NCBI RefSeq assembly: GCF_003334305.1
Contig: NZ_QOWS01000009.1
DNA: 64,000 nucleotides
Direction: 5' to 3' (one strand)
Origin: Escherichia coli
GTDB lineage: Bacteria; Pseudomonadota; Gammaproteobacteria; Enterobacterales; Enterobacteriaceae
In this document: positions 1-64,000 of the stretch, piece by piece
Position numbering within the stretch: position 1 is the first letter of the stretch
How the letters are laid out: the number at the start of each line of letters is the position of its first letter
Translations under genes and position numbers: made by a program
Notes under the pieces: generated by a model
The model's input: the letters and a program-made list of their open reading frames with translations, nothing else
Told to the model about the DNA's origin: nothing
Databases searched by the model: none

Positions 1-18
1 ACTCAGGGGTTAGCTTTA

Positions 19-171
<153 letters not shown>

Positions 172-409
172 CTAAACTTGAATAAATTCAATGGCTTTAT
201 TGGATATCCGCCGAAAAATGAAACGATGGACACCGAAGCCATGGGTGATTAAAGAGGCCGGATTGTAATAATTGTACACTCCGGAGTCAATTCTCTTTCC
301 TTATTTACCGCGCTTTTCCGCACCTTTTCGCAGGGAAAATGTACGACCTCACACCAGTGAAAACCAGCATGGCGCGCCGGGTGGAGGATTATACGGGCTG
401 ATGGGTAAA

Positions 410-660
410 GCGCAAGGATCGTCCTGGATCTTTATTAGATCGATTAAGCCAATTTTTGTCTATGGTCATTAAATTTTCCAATATGCGGCGTAAATCGTGC
501 CCGCCTCGCGGCAGGATCGTTTACACTTAGCGAGGTCTGGAAAGTCCTGTGGATAAATCGGGAAAATCTGTGAGAAACAGAAGATCTCTTGCGCAGTTTA
601 GGCTATGATCCGCGGTCCCGATCGTTTTGCAGGATCTTGATCGGGCATATAACCGCAGAC
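410..660. promoter_or_regulatory. dnaA promoter region: cluster of GATC (Dam) sites and a DnaA box (TGTGGATAA, about 548-556)
   Basis: At least 8 GATC tetramers within about 230 bp upstream of dnaA; 9-mer matching the reverse complement of the DnaA box TTATCCACA. Confidence 0.6.
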
Positions 661-765
661 AGCGGTTCGTGCGTCACCCTCAAGCAGGGTCTTTTCGACG
701 TACGTCAACAATCATGAATGTTTCAGCCTTAGTCATTATCGACTTTTGTTCGAGTGGAGTCCGCC

Positions 766-2169
766 GTGTCACTTTCGCTTTGGCAGCAGTGTCTTGCCCG
801 ATTGCAGGATGAGTTACCAGCCACAGAATTCAGTATGTGGATACGCCCATTGCAGGCGGAACTGAGCGATAACACGCTGGCCCTGTACGCGCCAAACCGT
901 TTTGTCCTCGATTGGGTACGGGACAAGTACCTTAATAATATCAATGGACTGCTAACCAGTTTCTGCGGAGCGGATGCCCCACAGCTGCGTTTTGAAGTCG
1001 GCACCAAACCGGTGACGCAAACGCCACAAGCGGCAGTGACGAGCAACGTCGCGGCCCCTGCACAGGTGGCGCAAACGCAGCCGCAACGTGCTGCGCCTTC
1101 TACGCGCTCAGGTTGGGATAACGTCCCGGCCCCGGCAGAACCGACCTATCGTTCTAACGTAAACGTCAAACACACGTTTGATAACTTCGTCGAAGGTAAA
1201 TCTAACCAACTGGCGCGCGCGGCGGCTCGCCAGGTGGCAGATAACCCTGGCGGTGCCTATAACCCGTTGTTCCTTTATGGCGGCACGGGTCTGGGTAAAA
1301 CTCACCTGCTGCATGCGGTGGGTAACGGCATTATGGCGCGCAAGCCGAATGCCAAAGTGGTTTATATGCACTCCGAGCGCTTTGTTCAGGACATGGTTAA
1401 AGCCCTGCAAAACAACGCGATCGAAGAGTTTAAACGCTACTACCGTTCCGTAGATGCACTGCTGATCGACGATATTCAGTTTTTTGCTAATAAAGAACGA
1501 TCTCAGGAAGAGTTTTTCCACACCTTCAACGCCCTGCTGGAAGGTAATCAACAGATCATTCTCACCTCGGATCGCTATCCGAAAGAGATCAACGGCGTTG
1601 AGGATCGTTTGAAATCCCGCTTCGGTTGGGGACTGACTGTGGCGATCGAACCGCCAGAGCTGGAAACCCGCGTGGCGATCCTGATGAAAAAGGCCGACGA
1701 AAACGACATTCGTTTGCCGGGCGAAGTGGCGTTCTTTATCGCCAAGCGTCTACGATCTAACGTACGTGAGCTGGAAGGGGCGCTGAACCGCGTCATTGCC
1801 AATGCCAACTTTACCGGACGGGCGATCACCATCGACTTCGTGCGTGAGGCGCTGCGCGACTTGCTGGCATTGCAGGAAAAACTGGTCACCATCGACAATA
1901 TTCAGAAGACGGTGGCGGAGTACTACAAGATCAAAGTCGCGGATCTCCTTTCCAAGCGTCGATCCCGCTCGGTGGCGCGTCCGCGCCAGATGGCGATGGC
2001 GCTGGCGAAAGAGCTGACTAACCACAGTCTGCCGGAGATTGGCGATGCGTTTGGTGGTCGTGACCACACGACGGTGCTTCATGCCTGCCGTAAGATCGAG
2101 CAGTTGCGTGAAGAGAGCCACGATATCAAAGAAGATTTTTCAAATTTAATCAGAACATTGTCATCGTAA
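766..2169 (+). CDS. dnaA: Chromosomal replication initiator DnaA (GTG start, 467 aa)
   Basis: Track ORF 754..2169; protein from [13 protein letters not shown] matches E. coli DnaA; AAA+ Walker [11 protein letters not shown]; start moved to the internal GTG. Confidence 0.95.
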
Positions 2170-2173
2170 ACCT

Positions 2174-3273
2174 ATGAAATTTACCGTAGAACGTGAGCAT
2201 TTATTAAAACCGCTACAACAGGTGAGCGGTCCGTTAGGTGGTCGTCCTACGCTACCGATTCTCGGTAATCTGCTGTTACAGGTTGCTGACGGTACGTTGT
2301 CGCTGACCGGTACTGATCTCGAGATGGAAATGGTGGCACGTGTTGCGCTGGTTCAGCCACACGAGCCAGGAGCGACGACCGTTCCGGCGCGCAAATTCTT
2401 TGATATCTGCCGTGGTCTGCCTGAAGGCGCGGAAATTGCCGTGCAGCTGGAAGGTGAACGGATGCTGGTACGCTCCGGGCGTAGCCGTTTTTCGCTGTCT
2501 ACCCTGCCAGCGGCGGATTTCCCGAACCTCGATGACTGGCAGAGTGAAGTCGAATTTACCCTGCCGCAGGCAACGATGAAGCGTCTGATTGAAGCGACCC
2601 AGTTTTCTATGGCGCATCAGGACGTTCGCTATTACTTAAACGGTATGCTGTTTGAAACCGAAGGTGAAGAACTGCGCACCGTGGCAACCGACGGCCACCG
2701 TCTGGCGGTCTGTTCAATGCCAATTGGTCAATCTTTGCCAAGCCATTCGGTGATCGTACCGCGTAAAGGCGTGATTGAACTGATGCGTATGCTCGACGGC
2801 GGCGACAATCCGCTGCGTGTGCAGATTGGCAGCAATAACATTCGTGCCCACGTTGGCGACTTTATCTTCACCTCGAAACTGGTGGATGGTCGCTTCCCGG
2901 ATTATCGCCGCGTTCTGCCGAAGAACCCGGACAAACATCTGGAAGCAGGCTGCGATCTGCTCAAGCAGGCGTTTGCTCGCGCGGCGATTCTCTCTAACGA
3001 GAAATTCCGCGGTGTGCGCCTGTATGTCAGCGAAAACCAGCTGAAAATTACTGCCAACAACCCGGAACAGGAAGAAGCGGAAGAGATCCTCGACGTTACC
3101 TATAGCGGTGCGGAGATGGAAATCGGCTTCAACGTCAGCTATGTGCTGGATGTTCTGAACGCGCTGAAATGCGAAAACGTCCGCATGATGCTGACCGATT
3201 CGGTTTCCAGTGTGCAGATTGAAGATGCCGCATCACAGTCGGCTGCCTATGTTGTCATGCCAATGAGACTGTA

Positions 3274-3274
<1 letters not shown>
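2174..3274 (+). CDS. dnaN: DNA polymerase III beta sliding clamp
   Basis: 366-aa [22 protein letters not shown], immediately downstream of dnaA. Confidence 0.95.
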
Positions 3275-6790
<3,516 letters not shown>

Positions 6791-6808
6791 TGGCGCTAAC
6801 CATGCGAG

Positions 6809-6912
6809 CGTGCCTGATGCGCTACGCTTATCAGGCCTACGAAAATCTTGCAATGTATTGAATTTTCATGATTTTGTAGGCCGGATAAGGCGTTCACGCC
6901 GCATCCGGCAAG
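6809..6912. repeat. REP/BIME-type extragenic palindromic repeats downstream of gyrB
   Basis: Two REP-like palindromes (gcctgatgcgctacgcttatcaggcctac and gtaggccggataaggcgttcacgccgcatccggc) in inverted orientation. Confidence 0.7.
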
Positions 6913-6923
6913 AAGCTATAAGA

Positions 6924-6953
6924 AAAGGGCGGAGATCATCTCCGCCCTTTTTA
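6924..6953 (+). terminator. Rho-independent terminator after the gyrB REP cluster
   Basis: Hairpin gggcggagatcatctccgccc followed by a T-run. Confidence 0.7.
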
Positions 6954-7029
6954 TTTCTGCAATCCGCAATTATCATCCCGCAAATCTATACTTTTTGGGT
7001 CAACACGTAACGCTTTACAGGTGATTATC

Positions 7030-7428
7030 ATGGGGCTTTTTGATGAAGTTGTCGGTGCCTTTCTGAAAGGCGATGCGGGGAAATATCAGGCTATTTTAAG
7101 TTGGGTTGAGGAGCAGGGCGGCATTCAGGTGCTGCTGGAAAAACTGCAAAGTGGCGGCTTAGGGGCCATTCTCTCAACCTGGCTGAGTAATCAACAGGGC
7201 AATCAATCGGTTAGTGGCGAGCAACTGGAATCGGCGCTCGGCACAAATGCGGTGTCCGATCTCGGGCAAAAACTTGGCGTGGATACCAGTACAGCTTCCA
7301 GTTTACTGGCAGAGCAATTGCCGAAGATTATTGATGCGCTCTCACCGCAAGGTGAAGTGTCACCACAAGCCAATAACGATCTGCTTTCCGCAGGTATGGA
7401 ACTGCTGAAAGGGAAACTCTTCCGCTAA
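7030..7428 (+). CDS. yidB: Uncharacterised protein YidB (DUF937-like)
   Basis: Track ORF 7021..7428; start chosen at MGLFDEVVG to give 132 aa; start uncertain. Confidence 0.8.
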   Translation: MGLFDEVVGAFLKGDAGKYQAILSWVEEQGGIQVLLEKLQSGGLGAILSTWLSNQQGNQSVSGEQLESALGTNAVSDLGQKLGVDTSTASSLLAEQLPKIIDALSPQGEVSPQANNDLLSAGMELLKGKLFR

Positions 7429-7542
7429 GCAAATGGGGAGCATGCAACCCGCGTTGCATCCCCCTTTTCCCTCGGGTGTTGTACTGATTTTTGAGCGGAA
7501 TCGCGTTAGCATGGGTCAGGAACTAATCTACCTGGGGAACTC

Positions 7543-8355
7543 ATGGCTATCAAACTCATTGCTATCGATATGGATGGCACCCTTCTGCTGCCCGATCACA
7601 CCATTTCACCCGCCGTTAAAAATGCGATTGCCGCAGCTCGCGCCCGTGGCGTGAATGTCGTGCTAACGACGGGTCGCCCGTATGCAGGTGTGCACAACTA
7701 CCTGAAAGAGCTGCATATGGAACAGCCGGGCGACTACTGCATTACTTATAACGGCGCGCTGGTACAGAAGGCCGCTGATGGTAGCACCGTGGCGCAAACT
7801 GCTCTCAGCTATGACGACTATCGTTTCCTGGAAAAACTCTCTCGCGAAGTCGGTTCTCATTTCCACGCCCTGGACCGCACCACGCTGTACACCGCCAACC
7901 GTGATATCAGCTACTACACGGTGCATGAATCCTTCGTTGCCACCATTCCGCTGGTGTTCTGCGAAGCGGAGAAAATGGACCCCAATACCCAGTTCCTGAA
8001 AGTGATGATGATTGATGAACCCGCCATCCTCGACCAGGCTATCGCGCGTATTCCGCAGGAAGTGAAAGAGAAATATACCGTGCTGAAAAGTGCGCCGTAC
8101 TTCCTCGAAATCCTCGATAAACGCGTTAACAAAGGTACGGGGGTGAAATCACTGGCCGACGTGTTAGGTATTAAACCGGAAGAAATCATGGCGATTGGCG
8201 ATCAGGAAAACGATATCGCAATGATTGAATATGCAGGCGTCGGTGTGGCGATGGATAACGCTATTCCTTCGGTGAAAGAAGTGGCGAACTTTGTCACCAA
8301 ATCCAACCTTGAAGATGGCGTGGCGTTTGCTATTGAGAAGTATGTGCTGAATTAA
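7543..8355 (+). CDS. yidA: HAD-superfamily sugar phosphatase YidA
   Basis: 270-aa ORF with HAD motif I DMDGTLL near the N-terminus. Confidence 0.9.
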   Translation: MAIKLIAIDMDGTLLLPDHTISPAVKNAIAAARARGVNVVLTTGRPYAGVHNYLKELHMEQPGDYCITYNGALVQKAADGSTVAQTALSYDDYRFLEKLSREVGSHFHALDRTTLYTANRDISYYTVHESFVATIPLVFCEAEKMDPNTQFLKVMMIDEPAILDQAIARIPQEVKEKYTVLKSAPYFLEILDKRVNKGTGVKSLADVLGIKPEEIMAIGDQENDIAMIEYAGVGVAMDNAIPSVKEVANFVTKSNLEDGVAFAIEKYVLN

Positions 8356-8364
8356 TCAGTGGAC

Positions 8365-8391
8365 GGGCAAACAGCATAAACGCGTTTGCCC
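8365..8391. terminator. Hairpin between convergent yidA and yidX (possible bidirectional terminator)
   Basis: Inverted repeat gggcaaacagcataaacgcgtttgccc; no clear T-run. Confidence 0.4.
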
Positions 8392-8400
8392 GCTTACTGA

Positions 8401-9057
8401 TTATTGGTTTACTGCATATACAACCAGAAATTGCAGCGGTGCAGTAATGATGTCCAGCGTAACAGTCACTGGCAGTAATGCTGCGGAAACACCATCCGGA
8501 ATGCCTCTGGGTGAATAGTATTCATAAAATCGCACTTTAAACGGATGATAGAACGCCATCACCTTTGAGTAATCCATGTTTTTATTTTTCTCATGGATTG
8601 TGCCTTTTAGGTTTTCCAGTGACCTGGTACAGTGTTGAACACCACAGGCAAAACCATAATGCGTTGCCAGTGCCTTTTCTTCTTCGTTATTCCAGTAGTA
8701 GTAAAGCGATATTGTGCCGGTAAATTTCTTTTTCCCCGCATTTAAAACAAATCTTGCGTCATCGGCAACCTGAATATTGTGCCGGTTAAGTGCTGGATCA
8801 TTGAGCATCTTAACGATGTCATCGGCACCATCAGTGATAAGGTAATCCAGCGATTCCCCTACAAAAACATAGCCTTTTGTTCCATTACTATCTTTTGCCT
8901 GCGATAGCCCAGTGATGGTGTCTGACTGCGATTGATACTTTCCTGAACTACCCTTTGCGGTATGGGAAACCAGAGCATACGAGATACAGCCTGAAAGCAT
9001 CAGCGCCAGTGGGAATAAACCGGCAGCCTTAAAAAATCCCTTAAAATTCAACTTCAT
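8401..9057 (-). CDS. yidX: Putative lipoprotein YidX
   Basis: Track ORF 8401..9174; start moved to [24 protein letters not shown] (signal peptide plus lipobox), 218 aa. Confidence 0.85.
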
Positions 9058-9194
9058 GATTAATCCTTTAAACGAGTAGCTAAGCCGTTGAAAGCATACT
9101 CTTCTTTCCCTCCTGTTTAGCGCCTGATATCCCTTTTCAGATTTCTGCCCGACGCATGTCATTTTTTTATGCATTGTTCTTTTTGTGATCTAAA

Positions 9195-9269
9195 TTGTAG
9201 TACAATAATATAAGTTTGTACTACATTACGCACACGGCAAACGCGAACGTCATCACGCTGGTACTACAA
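9195..9269. promoter_or_regulatory. dgo promoter/operator: three copies of the TTGTAGTACAA-type DgoR operator motif
   Basis: ttgtagtacaa (9195-9205), ttgtactaca (9216-9225), tactacaa (9262-9269) directly upstream of dgoR. Confidence 0.6.
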
Positions 9270-9334
9270 AGTTGCCGCGTTATGCATCGATCGGGGTAAA
9301 GTAGAGAAGAACATACAGAGCACAAGGACTCTCC

Positions 9335-10024
9335 ATGACTCTCAATAAAACCGATCGCATTGTCATTACGCTGGGTAAACAGATCGTTCACGGCAAATAC
9401 GTACCTGGCTCGCCACTTCCGGCTGAGGCGGAGCTCTGTGAAGAGTTTGCAACCTCGCGCAACATCATCCGTGAGGTGTTCCGTTCGCTGATGGCGAAGC
9501 GGCTGATTGAAATGAAACGTTATCGCGGGGCGTTTGTGGCACCGCGTAACCAGTGGAATTACCTCGACACTGACGTACTGCAATGGGTGCTGGAAAACGA
9601 CTACGACCCACGGCTTATCAGTGCCATGAGCGAAGTGCGAAATCTGGTGGAACCGGCGATTGCCCGTTGGGCAGCAGAGCGCGCGACTTCCAGCGATCTG
9701 GCGCAGATTGAATCGGCGCTGAACGAGATGATTGCCAACAATCAGGACCGCGAAGCGTTTAACGAAGCGGATATTCGCTACCACGAGGCGGTGCTGCAGT
9801 CGGTACATAACCCGGTGTTACAGCAACTTAGCATTGCGATCAGTTCGTTGCAGCGGGCGGTTTTTGAACGAACCTGGATGGGCGATGAGGCCAACATGCC
9901 GCAAACGCTCCAGGAACATAAGGCGCTGTTCGATGCAATACGGCATCAGGACGGCGATGCGGCAGAGCAGGCGGCGCTTACCATGATCGCCAGCTCGACA
10001 CGAAGGTTAAAGGAAATCACATGA
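9335..10024 (+). CDS. dgoR: GntR/FadR-family repressor of D-galactonate catabolism
   Basis: 229-aa ORF, N-terminal wHTH, first gene of the dgo operon. Confidence 0.9.
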   Translation: MTLNKTDRIVITLGKQIVHGKYVPGSPLPAEAELCEEFATSRNIIREVFRSLMAKRLIEMKRYRGAFVAPRNQWNYLDTDVLQWVLENDYDPRLISAMSEVRNLVEPAIARWAAERATSSDLAQIESALNEMIANNQDREAFNEADIRYHEAVLQSVHNPVLQQLSIAISSLQRAVFERTWMGDEANMPQTLQEHKALFDAIRHQDGDAAEQAALTMIASSTRRLKEIT

Positions 10025-10899
10025 CAGCTCGCTACATCGCAATTGACTGGGGATCGACCAATCTGCGCGCCTGGCTTTATCAGGGCGACCACTGCCTGGA
10101 GAGCAGGCAATCAGAAGCAGGCGTCACGCGCCTGAACGGAAAATCTCCGGCTGCGGTGTTAGCAGAAGTCACGACCGACTGGCGTGAAGAAAATACGCCA
10201 GTGGTGATGGCAGGAATGGTCGGCAGCAATGTCGGCTGGAAAGTTGCTCCGTATTTATCTGTTCCTGCCCGTTTTTCGTCTATTGGCGAACAATTAACGT
10301 CTGTTGGCGACAATATCTGGATTATTCCCGGATTATGCGTCTCTCATGACGATAACCACAATGTGATGCGCGGCGAAGAAACACAATTGATCGGCGCGCG
10401 AGCTCTGGCTCCTTCCTCTCTTTATGTTATGCCCGGTACGCATTGCAAATGGGTGCAGGCCGATAGCCAGCAAATCAACGATTTTCGCACCGTGATGACC
10501 GGTGAATTACATCATTTACTGTTAAATCACTCATTGATTGGCGCAGGTTTGCCGCCGCAGGAAAACTCTGCCGATGCCTTCGCGGCTGGCCTTGAGCGCG
10601 GCCTTAATGCGCCCGCCATATTGCCGCAGCTTTTTGAAGTTCGCGCCTCGCATGTGCTGGGAACACTTCCCCGCGAACAGGTCAGCGAATTTCTCTCTGG
10701 TTTGTTGATTGGCGCAGAGGTTGCCAGTATGCGCGACTATGTGACCCATCAACACGCCATCACCCTTGTCGCCGGAACATCGCTGACCGCGCGCTACCAG
10801 CAAGCCTTTCAGGCGATGGGTTGCGACGTGACGGCGGTGGCGGGCGACACGGCATTTCAGGCTGGTATAAGGAGCATCGCTCATGCAGTGGCAAACTAA
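10021..10899 (+). CDS. dgoK: 2-dehydro-3-deoxygalactonokinase
   Basis: 292-aa ORF overlapping the dgoR stop; operon context. Confidence 0.9.
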   Translation: MTARYIAIDWGSTNLRAWLYQGDHCLESRQSEAGVTRLNGKSPAAVLAEVTTDWREENTPVVMAGMVGSNVGWKVAPYLSVPARFSSIGEQLTSVGDNIWIIPGLCVSHDDNHNVMRGEETQLIGARALAPSSLYVMPGTHCKWVQADSQQINDFRTVMTGELHHLLLNHSLIGAGLPPQENSADAFAAGLERGLNAPAILPQLFEVRASHVLGTLPREQVSEFLSGLLIGAEVASMRDYVTHQHAITLVAGTSLTARYQQAFQAMGCDVTAVAGDTAFQAGIRSIAHAVAN

Positions 10900-11500
10900 A
10901 CTTCCGCTGATCGCCATTTTGCGCGGCATTAAGCCCGACGAGGCGCTGGCGCATGTTGGCGCGGTGATTGACGCCGGGTTCGACGCGGTTGAAATCCCGC
11001 TGAATTCCCCACAATGGGAGCAAAGCATTCCCGCCATCGTTGATGCGTATGGCGACAAGGCGTTGATTGGCGCAGGTACGGTACTGAAACCTGAACAGGT
11101 CGATGCGCTCGCCAGGATGGGCTGTCAGCTCATCGTTACGCCCAATATCCATAGTGAAGTGATCCGCCGTGCGGTGGGCTACGGCATGACCGTCTGCCCC
11201 GGCTGCGCGACGGCGACCGAAGCCTTTACCGCGCTCGAAGCGGGCGCGCAGGCGCTGAAAATATTTCCGTCATCGGCTTTTGGTCCGCAATACATCAAAG
11301 CGTTAAAAGCGGTATTGCCATCGGACATCGCAGTCTTTGCCGTTGGCGGCGTGACGCCAGAAAACCTGGCGCAGTGGATAGACGCAGGTTGTGCTGGGGC
11401 GGGCTTAGGCAGCGATCTCTATCGCGCCGGGCAGTCCGTAGAACGCACCGCGCAGCAGGCAGCAGCATTTGTTAAGGCGTATCGAGAGGCAGTGCAATGA
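10883..11500 (+). CDS. dgoA: 2-dehydro-3-deoxy-6-phosphogalactonate aldolase
   Basis: 205-aa ORF overlapping the dgoK 3' end. Confidence 0.9.
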
Positions 11501-12645
11501 AAATCACCAAAATTACCACGTATCGTTTACCTCCCCGCTGGATGTTCCTGAAAATTGAAACCGATGAAGGCGTGGTCGGTTGGGGCGAGCCCGTGATTGA
11601 AGGCCGCGCCCGTACGGTGGAAGCGGCAGTTCACGAGCTGGGTGACTATTTGATTGGTCAGGATCCTTCGCGCATCAATGACTTATGGCAAGTGATGTAT
11701 CGCGCCGGATTTTATCGTGGCGGTCCAATCCTGATGAGCGCCATTGCCGGGATCGACCAGGCGTTATGGGATATCAAAGGCAAAGTGCTGAATGCGCCGG
11801 TCTGGCAACTGATGGGCGGCCTGGTTCGCGACAAAATTAAAGCCTACAGTTGGGTCGGCGGCGATCGTCCGGCGGATGTTATCGACGGCATTAAAACCCT
11901 GCGCGAAATCGGCTTCGATACCTTCAAACTGAACGGTTGTGAAGAACTGGGGCTAATTGATAACTCCCGCGCGGTAGATGCGGCAGTCAACACCGTGGCA
12001 CAAATTCGTGAAGCTTTTGGCAATCAGATTGAGTTTGGTCTTGATTTCCACGGTCGCGTCAGCGCGCCAATGGCGAAAGTGCTGATTAAAGAACTGGAGC
12101 CGTATCGCCCGCTGTTTATTGAAGAGCCGGTGCTGGCGGAACAAGCCGAATACTACCCGAAACTGGCGGCACAAACGCATATTCCACTGGCAGCGGGTGA
12201 GCGCATGTTCTCACGTTTCGATTTTAAACGCGTGCTGGAGGCAGGCGGTATTTCGATTCTGCAACCGGATCTCTCCCATGCAGGCGGTATTACCGAATGC
12301 TACAAAATTGCTGGAATGGCAGAAGCCTATGATGTGACCCTTGCGCCGCACTGTCCGCTCGGACCGATTGCACTGGCGGCTTGCCTGCATATCGACTTTG
12401 TTTCCTATAACGCGGTACTTCAGGAACAAAGTATGGGCATTCATTACAACAAAGGCGCGGAGTTACTCGACTTTGTGAAAAACAAAGAAGACTTCAGTAT
12501 GGTTGGCGGCTTCTTTAAACCGTTAACGAAACCGGGCTTAGGTGTGGAAATCGACGAAGCTAAAGTTATTGAGTTCAGTAAAAATGCCCCGGACTGGCGT
12601 AATCCGCTCTGGCGTCATGAAGATAACAGCGTAGCAGAGTGGTAA
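11497..12645 (+). CDS. dgoD: D-galactonate dehydratase (enolase superfamily)
   Basis: 382-aa [28 protein letters not shown]. Confidence 0.9.
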
Positions 12646-12764
12646 TTCCTGCCACGTAAACCCCTCATCGGGCACTAAAACAGCAATACAAAAATATAAC
12701 CCTCTGTAAATTACAGGGCATGGTGAGCGGCTTCGCTATGCCCAAAATCTGGAGAAAGCTCGCT

Positions 12765-14057
12765 ATGGATATTCCCGTTAATGCAGCAAAGCCGGGGCGT
12801 CGGCGTTATCTGACGCTGGTGATGATCTTTATTACGGTGGTCATTTGTTATGTTGACCGCGCTAACCTGGCCGTGGCTTCCGCCCATATTCAGGAAGAGT
12901 TCGGCATTACGAAAGCGGAAATGGGCTATGTATTTTCGGCCTTCGCCTGGCTTTATACGCTATGCCAGATCCCCGGCGGTTGGTTTTTAGATCGCGTAGG
13001 TTCTCGCGTGACTTATTTTATTGCGATATTTGGTTGGTCAGTGGCGACTTTATTCCAGGGCTTTGCCACGGGATTAATGTCATTAATTGGTCTGCGTGCG
13101 ATAACCGGTATTTTCGAAGCGCCCGCTTTCCCGACCAATAACCGGATGGTGACCAGCTGGTTCCCGGAACATGAACGCGCTTCCGCCGTTGGTTTTTATA
13201 CGTCTGGTCAGTTTGTCGGTCTGGCGTTTTTGACTCCGCTGCTGATCTGGATTCAGGAGATGTTGAGCTGGCACTGGGTGTTCATTGTCACTGGTGGTAT
13301 CGGCATTATCTGGTCGCTGATTTGGTTTAAGGTTTATCAGCCGCCGCGCCTGACCAAAGGTATCAGCAAAGCTGAACTGGATTACATTCGTGATGGCGGC
13401 GGTCTGGTGGATGGTGATGCGCCGGTGAAGAAAGAGGCGCGTCAGCCGTTAACAGCCAAAGACTGGAAACTGGTGTTCCATCGTAAACTGATCGGCGTTT
13501 ATCTTGGGCAATTTGCGGTGGCTTCTACACTGTGGTTTTTCTTAACCTGGTTCCCGAACTATTTAACCCAGGAAAAAGGAATCACGGCGCTGAAAGCAGG
13601 CTTTATGACCACGGTGCCATTCCTCGCGGCGTTTGTCGGCGTCCTGCTCTCTGGCTGGGTCGCGGATCTGCTGGTACGTAAGGGCTTTTCACTGGGCTTT
13701 GCGCGTAAAACGCCGATTATCTGCGGCTTGCTGATCTCCACCTGCATTATGGGCGCTAACTACACCAACGATCCGATGATGATTATGTGCCTGATGGCGC
13801 TGGCATTCTTCGGCAACGGTTTTGCTTCGATTACCTGGTCGCTGGTCTCTTCTCTGGCACCGATGCGCCTGATTGGTTTAACCGGCGGCGTGTTTAACTT
13901 CGCCGGTGGTCTGGGCGGCATCACCGTTCCGCTGGTGGTGGGGTACCTGGCGCAGGGTTACGGTTTCGCACCTGCACTGGTTTATATCTCCGCCGTCGCG
14001 TTGATTGGCGCGCTCTCTTATATCCTGCTGGTGGGCGATGTGAAGCGCGTTGGCTAA
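12765..14057 (+). CDS. dgoT: D-galactonate:H+ symporter (MFS)
   Basis: Track ORF 12720..14057; start set at [15 protein letters not shown] to give 430 aa; multi-TM MFS. Confidence 0.85.
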
Positions 14058-15118
14058 TCCTTCAACTGTGGAATATGTGCCACACCACTGCGCATAATCC
14101 ACTTTCTTAAAGCCGGTGCGGTCAGGCATCGGCTTTTTACTATCTTGCCGAAGAGTTTTAAACGCAGTTTGCGGGTGGCGCGCCAGTAAGCGGCGTTGCT
14201 CTTCTCCGGCTGTTTCAGGAACACCGCACGCAGAATCTCTGCGCTATCCAGCGCATAGCTAATCCCCTCCAGCGAGCTGGCGCTGATAAATCCCGCCGCT
14301 TCGCCAATCAGAAAGGCGTTGTCCTTACCGCAGACAAAATCCTGCCAGCGTGAGGGAAACAGCACCGTGCATTTTTCGCTTTTCACCGCTTTGCCAAACT
14401 GGAACTGAAAGGCGCTCATTTTCTCTTTCAGCGTCGTGAAACGCGTCTGACCGTCTTTCATTGGATAAGCACCGCCAAAGATAAAATAACCGTCTTTGCT
14501 GATACTCCATGAGTAACAGTCAGTTATCGCATTATCAAAGATGCAGGAGTAGAACAGCACCGGATGTTTCTCTGCGAACCACTGCTGGATAGCGACATAT
14601 TTACGAATTTGATGATCCGGGTAGAGATGTCGCCGCACCATCGAGTTTGCGCCATCGGCACCGACCAGATAGCGGGCAGTAATATGTTGCTCCCAGCCGT
14701 CTGCACGAAAAATGACATGCCATTTATCATCCTCACGCCAGATTTTTCGACACAGGCTGTCGTGATAAACCTCAACGCTGGCGGGGATCAGCGATTTCAT
14801 CCACAAGTCGAAAGCATGGCGATTAATATTGATATAGCTTCGCTGGTAGTTACGCGTGAGCGATGCGGCGACGTCGACAGTTTTGACGCTGAAAATCTGC
14901 GGGTTGGCGATTACATCGACAGGAAGCGTCAGTCCATCGCGAATAAAAGATCGCTGCGCGTCCGGTGCCAGCAGACCGCCACAAGGTTTGCTGAAACCTT
15001 CAGTACCATGCTGGTGCTTTTTATCCAGCGCGATCACCTGCATTTTGCCAGCTAACTTTCGTGCCAACGCCGACCCTGCCGGGCCGAGGCCAATAATCGC
15101 CACGTCGAAATGTTCCAT
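14054..15118 (-). CDS. cbrA: FAD-dependent oxidoreductase CbrA (colicin E2 tolerance)
   Basis: Track ORF 14054..15139; start at [19 protein letters not shown] (FAD Rossmann GxGxxG), 354 aa. Confidence 0.85.
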
Positions 15119-15182
15119 CTTTTCACTCACATTCATCACGATGGCAAAAGACTATTGTCTGAAAGTGAAGTCCTTGTGAAGT

Positions 15183-16433
15183 ATGATGGCGGGAACCGTT
15201 TTGTATCAGGACCCCGCCATGAAACAGATAACCTTTGCTCCCCGTAATCACCTGCTCACCAATACCAATACCTGGACGCCCGACAGCCAGTGGCTGGTAT
15301 TTGACGTGCGTCCTTCTGGCGCGTCGTTTACCGGCGAGAGCATTGAGCGTGTGAATATCCATACCGGCGAGGTCGAGGTTATCTATCGCGCGTCACAGGG
15401 CGCACACGTCGGCGTGGTGACCGTTCATCCGAAGTCAGCGAAATATGTTTTCATCCATGGCCCGGAAAATCCTGATGAAACATGGCATTACGACTTCCAT
15501 CATCGGCGCGGAGTCATTGTTGAAGGCGGCAAGATGAGTAACCTTGATGCGATGGATATTACCGCGCCGTATACGCCTGGAGCGCTGCGCGGCGGCAGCC
15601 ATGTGCATGTCTTTAGCCCGAACGGTGAAAGGGTGAGCTTTACCTATAACGACCATGTAATGCATGAACTCGATCCGGCGCTGGATTTGCGAAACGTCGG
15701 GGTTGCTGCGCCGTTTGGCCCGGTCAACGTACAAAAGCAGCATCCGCGTGAATACAGCGGTAGCCACTGGTGCGTGCTGGTGAGCAAAACCACGCCCACG
15801 CCGCAGCCTGGCAGCGATGAAATCAATCGTGCTTATGAAGAAGGATGGGTAGGAAATCACGCGCTGGCATTTATTGGCGACACACTTTCGCCAAAGGGCG
15901 AGAAAGTGCCGGAGCTGTTTATCGTTGAGTTACCGCAAGATGAAGCTGGCTGGAAAGCGGCAGGTGATGCGCCGTTAAGTGGAACGGAAACCACCCTGCC
16001 CGCGCCACCGCGCGGCGTCGTGCAGCGACGTTTAACCTTTACCCACCATCGGGCTTATCCGGGGTTAGTCAACGTCCCGCGCCACTGGGTGCGCTGTAAT
16101 CCGCAGGGTACGCAAATCGCGTTTTTAATGCGTGATGATAACGGCATTGTGCAACTGTGGCTTATCTCGCCACAGGGCGGCGAGCCGCGCCAGTTAACCC
16201 ATAACAAAACGGATATTCAGTCTGCATTTAACTGGCATCCGTCAGGAGAATGGTTGGGCTTTGTGCTGGATAATCGAATTGCTTGTGCCCATGCGCAAAG
16301 TGGCGAGGTTGAGTATTTAACCGAAAACCACGCCAATCCGCCTTCTGCGGATGCCGTGGTCTTCTCACCGGATGGTCAATGGCTGGCGTGGATGGAAGGT
16401 GGCCAGCTGTGGATCACCGAAACTGATCGCTAA
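15183..16433 (+). CDS. yidR: Uncharacterised protein YidR
   Basis: 416-codon track ORF; start may be the second Met at 15186. Confidence 0.8.
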   Translation: MMAGTVLYQDPAMKQITFAPRNHLLTNTNTWTPDSQWLVFDVRPSGASFTGESIERVNIHTGEVEVIYRASQGAHVGVVTVHPKSAKYVFIHGPENPDETWHYDFHHRRGVIVEGGKMSNLDAMDITAPYTPGALRGGSHVHVFSPNGERVSFTYNDHVMHELDPALDLRNVGVAAPFGPVNVQKQHPREYSGSHWCVLVSKTTPTPQPGSDEINRAYEEGWVGNHALAFIGDTLSPKGEKVPELFIVELPQDEAGWKAAGDAPLSGTETTLPAPPRGVVQRRLTFTHHRAYPGLVNVPRHWVRCNPQGTQIAFLMRDDNGIVQLWLISPQGGEPRQLTHNKTDIQSAFNWHPSGEWLGFVLDNRIACAHAQSGEVEYLTENHANPPSADAVVFSPDGQWLAWMEGGQLWITETDR

Positions 16434-16434
16434 A

Positions 16435-16767
16435 TCAGTTATCAGGCATTCTGGCCGGTGGAATAACCGCATTGGTGGCTTGCGCGTTGGCTTCGCTTTT
16501 TTCAACGCGCGAGCGCACCGAGCTGTCTTTGCGGAACACATCCCACGGCAGTAAAAGCGTGTCCATCACAGCGGTAAACGGCATATCGAGAATCGCCAGC
16601 GACTTAGTGCCCCAGTTGGTTTCATCGTCGCCAATCATGGTGGCGCTGGCGCGGGTGCCGGGATACGTTCCTTCTTTCCCCCCGGTATGGGACATCACGC
16701 TGGAGCATCCTCCGAGTAATGTCATTCCGCTGCATATCATGAACGCTAACAACACATTTCTTATCAT
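16435..16767 (-). CDS. yidQ: Putative lipoprotein YidQ
   Basis: Track ORF 16435..16842; start at MIRNVLLAFMICSGMTLLGGC (lipobox), 110 aa. Confidence 0.8.
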   Translation of the reverse strand: MIRNVLLAFMICSGMTLLGGCSSVMSHTGGKEGTYPGTRASATMIGDDETNWGTKSLAILDMPFTAVMDTLLLPWDVFRKDSSVRSRVEKSEANAQATNAVIPPARMPDN

Positions 16768-16941
16768 AATAAATTCATCTGTTGATCGTGGGTGTTGGCC
16801 TGATGAGTTATAGCGATCCCTTGCTGAAAATAACATCATCATTACGTCGCTCTGTGGCGGCTATCGCACTTTAACGTTTCGTGCTGCCCCCTCAGTCTAT
16901 GCAATAGACCATAAACTGCAAAAAAAAGTCCGCTGATAAGG

Positions 16942-16970
16942 CTTGAAAAGTTCATTTCCAGACCCATTTT
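16942..16970 (+). promoter_or_regulatory. Sigma-32 heat-shock promoter of ibpAB
   Basis: cTTGAAA, 14-bp spacer, CCCATtTT matches the sigma-32 consensus TTGAAA-N13-15-CCCCATNT; about 100 nt upstream of ibpA. Confidence 0.65.
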
Positions 16971-17071
16971 TACATCGTAGCCGATGAGGACGCGCCTGAT
17001 GGGTGTTCTGGCTACCTGACCTGTCCATTGTGGAAGGTCTTACATTCTCGCTGATTTCAGGAGCTATGATT

Positions 17072-17485
17072 ATGCGTAACTTTGATTTATCCCCGCTTTA
17101 CCGTTCTGCTATTGGATTTGACCGTTTGTTTAACCACTTAGAAAACAACCAGAGCCAGAGTAATGGCGGCTACCCTCCGTATAACGTTGAACTGGTAGAC
17201 GAAAACCATTACCGCATTGCTATCGCTGTGGCTGGTTTTGCTGAGAGCGAACTGGAAATTACCGCCCAGGATAATCTGCTGGTGGTGAAAGGTGCTCACG
17301 CCGACGAACAAAAAGAGCGCACCTATCTGTACCAGGGCATCGCTGAACGCAACTTTGAACGCAAATTCCAGTTAGCTGAGAACATTCATGTTCGTGGCGC
17401 TAACCTGGTAAATGGTTTGCTGTATATCGATCTCGAACGCGTGATTCCGGAAGCGAAAAAACCGCGCCGTATCGAAATCAACTAA
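17072..17485 (+). CDS. ibpA: Small heat-shock protein IbpA
   Basis: 137 aa from [20 protein letters not shown]; alpha-crystallin domain. Confidence 0.9.
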
Positions 17486-17596
17486 TTCCCTAAGGCCGCC
17501 TGGCGCGGCCTGACATCTCCATGCTCGCCGTCAGGGAGCATATGCGAATCTTCGGATTTGCAGGTACTTACTCGCTTCTTAGAAGGAGAAATGACT

Positions 17597-18025
17597 ATGC
17601 GTAACTTCGATTTATCCCCACTGATGCGTCAATGGATCGGTTTTGACAAACTGGCCAACGCACTGCAAAACGCCGGTGAAAGTCAGAGCTTCCCGCCGTA
17701 CAACATTGAGAAAAGCGACGATAACCACTACCGCATTACCCTTGCGCTGGCAGGTTTCCGTCAGGAAGATTTAGAGATTCAACTGGAAGGTACGCGCCTG
17801 AGCGTAAAAGGCACGCCGGAGCAGCCAAAAGAAGAGAAAAAATGGCTGCATCAAGGGCTTATGAATCAGCCATTTAGCCTGAGCTTTACGCTGGCTGAAA
17901 ATATGGAAGTCTCTGGCGCAACCTTCGTAAACGGTTTACTGCATATTGATTTAATTCGTAATGAGCCTGAACCCATCGCAGCGAAGCGTATCGCTATCAG
18001 CGAACGCCCCGCGTTAAATAGCTAA
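17597..18025 (+). CDS. ibpB: Small heat-shock protein IbpB
   Basis: 142 aa from [20 protein letters not shown]; tandem paralogue of ibpA. Confidence 0.9.
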
Positions 18026-18040
18026 CTAGCTATTCTCTTT

Positions 18041-18069
18041 GCCCCGCCATTCTGGTGGGGCTTTTTTTA
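18041..18069 (+). terminator. Rho-independent terminator of ibpAB
   Basis: Hairpin gccccgccattctggtggggc followed by tttttttat. Confidence 0.75.
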
Positions 18070-18220
18070 TCTTTCTTCTTCAACAATGCGTTAAATTTCG
18101 CCTGTTTAAGATATTTCGGCACGTTCTTTCCCGTGATAATGTGCGCTATAAGGCAAATCTGCTTCACCGATTCAGCCATAATCCGTAGCAATTAAAATGT
18201 TATCTCAAGAGAAATGGACG

Positions 18221-19882
18221 ATGAGTGATATAGCATTAACGGTCAGTATTCTGGCTTTGGTGGCAGTCGTCGGTTTGTTTATCGGCAACGTCAAATTTCG
18301 CGGCATAGGATTAGGTATTGGCGGCGTGCTGTTTGGTGGGATCATCGTCGGCCATTTTGTTTCTCAGGCGGGGATGACATTAAGTAGCGATATGCTGCAT
18401 GTTATTCAGGAATTTGGCCTGATCCTGTTCGTTTATACTATCGGGATTCAGGTAGGGCCGGGCTTCTTTGCCTCATTGCGCGTCTCCGGATTACGCCTCA
18501 ACCTGTTTGCTGTTCTGATCGTCATCATCGGTGGTCTGGTTACCGCCATCCTGCATAAACTGTTTGATATTCCACTGCCGGTAGTGCTGGGGATTTTCTC
18601 CGGTGCGGTTACCAATACGCCAGCGCTGGGGGCAGGGCAGCAGATTTTGCGCGACCTGGGTACACCAATGGAAATGGTCGATCAGATGGGGATGAGTTAC
18701 GCGATGGCGTATCCATTCGGCATTTGCGGGATTTTGTTCACCATGTGGATGTTGCGGGTTATTTTCCGCGTCAATGTCGAGACAGAAGCTCAGCAGCACG
18801 AGTCTTCACGCACCAATGGCGGCGCGCTGATCAAGACTATCAATATTCGCGTTGAGAACCCTAACCTGCATGATTTAGCCATTAAAGATGTACCGATTCT
18901 CAACGGCGACAAAATTATCTGCTCGCGTCTGAAACGCGAAGAAACCCTAAAAGTTCCTTCGCCAGATACCATTATCCAACTGGGCGATTTGCTGCATCTG
19001 GTGGGGCAGCCAGCGGATTTACATAATGCGCAACTGGTGATTGGTCAGGAGGTCGATACTTCGCTGTCCACGAAAGGCACTGATTTGCGCGTCGAGCGTG
19101 TGGTGGTCACCAATGAAAACGTGCTCGGAAAACGTATTCGCGACCTGCACTTTAAAGAACGCTATGACGTTGTTATCTCGCGCCTGAACCGTGCCGGGGT
19201 CGAACTGGTCGCCAGTGGCGATATCAGCCTGCAGTTCGGCGATATCCTCAATCTGGTGGGGCGTCCGTCCGCAATTGATGCCGTTGCCAATGTGCTGGGG
19301 AATGCGCAGCAAAAACTGCAACAGGTTCAGATGCTGCCAGTGTTTATTGGCATCGGGCTTGGCGTATTGTTAGGTTCTATTCCCGTCTTTGTGCCTGGGT
19401 TCCCGGCCGCGTTGAAACTGGGGCTGGCGGGCGGTCCGCTGATTATGGCGTTGATCCTCGGGCGTATCGGCAGTATCGGCAAGCTGTACTGGTTTATGCC
19501 GCCAAGTGCCAACCTCGCGCTGCGGGAGCTGGGGATCGTGCTGTTCCTCTCGGTCGTTGGTCTGAAATCTGGTGGGGATTTTGTGAATACCCTGGTCAAT
19601 GGCGAAGGGCTAAGCTGGATTGGTTATGGTGCCCTGATCACCGCCGTTCCGCTGATTACTGTTGGCATTCTGGCGCGGATGTTAGCCAAAATGAATTACC
19701 TGACCATGTGCGGGATGCTGGCAGGTTCCATGACCGATCCTCCGGCGCTGGCGTTTGCTAATAATCTTCATCCAACCAGTGGTGCGGCGGCGCTCTCTTA
19801 CGCCACTGTCTATCCGTTAGTGATGTTTCTGCGCATTATCACCCCCCAATTACTGGCGGTGCTCTTCTGGAGTATCGGTTAA
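18221..19882 (+). CDS. yidE: Putative transporter YidE (AAE family, two TrkA-C/RCK_C domains)
   Basis: Track ORF 18197..19882; start at [18 protein letters not shown] to give 553 aa. Confidence 0.85.
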
Positions 19883-20595
19883 CTCTTTTCCGGGTGGAGT
19901 CGCCGTAAATGGTACTCCACCTGGTATTCGCTGGCATTTCTGAACATCACTGAATAATTCAAAAACTCCCCGCTCTCGCTATATGACAACGAGGTGATCC
20001 GCAGCAGTGGCGTGTGTTCCGCTACCTTCATTTGCCGCGCCAGCAGTCTATCGGCGAGCACCGGCGTCAGGCTTTCATAATTACCGCCAATCAAAATCCC
20101 GCACTCTTGTCCAATATATTCAAACTTCGACCCTTCCAGATGTTGCAGCGAAAGATTACGGAACAGTTTAACCGGCATATAGCTGTCTTCCAGCATCAGC
20201 GGTTTCCCTTCCACAAAACGAACGCGACGGGAGAAGTAGATCTGCTCGTTGATTTGAATCCGTAACTGGCTGGCAATGGCCGGAGGCGCAGGCATGATTT
20301 CAAAAATCAGCACCTGGCTGGTGACCGTTTTTCCCTGCCGTTTTAACACCTCCACCAGTCCGGTCAGGCTGGCGGTTTGATGCAGCACATCTTTGCGCAC
20401 CAGGTAAGTGCCGCTGCCGTGGCGGCGGACCACCAGCCCCCACGCTACCAGCAGGTCAATCGCTTTACGGATGGTCATCCGGGATACTGCAAATTCTTCC
20501 GCCAACTTTTTTTCACCGGGAAGAAGGCTGTTTAGCGTGAAATCCGCGGAATTAAGTCGAATTCTTAACCGCTCCGCAATGCTTTTGTAGATCAT
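19879..20595 (-). CDS. yidP: GntR/HutC-family transcriptional regulator YidP
   Basis: Track ORF 19879..20754; start at [14 protein letters not shown] to give 238 aa; N-terminal wHTH plus UTRA domain. Confidence 0.85.
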
Positions 20596-20890
20596 CTCTA
20601 GATCTCTTTTTTGCCTGCAAGCCCGGGTAATGCGCCCACAAGTTCTGCTTAATCGATTGAAAAAACATCTTTTTTTTAAAGATGTGTTCGATGCTGTGTA
20701 CCAGTGCTCACAGATGTCTACTTTTTCGCGAAAACGTAGATCTCTACCGCCCAACGAAAAGCATGAAAGCGATCACGAATCCCATTGGGTCGTCATGTTC
20801 TGCCGATCGCATCTTCCTATCCTCGCTCCAGGCCTGCCGCATAACCAATCAGGCTTCCTACTTACAGAATTGAGAAAAGAGGATGTGGAA

Positions 20891-24211
<3,321 letters not shown>

Positions 24212-24377
24212 TTTAATATCCCTCCGGCGAATTATGCTCACAACCTGAACTTAACAGAAAACAATCCGTTCAGGGATACGACGTTTGTATTTTAAGAATC
24301 TGACTGCCTGACCCGACGCATTTTACCTCTCCCTATATTCATGCGTCCGGGACATAAACATAAATAAGGGCTATGAG

Positions 24378-26093
24378 ATGAATTCGTTACAAATCTTGAG
24401 TTTTGTCGGTTTTACGCTGCTGGTGGCGGTGATCACCTGGTGGAAGGTCCGCAAAACAGATACCGGATCGCAACAAGGCTATTTTCTTGCCGGACGTTCA
24501 CTAAAAGCGCCGGTTATTGCCGCTTCGTTAATGCTAACCAACCTTTCCACGGAACAACTGGTCGGCCTTTCCGGGCAGGCCTACAAAAGCGGCATGTCGG
24601 TGATGGGCTGGGAAGTGACTTCAGCGGTGACGCTGATCTTCCTCGCGCTAATCTTTTTACCGCGCTATCTGAAGCGCGGCATTGCCACCATCCCCGATTT
24701 TCTGGAGGAACGTTATGATAAAACGACGCGTATTATCATCGACTTCTGCTTCCTCATTGCCACCGGCGTCTGCTTTCTGCCGATTGTTCTCTACTCCGGC
24801 GCGTTGGCGCTCAACAGCCTGTTTCACGTCGGGGAATCGCTACAGATTTCTCACGGTGCGGCTATCTGGCTACTGGTAATTTTGCTTGGTCTGGCGGGAA
24901 TTTTGTATGCGGTGATCGGCGGACTGCGCGCAATGGCAGTGGCGGACTCCATCAACGGTATTGGGCTGGTTATCGGCGGGTTGATGGTGCCGGTATTTGG
25001 CCTGATCGCGATGGGCAAGGGCAGCTTTATGCAGGGCATTGAGCAACTCACCACCGTTCACGCCGAGAAATTAAACTCAATCGGTGGCCCGACCGATCCC
25101 TTGCCGATTGGCGCGGCATTTACCGGTTTGATTCTGGTGAACACCTTTTACTGGTGTACAAATCAGGGCATCGTGCAACGCACGCTGGCGTCAAAAAGCC
25201 TGGCGGAAGGGCAAAAGGGGGCGCTGTTAACGGCGGTGCTGAAAATGCTCGACCCGCTGGTACTGGTGCTGCCAGGGTTGATTGCGTTTCATCTGTATCA
25301 GGATTTACCGAAAGCCGACATGGCCTACCCGACGCTGGTCAATAACGTTCTGCCAGTGCCAATGGTGGGTTTCTTCGGCGCGGTGTTATTTGGTGCGGTG
25401 ATCAGTACCTTCAACGGCTTTCTGAATAGCGCCAGTACGTTATTCAGTATGGGTATTTACCGTCGCATCATTAACCAGAATGCCGAGCCGCAGCAACTGG
25501 TCACCGTCGGGCGCAAATTTGGTTTCTTTATCGCTATCGTTTCGGTGCTGGTCGCGCCGTGGATCGCCAACGCGCCGCAGGGGCTGTATAGCTGGATGAA
25601 ACAGCTCAACGGCATTTACAACGTGCCGCTGGTTACCATCATCATTATGGGCTTTTTCTTCCCGCGCATCCCGGCGCTGGCGGCAAAAGTGGCGATGGGG
25701 ATTGGCATAATCAGCTACATCACCATCAACTATCTGGTGAAGTTCGACTTCCATTTCCTCTATGTGCTGGCCTGTACGTTCTGCATCAACGTGGTCGTGA
25801 TGCTGGTGATCGGTTTTATCAAACCGCGCGCCACGCCGTTCACCTTCAAAGATGCGTTTGCGGTGGACATGAAACCGTGGAGAAACGTCAAGATCGCGTC
25901 AATTGGCATCCTGTTCGCGATGATTGGCGTCTATGCCGGGCTGGCTGAATTCGGCGGCTACGGTACGCGCTGGTTAGCGATGATCAGTTATTTCATTGCC
26001 GCCGTAGTGATTGTCTACCTGATTTTTGACAGCTGGCGGCATCGTCACGACCCAGCCGTAACCTTTACTCCCGACGCGAAGGATAGCCTATGA
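24378..26093 (+). CDS. yidK: Solute:sodium symporter family transporter YidK
   Basis: 571-aa multi-TM ORF, divergent from yidL. Confidence 0.9.
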   Translation: MNSLQILSFVGFTLLVAVITWWKVRKTDTGSQQGYFLAGRSLKAPVIAASLMLTNLSTEQLVGLSGQAYKSGMSVMGWEVTSAVTLIFLALIFLPRYLKRGIATIPDFLEERYDKTTRIIIDFCFLIATGVCFLPIVLYSGALALNSLFHVGESLQISHGAAIWLLVILLGLAGILYAVIGGLRAMAVADSINGIGLVIGGLMVPVFGLIAMGKGSFMQGIEQLTTVHAEKLNSIGGPTDPLPIGAAFTGLILVNTFYWCTNQGIVQRTLASKSLAEGQKGALLTAVLKMLDPLVLVLPGLIAFHLYQDLPKADMAYPTLVNNVLPVPMVGFFGAVLFGAVISTFNGFLNSASTLFSMGIYRRIINQNAEPQQLVTVGRKFGFFIAIVSVLVAPWIANAPQGLYSWMKQLNGIYNVPLVTIIIMGFFFPRIPALAAKVAMGIGIISYITINYLVKFDFHFLYVLACTFCINVVVMLVIGFIKPRATPFTFKDAFAVDMKPWRNVKIASIGILFAMIGVYAGLAEFGGYGTRWLAMISYFIAAVVIVYLIFDSWRHRHDPAVTFTPDAKDSL

Positions 26094-27583
26094 AACGCCC
26101 CAATTTTCTGTTCATCATGACCGATACCCAGGCCACCAATATGGTCGGTTGCTATAGCGGTAAACCGCTGAATACGCAAAATATTGATAGTCTGGCGGCG
26201 GAAGGTATTCGCTTTAATTCCGCCTACACCTGTTCACCGGTTTGTACGCCTGCACGCGCCGGACTATTTACCGGTATCTACGCTAACCAGTCCGGCCCGT
26301 GGACCAACAACGTCGCGCCAGGCAAAAACATCTCCACTATGGGGCGCTACTTTAAGGATGCCGGCTATCACACCTGTTACATCGGCAAATGGCATCTCGA
26401 CGGTCATGACTATTTCGGCACTGGCGAGTGTCCGCCGGAGTGGGACGCTGATTACTGGTTCGATGGGGCGAACTACCTTAGCGAACTGACGGAAAAAGAG
26501 ATCAGCCTGTGGCGCAATGGCCTAAACAGTGTTGAGGATTTACAGGCGAACCATATCGACGAAACCTTCACCTGGGCGCACCGCATCAGCAATCGGGCGG
26601 TAGATTTTCTGCAACAGCCCGCGCGCGCCGAGGAACCCTTCCTGATGGTGGTTTCGTATGATGAGCCGCATCACCCGTTCACCTGTCCGGTGGAGTATTT
26701 AGAGAAATACGCTGATTTTTACTACGATCTGGGCGAGAAAGCTCAGGATGACCTGGCGAACAAACCGGAACATCACCGCTTATGGGCGCAGGCGATGCCA
26801 TCGCCAGTCGGTGATGACGGGCTTTATCACCATCCGCTCTATTTTGCCTGTAATGACTTTGTTGATGACCAAATCGGACGGGTCATCAATGCCTTAACGC
26901 CAGAGCAACGTGAAAATACGTGGGTCATTTATACTTCCGATCACGGCGAAATGATGGGCGCACATAAGCTGATCAGTAAAGGAGCGGCGATGTATGACGA
27001 CATCACCCGTATTCCGCTGATCATCCGTTCGCCGCAAGGGGAGCGGCGACAGGTCGATACGCCAGTCAGTCATATCGATTTACTGCCGACAATGATGGCG
27101 CTGGCAGATATTGAAAAACCAGAGATTCTGCCGGGGGAAAATATCCTTGCCGTGAAAGAGCCACGCGGTGTAATGGTGGAATTTAACCGCTACGAGATTG
27201 AGCATGACAGCTTTGGCGGTTTTATTCCGGTGCGTTGCTGGGTGACGGATGACTTTAAACTGGTACTCAACCTCTTCACCAGTGATGAACTTTACGATCG
27301 CCGTAATGACCCAAATGAAATGCATAACCTGATCGATGATATCCGTTTTGCAGACGTTCGCAGCAAAATGCATGACGCCTTATTGGATTACATGGACAAA
27401 ATTCGCGATCCGTTCCGCAGTTACCAATGGAGCCTGCGTCCGTGGCGTAAAGATGCACTGCCGCGCTGGATGGGGGCATTTCGTCCACGCCCACAAGATG
27501 GCTATTCGCCGGTGGTACGTGACTATGACACCGGCCTACCGACGCAAGGAGTGAAAGTGGAAGAGAAAAAACAGAAGTTCTGA
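26090..27583 (+). CDS. yidJ: Cys-type sulfatase YidJ
   Basis: 497-aa ORF with sulfatase signature C-T-P-A-R-AGLF-TG; overlaps the yidK stop. Confidence 0.9.
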   Translation: MKRPNFLFIMTDTQATNMVGCYSGKPLNTQNIDSLAAEGIRFNSAYTCSPVCTPARAGLFTGIYANQSGPWTNNVAPGKNISTMGRYFKDAGYHTCYIGKWHLDGHDYFGTGECPPEWDADYWFDGANYLSELTEKEISLWRNGLNSVEDLQANHIDETFTWAHRISNRAVDFLQQPARAEEPFLMVVSYDEPHHPFTCPVEYLEKYADFYYDLGEKAQDDLANKPEHHRLWAQAMPSPVGDDGLYHHPLYFACNDFVDDQIGRVINALTPEQRENTWVIYTSDHGEMMGAHKLISKGAAMYDDITRIPLIIRSPQGERRQVDTPVSHIDLLPTMMALADIEKPEILPGENILAVKEPRGVMVEFNRYEIEHDSFGGFIPVRCWVTDDFKLVLNLFTSDELYDRRNDPNEMHNLIDDIRFADVRSKMHDALLDYMDKIRDPFRSYQWSLRPWRKDALPRWMGAFRPRPQDGYSPVVRDYDTGLPTQGVKVEEKKQKF

Positions 27584-27586
27584 CGA

Positions 27587-27620
27587 TAATGCCCGCTGAT
27601 GAACACCCGGCGGGCATTAT
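27587..27620. terminator. Bidirectional hairpin between yidJ and yidI
   Basis: Inverted repeat atgcccgc ... gcgggcat between convergent genes. Confidence 0.5.
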
Positions 27621-27629
27621 TCAGGCTGC

Positions 27630-28079
27630 TTAAACCAGTGAACCGCCGGTCAGGAAGGAAAAAATCAGGAATATCAGCAAAATGCTGCACACGATGCCGA
27701 TACCAAAAAGCAAGGTATGGAAAGCCAGCGTCCCGCCGCCAAAAACCAGCGCGCCGCGAATGCCCCAGCGATTTTCCTTACGCATACCGCCAATAAATGC
27801 GCAAAGTAGCGCAGCAATGGCCAGTGCGATACCGCTTTGATCGAGGATTTTATCGACATCTACGTCCTCTTTTTTCTCCACGGTGGTAATTTTTTCGCCT
27901 TTTATTCCGGCGAGAAGACCTCTTTTAATTTCAGCCGTTTTGTCCGCCACGATGCTTTCAAACGTTGGCGGTGGTGCGGAAAAAGGGCCGAATGAAAAGT
28001 GGATAATCCCCATCATTAAAGCGATGGCACCGAACAGCATGCCCAATGAACTGATTTTATTTTGAGCTATGATACCCAT
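27630..28079 (-). CDS. yidI: Inner-membrane protein YidI
   Basis: 149-aa hydrophobic ORF. Confidence 0.85.
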   Translation of the reverse strand: MGIIAQNKISSLGMLFGAIALMMGIIHFSFGPFSAPPPTFESIVADKTAEIKRGLLAGIKGEKITTVEKKEDVDVDKILDQSGIALAIAALLCAFIGGMRKENRWGIRGALVFGGGTLAFHTLLFGIGIVCSILLIFLIFSFLTGGSLV

Positions 28080-28188
28080 CTGACCTCCTTGTAGCGGATG
28101 GCGAAAGCATATCAGGAAACGGGCGGACGAAATTCTTAAAAAAAAACCGCTAAAGGTAGAGCGTTAGTGAAATTGCAAAGGAGCAACA

Positions 28189-28536
28189 ATGAAAATTTCC
28201 CGCCTTGGAGAAGCGCCCGATTACCGCTTCTCGCTGGCTAATGAGCGTACTTTTCTGGCGTGGATCCGTACCGCACTAGGATTTCTGGCGGCGGGGGTTG
28301 GGCTTGATCAACTTGCGCCAGATTTCGCCACGCCCGTCATTCGTGAACTGCTGGCGTTGTTGTTGTGTCTGTTTTCCGGCGGGTTAGCGATGTATGGCTA
28401 CCTGCGCTGGTTACGCAATGAAAAAGCGATGCGTCTGAAAGAGGACCTGCCCTACACCAACAGCTTATTAATCATTAGCTTAATATTGATGGTCGTGGCG
28501 GTGATCGTTATGGGACTGGTGTTGTATGCCGGATAG
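28189..28536 (+). CDS. yidH: Inner-membrane protein YidH (DUF202)
   Basis: 115-aa ORF with ERTFLAWIRT motif. Confidence 0.85.
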   Translation: MKISRLGEAPDYRFSLANERTFLAWIRTALGFLAAGVGLDQLAPDFATPVIRELLALLLCLFSGGLAMYGYLRWLRNEKAMRLKEDLPYTNSLLIISLILMVVAVIVMGLVLYAG

Positions 28537-28888
28537 CCGCAAAGCCAGACGCATTGCCGACCCAGGACTGCAGCCGGAGCGCACATCACTGGCGTGGTTT
28601 CGTACCATGCTGGGCTACGGCGCGTTGATGGCGTTGGCTATCAAACACAACTGGCACCAGGCGGGCATGTTATTCTGGATTTCGATTGGCATTCTCGCCA
28701 TCGTGGCGCTGATCCTCTGGCACTACACCCGTAATCGCAATTTAATGGATGTCACGAATAGCGATTTTTCCCAATTTCACGTAGTCCGTGACAAATTTTT
28801 GATCTCCCTCGCGGTGTTATCTCTCGCAATACTGTTTGCTGTAACGCATATACATCAACTTATCGTATTTATTGAGAGAGTCGCATGA
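28526..28888 (+). CDS. yidG: Inner-membrane protein YidG (DUF202 paralogue)
   Basis: 120-aa ORF with ERTSLAWFRT motif; overlaps yidH by 11 nt. Confidence 0.85.
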   Translation: MPDSRKARRIADPGLQPERTSLAWFRTMLGYGALMALAIKHNWHQAGMLFWISIGILAIVALILWHYTRNRNLMDVTNSDFSQFHVVRDKFLISLAVLSLAILFAVTHIHQLIVFIERVA

Positions 28889-29382
28889 CAGGAAGTCAGG
28901 TCATTGATGCTGAAGAGGACAGGCATAAACTGGTTGTAGAGTACAAGGATGCTCTGCAACCTGCCGATTTTTATCACAATTTCAAACAGTGGGGCATCCG
29001 CTCCGTACAGCTCATTCCCTATCTTGAATTTGATGACCGGGGCGATCTGACGGCCGCTTCGGTGACAGCAGAGCTGTGGGGGAAATTTTTAATTGCCCTG
29101 TTCGAGTGTTGGGTGCGGGCAGATATCAGTCGTATCTCGATTGAGCTTTTTGACGCCACCTTACAAAAATGGTGTGGCAGCGAAAACCCGCAACCGCGCC
29201 GTGACTGCCAGGCGTGCGACTGGCATCGCCTGTGCCCGCACGCTCGCCAGGAGACGCCAGACAGCGTGCTTTGTGCGGGCTATCAGGCGTTTTATTCTTA
29301 CTCCGCACCGCATATGCGGGTGATGCGTGATCTGATAAAGCAGCATCGTTCTCCCATGGAGCTGATGACGATGCTGCGGTGA
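28885..29382 (+). CDS. yidF: YidF, SPASM-domain fragment resembling the C-terminal half of an anaerobic sulfatase-maturating enzyme
   Basis: 165-aa ORF with C-terminal cysteine cluster WCGSENPQPRRDCQACDWHRLCPH; no CxxxCxxC radical-SAM motif. Confidence 0.8.
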   Translation: MTGSQVIDAEEDRHKLVVEYKDALQPADFYHNFKQWGIRSVQLIPYLEFDDRGDLTAASVTAELWGKFLIALFECWVRADISRISIELFDATLQKWCGSENPQPRRDCQACDWHRLCPHARQETPDSVLCAGYQAFYSYSAPHMRVMRDLIKQHRSPMELMTMLR

Positions 29383-29389
29383 CGTGCGC

Positions 29390-30574
29390 TTAAACGGGCT
29401 GCCCCTGATGCGACATCCGCGTCGCCAGCGGCAGCCAGCACAGCACGATCAACAATCCCATTAAGGTCATCAACAACCCCAGGCTGCCCTGACCGGTTTG
29501 CGGCAACATCGCAGAGAGCGACGCCAGCACGCCGGAACCAATGTTTTGCAGACCGCCGACCAGCGCGCCAGCCGTGCCCGCCAGGAAGGGGAACGGCTCC
29601 ATCGCGCCGCTGGTCGCCAGCGGAAACAGCATCCCGGCACCGAAAAAGAACAGCGCGGCGGGAACGAGCAGCGTCCAGACATTCATCACGCCAAACCAGT
29701 CGGGGATCCACATCAGCAAGCCAGCCAGCAGGCAGCAGATAACCGACTGCCACATTAACGTGGAGAAGCGTTTATTGGGACGTCCGGCAAACCATGCGCC
29801 AAAAAACGCTGCCGGAATCGGCAGAATAAACAAAATACTGACCGTCATACTGCTCAGCCCTAACACCGCGCCCATCAGCACGCCGGAGCAGGCTTCAAAG
29901 GCGGCAATCCCGGCCAGACCGCCAATCAGCATCAGCAAATAACAGTTAAAACCGCTGTTACCGAAAAGCGTTTTATAACTGGTAAGCAGGCGCGTGCGCG
30001 GTGCATCGACCGGACGCGTTTCCGGCATCCAGCGGGCCATACTGAAGGTCACACCAGCACAAAGAACCAACAAAAAGAGATAACAGGCGCGCCAGTTCCA
30101 CATCGTATCCAGCAGACCGCCGATTAGCGGTGCGAGCAACGGACTGACGAGAATCCCCATGTTTAACAGGCTGTTAGCATGGCGCAACTGTGTCCGTTCA
30201 TATAAATCTCGCGGCAAAGTACGCGCCATTACGCCGCCAACGCCGGTGCCCATCCCCTGCATCGCGCTGGCGGCAATCAACACCGTCAAACTGGAGGTCG
30301 TGACCGCGACCAGCGTTGCCAGCATAAAAATGGACATTCCGACGAGGATCACCGGTCGGCGGCCCACGCGGTCGGAAATCGGGCCATAAAACAGCTGTGA
30401 GACACCGTAAGTCAGCAGATAAGCGCCCATTACGCTCTGCACCGCCCCTTCACGGACGTTGAGATCGCGCGCCATATCGGCAATAGCTGGAATATAAATG
30501 GTTTGCGCCATCTGACCGACGGCCACGAGTAATACCAACATCAATAACAAATTGACGTTTCTTTGCCTTTTCAT
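29390..30574 (-). CDS. emrD: Multidrug efflux MFS transporter EmrD
   Basis: Track ORF 29390..30580; start at MKRQRNVNLLLM to give 394 aa. Confidence 0.9.
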   Translation of the reverse strand: MKRQRNVNLLLMLVLLVAVGQMAQTIYIPAIADMARDLNVREGAVQSVMGAYLLTYGVSQLFYGPISDRVGRRPVILVGMSIFMLATLVAVTTSSLTVLIAASAMQGMGTGVGGVMARTLPRDLYERTQLRHANSLLNMGILVSPLLAPLIGGLLDTMWNWRACYLFLLVLCAGVTFSMARWMPETRPVDAPRTRLLTSYKTLFGNSGFNCYLLMLIGGLAGIAAFEACSGVLMGAVLGLSSMTVSILFILPIPAAFFGAWFAGRPNKRFSTLMWQSVICCLLAGLLMWIPDWFGVMNVWTLLVPAALFFFGAGMLFPLATSGAMEPFPFLAGTAGALVGGLQNIGSGVLASLSAMLPQTGQGSLGLLMTLMGLLIVLCWLPLATRMSHQGQPV

Positions 30575-30763
30575 TATCACGGATGCTTTTATAAAAATAA
30601 TTAGAATAAGTCACTACGCATTCCCATAAATGCGGGAGAGGAATCTATCACATTGATGAATGTTAGCCAGATATACGCCAGGAATGGGGAATTGTTTAGC
30701 GGCAGAATATGTAAACAAAAGCGGCAATAAATGTTGCCGGGAGGGATTACGTGCGAACTGTAA

Positions 30764-30861
30764 CCCTCTCCCCAAAGGGGCGAGGGGGAAACCACCGTTC
30801 CCTTTCAGAAAATGAGCTAAACATTGCACGGGACGGTCCCCTCGCCCCTTTGGGGAGAGGG
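30764..30861. repeat. Inverted-repeat element: 24-bp perfect arms separated by about 50 bp
   Basis: ccctctccccaaaggggcgagggg (30764-30787) is the exact reverse complement of cccctcgcccctttggggagaggg (30838-30861). Confidence 0.7.
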
Positions 30862-30944
30862 CTAGGGTGAGGGGCACAGGCAGCGCAGGTGCAAACATTC
30901 TGCTGGTAGAAGAAGCCCCCAACTCCAACCCGCACGCTAAATAT

Positions 30945-30974
30945 AAAAGGGGAGCGGTTACCCGCTCCCCTTTG
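30945..30974 (-). terminator. Rho-independent terminator of tisAB (bidirectional hairpin)
   Basis: aaaaggggagcgg-tta-cccgctcccctttt about 20 nt downstream of the tisB stop. Confidence 0.7.
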
Positions 30975-30992
30975 GTGCGACTTGAATCTGAA

Positions 30993-31082
30993 TTACTTCA
31001 GGTATTTCAGAACAGCATCAAGCAGTTGCAGTGCTGCAACAATGAGTTTGAGGATAAGAATGGCGATATCCACCAGGCTCAT
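30993..31082 (-). CDS. tisB: SOS-induced type I toxin TisB (29-aa membrane peptide)
   Basis: Minus-strand translation MSLVDIAILILKLIVAALQLLDAVLKYLK with AGGAG SD; too short for the ORF track. Confidence 0.85.
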   Translation of the reverse strand: MSLVDIAILILKLIVAALQLLDAVLKYLK

Positions 31083-31338
31083 ACGCGTCTCCTGTGGTTC
31101 AGGAGCACTGCCAGCTGACGTACCTTTCCGCTGCCTGTTGCCAGCTGTTGTGCACGCGGTATCTTAAGGAGAAACGTTGTGCTTGTTGACATAACACAGT
31201 GTGCTCACGCGGGGTTAAGGCGCTGACGGCACCACCCGTTTCAGCCAGGACTTAGTGCGCCGGGTAACGATGCGGCCCCCGCATAACACATTGCGTACAG
31301 TGATATTATAGAAGTTTACTGTATAAATAAACAGTAAT

Positions 31339-31354
31339 ATTTGGACAAAACGCA
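31339..31354. promoter_or_regulatory. LexA box (SOS operator) between the divergent tisAB and istR promoters
   Basis: CTGTATAAATAAACAG fits CTG-N10-CAG; a perfect TATAAT -10 for the leftward tisAB promoter lies about 10 bp away on the minus strand. Confidence 0.75.
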
Positions 31355-31442
31355 AACTGTGATCGATACTCAACTATGCCCTAAATACGTCAAAATTCGT
31401 GCCGAAATTGCGCGTTCTGCGCGGAACACGTATACTTTCAGT

Positions 31443-31518
31443 GTTGACATAATACAGTGTGCTTTGCGGTTACCAGCCGCAGGCGGCTGATGAAACCTCG
31501 CTCCGGCGGGGTTTTTTG
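31443..31518 (+). ncRNA. istR: IstR-1 antitoxin sRNA (longer IstR-2 isoform would start upstream, near 31370-31380)
   Basis: About 75-nt unit ending in an intrinsic terminator (GC-rich stem plus tttttt at 31512-31517); its 5' 20 nt ttgacataatacagtgtgct is near-identical to 31189-31208 in the tisAB leader, so the two RNAs are complementary; TATACT -10 at about 31432. Confidence 0.6.
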
Positions 31519-31646
31519 TTACCTGCAATTCAGTACAAAACGTGATCAGCCCCTCAATTTTCCCTTGCTGAAAAATTTTCCATTGTCTCCCCTGTAAAGC
31601 TGTGCTTGTATAAATATTGTTAAACACAAAACCAACAAGGTCCCCA

Positions 31647-31745
31647 ATGACTACTTCCATGTTCAACGCAAAACTACTACCAACTGCGCTATCCGCCGCA
31701 GTGGTCGTCGTGCGTGTGGTGGTGGTCGTCGGCAATGCGCCGTAG
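31647..31745 (+). CDS. ivbL: ilvB operon leader peptide (Val/Leu-rich)
   Basis: MTTSMFNAKLLPTAPSAAVVVVRVVVVVGNAP, 32 aa; located by hand. Confidence 0.85.
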   Translation: MTTSMFNAKLLPTALSAAVVVVRVVVVVGNAP

Positions 31746-31769
31746 GGACTGGAACAACACACGATTCCA

Positions 31770-31806
31770 AAACCCCGCCGGCGCAAACCGGGCGGGGTTT
31801 TTCGTT
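31770..31806 (+). terminator. ilvBN attenuator terminator
   Basis: aaaaccccgccggcgcaaaccgggcggggttttt hairpin plus T-run between ivbL and ilvB. Confidence 0.75.
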
Positions 31807-31850
31807 TAAGCACCTCCCGGAAAGTCGGCCCAGAAGAAAAGGACTGGAGC

Positions 31851-33539
31851 ATGGCAAGTTCGGGCACAACATCGACGCGTAAGCGCTTTACCGGCGCAGA
31901 ATTTATCGTTCATTTCCTGGAACAGCAGGGCATTAAGATTGTGACGGGCATTCCGGGCGGTTCTATCCTGCCTGTTTACGATGCCTTAAGCCAAAGCACG
32001 CAAATCCGCCATATTCTGGCCCGTCATGAACAGGGCGCGGGATTTATCGCTCAGGGGATGGCGCGCACCGACGGTAAACCGGCGGTCTGTATGGCCTGTA
32101 GCGGACCGGGTGCGACTAACCTGGTGACCGCCATTGCCGATGCGCGGCTGGACTCCATCCCGCTGATTTGCATCACCGGTCAGGTTCCCGCCTCGATGAT
32201 CGGCACCGACGCCTTCCAGGAAGTGGACACCTACGGCATCTCTATCCCCATCACCAAACACAACTATCTGGTCAGACATATCGAAGAACTCCCGCAGGTC
32301 ATGAGCGATGCCTTCCGCATTGCGCAATCAGGCCGCCCAGGCCCGGTGTGGATAGACATTCCTAAGGATGTGCAAACGGCAGTTTTTGAGATTGAAACAC
32401 AGCCCGCTATGGCAGAAAAAGCCGCCGCCCCCGCCTTTAGCGAAGAAAGCATTCGTGACGCAGCGGCGATGATTAACGCTGCCAAACGCCCGGTGCTTTA
32501 TCTGGGCGGCGGTGTGATCAATGCGCCCGCACGGGTGCGTGAACTGGCGGAGAAAGCGCAACTGCCTACCACCATGACTTTAATGGCGCTGGGCATGTTG
32601 CCAAAAGCGCATCCGTTGTCGCTGGGTATGCTGGGGATGCACGGCGTGCGCAGCACCAACTATATTTTGCAGGAGGCGGATTTGTTGATAGTGCTCGGTG
32701 CGCGTTTTGATGACCGGGCGATTGGCAAAACCGAGCAGTTCTGTCCGAATGCCAAAATTATTCATGTCGATATCGATCGCGCAGAGCTGGGTAAAATCAA
32801 GCAGCCGCATGTGGCGATTCAGGCGGATGTTGATGACGTGCTGGCGCAATTGATCCCGCAGGTGGAAGCGCAACCGCGTGCAGAGTGGCACCAGTTGGTA
32901 GCGGATTTGCAGCGCGAATTCCCGTGTCCAATCCCGAAAGCGTGCGATCCATTAAGCCATTACGGCCTGATCAACGCCGTTGCCGCCTGTGTCGATGACA
33001 ATGCGATTATCACCACCGATGTGGGTCAGCATCAGATGTGGACCGCGCAAGCTTATCCGCTCAATCGCCCACGCCAGTGGCTGACCTCCGGTGGGCTGGG
33101 CACGATGGGTTTTGGCCTGCCTGCGGCGATTGGCGCGGCGCTGGCGAACCCGGATCGCAAAGTGTTGTGTTTCTCCGGCGACGGCAGCCTGATGATGAAT
33201 ATTCAGGAGATGGCGACCGCCAGTGAAAATCAGCTGGATGTCAAAATCATTCTGATGAACAACGAAGCGCTGGGGCTGGTGCATCAGCAACAGAGTCTGT
33301 TCTACGAGCAAGGCGTTTTTGCCGCCACCTATCCGGGCAAAATCAACTTTATGCAGATTGCCGCCGGATTCGGCCTCGAAACCTGTGATTTGAATAACGA
33401 AGCCGATCCGCAGGCTGCATTGCAGGAAATCATCAATCGCCCTGGCCCGGCGCTGATCCATGTGCGCATTGATGCCGAAGAAAAAGTTTACCCGATGGTG
33501 CCGCCAGGTGCGGCGAATACTGAAATGGTGGGGGAATAA
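31851..33539 (+). CDS. ilvB: Acetolactate synthase I large subunit
   Basis: 562-aa ThDP-enzyme ORF downstream of the ivbL attenuator. Confidence 0.95.
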   Translation: MASSGTTSTRKRFTGAEFIVHFLEQQGIKIVTGIPGGSILPVYDALSQSTQIRHILARHEQGAGFIAQGMARTDGKPAVCMACSGPGATNLVTAIADARLDSIPLICITGQVPASMIGTDAFQEVDTYGISIPITKHNYLVRHIEELPQVMSDAFRIAQSGRPGPVWIDIPKDVQTAVFEIETQPAMAEKAAAPAFSEESIRDAAAMINAAKRPVLYLGGGVINAPARVRELAEKAQLPTTMTLMALGMLPKAHPLSLGMLGMHGVRSTNYILQEADLLIVLGARFDDRAIGKTEQFCPNAKIIHVDIDRAELGKIKQPHVAIQADVDDVLAQLIPQVEAQPRAEWHQLVADLQREFPCPIPKACDPLSHYGLINAVAACVDDNAIITTDVGQHQMWTAQAYPLNRPRQWLTSGGLGTMGFGLPAAIGAALANPDRKVLCFSGDGSLMMNIQEMATASENQLDVKIILMNNEALGLVHQQQSLFYEQGVFAATYPGKINFMQIAAGFGLETCDLNNEADPQAALQEIINRPGPALIHVRIDAEEKVYPMVPPGAANTEMVGE

Positions 33540-33542
33540 GCC

Positions 33543-33833
33543 ATGCAAAACACAACTCATAACAACGTAATTCTGGAGCTCACCGTTCGCAACCATCCGG
33601 GCGTAATGACCCACGTTTGTGGCCTTTTTGCCCGCCGCGCTTTTAACGTTGAAGGCATTCTTTGTCTGCCGATTCAGGACAGCGACAAAAGCCATATCTG
33701 GCTACTGGTCAATGACGACCAGCGTCTGGAGCAGATGATAAGCCAAATCGATAAGCTGGAAGATGTCGTGAAAGTGCAGCGTAATCAGTCCGATCCGACG
33801 ATGTTTAACAAGATCGCGGTGTTTTTTCAGTAA
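33543..33833 (+). CDS. ilvN: Acetolactate synthase I small (regulatory) subunit
   Basis: 96-aa ACT-domain ORF. Confidence 0.95.
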
Positions 33834-33855
33834 CCGCTCAAGGCTTGAACAACAT

Positions 33856-33889
33856 CGCGCTTATCGTTAAGGTAAGCGCGTTTTTTTTT
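33856..33889 (+). terminator. Rho-independent terminator of ilvBN
   Basis: Hairpin cgcgcttatcgttaaggtaagcgcg followed by a 9-T run. Confidence 0.8.
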
Positions 33890-33907
33890 ACCCGCCAGGA
33901 CAAGACC

Positions 33908-34498
33908 ATGATCACCGTTGCCCTTATAGACGATCACCTCATCGTCCGCTCCGGCTTTGCGCAGCTGCTGGGGCTGGAACCTGATTTGCAGGTAGTTGCC
34001 GAGTTTGGTTCGGGGCGCGAGGCGCTGGCGGGGCTGCCGGGGCGCGGTGTGCAGGTGTGTATTTGCGATATCTCCATGCCCGATATCTCCGGTCTGGAAC
34101 TGCTAAGCCAGCTGCCGAAAGGTATGGCGACAATAATGCTCTCTGTTCATGACAGTCCGGCGCTGGTTGAGCAGGCGCTTAACGCGGGGGCGCGCGGCTT
34201 TCTCTCCAAACGCTGTAGCCCTGACGAACTGATTGCGGCGGTGCATACGGTTGCTACGGGCGGCTGTTATCTGACGCCGGATATTGCCATTAAACTGGCA
34301 TCCGGTCGTCAGGACCCGCTGACCAAACGTGAACGCCAGGTGGCGGAAAAACTGGCGCAAGGAATGGCGGTGAAAGAGATTGCCGCCGAACTGGGCTTGT
34401 CACCGAAAACGGTACACGTCCATCGCGCCAATCTGATGGAAAAACTGGGCGTCAGTAACGACGTAGAACTGGCGCGCCGCATGTTTGATGGCTGGTGA
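33908..34498 (+). CDS. uhpA: Response regulator UhpA (NarL/LuxR family)
   Basis: Track ORF 33845..34498; start at [16 protein letters not shown] to give 196 aa. Confidence 0.9.
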
Positions 34499-36000
34499 TG
34501 AAGACGTTGTTCTCCCGCTTAATTACCGTTATTGCCTGCTTTTTTATCTTCTCTGCCGCATGGTTTTGCCTGTGGAGTATCAGCCTGCACCTGGTTGAGC
34601 GCCCTGATATGGCGGTGCTGTTATTTCCGTTTGGTCTGCGGCTAGGGCTAATGCTGCAATGCCCGCGCGGATACTGGCCCGTATTGCTGGGTGCGGAATG
34701 GCTGCTAATTTACTGGCTAACGCAGGCGGTCGGTTTAACCCATTTTCCGTTATTGATGATCGGTAGTTTACTGACGTTACTGCCCGTAGCGCTGATCTCG
34801 CGCTATCGCCATCAGCGTGACTGGCGCACCTTGCTGTTACAGGGGGCGGCGTTAACGGCGGCGGCGTTGTTGCAGTCGCTGCCCTGGCTTTGGCACGGCA
34901 AAGAGTCGTGGAATGCGCTGTTGCTGACTTTAACTGGCGGCCTGACGCTGGCCCCGATATGTCTGGTGTTCTGGCACTATCTCGCCAATAACACCTGGCT
35001 GCCGCTCGGCCCGTCACTGGTTTCTCAACCGATCAACTGGCGCGGGCGGCATCTGGTCTGGTACTTGCTGTTGTTTGTTATTAGTCTCTGGCTCCAGTTG
35101 GGATTGCCGGACGAACTGTCGCGCTTTACGCCATTCTGCCTGGCGCTGCCGATTATCGCGCTGGCCTGGCACTACGGTTGGCAAGGGGCGCTGATCGCGA
35201 CGTTGATGAACGCCATCGCGCTGATCGCCAGTCAAACCTGGCGCGATCATCCGGTGGATTTATTGCTCTCGTTGCTGGTGCAAAGTCTGACAGGGTTGTT
35301 ACTGGGCGCTGGCATCCAGCGGTTGCGTGAACTTAACCAGTCGCTGCAAAAGGAACTGGCGCGCAATCAGCATCTGGCTGAACGGTTGCTGGAAACCGAA
35401 GAGAGCGTGCGTCGTGATGTGGCGCGTGAGCTGCATGATGATATCGGTCAGACCATCACTGCTATTCGTACTCAGGCGGGCATTGTTCAGCGGCTGGCGG
35501 CAGATAACGCCAGCGTGAAGCAGAGCGGGCAGCTCATCGAACAACTATCGCTGGGCGTTTACGACGCGGTGCGCCGTTTGTTGGGTCGGTTACGTCCGCG
35601 CCAGTTGGATGATCTCACCCTGGAGCAGGCCATCCGCTCACTGATGCGGGAAATGGAGCTGGAAGGGCGCGGTATTGTCAGCCATCTCGAATGGCGAATC
35701 GATGAATCAGCATTAAGTGAAAACCAGCGCGTGACGCTGTTTCGTGTCTGCCAGGAAGGGCTGAACAACATTGTGAAACATGCTGATGCCAGCGCGGTCA
35801 CGCTGCAAGGCTGGCAGCAGGATGAACGGTTGATGCTGGTTATTGAAGACGATGGCAGCGGTTTGCCGCCGGGTTCCGGGCAACAAGGTTTTGGCCTCAC
35901 CGGAATGCGCGAGCGCGTAACGGCGCTGGGTGGCACATTACACATTTCCTGTCTGCACGGCACGCGTGTCAGCGTTTCTCTACCTCAACGCTATGTCTAA
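34498..36000 (+). CDS. uhpB: Sensor histidine kinase UhpB
   Basis: 500-aa membrane histidine kinase; track ORF starts one codon upstream. Confidence 0.9.
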
Positions 36001-36009
36001 GGTTTGATG

Positions 36010-37329
36010 ATGTTGCCGTTTCTGAAAGCGCCTGCCGATGCGCCATTAATGACTGATAAATATGAAATTGATGCCCGCTATCGCTACTGGCGTCGGCATA
36101 TTCTGCTGACCATCTGGCTGGGTTATGCGCTGTTTTACTTCACGCGGAAAAGTTTTAACGCCGCCGTACCAGAAATCCTTGCTAACGGCGTGCTCAGCCG
36201 TAGCGATATCGGCCTGTTAGCGACCCTGTTTTACATTACCTATGGCGTGTCGAAGTTTGTCTCCGGCATTGTCAGCGATCGCTCAAATGCCCGTTATTTT
36301 ATGGGGATAGGGCTTATCGCCACGGGCATTATCAACATTCTGTTTGGCTTCTCGACGTCGCTATGGGCGTTTGCCGTGCTCTGGGTGCTGAACGCCTTTT
36401 TCCAGGGCTGGGGTTCACCGGTGTGTGCGCGTCTGTTAACGGCCTGGTATTCACGTACCGAGCGCGGCGGTTGGTGGGCATTATGGAACACGGCGCATAA
36501 CGTCGGCGGCGCACTCATTCCCATTGTGATGGCAGCGGCTGCACTACATTACGGCTGGCGTGCCGGGATGATGATTGCTGGTTGTATGGCGATCGTCGTG
36601 GGAATTTTTCTCTGCTGGCGGCTGCGCGATCGCCCGCAGGCGTTAGGTTTACCGGCGGTCGGTGAATGGCGACACGACGCGCTGGAGATAGCTCAACAAC
36701 AAGAAGGGGCAGGGCTGACGCGTAAAGAGATCCTCACCAAATATGTGTTGCTGAATCCGTATATCTGGCTGCTTTCGTTTTGCTATGTGCTGGTCTATGT
36801 GGTCCGGGCGGCAATCAACGACTGGGGCAATTTGTATATGTCCGAGACGCTGGGCGTCGATCTGGTCACGGCGAATACGGCAGTGACGATGTTTGAACTG
36901 GGCGGATTTATCGGTGCGCTGGTAGCCGGTTGGGGCTCGGACAAATTGTTTAACGGCAACCGTGGGCCGATGAATTTGATTTTCGCCGCCGGAATTTTGC
37001 TTTCAGTCGGCTCGCTGTGGCTGATGCCATTTGCCAGCTACGTGATGCAGGCAACCTGCTTCTTCACCATTGGTTTTTTTGTCTTTGGCCCGCAGATGTT
37101 AATCGGCATGGCGGCGGCAGAGTGTTCCCACAAAGAGGCGGCAGGGGCGGCGACGGGGTTTGTCGGCTTGTTTGCTTATCTGGGGGCGTCGCTTGCTGGT
37201 TGGCCGCTGGCGAAAGTACTCGATACCTGGCACTGGAGCGGATTTTTTGTGGTTATCTCTATCGCCGCCGGGATTTCCGCACTGCTGTTACTGCCCTTTT
37301 TGAACGCCCAGGCACCGCGCGAAGCGTGA
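36010..37329 (+). CDS. uhpC: Membrane sensor UhpC (MFS, glucose-6-phosphate receptor)
   Basis: 439 aa from MLPFLKAPADAPLMTDKYEIDARYRYW. Confidence 0.9.
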   Translation: MLPFLKAPADAPLMTDKYEIDARYRYWRRHILLTIWLGYALFYFTRKSFNAAVPEILANGVLSRSDIGLLATLFYITYGVSKFVSGIVSDRSNARYFMGIGLIATGIINILFGFSTSLWAFAVLWVLNAFFQGWGSPVCARLLTAWYSRTERGGWWALWNTAHNVGGALIPIVMAAAALHYGWRAGMMIAGCMAIVVGIFLCWRLRDRPQALGLPAVGEWRHDALEIAQQQEGAGLTRKEILTKYVLLNPYIWLLSFCYVLVYVVRAAINDWGNLYMSETLGVDLVTANTAVTMFELGGFIGALVAGWGSDKLFNGNRGPMNLIFAAGILLSVGSLWLMPFASYVMQATCFFTIGFFVFGPQMLIGMAAAECSHKEAAGAATGFVGLFAYLGASLAGWPLAKVLDTWHWSGFFVVISIAAGISALLLLPFLNAQAPREA

Positions 37330-37356
37330 TGCATCTCACCTTTTCACTTCATATCC

Positions 37357-37390
37357 GGCAAAACTAAGAAATTTTCCAGGTTTTGCCTGG
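37357..37390. promoter_or_regulatory. Inverted repeat in the uhpT promoter region (candidate UhpA site)
   Basis: ggcaaaac-N16-gttttgcc about 80-110 bp upstream of the uhpT ATG. Confidence 0.4.
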
Positions 37391-37466
37391 ACGCTATCTC
37401 AGGCCTGATTTGCTGCTGATTTTTACAATGCATGCCTCACGCAGGTATTCATTTCAGGAGTAACCC

Positions 37467-38858
37467 ATGCTGGCTTTCTTAAACCAGGTTCGCAAGCCGA
37501 CCCTGGACCTTCCGCTCGAAGTGCGGCGCAAAATGTGGTTCAAACCGTTCATGCAATCCTACCTGGTGGTCTTTATCGGCTACCTGACGATGTACCTGAT
37601 TCGCAAGAACTTTAACATCGCGCAGAACGACATGATTTCGACCTACGGGTTGAGCATGACGCAACTGGGGATGATCGGCCTGGGTTTCTCCATCACTTAT
37701 GGCGTGGGTAAAACGCTGGTTTCCTACTACGCCGACGGCAAAAACACCAAACAATTCCTGCCGTTTATGCTTATCCTGTCTGCCATTTGTATGCTGGGCT
37801 TCAGTGCCAGTATGGGCAGCGGCTCGGTTAGCCTGTTCCTGATGATTGCCTTCTACGCCTTAAGCGGCTTTTTCCAGAGTACCGGCGGTTCGTGCAGTTA
37901 CTCCACCATCACCAAATGGACGCCGCGTCGTAAACGCGGGACATTCCTCGGTTTCTGGAATATTTCTCACAACCTTGGCGGTGCAGGCGCAGCAGGTGTG
38001 GCGCTGTTCGGGGCAAATTACCTGTTCGATGGCCATGTCATCGGCATGTTTATCTTCCCGTCGATTATCGCGCTGATTGTCGGTTTTATCGGCCTGCGTT
38101 ACGGTAGCGACTCCCCGGAATCTTATGGCCTCGGCAAAGCTGAAGAACTGTTCGGCGAGGAGATCAGCGAAGAGGACAAAGAGACAGAATCTACCGATAT
38201 GACCAAGTGGCAGATCTTTGTTGAGTATGTGCTGAAAAACAAAGTGATCTGGCTGCTGTGCTTCGCCAACATTTTCCTCTATGTGGTACGTATTGGTATC
38301 GACCAGTGGTCAACCGTATACGCGTTCCAGGAACTGAAACTCTCTAAAGCGGTGGCGATTCAGGGCTTTACGCTGTTTGAAGCTGGTGCGCTGGTCGGTA
38401 CGCTGCTGTGGGGCTGGCTCTCTGACCTGGCGAACGGTCGCCGTGGCCTGGTGGCCTGCATCGCGCTGGCGTTGATTATCGCCACGCTCGGTGTGTATCA
38501 ACATGCCAGCAACGAATATATCTATCTGGCTTCTCTCTTTGCGTTGGGTTTCCTGGTCTTTGGCCCGCAATTGTTGATTGGTGTGGCTGCTGTTGGCTTT
38601 GTACCTAAAAAAGCGATTGGCGCTGCCGATGGTATTAAAGGCACCTTTGCTTACCTGATTGGTGACAGCTTTGCCAAGTTAGGTCTGGGAATGATTGCCG
38701 ATGGGACGCCGGTATTCGGCCTTACCGGCTGGGCAGGCACATTCGCCGCACTTGATATCGCCGCGATTGGTTGTATCTGCCTGATGGCGATAGTGGCGGT
38801 GATGGAAGAACGCAAAATCCGCCGCGAGAAAAAAATTCAGCAGTTGACAGTGGCATAA
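37467..38858 (+). CDS. uhpT: Hexose-phosphate:phosphate antiporter UhpT (MFS)
   Basis: 463-aa [27 protein letters not shown]. Confidence 0.95.
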
Positions 38859-38877
38859 ACGTAACTGGTGACTTTTG

Positions 38878-38902
38878 CCCGGCATGACGCCGGGCTTTTT
38901 TA
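38878..38902. terminator. Bidirectional terminator between uhpT and ade
   Basis: Hairpin gcccggcatgacgccgggc followed by tttttt. Confidence 0.7.
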
Positions 38903-50095: not shown

Positions 50096-52414
50096 ATGAA
50101 AATTAGCGATGGAAACTGGTTGATTCAACCTGGCCTCAATTTGATTCACCCGCTTCAGGTGTTCGAGGTTGAACAGCAGGATAATGAAATGGTGGTCTAT
50201 GCTGCCCCCCGTGATGTGCGTGAACGTACCTGGCAGCTTGATACGCCTTTATTTACGTTGCGCTTTTTCTCCCCACAGGAAGGTATTGTCGGTGTGCGGA
50301 TTGAGCATTTTCAGGGGGCGCTGAATAACGGTCCTCATTATCCGCTCAATATTTTGCAGGACGTGAAGGTCACAATCGAAAACACAGAACGTTATGCTGA
50401 GTTTAAAAGTGGCAACTTAAGCGCGCGTGTCAGCAAAGGTGAGTTCTGGTCACTGGATTTTCTGCGCAACGGCGAACGTATTACCGGTAGTCAGGTGAAA
50501 AATAATGGCTACGTGCAGGACACGAATAATCAACGCAATTATATGTTTGAGCGGCTTGATCTTGGCGTTGGCGAAACAGTTTACGGTCTGGGAGAGCGCT
50601 TTACTGCCCTGGTGCGCAATGGCCAGACGGTAGAGACCTGGAACCGGGACGGCGGCACAAGTACTGAACAGGCGTATAAAAATATCCCGTTCTACATGAC
50701 TAACCGTGGTTATGGGGTACTGGTCAATCATCCCCAGTGTGTCTCTTTTGAAGTGGGATCGGAGAAAGTCTCCAAAGTGCAGTTCAGCGTTGAGAGTGAA
50801 TATCTCGAATACTTTGTTATCGACGGCCCGACGCCGAAAGCGGTACTTGATCGTTATACCCGCTTTACTGGTCGTCCGGCGCTGCCGCCCGCGTGGTCCT
50901 TCGGCCTGTGGCTAACCACTTCATTTACCACCAACTACGACGAAGCGACGGTAAACAGCTTTATCGATGGTATGGCGGAACGCAATCTGCCGCTGCATGT
51001 TTTCCACTTTGACTGTTTCTGGATGAAAGCCTTCCAGTGGTGCGATTTTGAGTGGGACCCGCTGACTTTCCCTGACCCGGAAGGGATGATCCGCCGCCTG
51101 AAAGCGAAAGGGCTGAAAATCTGCGTCTGGATTAACCCCTATATCGGTCAAAAATCCCCCGTCTTTAAAGAGTTACAAGAGAAAGGCTATTTACTCAAAC
51201 GCCCCGACGGTTCGCTATGGCAGTGGGATAAATGGCAGCCAGGTCTGGCGATTTATGACTTTACCAATCCGGATGCCTGCAAATGGTACGCCGACAAACT
51301 GAAAGGTCTGGTCGCGATGGGCGTTGATTGCTTTAAGACCGACTTTGGCGAACGTATCCCAACTGATGTTCAGTGGTTTGACGGTTCCGATCCGCAGAAA
51401 ATGCATAACCATTATGCGTACATCTACAACGAACTGGTGTGGAACGTGCTCAAGGACACCGTTGGTGAGGAAGAAGCTGTCTTGTTTGCCCGCTCGGCCT
51501 CCGTCGGTGCGCAGAAATTCCCGGTACACTGGGGTGGCGATTGTTACGCTAACTACGAATCAATGGCGGAAAGCCTGCGCGGTGGTTTGTCTATTGGCCT
51601 TTCAGGTTTTGGCTTCTGGAGCCACGATATCGGCGGCTTTGAAAATACCGCTCCGGCGCACGTTTACAAACGCTGGTGCGCGTTTGGTTTGCTCTCCAGC
51701 CATAGCCGTTTACACGGTAGCAAATCTTATCGTGTGCCGTGGGCCTACGATGATGAGTCCTGTGATGTGGTGCGCTTCTTCACGCAACTGAAATGCCGCA
51801 TGATGCCGTATCTGTATCGTGAAGCTGCGCGTGCGAACGCGCGGGGTACGCCGATGATGCGGGCCATGATGATGGAGTTCCCGGACGATCCGGCTTGTGA
51901 TTACCTTGACCGTCAATACATGTTAGGCGACAACGTGATGGTTGCGCCGGTGTTCACTGAAGCGGGCGATGTGCAGTTCTACCTGCCGGAAGGTCGCTGG
52001 ACACACCTGTGGCACAACGATGAACTCGACGGTAGTCGCTGGCATAAACAGCAGCACGGCTTCCTGAGTCTGCCCGTTTATGTGCGTGATAACACTCTAC
52101 TGGCGCTGGGCAACAACGATCAACGTCCCGATTACGTGTGGCACGAAGGCACGGCATTCCACCTCTTTAATCTGCAAGACGGGCATGAAGCCGTCTGTGA
52201 AGTGCCCGCTACTGACGGATCGGTGATCTTTACTTTAAAAGCAGCACGTACTGGCAACACGATTACTGTGACTGGTGCGGGCGAGGCGAAGAACTGGACG
52301 CTGTGCCTGCGCAATGTTGTGAAAGTAAATGGTCTGCAAGACGGTTCGCAGGCTGAAAGTGAGCAGGGGCTGGTGGTGAAGCCTCAAGGGAATGCGCTGA
52401 CAATTACGTTGTAA
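50096..52414 (+). CDS. yicI: Alpha-xylosidase (GH31)
   Basis: 772-aa ORF, co-directional 9 bp after yicJ. Confidence 0.9.
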
Positions 52415-52428
52415 TCTATTGATGGAAT

Positions 52429-52456
52429 GCCGGGTACGTCTGAGTCGTACCCGGCG
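52429..52456. terminator. Bidirectional hairpin between yicI and yicH
   Basis: Perfect inverted repeat gccgggtacg ... cgtacccggc. Confidence 0.6.
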
Positions 52457-52466
52457 AGATTGATGT

Positions 52467-54176
52467 TTACCGCACCGGCTCCGTCGATGTAACTTCACCG
52501 CTGGAAACGATGCCAGCATTCATGGTTTGAGTCACTTGCTGCTTTGCGGCGTTCACGGCATGCAATTGCCCGCTAACCGTAGGTTTCAACGGGACATTGG
52601 CCTGAATATCGCCACTGGCGGTAAGCTGAATATTGCCGTCGCCAGTCAACGGTAATTTAGGCCATCCCCACTGTTGCAAAATATTCACCGGCACACCGCG
52701 TCCATTCAGGCTGATATGTGTCTGACGTTGTGGCGTTTGTGAAACACTGGCGGTGGCTTCCAGAATGCCTTTTTCAGTAAATGCACTCAGTTCGCTGATA
52801 TTCACCGTGCTGCTGTTGGCGGTCAGCGCCAGCGACGGGCGACGAACATCAACACGATTGAATGTCGCGGCGGCGGCATTCAGATTCGCCGAGCCACTCC
52901 AGACGCCCCATTTATGATCGGTAACCAGCGTCAGGTTGGCACCGTAACCATCGAGCGTGGTGAGCTGCCACGGGAAGTCAGGGTCGATATCAATGATCAG
53001 ATTGCGGCTGGCGCTAAATCTCTTCAGTTGCAGGCTGTTTAACCAACCGGGTGTCGTTTCCATCCACAACTGTTGCCAGTTTTTCGGCAAGGTATATTCC
53101 AGCCCGGCAATTGCCGCATCATCAAGGATCAACGTTTTCCCGTCACGCAGCCAGTTCCCTGACGTTCTGACCATACCCCCTTCCCAGCGGCTGGTGAACT
53201 GGCGCAGCGCTACGCCCTGCGGGGAAAATTCCGCGTTTATAATCGGGTCAAATAAATGCAGCGAACCATAAATGAACTCTCTAGCGTTCATCGACAGTTT
53301 GCCTTCTTGTGTCTGCCAGTCATCTTTACTGAAGGTCATGTTGCGCAAGCTGAGATCGAGGTCGGTCACCGCCCAGTCCGGACCTTGCAAACGAGCATCG
53401 ATCACTTCCAGGCGACCAATCTGCAACGACGGGACAGAGCGTAATGGCGCAAAGAAGTCGGTTAGCGATTTTTCGCTTTGTAGACGTATATCCGCCATGC
53501 GCAGGTTTTCCACTTGCCAGCTGCCGTCGGCGTTACGCTGCGCGTTTCCGGTTAATGTCCCGCGGGCGATGTCGGCACCCAGGTTAGTCAGCGTAACGCG
53601 ATCATTATCAATACTGCCTTCAATCAGTACATTGGTGGCAGGAACATCATTGAGCGAAAGCGATCCGGCACTAAACTGAATCTGCGCCTTCGTACCCAGC
53701 ACTTTACCGGCTTCTGGTGACCACGGAACCACGCCGCCATTTACCCGCTGCGCGCTCAGTTTCCATTCGCTATTCGGGCTATTAAACGCCATATCACGCA
53801 GTTGCAGACGATCGGCTTTGAACGGTAGCGGCGCGGTCTGGTCGGTGAGATTCAGCGTCCCGTTTTCCAGCAGGATGGTATCGACATGGCGTGGTTCGGT
53901 CAGTTGCCGACTGCTTAGCGCAATGTCGACACTTTTTGCCACCAGGGTCGCGGGCTGACCATCACGACCAAACGTGACGTTCTCCAGCACGATATGAGAT
54001 GGCGCGGAAAAACGGTGATCCATCGCCCCGAAGGCCAGATGATAGTCGCTATTCTCGGAAACCCATGCGCTGATATGTTCTGCTCCCCAGCGGGTTTGCA
54101 GAAGAAAATAGAGGCCAGCGATCACCACTAACAGAGCGATGAGAATGTAGAGAAGCAGCTTCCCAATAAATTTCAT
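52467..54176 (-). CDS. yicH: AsmA-family protein YicH
   Basis: Track ORF 52467..54200; start at MKFIGKLLLYILIALLVVIAG (N-terminal TM anchor), 569 aa. Confidence 0.85.
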   Translation of the reverse strand: MKFIGKLLLYILIALLVVIAGLYFLLQTRWGAEHISAWVSENSDYHLAFGAMDHRFSAPSHIVLENVTFGRDGQPATLVAKSVDIALSSRQLTEPRHVDTILLENGTLNLTDQTAPLPFKADRLQLRDMAFNSPNSEWKLSAQRVNGGVVPWSPEAGKVLGTKAQIQFSAGSLSLNDVPATNVLIEGSIDNDRVTLTNLGADIARGTLTGNAQRNADGSWQVENLRMADIRLQSEKSLTDFFAPLRSVPSLQIGRLEVIDARLQGPDWAVTDLDLSLRNMTFSKDDWQTQEGKLSMNAREFIYGSLHLFDPIINAEFSPQGVALRQFTSRWEGGMVRTSGNWLRDGKTLILDDAAIAGLEYTLPKNWQQLWMETTPGWLNSLQLKRFSASRNLIIDIDPDFPWQLTTLDGYGANLTLVTDHKWGVWSGSANLNAAAATFNRVDVRRPSLALTANSSTVNISELSAFTEKGILEATASVSQTPQRQTHISLNGRGVPVNILQQWGWPKLPLTGDGNIQLTASGDIQANVPLKPTVSGQLHAVNAAKQQVTQTMNAGIVSSGEVTSTEPVR

Positions 54177-54296
54177 GGTCTTCCATCCCGTGAAATGCAC
54201 ATAAGGGAGTTATGCACGATTTACGCGCAATCCTCAAGGCGGGAATGGTGAAAGAGGTGAGACTGCGGCGGTAATTATCTTACCGCCGCCAGTGAA

Positions 54297-55688
54297 TTAC
54301 TGTTTTTCTGGTGGGAAAATCAGATTCAGCACGATGGCAGTAATACCGCCCGCGGCGATCCCGGAGGAGAGCAGGTTTTTCAGCCATTCAGGGGCAAACT
54401 GCAAAATCAGCGGCTGCTGAGACACGCCCAGACCAACCGCCAGCGACAGCGCGATAATCAGAATCGCCCGACGGTTCAGCGGCTCACGAGAAACGATACG
54501 CACACCGGAGGCGGCGATGGTGCCAAACATTACAAGCGTTGCGCCGCCCAGAACCGGTTCTGGAATGTGTTGTACAAAACCGCTCACTGCCGGGAACAGA
54601 CCCAGCACGATCAACATCAGCGCGACGACAAAACCGACATAGCGGCTGGCAACACCAGTCAACTGGATCACTCCGTTGTTTTGCCCGAAGCAGGAGTTCG
54701 GGAAGGTGTTAAACACCGCCGAAACAAACGAGTTCAGGCCGTTTGCCAGCACGCCGCCTTTCAGGCGTTTCATGTACAGCGGACCGGACACTGGCTGTTC
54801 GGAAACGTCAGAGGTCGCCGTGATATCGCCAATGGTTTCCAGCGAAGTGATCATAAAGACCAGCATCAGCGGCAGCAGCAGACTCCATTCAATGCCAAGA
54901 CCGTAATAGAGCGGCGTTGGCACCATAATCAGTTCTTGCGTCATCGGTTCGTTGCTTTCTGGCAACATGCCCATAAACCACGCCAGCGCATATCCGGCCG
55001 CCATCGCAATCACCAGTGAGGCCACGCGTAAGTAAGGGTTACGTTGACGGTTAAGCAGGATAATTAAGGCTAAGACCACGCCTGCCAGCAGCAGATTTTT
55101 CGGTGCGCCGAAGGTGTTATCGCTCATGGCTGCGTAACCGCCGCCAATGGACGTTAACCCAACCTGAATTAGCGACAGGCCGATAATCATCACCACAACG
55201 CCAGAAACCAGCGGCGTAATAATGCGGCGCGCCAGATGCAGAACGCGGGAGAGCACCATCTCGGTGCAACTTGCCAGCATCAACGTGCCGAACAAAGCCG
55301 CCATCATGGTAGGAACATCAGCACCACCGGTTTTCAGCGCGGTACCGCCCATAATCAGCGGGGCAACAAAGTTGAAGCTGGTGCCCTGAATAGACAACAG
55401 CCCGGAGCCAACCGGACCCCAGGCCTTAATTTGAATAATCGATGCCACACCGGAGGCAAACAGCGACATACTAATAATGTGTTGCGTGTCTTGTGCCGGT
55501 AAACCCAGCGCCTGGCAGATTAATAGCGCTGGCGTGATCACCGCAACGAACATCGCCAGCAGATGCTGACAGGCGGCAAACAGGGTTTGAGGAAGCGGCG
55601 GACGATCTTCAAGACGGTAAATCAGTTCGCTGTTTTGAGTCTGCGCAACCGGTTGCGCATTTTCTGACTCGAGGGTGGAAACAGACAT
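54297..55688 (-). CDS. xanP: Xanthine permease XanP (NCS2 family)
   Basis: Track ORF 54297..55697; start at [10 protein letters not shown] to give 463 aa. Confidence 0.9.
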
Positions 55689-55967
55689 CGAAAACAATCC
55701 CGTGGTAGCAAAGCGGGCATTTTAGCTGACCGAAAGAGAAAAGCAAACGTTTGCCACATCCTCATCTAAATATTTAAATGAGATAAATGCACTTTTTTAT
55801 ATAACTTTTGGTATTTTTCTGCTTAAAATCCATGCCATTTGTTCATTAACAGCTGAGAATTTGACCCAGGAAAGCATAACTCGATACCCGTCATAGTTCA
55901 TGAAGTTGCCACTGCGCGATGAAGTATGACGAGTATGAAAGAGTGATGCGGATACAAAGGAGTAACT

Positions 55968-57173
55968 ATGTTTCATCTCGATACTTTAGCAACGCTTGTT
56001 GCCGCAACGCTGACGTTGCTGCTCGGGCGTAAGTTGGTCCATTCCGTCTCCTTTTTGAAGAAATACACCATACCGGAACCTGTTGCGGGTGGTTTGTTGG
56101 TGGCGCTGGCGCTACTAGTACTGAAAAAAAGCATGGGCTGGGAAGTCAACTTTGATATGTCCCTGCGCGATCCGTTAATGCTGGCTTTCTTCGCCACCAT
56201 TGGCCTGAACGCCAACATTGCCAGTTTGCGTGCCGGTGGGCGTGTGGTTGGCATCTTCTTGATTGTGGTTGTTGGTCTGTTGGTGATGCAAAATGCCATT
56301 GGCATTGGTATGGCTAGCCTGTTAGGGCTTGATCCGCTGATGGGGCTGTTGGCCGGTTCTATTACGCTTTCCGGCGGTCACGGTACGGGCGCTGCGTGGA
56401 GTAAATTGTTCATTGAACGTTATGGCTTCACCAATGCGACGGAAGTGGCGATGGCCTGTGCAACGTTCGGTCTGGTGCTGGGCGGCTTGATTGGCGGTCC
56501 GGTGGCGCGCTATCTGGTGAAACACTCCACCACGCCGAACGGTATTCCGGATGACCAGGAAGTCCCGACGGCGTTTGAAAAGCCGGATGTGGGCCGCATG
56601 ATCACCTCGCTGGTGCTGATTGAAACTATCGCGCTGATTGCTATCTGCCTGACGGTGGGGAAAATTGTTGCGCAACTTTTGGCTGGCACTGCTTTTGAAC
56701 TGCCGACCTTCGTCTGTGTCCTGTTTGTTGGCGTGATTCTGAGCAACGGTCTGTCAATGATGGGCTTTTACCGCGTCTTTGAGCGTGCGGTATCCGTGCT
56801 GGGTAACGTAAGCCTGTCGTTGTTCCTGGCGATGGCGCTGATGGGGCTGAAACTGTGGGAGCTGGCTTCGCTGGCGCTGCCGATGCTGGCGATTCTGGTG
56901 GTACAGACCATCTTCATGGCGTTGTATGCCATCTTCGTTACCTGGCGCATGATGGGCAAAAACTACGATGCGGCAGTGCTGGCTGCGGGTCACTGTGGTT
57001 TTGGCCTCGGTGCAACGCCAACGGCAATCGCCAACATGCAGGCGATCACTGAACGCTTTGGCCCGTCGCACATGGCGTTTTTGGTGGTGCCGATGGTCGG
57101 TGCGTTCTTTATCGATATCGTCAATGCGCTGGTGATTAAGCTGTATTTAATGTTGCCGATTTTTGCCGGTTAA
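55968..57173 (+). CDS. gltS: Sodium/glutamate symporter GltS
   Basis: 401-aa ORF MFHLDTLATLVAATLTLLLGRKLV. Confidence 0.9.
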   Translation: MFHLDTLATLVAATLTLLLGRKLVHSVSFLKKYTIPEPVAGGLLVALALLVLKKSMGWEVNFDMSLRDPLMLAFFATIGLNANIASLRAGGRVVGIFLIVVVGLLVMQNAIGIGMASLLGLDPLMGLLAGSITLSGGHGTGAAWSKLFIERYGFTNATEVAMACATFGLVLGGLIGGPVARYLVKHSTTPNGIPDDQEVPTAFEKPDVGRMITSLVLIETIALIAICLTVGKIVAQLLAGTAFELPTFVCVLFVGVILSNGLSMMGFYRVFERAVSVLGNVSLSLFLAMALMGLKLWELASLALPMLAILVVQTIFMALYAIFVTWRMMGKNYDAAVLAAGHCGFGLGATPTAIANMQAITERFGPSHMAFLVVPMVGAFFIDIVNALVIKLYLMLPIFAG

Positions 57174-57175
57174 AA

Positions 57176-58042
57176 ATGAAAAAGCGTCGGAAGGAACCGG
57201 AAACGCTACGTGAACACTGTCGCCATATTTTTGGTGATGAGCCGCCAGTGCTCTGTGTATGGGAAACGGAATTTGATTACGCAGATGCCGAACTCAAGGC
57301 GCTGGCGGCTAAAGAGTGGCAGCAGATCAGCGTATGGGATTTGAGTGCTTACTATGTACTCAATCTCGTTTATAACGAACCGATGCAAATAGATTTGTTT
57401 CGCTATCTGTTTCCGCTCTGCCTGGCGCAATGGCATGAAACCGTTTTAGCTGGCGGTTATGGTGATCACTTCGAAGAATCCTTAATGAAGGCATTGTGTC
57501 GGCCCTATCTCTGGCAGGAGATGATGAATGCTTCCCAACGCCAGCAGGTACGGCAATTTTTACTGGACACCGCGTTGCAGCGTATGGATAACGAGCGTGG
57601 TTTCAATAACGTTCTTTGCTGGCTGGCGGTGTTCAATACTCTGGGTGGGGCCGCGCCGTTAATTCGTTCTCTCTGGTCGCGCTGGTGGGCGCTGGATACG
57701 CCAGGAAAAGCGGTGTGTGCTATTCAGTATGCCGCGCATCTAATTTATCCCATAGAAGCCAATCCGTTATGGTCGCAAGAATGGATAGGCTGGGGGCATC
57801 CATTAGGCCATAAAGATGGCTGGTCCTCTGATAATCGCGCTTTTCTTCGCCAAATGTTAACACCTGAAATGATTGTGGCTGGCGTACAGGCAGCGGCTGA
57901 AATTCTGCGTGGTGAACCGGAAGGCGCAATGGCGGCGCGAATTGCACAGGATGCGTATGAGGCAATGGATATCCTCACTATCCAGATTGAAGATTTACTG
58001 CGTGACTTGTCTTGTGATGAGTCTGGTCATGCGTTGGAGTAA
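57176..58042 (+). CDS. Hypothetical cytoplasmic protein (288 aa, Trp-rich, no recognised domain)
   Basis: Uninterrupted 288-codon ORF starting 2 nt after the gltS stop (TAA-AA-ATG) and ending 16 nt inside the convergent recG 3' end; no comparable ORF on the opposite strand; composition typical of E. coli. Confidence 0.5.
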   Translation: MKKRRKEPETLREHCRHIFGDEPPVLCVWETEFDYADAELKALAAKEWQQISVWDLSAYYVLNLVYNEPMQIDLFRYLFPLCLAQWHETVLAGGYGDHFEESLMKALCRPYLWQEMMNASQRQQVRQFLLDTALQRMDNERGFNNVLCWLAVFNTLGGAAPLIRSLWSRWWALDTPGKAVCAIQYAAHLIYPIEANPLWSQEWIGWGHPLGHKDGWSSDNRAFLRQMLTPEMIVAGVQAAAEILRGEPEGAMAARIAQDAYEAMDILTIQIEDLLRDLSCDESGHALE

Positions 58043-60108
58043 CGTTCCGTCTCCGGCATCCAGCGTTCTATCAGGGCTTTTGCTTGTTGTGGGTAACGTT
58101 CGTGAATATGTCGCGCCAGGCGCTGAACTTCCGGGATCATCGCCTGATCGCGCAGTAAATCCGCCACTTTAAATTCAGCATTACCCGTCTGACGCGTGCC
58201 TAACAATTCGCCAGGGCCGCGAATCTCCAGATCTTTTTGCGCAATCACAAAACCGTCGTTACTGTCGCGCAGCACTTGCAGGCGAATTTGCGCCGTTTTG
58301 GAGAGCGGCGTTTTGTAGAGCAGCACGCAGTGAGAAGCCACCGCGCCACGACCTACGCGCCCGCGCAGCTGGTGTAACTGCGCTAGACCCAGACGCTCAG
58401 GGTTTTCGATAATCATCAGACTGGCGTTAGGCACATCAACGCCGACTTCAATAACGGTAGTGGCAACCAGCAGTTGTAGCTCACCTTGTTTAAACGACGC
58501 CATCACCGCCTGTTTCTCGGCTGGTTTCATCCGCCCGTGTACCAGGCCAACATTCAATTCTGGTAGCGCCAGTTTCAACTCTTCCCAGGTAGCTTCCGCC
58601 GCCTGCGCTTCCAGTAACTCTGACTCTTCAATCAACGTACAAACCCAGTACGCCTGACGACCTTCAGTCATGCAGGCGTGGCGCACGCGGTCAATGATGT
58701 CGGTACGGCGGGTATCAGGAATAGCGACCGTAGTCACTGGCGTGCGGCCTGGCGGCAGCTCATCTATCACCGAGGTATCGAGATCGGCATACGCCGTCAT
58801 TGCCAGCGTGCGGGGGATCGGCGTGGCGGTCATGATCAACTGATGCGGATGGAAGCCCTGCTGCTGGCCTTTCTCCCACAATGCCAGACGCTGATGCACG
58901 CCAAAACGATGCTGTTCATCGATAATCACCAGCGCCAGACCGTTAAACTGCACCTGTTCCTGGAAGATGGCGTGTGTACCGACAATCATCTGCACCTGAC
59001 CGCTGGCGATGGCTTCCTGCTGTGCCAGTCGCGCTTTACCTTTCTGCTTACCGGCGAGCCAGCCCACTTCGATACCGAGCGGTGCAAACCAGTTGCGGAA
59101 GTTATTGGCGTGCTGCTCGGCGAGTAATTCGGTTGGTGCCATCAGGGCCACCTGTTTGCCGTGGGCAATCGCACGCAGCGCGGCGAGGGCGGCGACCAGT
59201 GTTTTACCGGAACCTACATCGCCCTGCACCAGGCGCATCATTGGAACATCCAGCGCCATATCATGCTCGATCTCCGCCACTACGCGTGCCTGTGCGCCCG
59301 TTGGCTTGAACGGTAAGGCGGCGAGGAGTTTATTTTTCAGCGCGTCATTGGCGCTCAGCGGCTGGGCATGAAAACGCTGTGCTCCGGCACGTAAGGCTAA
59401 CATGCTGAGGTTGTGCGCCAGCAGTTCTTCCAGAATCAGACGACGTTGCGCCGGATGCTGCCCGGTTTCCAGATCGCTAAGCTGTAGCGTCGGCGGCGGG
59501 CGGTGCAAAGTGCGCAACGCTTCCGGTAGCGTCATCATTCCTTGTGACAGTTCCGGCGGCAGGAGTTCTTCAATGGCGCAGGTGTCGAGCAGATCCAGCG
59601 CCTGGTCGGTTAATTTACGCAGCGTGGCCTGCTTTACGCCTTCCGTTGTTGGATAAACCGGCGTGAGCGTTTCCTGTAATTCTGGCGTGCTGAGATCGCC
59701 CTGCACGCGGTATTCCGGGTGGATCATCTCCGCACCATATTTACCGCGCTTTGCTTCGCCATAAGCCAGTACACGGCGGCCCGTCGCCAGGCTATTTTTC
59801 ATTGCCGCGCTGAAATTGAAAAAGCGCATGGTGAGGATGCCGGAACCGTCGCTGATCTGGCAGGTCATCATCCGCCGACCGCCGAAGGAGATATTGCAGT
59901 TCAGCACTTCGCCTTCCACCGTGGCATAAACGCCCGGCAGTAGTTCTCCGATGGGGTAGAGATGGGTGCGATCTTCGTAGCGCAGGGGAAGGTGTAAGAG
60001 TAGATCCTGCACGGTATGCAGGTTGATTTTCGCCAGTTTGTTACTAAGTGCTGCGCCAACGCCCGTTAGGGAACTGAGTGGGACAGCATCTAACAGGCGA
60101 CCTTTCAT
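58027..60108 (-). CDS. recG: ATP-dependent DNA helicase RecG
   Basis: Track ORF 58027..60141; start at MKGRLLDAVPLSSLTGVGA to give 693 aa; Walker A GDVGSGKT. Confidence 0.9.
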   Translation of the reverse strand: MKGRLLDAVPLSSLTGVGAALSNKLAKINLHTVQDLLLHLPLRYEDRTHLYPIGELLPGVYATVEGEVLNCNISFGGRRMMTCQISDGSGILTMRFFNFSAAMKNSLATGRRVLAYGEAKRGKYGAEMIHPEYRVQGDLSTPELQETLTPVYPTTEGVKQATLRKLTDQALDLLDTCAIEELLPPELSQGMMTLPEALRTLHRPPPTLQLSDLETGQHPAQRRLILEELLAHNLSMLALRAGAQRFHAQPLSANDALKNKLLAALPFKPTGAQARVVAEIEHDMALDVPMMRLVQGDVGSGKTLVAALAALRAIAHGKQVALMAPTELLAEQHANNFRNWFAPLGIEVGWLAGKQKGKARLAQQEAIASGQVQMIVGTHAIFQEQVQFNGLALVIIDEQHRFGVHQRLALWEKGQQQGFHPHQLIMTATPIPRTLAMTAYADLDTSVIDELPPGRTPVTTVAIPDTRRTDIIDRVRHACMTEGRQAYWVCTLIEESELLEAQAAEATWEELKLALPELNVGLVHGRMKPAEKQAVMASFKQGELQLLVATTVIEVGVDVPNASLMIIENPERLGLAQLHQLRGRVGRGAVASHCVLLYKTPLSKTAQIRLQVLRDSNDGFVIAQKDLEIRGPGELLGTRQTGNAEFKVADLLRDQAMIPEVQRLARHIHERYPQQAKALIERWMPETERYSNA

Positions 60109-60113
60109 GGCAC

Positions 60114-60803
60114 TTACCCTGCAGCCTGCATAGTAGCCCACCAGTCGGCATCAGCTTCGATCTCGCCTTGCTGATTGACGTGGGGATAAGGCAGGCCTTT
60201 GCGTTTTGCGACTTTCGCCAGCACCGGATAGCCGCCTTCAAACAACAGGCGTTGTTGCTCTGCTTCCGGCAACATGCTGTTTTCACGCAGGTACATGCCT
60301 GCATTTTGCCGCTGACGCTGGGCTTCGTAAAGAATGAGGGCTGAGGCAACGGAAACATTCAGCGACTGCACCATGCCGATCATCGGAATGATGATGTCCT
60401 GATCCGCCAGGGCCAATGCTTCCTGCGTGATGCCCGTTTTCTCCTGTCCCATCAAAATGCAGGTCGGGCGAGTGTAATCAATTTCGCGGAAATCGACAGC
60501 GTTATCAGAAAGATGGGTTGCCAGAATCTGCATGCCCTGGCCTTTGAGATGAGCGACGGCATCGCCAATGGTGCGGTGTGTTTTCACCTGTACCCAGCTG
60601 TTACTACCCGCCGCTGCCGAAGCCATGGTGCGCATGCGGCTACCAGGCCAGACGGCGTGAACTTCATGTACGCCAACGGCATCTGCGGTACGAATAATCG
60701 CAGAAACGTTATGAGGTTTGTGGACCTGCTCCATGCAGACGGTCAGATCAGGCTGCCGCCTGGCGAGCATTTCGCAGATGCGTGCATAACGTGTTGGGTT
60801 CAT
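60114..60803 (-). CDS. trmH: tRNA (Gm18) 2'-O-methyltransferase TrmH (SpoU)
   Basis: 229-aa ORF between spoT and recG. Confidence 0.9.
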   Translation of the reverse strand: MNPTRYARICEMLARRQPDLTVCMEQVHKPHNVSAIIRTADAVGVHEVHAVWPGSRMRTMASAAAGSNSWVQVKTHRTIGDAVAHLKGQGMQILATHLSDNAVDFREIDYTRPTCILMGQEKTGITQEALALADQDIIIPMIGMVQSLNVSVASALILYEAQRQRQNAGMYLRENSMLPEAEQQRLLFEGGYPVLAKVAKRKGLPYPHVNQQGEIEADADWWATMQAAG

Positions 60804-60809
60804 AAAACA

Positions 60810-64000: not shown

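What the first reader, a model, noticed from the sequence alone, without database searches (positions are those of the whole stretch)
37330..37466. Inverted repeat in the uhpT promoter
ggcaaaac-N16-gttttgcc lies about 80-110 bp upstream of the uhpT ATG and is a candidate binding site for the response regulator UhpA. The assignment is by position only.
Basis: inference. Interest (0 to 1): 0.2.

Follow-up and report, generated by a model that had tools for sequence, protein, structure and literature searches.

The report
Known UhpA site in uhpT promoter
The inverted repeat is real and lies on the long-studied DNA segment where the regulator UhpA switches on the E. coli sugar-phosphate transporter gene uhpT, so it is textbook biology rather than a discovery.

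Summary
The dyad exists: GGCAAAAC (37357-37364) and GTTTTGCC (37380-37387), 80-110 bp upstream of the uhpT ATG. The spacer is 15 nt, not 16. The window is the E. coli chromosome (ilvBN-uhpABCT-adeD), and the uhpC-uhpT intergenic region is identical to K-12 MG1655.

With the transcription start inferred at 37436, the dyad spans -79 to -49 and is centred at -64. By my recollection of the Kadner-lab papers, which I could not open here, that is the strong UhpA-binding region ("-64 element", -80 to -50). Papers I could read confirm the layout: a CRP site centred at -103, then a strong and a weak UhpA site downstream.

Eighty Enterobacterales uhpT loci show a conserved block from -76 to -32 and rigid spacing to the CRP site and the -10 hexamer.

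One refinement: the perfect 8-mer arms are not the conserved unit. They are intact in only 4 of 76 loci, and the "spacer" is better conserved than the arms. The conserved dyad is a 25-bp palindrome, AAAACTAAGAAA-T-TTTCCAGGTTTT (37360-37384).

The parts
33908..34498 (+). uhpA, a NarL/FixJ-family response regulator and the activator proposed to bind the dyad
   Evidence: RefSeq annotation of a 100%-identical E. coli record. NCBIfam equivalog NF007685 UhpA, 441.8 bits against a cut-off of 258.
34498..36000 (+). uhpB, sensor histidine kinase/phosphatase
   Evidence: NF008649, 899 bits.
36010..37329 (+). uhpC, MFS-type glucose-6-phosphate receptor; its stop codon TGA (37327-37329) lies inside the CRP site
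   Evidence: NF008661, 864 bits.
37322..37343 (.). CRP (CAP) site, core cGTGAtgcatcTCACc at 37325-37340, centre 37332.5 (about -103.5)
   Evidence: Matches TGTGA-N6-TCACA with 2 mismatches. GTGA and TCAC are 84-95% of all 80 rows, near-invariant among rows with sequence there. PMC5352689 places the CRP inverted repeat at -103.
37357..37364 (+). AAAAC is conserved and GGC is variable.
37380..37387 (+). GTT and CC are conserved; the inner T, T, G (-53 to -51) are variable. CC also starts the downstream CCTGG element.
37360..37384 (.). Conserved 25-bp palindrome AAAACTAAGAAA-T-TTTCCAGGTTTT, centred on 37372 (-64). It is the core of the proposed strong UhpA-binding region (about 37356-37386, -80 to -50).
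   Evidence: Information content is mostly 1.6-2.0 bits. Arm positions are complementary in most species at 8 of 12 pairs. An Aeromonas-labelled locus has the perfect form AGAACTAGGAA-AAA-TTCCTAGTTCT. It is unique in the window. The -80 to -50 coordinates are from memory of the literature.
37386..37404 (.). Second conserved block CCTGGACGCTATCTCAGGC (-50 to -32), matching the published weak UhpA-binding region. It contains CCTG-N10-CAGG symmetry.
   Evidence: Conservation is 78-100%. 'Downstream weak binding site' is stated in PMC4790336. The exact coordinates are from memory.
37424..37429 (+). -10 hexamer TACAAT; there is no recognisable -35
   Evidence: 100% conserved in 80 loci. The sigma-70 scan finds no complete promoter. 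It lies 52 bp from the palindrome centre in 77 of 78 loci.
37436..37436 (+). Inferred transcription start (+1)
   Evidence: Inference: 7 nt after the -10, and the position that puts the CRP dyad centre at about -103.5. Not measured here.
37456..37460 (+). Shine-Dalgarno sequence AGGAG
   Evidence: 75-96% of rows, 75% at its first base.
37467..38858 (+). uhpT, hexose-6-phosphate:phosphate antiporter; the regulated gene
   Evidence: NF007107, 832 bits.

Best explanation
The dyad is the outer part of the strong UhpA-binding region (the '-64 element') of the activator-dependent uhpT promoter of E. coli.

Proposed mechanism. External glucose-6-phosphate is sensed by UhpC. UhpB then phosphorylates UhpA. 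UhpA-P, a NarL/FixJ-type helix-turn-helix protein, occupies the palindrome centred at -64 and spreads cooperatively onto the adjacent weaker region (-50 to -32). That region sits where a -35 hexamer would be, so UhpA can recruit RNA polymerase to a promoter that has only a -10 (TACAAT). CRP-cAMP, bound at -103.5 and overlapping the uhpC stop codon, boosts activation.

Shown here: the sequence, its identity to K-12, the gene context, the conserved block from -76 to -32, and the invariant spacing between CRP site, palindrome and -10.

Taken from papers read here: a strong site plus a weak site for UhpA, CRP upstream at -103, and UhpA being essential.

From memory or inference: the exact footprint limits, the transcription start, and which bases UhpA contacts.

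My own inference from conservation: recognition rests mainly on the 25-bp palindrome AAAACTAAGAAA-T-TTTCCAGGTTTT and on the CCTGG...CAGG block. The outermost GGC and TGC, which make the 8-mers perfect, are an Escherichia/Salmonella-specific extension.
For: - Locus identity: 5417 of 5426 complete E. coli genomes carry it between uhpC and uhpT. Annotation is, NCBIfam equivalogs for UhpA/B/C/T, and identity to MG1655.
- Literature read here: PMC4790336 describes strong upstream and weak downstream UhpA sites, a single CRP site upstream, and phosphorylation stimulating binding. PMC5352689 places CRP at -103, about 30 bp upstream of the UhpA site, and shows UhpA is indispensable.
- Phylogenetic footprint over 80 loci: -76 to -32 carries about 1.6-1.7 bits per position. 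The linker at -31 to -22 carries about 0.45 bits, and 4-fold degenerate sites in uhpT carry 1.09 bits.
- Spacing: palindrome centre to -10 is 52 bp in 77 of 78 loci, and CRP centre to palindrome centre is fixed in 75 of 76. The leader length, by contrast, varies from 33 to 103 nt.
- The palindrome is perfect in a divergent locus.
- No -35 hexamer is found, as expected for an activator-dependent promoter.
Against: - None of the primary footprint or mutagenesis papers could be opened. The -80 to -50 and -50 to -32 limits and the '-64 element' name therefore rest on my memory.
- The transcription start is inferred, not measured.
- The perfect 8/8 dyad is kept in only 4 of 76 loci, with a median of 6/8. 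Position -76/-52 is complementary in only 13 of 76. Selection is therefore not on the 8-mer dyad as such.
- The arms are 23 bp apart centre to centre, too far for the two halves of a single NarL-type dimer.
- No UhpA or UhpA-DNA structure exists in the PDB copy, so the contact geometry is unknown.
Confidence: 0.9

Rival explanations
1. The 8-mer arms themselves are not recognised. UhpA reads only the central palindrome (about TAAGAAA-T-TTTCCAG) and the downstream CCTGG...CAGG block. The perfect outer symmetry in E. coli is a lineage-specific accident or mere A/T-tract flanking DNA that affects bending or the RNA polymerase alpha-subunit C-terminal domain (alpha-CTD). This is a refinement of the main explanation rather than its opposite.
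For: GGC (-79 to -77) and TTG (-53 to -51) are the least conserved positions of the block, at 0.5-1.2 bits. The 15-nt 'spacer' averages about 1.7 bits. The 8/8 dyad is found in only 4 of 76 loci. The inner 14 bp resemble other NarL/FixJ-family palindromic boxes such as the RcsAB box (from memory, not tested).
Against: AAAAC (-76 to -72) and GTT (-56 to -54) are 91-100% conserved, and they are complementary to each other in 73-77 of 78 loci. By my recollection the published strong footprint reaches -80.
Confidence: 0.3
2. The dyad acts in RNA as a hairpin that terminates or stabilises the uhpABC transcript after the uhpC stop codon.
For: The + strand RNA can form a stem of about 12 bp containing the two arms. 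It lies 28 nt after the uhpC stop codon.
Against: Folding energy is not unusual (z = -1.6; 13 of 200 shuffles fold as well). No U-run follows on the + strand, and the only terminator-like hit is on the - strand. The stem pairs do not covary and are broken in most species, while the loop is more conserved than the stem, which is the opposite of an RNA structure signature. There is no Rfam family here.
Confidence: 0.03
3. The dyad is bound by a different factor (a second CRP, FNR or another regulator), and UhpA binds only further downstream.
For: PMC5352689 reports a gel shift of uhpT upstream DNA by FNR.
Against: The same paper found no specific FNR footprint. The dyad does not resemble TGTGA-N6-TCACA; the only CRP-like match in the intergenic region is 37325-37340. 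The literature places the strong UhpA site directly downstream of CRP. The module was found next to uhpC in 77 of the 79 full loci (one lacked enough upstream sequence to tell, and the Aeromonas-labelled one has uhpC downstream).
Confidence: 0.03
4. It is a chance inverted repeat with no function.
For: Perfect 8-bp inverted repeats of this class are expected about 13 times per 64 kb by chance.
Against: The block is far more conserved than the neighbouring linker and than synonymous sites. Its distance to the CRP site and the -10 is invariant.
Confidence: 0.02

Closest known systems
UhpA strong-binding (S) region / '-64 element' of the E. coli K-12 uhpT promoter (Merkel 1992; Dahl 1997; Olekhnovich & Kadner 2002)
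   Same: Same gene, and the sequence is identical to MG1655. The position relative to the CRP site and the -10 is the same, and the dyad centre falls at -64 with +1 at 37436.
   Different: Nothing is detectably different; this is that element. The only caveat is that I mapped the published coordinates from memory and from secondary sources, not from the primary figures.
NarL/FixJ-family operator sites (for example NarL 7-2-7 heptamer pairs and the RcsAB box)
   Same: The regulator is a NarL/FixJ family member, and the site has dyad symmetry. The inner part, TAAGAAATTTTCCA, has the size of a single-dimer box.
   Different: The whole palindrome is 25-31 bp and continues into a second adjacent region. 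This implies more than one dimer or extended contacts, not a simple 16-bp 7-2-7 site.
CRP-assisted, activator-dependent promoters (CRP far upstream plus a regulon-specific activator)
   Same: CRP lies at about -103.5, an essential specific activator lies between it and the polymerase, a -10 is present and no -35 is found.
   Different: None noted; uhpT is cited in PMC5352689 as an example of this arrangement.

Membership tests
UhpA-binding S region of the uhpT promoter | Lies in the uhpC-uhpT intergenic region of a uhpABCT locus | tested here: met
   uhpC was found immediately upstream in 77 of 79 related loci.
UhpA-binding S region of the uhpT promoter | Same DNA sequence as the K-12 promoter on which the binding studies were done | tested here: met
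   Window 37318-37470 is identical to MG1655.
UhpA-binding S region of the uhpT promoter | Position directly downstream (about 30 bp) of the CRP site centred at -103, and upstream of a second, weaker UhpA region | tested here: met
   The CRP-like dyad centre is 37332.5. The dyad begins 24 bp and is centred 39.5 bp downstream of it. A conserved second block lies at 37386-37404.
UhpA-binding S region of the uhpT promoter | Coincides with the published DNase I footprint (-80 to -50) relative to the mapped transcription start | tested here: inconclusive
   With an inferred +1 at 37436 the dyad spans -79 to -49. However, the footprint limits are from memory and the primary papers are not held.
UhpA-binding S region of the uhpT promoter | Physical binding of UhpA / UhpA-P, and requirement for induction | not testable with these tools
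   Needs EMSA, footprinting or reporter assays.
UhpA-binding S region of the uhpT promoter | Purifying selection on the site in species that keep uhpABC-uhpT | tested here: met
   About 1.6-1.7 bits across -76 to -32, against 0.45 bits in the linker and 1.09 bits at 4-fold sites. Spacing is fixed.
Single-dimer NarL-type operator (7-2-7-like) | Two half-sites about 9-10 bp apart, centre to centre | tested here: not met
Only the inner GAAA-T-TTTC / TAAGAAA-T-TTTCCAG portion has such spacing.
Intrinsic (Rho-independent) terminator of uhpC | G+C-rich hairpin followed by a U-run on the transcribed strand | tested here: not met
   There is no + strand terminator call. Fold z = -1.6. The stem is less conserved than the loop.
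Activator-dependent sigma-70 promoter | Good -10, no -35, activator site abutting or overlapping the -35 position | tested here: met
   TACAAT is 100% conserved. No full promoter is found by scan. The conserved block reaches -32.

The most novel reading that the evidence does not exclude
The strong UhpA site may really be a 25-bp palindrome (AAAACTAgGAAA-N-TTTCCtAGTTTT) shared across Enterobacterales. In that case the extra GGC/GCC bases that lengthen it to 31 bp in Escherichia and Salmonella, together with the A at -58, could be lineage-specific tuning of UhpA occupancy or of methylation sensitivity. The -58 A creates a CCAGG Dcm methylation site next to the conserved CCTGG. As far as I know, neither the cross-species architecture nor any Dcm effect has been examined.
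Probability: 0.12. Interest if true: 0.25.

Novelty: already known. Interest (0 to 1): 0.08.

Why it matters
Little is new. The site matters because uhpT expression controls hexose-phosphate uptake and fosfomycin entry, so promoter mutations here could cause fosfomycin resistance. PuhpT is also used as a glucose-6-phosphate and cytosol reporter. The cross-species footprint shows which bases are under constraint (37360-37404) and that the module's spacing is rigid. This can help interpret promoter variants in clinical isolates.

Tried and rejected
- I tried to open the primary papers: PMC135017, PMC94613, PMC103689, PMC176797, the Dahl 1997 DOI and PMID 11976297. None is held.
- Library searches for 'CCTGRR' (a UhpA half-site consensus I half-remember), for 'strong-binding/weak-binding', for 103.5 and for SELEX/ChIP-exo data on UhpA found nothing that gives the position of the UhpA site.
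- The K-12 RefSeq record carries no binding-site feature here.
- The terminator/RNA hairpin reading was rejected.
- Covariation between the arms at -77/-51 is suggestive (C:G 27, T:A 12, C:A 18, T:G 3) but confounded by phylogeny, so I do not use it.
- A half-site self-similarity scan gave several overlapping decompositions of similar score. These include GGCAAAA/TTTTCCA/TTTTGCC and TCCAGGT/GCCTGGA. Sequence alone therefore cannot assign protomer positions.
- The apparent enrichment of GGCAAAAC in the window (11 against 4.2 expected) has a simpler explanation than extra UhpA sites. The other nine copies all lie inside long ORFs, two of them as Gly-Lys-Thr codons, and the shuffles do not keep codon structure.

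Full report
**Observation.** The sequence reads ...ATCC GGCAAAAC TAAGAAATTTTCCAG GTTTTGCC TGGACG... The arms are at 37357-37364 and 37380-37387. The repeat lies 80-110 bp upstream of the uhpT ATG at 37467, as stated. It extends to imperfect 15-nt arms separated by one base, 80% complementary.

The exact pair is unique in the window and absent from 100 shuffles. As a class, however, perfect 8-bp inverted repeats with a 10-20 nt spacer are common: 41 instances here against about 13 in simulated sequence. The repeat is real, but its mere existence is weak evidence. The nine other GGCAAAAC copies in the window all sit inside long ORFs, for example GKT codons. They are not further sites.

**Context.**
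- The window is the E. coli chromosome. The 901-bp query around the site is found in 5417 of 5426 complete genomes, always between uhpC and uhpT.
- Annotation of an identical record gives ilvB-ilvN-uhpA-uhpB-uhpC-uhpT-adeD(-)-adeQ.
- In window coordinates: uhpA 33908-34498, uhpB 34498-36000, uhpC 36010-37329, uhpT 37467-38858.
- NCBIfam equivalog or subfamily models confirm all four proteins well above cut-off.
- The 137-bp intergenic region is identical to K-12 MG1655, which, by my recollection, is the K-12 background used for the published uhpT promoter work.

**Anatomy of the intergenic region.**
- A CRP-like dyad, cGTGA-tgcatc-TCACc, lies at 37325-37340 and overlaps the uhpC stop codon.
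- TACAAT lies at 37424-37429. No -35 hexamer is present, and the sigma-70 scan finds no complete promoter.
- AGGAG lies at 37456-37460.
- PMC5352689 states that CRP-cAMP binds an inverted repeat centred at -103, about 30 bp upstream of the UhpA site, and that UhpA is indispensable.
- PMC4790336 states that UhpA binds two adjacent regions, a strong upstream one and a weak downstream one. It also says phosphorylation stimulates binding and that the single CRP site lies upstream of them.
- Centring the CRP dyad (37332.5) at about -103.5 puts +1 at 37436, which is 7 nt after the -10.
- From my own knowledge of the Kadner-lab papers, the strong UhpA footprint is -80 to -50 (the '-64 element') and the weak region is -50 to -32. 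I could not open those papers, so these limits are recollection. They fit the geometry derived here exactly.

**Comparative evidence.** I fetched 80 uhpT loci from Escherichia, Salmonella, Citrobacter, Klebsiella, Enterobacter, Pantoea, Dickeya, Brenneria and other genera. I aligned the 170 nt upstream of each ATG.
- Conservation is sharply structured. GTGA and TCAC of the CRP site are near-invariant. There is a continuous conserved block from -76 to -32 (37360-37404, about 1.6-1.7 bits per position). A non-conserved linker follows at -31 to -22 (about 0.45 bits). CTGATTTTTACAAT comes next, with the -10 invariant in all 80 loci.
- Four-fold degenerate sites in the first 150 uhpT codons carry 1.09 bits, so the block is more constrained than synonymous sites.
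- Spacing is rigid. The palindrome centre is 52 bp from the -10 in 77 of 78 loci, and the CRP-to-palindrome distance is fixed in 75 of 76. The leader from -10 to ATG, by contrast, varies from 33 to 103 nt.
- uhpC was found directly upstream in 77 of the 79 full loci (one locus held too little upstream sequence to tell).

This is the signature of a fixed-geometry activation module, and it supports the UhpA/CRP assignment independently of the literature.

- The perfect 8/8 dyad survives in only 4 of 76 loci (the window, two Escherichia and Salmonella arizonae). The median is 6/8.
- The outer GGC (-79 to -77) and the inner T, T, G of the right arm (-53 to -51) are the least conserved positions of the block.
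- Position -76/-52 is complementary in only 13 of 76 loci.
- What is conserved is a 25-bp palindrome, AAAACTAAGAAA-T-TTTCCAGGTTTT (37360-37384). Complementarity holds in most species at -75/-53, -74/-54, -73/-55, -72/-56, -68/-60, -67/-61, -66/-62 and -65/-63.
- A divergent locus labelled Aeromonas carries the perfect version, AGAACTAGGAA-AAA-TTCCTAGTTCT, in the same register.
- The idealised form matches the window once, with three mismatches. This is partly circular, because the ideal was derived from these data.
- The right arm's terminal CC also begins the conserved CCTGGACGCTATCTCAGGC block (-50 to -32). That block corresponds to the weak UhpA region and has CCTG-N10-CAGG symmetry.
- The arms are 23 bp apart, too far for the two halves of one NarL-type dimer. 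The region must hold more than one dimer or make extended contacts.
- A half-site self-similarity scan gave several equally good decompositions. No UhpA structure is in the PDB. I therefore cannot assign protomers.

**Rivals.**
- RNA hairpin or terminator for uhpC: rejected. Folding is unremarkable (z = -1.6). No U-run follows on the + strand. There is no Rfam family here. The 'stem' is less conserved than the 'loop' and shows no clean covariation.
- Another factor: FNR shifted this DNA in a gel but gave no footprint in PMC5352689. The only CRP-like match in the intergenic region is the upstream one.
- Chance: excluded by conservation and fixed spacing.

**Mechanism (best-supported).** Glucose-6-phosphate is sensed by UhpC, UhpB phosphorylates UhpA, and UhpA-P occupies the -64 palindrome. 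It then extends cooperatively onto -50 to -32, replacing the missing -35 contact and recruiting RNA polymerase to TACAAT. CRP at -103.5 enhances this.
- Shown here: the sequence anatomy, the conservation and the spacing.
- Taken from papers read here: the strong and weak sites, the CRP position, and UhpA being essential.
- From memory or inference: the footprint limits, dependence on the RNA polymerase alpha-subunit C-terminal domain and on sigma, and the contact details.

**Verdict.** This is an already known, experimentally dissected element of a model promoter. The only added value is the cross-species footprint, which shows that the conserved unit is the 25-bp palindrome plus the adjacent block, not the perfect 8-mers. 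Interest is low.

Noticed in passing
L082 818-945 (E. coli strain G5); corresponds to an insertion after window 37431; also L002, L003, L035, L036: In 737 of 5417 E. coli genomes the match to the promoter stops just after the -10. In strain G5, about 120-140 bp replace the short leader between TACAATGC and the Shine-Dalgarno sequence. The insert looks like an ERIC/IRU intergenic repeat; that identification is from memory of the ERIC consensus and was not tested. The UhpA and CRP region is untouched. The effect on uhpT mRNA or on fosfomycin uptake is unknown.
   Followed up: partly
window 38639-38904 (+): The small RNA UhpU, derived from the 3' end of uhpT, is annotated in K-12 at 3845730-3845995. 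That maps here and overlaps the end of uhpT and its 3' UTR. It is described in PMC12704781, which reports a FliA-dependent internal promoter. Rfam gave no match.
   Followed up: partly
window 37376-37380 and 37386-37390: Two CCWGG (Dcm methylation) motifs, CCAGG and CCTGG, flank the right arm inside the UhpA region. CCTGG is conserved in nearly all species. CCAGG is CCCGG in most other genera (61 of 80 have C at -58). Whether cytosine methylation affects UhpA binding was not examined.
   Followed up: no
L079 2374-2398 (record labelled Aeromonas sp. RU39B): This locus encodes a UhpT 91% identical to E. coli's, with uhpC downstream on the opposite strand rather than upstream. It has a perfect 11-3-11 palindrome at the UhpA site. 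Such high identity in a genome labelled Aeromonas suggests horizontal transfer or a mislabelled genome.
   Followed up: partly
window 37324-37334 and 37432-37442: An 11-nt inverted repeat, 91% complementary (GCGTGATGCAT / ATGCCTCACGC), pairs the CRP site with the transcription-start region 97 nt away. The start-region arm is E. coli-specific; other genera read CCTGCCATTCGC. It is probably chance.
   Followed up: no
window 37405-37411 and 37416-37422: A direct repeat CTGATTT occurs twice, 11 bp apart, between the weak UhpA region and the -10. Only the second copy, which is part of CTGATTTTTACAAT, is conserved across species.
   Followed up: partly
window 31388-31517 (+), 1276-1356 (-), 17007-17078 (+), 48321-48411 (-), 6833-6875 (-): Rfam gathering-threshold hits elsewhere in the window: istR (next to tisB), AsdA antisense RNA of dnaA, a ROSE_2 thermoregulator, tRNA-Sec and the ES036 sRNA. 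All are known elements of this E. coli region.
   Followed up: no

Follow-up and report, generated by a model that had tools for sequence, protein, structure and literature searches.

The gene examined here has been catalogued several times: as the RefSeq protein WP_000747336.1 ('hypothetical protein'), as UniProt's Ybl159 in Escherichia coli, as ECB_03510 in strain REL606 and, very likely, as STM3745 in Salmonella; it has been described in print as a gene of unknown function. The AFDB entries named Ybl159 are 99–100% identical to the protein studied here and represent the same gene, and none of the names Ybl159, ECB_03510 and STM3745 carries functional information. Blount et al. describe ECB_03510 as being of 'unknown function' and 'immediately downstream of gltS' (10.1101/2020.01.22.915975), the D23580 lineage of S. 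Typhimurium carries STM3745 with a premature stop (PMC3853940), and a literature search for ybl159 returned only a false match. Kaur et al. (eLife 2021, PMC8195603) describe DUF1822 (PF08852), to which a single structural match points, as a TPR protein whose gene neighbours include an ECF sigma factor and proteins with caspase domains. The gene exemplifies what a K-12-centred view of the species misses: about 35% of complete E. coli genomes carry it, O157:H7 and BL21/REL606 among them.

In the window, the 64,000-nucleotide stretch of contig NZ_QOWS01000009.1 that we analysed, the gene (hereafter the ORF) is a 288-codon CDS with an ATG start at 57176–58042 on the plus strand, found by a mechanical ORF call and annotated by RefSeq; the annotation of E. 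coli strain H15 carries a 100% identical copy. Upstream lies gltS, encoding the 401-aa Na+/glutamate symporter (55968–57173, plus strand), whose TAA stop is separated from the ATG of the ORF by a 2-nt spacer (57174–57175, plus strand), so that the junction reads '...GGTTAAAAATGAAAAAG'; homology to K-12 breaks exactly here. On the other side, recG (58027–60108, minus strand, 693 aa annotated) is convergent with the ORF, and the ends of the two genes define a tail-to-tail overlap of 16 nt (58027–58042). A preliminary description of the sequence had given the same spacing, overlap and N-terminus, all of which the coordinates bear out. The mechanical ORF call for recG runs on to a GTG at 60141 (704 aa), overlapping trmH, against a RefSeq start at 60108 (693 aa); this extension is an ORF-calling artefact and no real feature.

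The product has a mass of 33.2 kDa, a pI of 4.97 and 13 tryptophans (4.5%), its last 40 residues carry a net charge of −8, and it contains no transmembrane-like segment (maximum Kyte–Doolittle value over 19 residues, 1.46). This agrees with its earlier characterization as soluble, with about 4.5% Trp and an acidic C-terminus, and together with the structural model described below it is predicted to be a soluble, acidic, cytoplasmic all-alpha protein of 33 kDa. GC3 is 0.495 in the ORF and 0.60–0.65 in neighbouring genes. Rfam places no RNA family inside the ORF or near it. Elsewhere in the window, Rfam matches at gathering score lie at 31388–31517 (+), 1276–1356 (−), 17007–17078 (+) and 6833–6875 (−); listed as IstR sRNA, the AsdA antisense RNA of dnaA, the ROSE_2 thermoregulator and the ES036/CssrF sRNA, they appear to be expected E. 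coli features.

In MG1655, recG (b3652) and gltS (b3653) are adjacent, with 168 bp and no annotated ORF between them, in agreement with the gene order given for K-12 in the preliminary description. The further suggestion that the ORF was absent or deleted in K-12 holds for the absence and fails for a simple deletion, as K-12 carries a different allele: homology between the window and K-12 ends at the gltS stop codon (57173) and restarts at 58031, and the 168-bp K-12 spacer is unrelated in sequence to the 857-bp ORF segment. Across 5,426 complete E. coli genomes the gltS–recG interval takes three forms. The ORF allele is found in 1,912 of them, always on the chromosome, with at least 99% identity in 1,872 of the 1,918 genomes that match it; carriers include O157:H7, O111, O103, O145, B7A and the BL21 derivative Nico21(DE3), whose copy is 99.8% identical to the ORF. 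The K-12-type spacer accounts for 1,869 genomes, and the remainder, as judged from a spread sample, carry a short spacer, of which CFT073 is an example and whose other carriers we take to be ST131/B2 strains. The short spacer, about 33 nt in length, consists of a hairpin, GCGGCGG-TCTTCTCA-CCGCCGC, followed by CTTTT, and the K-12 spacer (locus 3293–3460) equals that of CFT073 (locus 501–533) plus about 135 bp inside the hairpin arms, an insertion that we take to be REP-like; the K-12 allele is a terminator-like hairpin carrying this insertion. The start of the short spacer, 'ATGAAGCGGCGG', resembles that of the ORF, 'ATGAAAAAGCGTCGG', and the rest does not align, so the resemblance could be a remnant of an ORF deletion or a coincidence. 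The last five codons of recG read RYSNA* in every allele, with four synonymous differences and a different stop codon setting the ORF allele apart from the others.

The ORF sits within a tract that is divergent from K-12, extending approximately from 56250 to 59500 as judged from mismatch counts per 250 nt. Over the final 900 nt of gltS about 1.2% of positions differ, and over the first 1.5 kb of recG about 2.5%, with a peak there of up to 10 mismatches per 250 nt; beyond 59500 the count falls to 0–1 per 250 nt. Left of the tract, 15 kb around selC (38634–53633) are colinear with K-12 and 99.6% identical. A tract of about 3 kb set in a background that is 99.6–99.9% identical is consistent, as a pattern of mismatches, with allele exchange by homologous recombination rather than site-specific insertion, and the absence of the ORF from K-12 is an ordinary accessory-gene polymorphism. 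The tRNA-Sec gene selC itself (48321–48411, minus strand) is a classic integration site for pathogenicity islands; given the colinearity across it, selC carries no inserted island in this strain.

Beyond E. coli, the reading frame is kept at 44–71% amino acid identity in Salmonella, Superficieibacter, Intestinirhabdus, Leminorella and other enterics, with homologues from Salmonella enterica and Superficieibacter at 63–71% and those from Intestinirhabdus, 'Enterobacter sp. kpr-6', Leminorella and further enterics at 44–55%. The Salmonella orthologue has 283 aa (an 852-nt gene), is 68–71% identical and occupies the same position between gltS and recG; by its size, annotation wording and position it is very likely STM3745, the 'putative cytoplasmic protein' of LT2. 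The order gltS–ORF–recG is retained in Salmonella and in one further enteric lineage (L005), where gltS and the ORF are 1 nt apart and overlap by 1 nt, respectively, against the 2-nt separation in E. coli. Other relatives have a different gene upstream. Intestinirhabdus (L017), Enterobacter sp. kpr-6 (L018) and L055 carry xanP there, oriented the other way; Superficieibacter (L015) and the enteric lineage L051 carry glpX. In all of these, namely the E. coli window, Salmonella, L005, L015, L017, L018, L051 and L055, the ORF is convergent at the 3′ end of recG, and the 16-nt overlap recurs in three other enteric lineages (L017, L051 and L055/L056); the Leminorella homologue directly follows gapA. 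Because relatives carry xanP or glpX upstream, the conserved linkage of the ORF is to the 3′ end of recG and not to gltS, a linkage that may reflect only the lack of breakable intergenic space. These comparisons show that the ORF has long resided beside the 3′ end of recG in Enterobacteriaceae and that numerous lineages, K-12 among them, have lost or replaced it. At a locus in CP073335.1, a 4.9-Mb assembly with a 219-aa homologue, xanP, recG and spoT are each broken into small pieces, which probably reflects an error-rich long-read assembly and not real pseudogenization.

Selection was estimated by the NG86 method between E. coli and Salmonella, with the flanking genes for comparison. At 0.223, the dN of the ORF is about five times that of gltS (0.041) and recG (0.040); its dN/dS is about 0.08 when calculated with its own, saturated dS and about 0.2 with the dS of the flanking genes. 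Within E. coli, the allele of EC556 (97.3% identical) shows 24 nucleotide and 12 amino acid differences, for a dN/dS of 0.30. By these measures the ORF evolves fast yet under purifying selection, with dN/dS of about 0.1–0.3. An intact CDS is annotated for all 58 full-length matches in a spread sample of complete E. coli genomes, and a truncated homologue is also on record (P0002, 219 aa, 269 member sequences). With a frame kept at the identities given above, a dN/dS of 0.08–0.30, well below 1, and an intact CDS in every match of the sample, the ORF is a genuine protein-coding gene and not a chance frame.

The spacing had suggested co-transcription with gltS, and what is known of expression supports this. 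Consensus scans detected neither a promoter-like nor a terminator-like site in the gltS–ORF junction or after the ORF; a sigma-70 scan identified no promoter of the ORF's own, whether in E. coli or in those relatives without upstream gltS, and was uninformative. In RNA-seq of REL606-derived clones, one clone showed strong down-regulation of both gltS and ECB_03510 when compared with two others (10.1101/2020.01.22.915975), which shows directly that the ORF is transcribed in E. coli B and regulated together with gltS, and speaks indirectly for a bicistron. In E. coli, gltS is probably the proximal gene of a gltS–ORF bicistron. ORF-type strains lack the terminator-like hairpin that the other alleles have behind gltS, which makes convergent read-through between gltS–ORF and spoT–recG transcripts plausible in these strains, judging by the alleles' sequences, and a possible strain-specific regulatory difference.

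The preliminary description had found the protein impossible to name, and our searches leave it so. The ORF protein matched nothing in Pfam (even at E ≤ 10), NCBIfam, PADLOC, PHROGs or the PDB sequences, it has no specific structural neighbour, and no confident match to a characterized family emerged; none of 112 homologues contained a Pfam family at E ≤ 0.001, and PADLOC-DB v2, queried with the E. coli protein and two remote homologues, gave no family at E ≤ 1. The family itself is large. An exhaustive phmmer search of 1.84 billion representatives yielded 293 clusters at E ≤ 1e-3, of which 27 reach E ≤ 1e-30, so that the family, with clusters defined at 50% identity, numbers about 290 clusters, scattered over Proteobacteria and Planctomycetes. 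Full-length members are mostly about 270–330 aa long, without domain fusions among the best 150, and family alignments show a core motif, EP(M/L)QP(E/D)LFRYLFPxCL; the ORF product shares the full-length homology, over about 280–310 aa, that defines membership. The apparent C-terminal extension of one member (P0046, 366 aa) proved to be low-complexity read-through and no fused domain. A profile search of a 5.8-billion-protein collection with a family alignment added almost nothing, using a tool that depends on a word index. The family thus has about 290 clusters and a confident fold, yet neither a Pfam or NCBIfam model nor a characterized member.

In a collection clustered at 90% identity, the ORF protein falls into a 9,280-member cluster represented by a 401-aa GltS (P0194), and the cluster of the Salmonella orthologue likewise contains GltS fragments, even though GltS and the ORF share no sequence; such mixed clusters were presumably chained through a fused or frameshifted gltS–ORF call, and with GltS as representative the full-length E. 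coli protein is hidden from representative-based searches. A mobile-element origin was considered and rejected, there being no phage or viral copies of the ORF in PHROGs, IMG/VR or INPHARED and no genuine plasmid match: of three 'plasmid' matches, one record is 4.8 Mb long (chromosomal size), one is a fragment carrying recG, and none resembles plasmid cargo.

AlphaFold2, run with the 112-sequence alignment, gave a model with a pLDDT of 94.1 and a pTM of 0.91, made up of 15 helices and lacking any strand of at least three residues; the fold is confidently predicted to be a 15-helix, alpha-solenoid-like one. Foldseek against AFDB50 retrieved family members named 'Ybl159' (E. coli) and 'putative cytoplasmic protein' (Salmonella), along with uncharacterized matches from Cupriavidus, Leminorella, Sulfurovum, Gimesia, Lignipirellula and Actibacterium. 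Residues conserved in at least 90% of the 112 sequences are Y60, Q71, P80, L83, W86, W170, G177, W216 and N220; with W29 and F33 added, the family-conserved positions are almost all aromatic or aliphatic, apart from Q71 and N220. No conserved set of acid/base, nucleophile or metal-ligand residues is present in the family alignment, and the conservation, as read from the alignment, is of a packing type. A 'GGGxPxLWE' loop common in distant family members is deleted from the enteric subfamily.

Genomic context outside the enterics, for which neighbouring genes on genome and metagenome contigs were annotated with NCBIfam, PADLOC and Pfam, revealed no recurrent neighbour among the contexts examined. 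In a Zoogloeaceae MAG, the homologue overlaps the retropepsin-like gene that precedes it by 4 nt; in one metagenomic lineage (L011, L013 and L014), a Barstar (PF01337) gene lies 2 nt downstream; in Cupriavidus, the homologue stands in a block of small ORFs beside McrBC-like genes; and in L044 it belongs to a run of small, mostly unannotated ORFs, with two members matching a single NCBIfam model in its HEAT-repeat region. On planctomycete and other contigs the neighbours include LysR regulators, a CMD-family protein, an M28 peptidase and oxidoreductases, as well as small HEAT_2 proteins and a Schlafen/AlbA_2 protein. The Cupriavidus-like block, which is conserved between these genomes, consists of unannotated ORFs and has one of about 141 aa upstream on the opposite strand and ORFs of 78 and 164 aa downstream, spans 7176–10520 in L020, 5381–7643 in L007 and 5176–8520 in L038, with two extra ORFs (116 and 144 aa) inserted in L020 and L038. 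A pooled Pfam scan of neighbours from L004, L007, L011, L020, L022 and L023 identified two members of DUF6714 and one of DUF6869, for neither of which a literature search found any papers.

What, then, does the gene do? A decaying relic, functionless in E. coli and held in place by its linkage to recG and gltS alone, would account for its absence from about 65% of complete E. coli genomes, for the truncated variants (the 219-aa P0002 and the stop in STM3745 of the D23580 lineage) and for its low GC3, but a dN/dS of 0.08–0.3 instead of about 1, the 58 of 58 intact matches, a frame preserved at 44–48% identity in other enteric lineages and a highly confident AlphaFold2 model from a natural alignment all speak against decay, and we regard it as very improbable. 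The tight junctions in E. coli (2 nt), Salmonella (1 nt) and L005 (1-nt overlap) and the joint down-regulation of gltS and ECB_03510 in REL606 clones would suit a cytoplasmic partner of GltS, translationally coupled to gltS, that tunes Na+/glutamate symport or glutamate handling. Such a role is nonetheless unlikely: five enteric lineages keep the ORF without an adjacent gltS (xanP in L017, L018 and L055; glpX in L015 and L051), non-enteric homologues have no Glt_symporter neighbour, and gltS is kept at the locus without the ORF in K-12 and B2 strains. We hold it similarly unlikely that the protein is an enzyme of an unrecognized all-alpha class acting on a small molecule; it is rich in tryptophan and similar in size to some all-alpha enzymes, and the 'GGGxPxLWE' loop, present in most members, together with conserved Q71 and N220, could line a ligand pocket, but the packing-type pattern of conserved residues comes without a catalytic set.

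That same pattern, and the fact that the nearest folds are ARM/HEAT/TOG scaffolds, suggest that the product most likely works as a binder of another macromolecule, probably a protein, and not as an enzyme, and the lack of the gene in K-12 and about 65% of strains indicates that it is dispensable in laboratory conditions. A binder of the conflict or immunity type would fit slightly better than a housekeeping role, since the ORF evolves fast, is patchily distributed and behaves as a single-gene 'cassette'. In its most specific form, this would be an orphan immunity-type protein that neutralizes the toxin domain of a competitor (CDI, T6SS or Rhs-type) and is kept as stand-alone protection. A dN five times that of the flanking genes, a presence that varies within E. 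coli, a sporadic distribution over distant phyla and a small, cytoplasmic product of non-enzymatic appearance all argue for it, as do the Barstar gene 2 nt downstream in one lineage, the Cupriavidus homologue among small ORFs by McrBC-like genes and the L044 homologue in its small-ORF run with two HEAT-repeat-matching members; neither a toxin partner nor an Imm-family match turned up in the searches, however, and we consider this form possible but rather improbable. On balance we lean towards a more general explanation, in which an old gene of the recG end encodes a solenoid protein that acts non-enzymatically by partner binding and is possibly immunity-like in character.

It is doubtful that the family constitutes a new class of stand-alone protective or immunity-type binders, or else a GltS-coupled cytoplasmic modulator; if it does, about one-third of E. 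coli, including O157:H7 and BL21, have a trait that is missing in K-12. The presence of the ORF in BL21 and REL606 and its absence from K-12 allow an easy isogenic comparison, and the AlphaFold2 model with its 112-sequence alignment would support a new Pfam or DUF entry.

Compared with known systems, the ORF model has its best PDB structural matches among ARM/HEAT/TOG scaffolds (ZYG11B, 9bid; Rix1, 8ptw; the Cep104 TOG, 5lph), weak matches with 145–189 residues aligned. Both are all-alpha stacks of helical hairpins, but HEAT/ARM profiles, which recognize tandem hairpin repeats, do not recognize the ORF protein. The 'DUF1822 family protein' A0A651E1C9 (278 aa) in AFDB50, a single structural match, reaches a TM score of 0.79–0.82 at 20% identity to the model and is likewise all-alpha and of similar length; none of the 112 family members matches PF08852 at E ≤ 0.1, and no ECF sigma or caspase-domain neighbour occurs among the family neighbours checked against Pfam. 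Unlike the described immunity proteins (Pfam Imm, SUKH and Barstar), the ORF has a housekeeping context in enterics, its E. coli neighbours being gltS and recG, and no toxin gene adjoins a homologue in any locus examined; the immunity families (Imm*, SUKH/SMI1_KNR4, Barstar and CdiI) gave no match to the ORF protein (Pfam at E ≤ 10, PDB sequences) or to the 112 homologues. With polymorphic-toxin immunity proteins it nevertheless shares a small, cytoplasmic, fast-evolving and stand-alone product, a sporadic distribution and, in one lineage, a tandem arrangement with Barstar.
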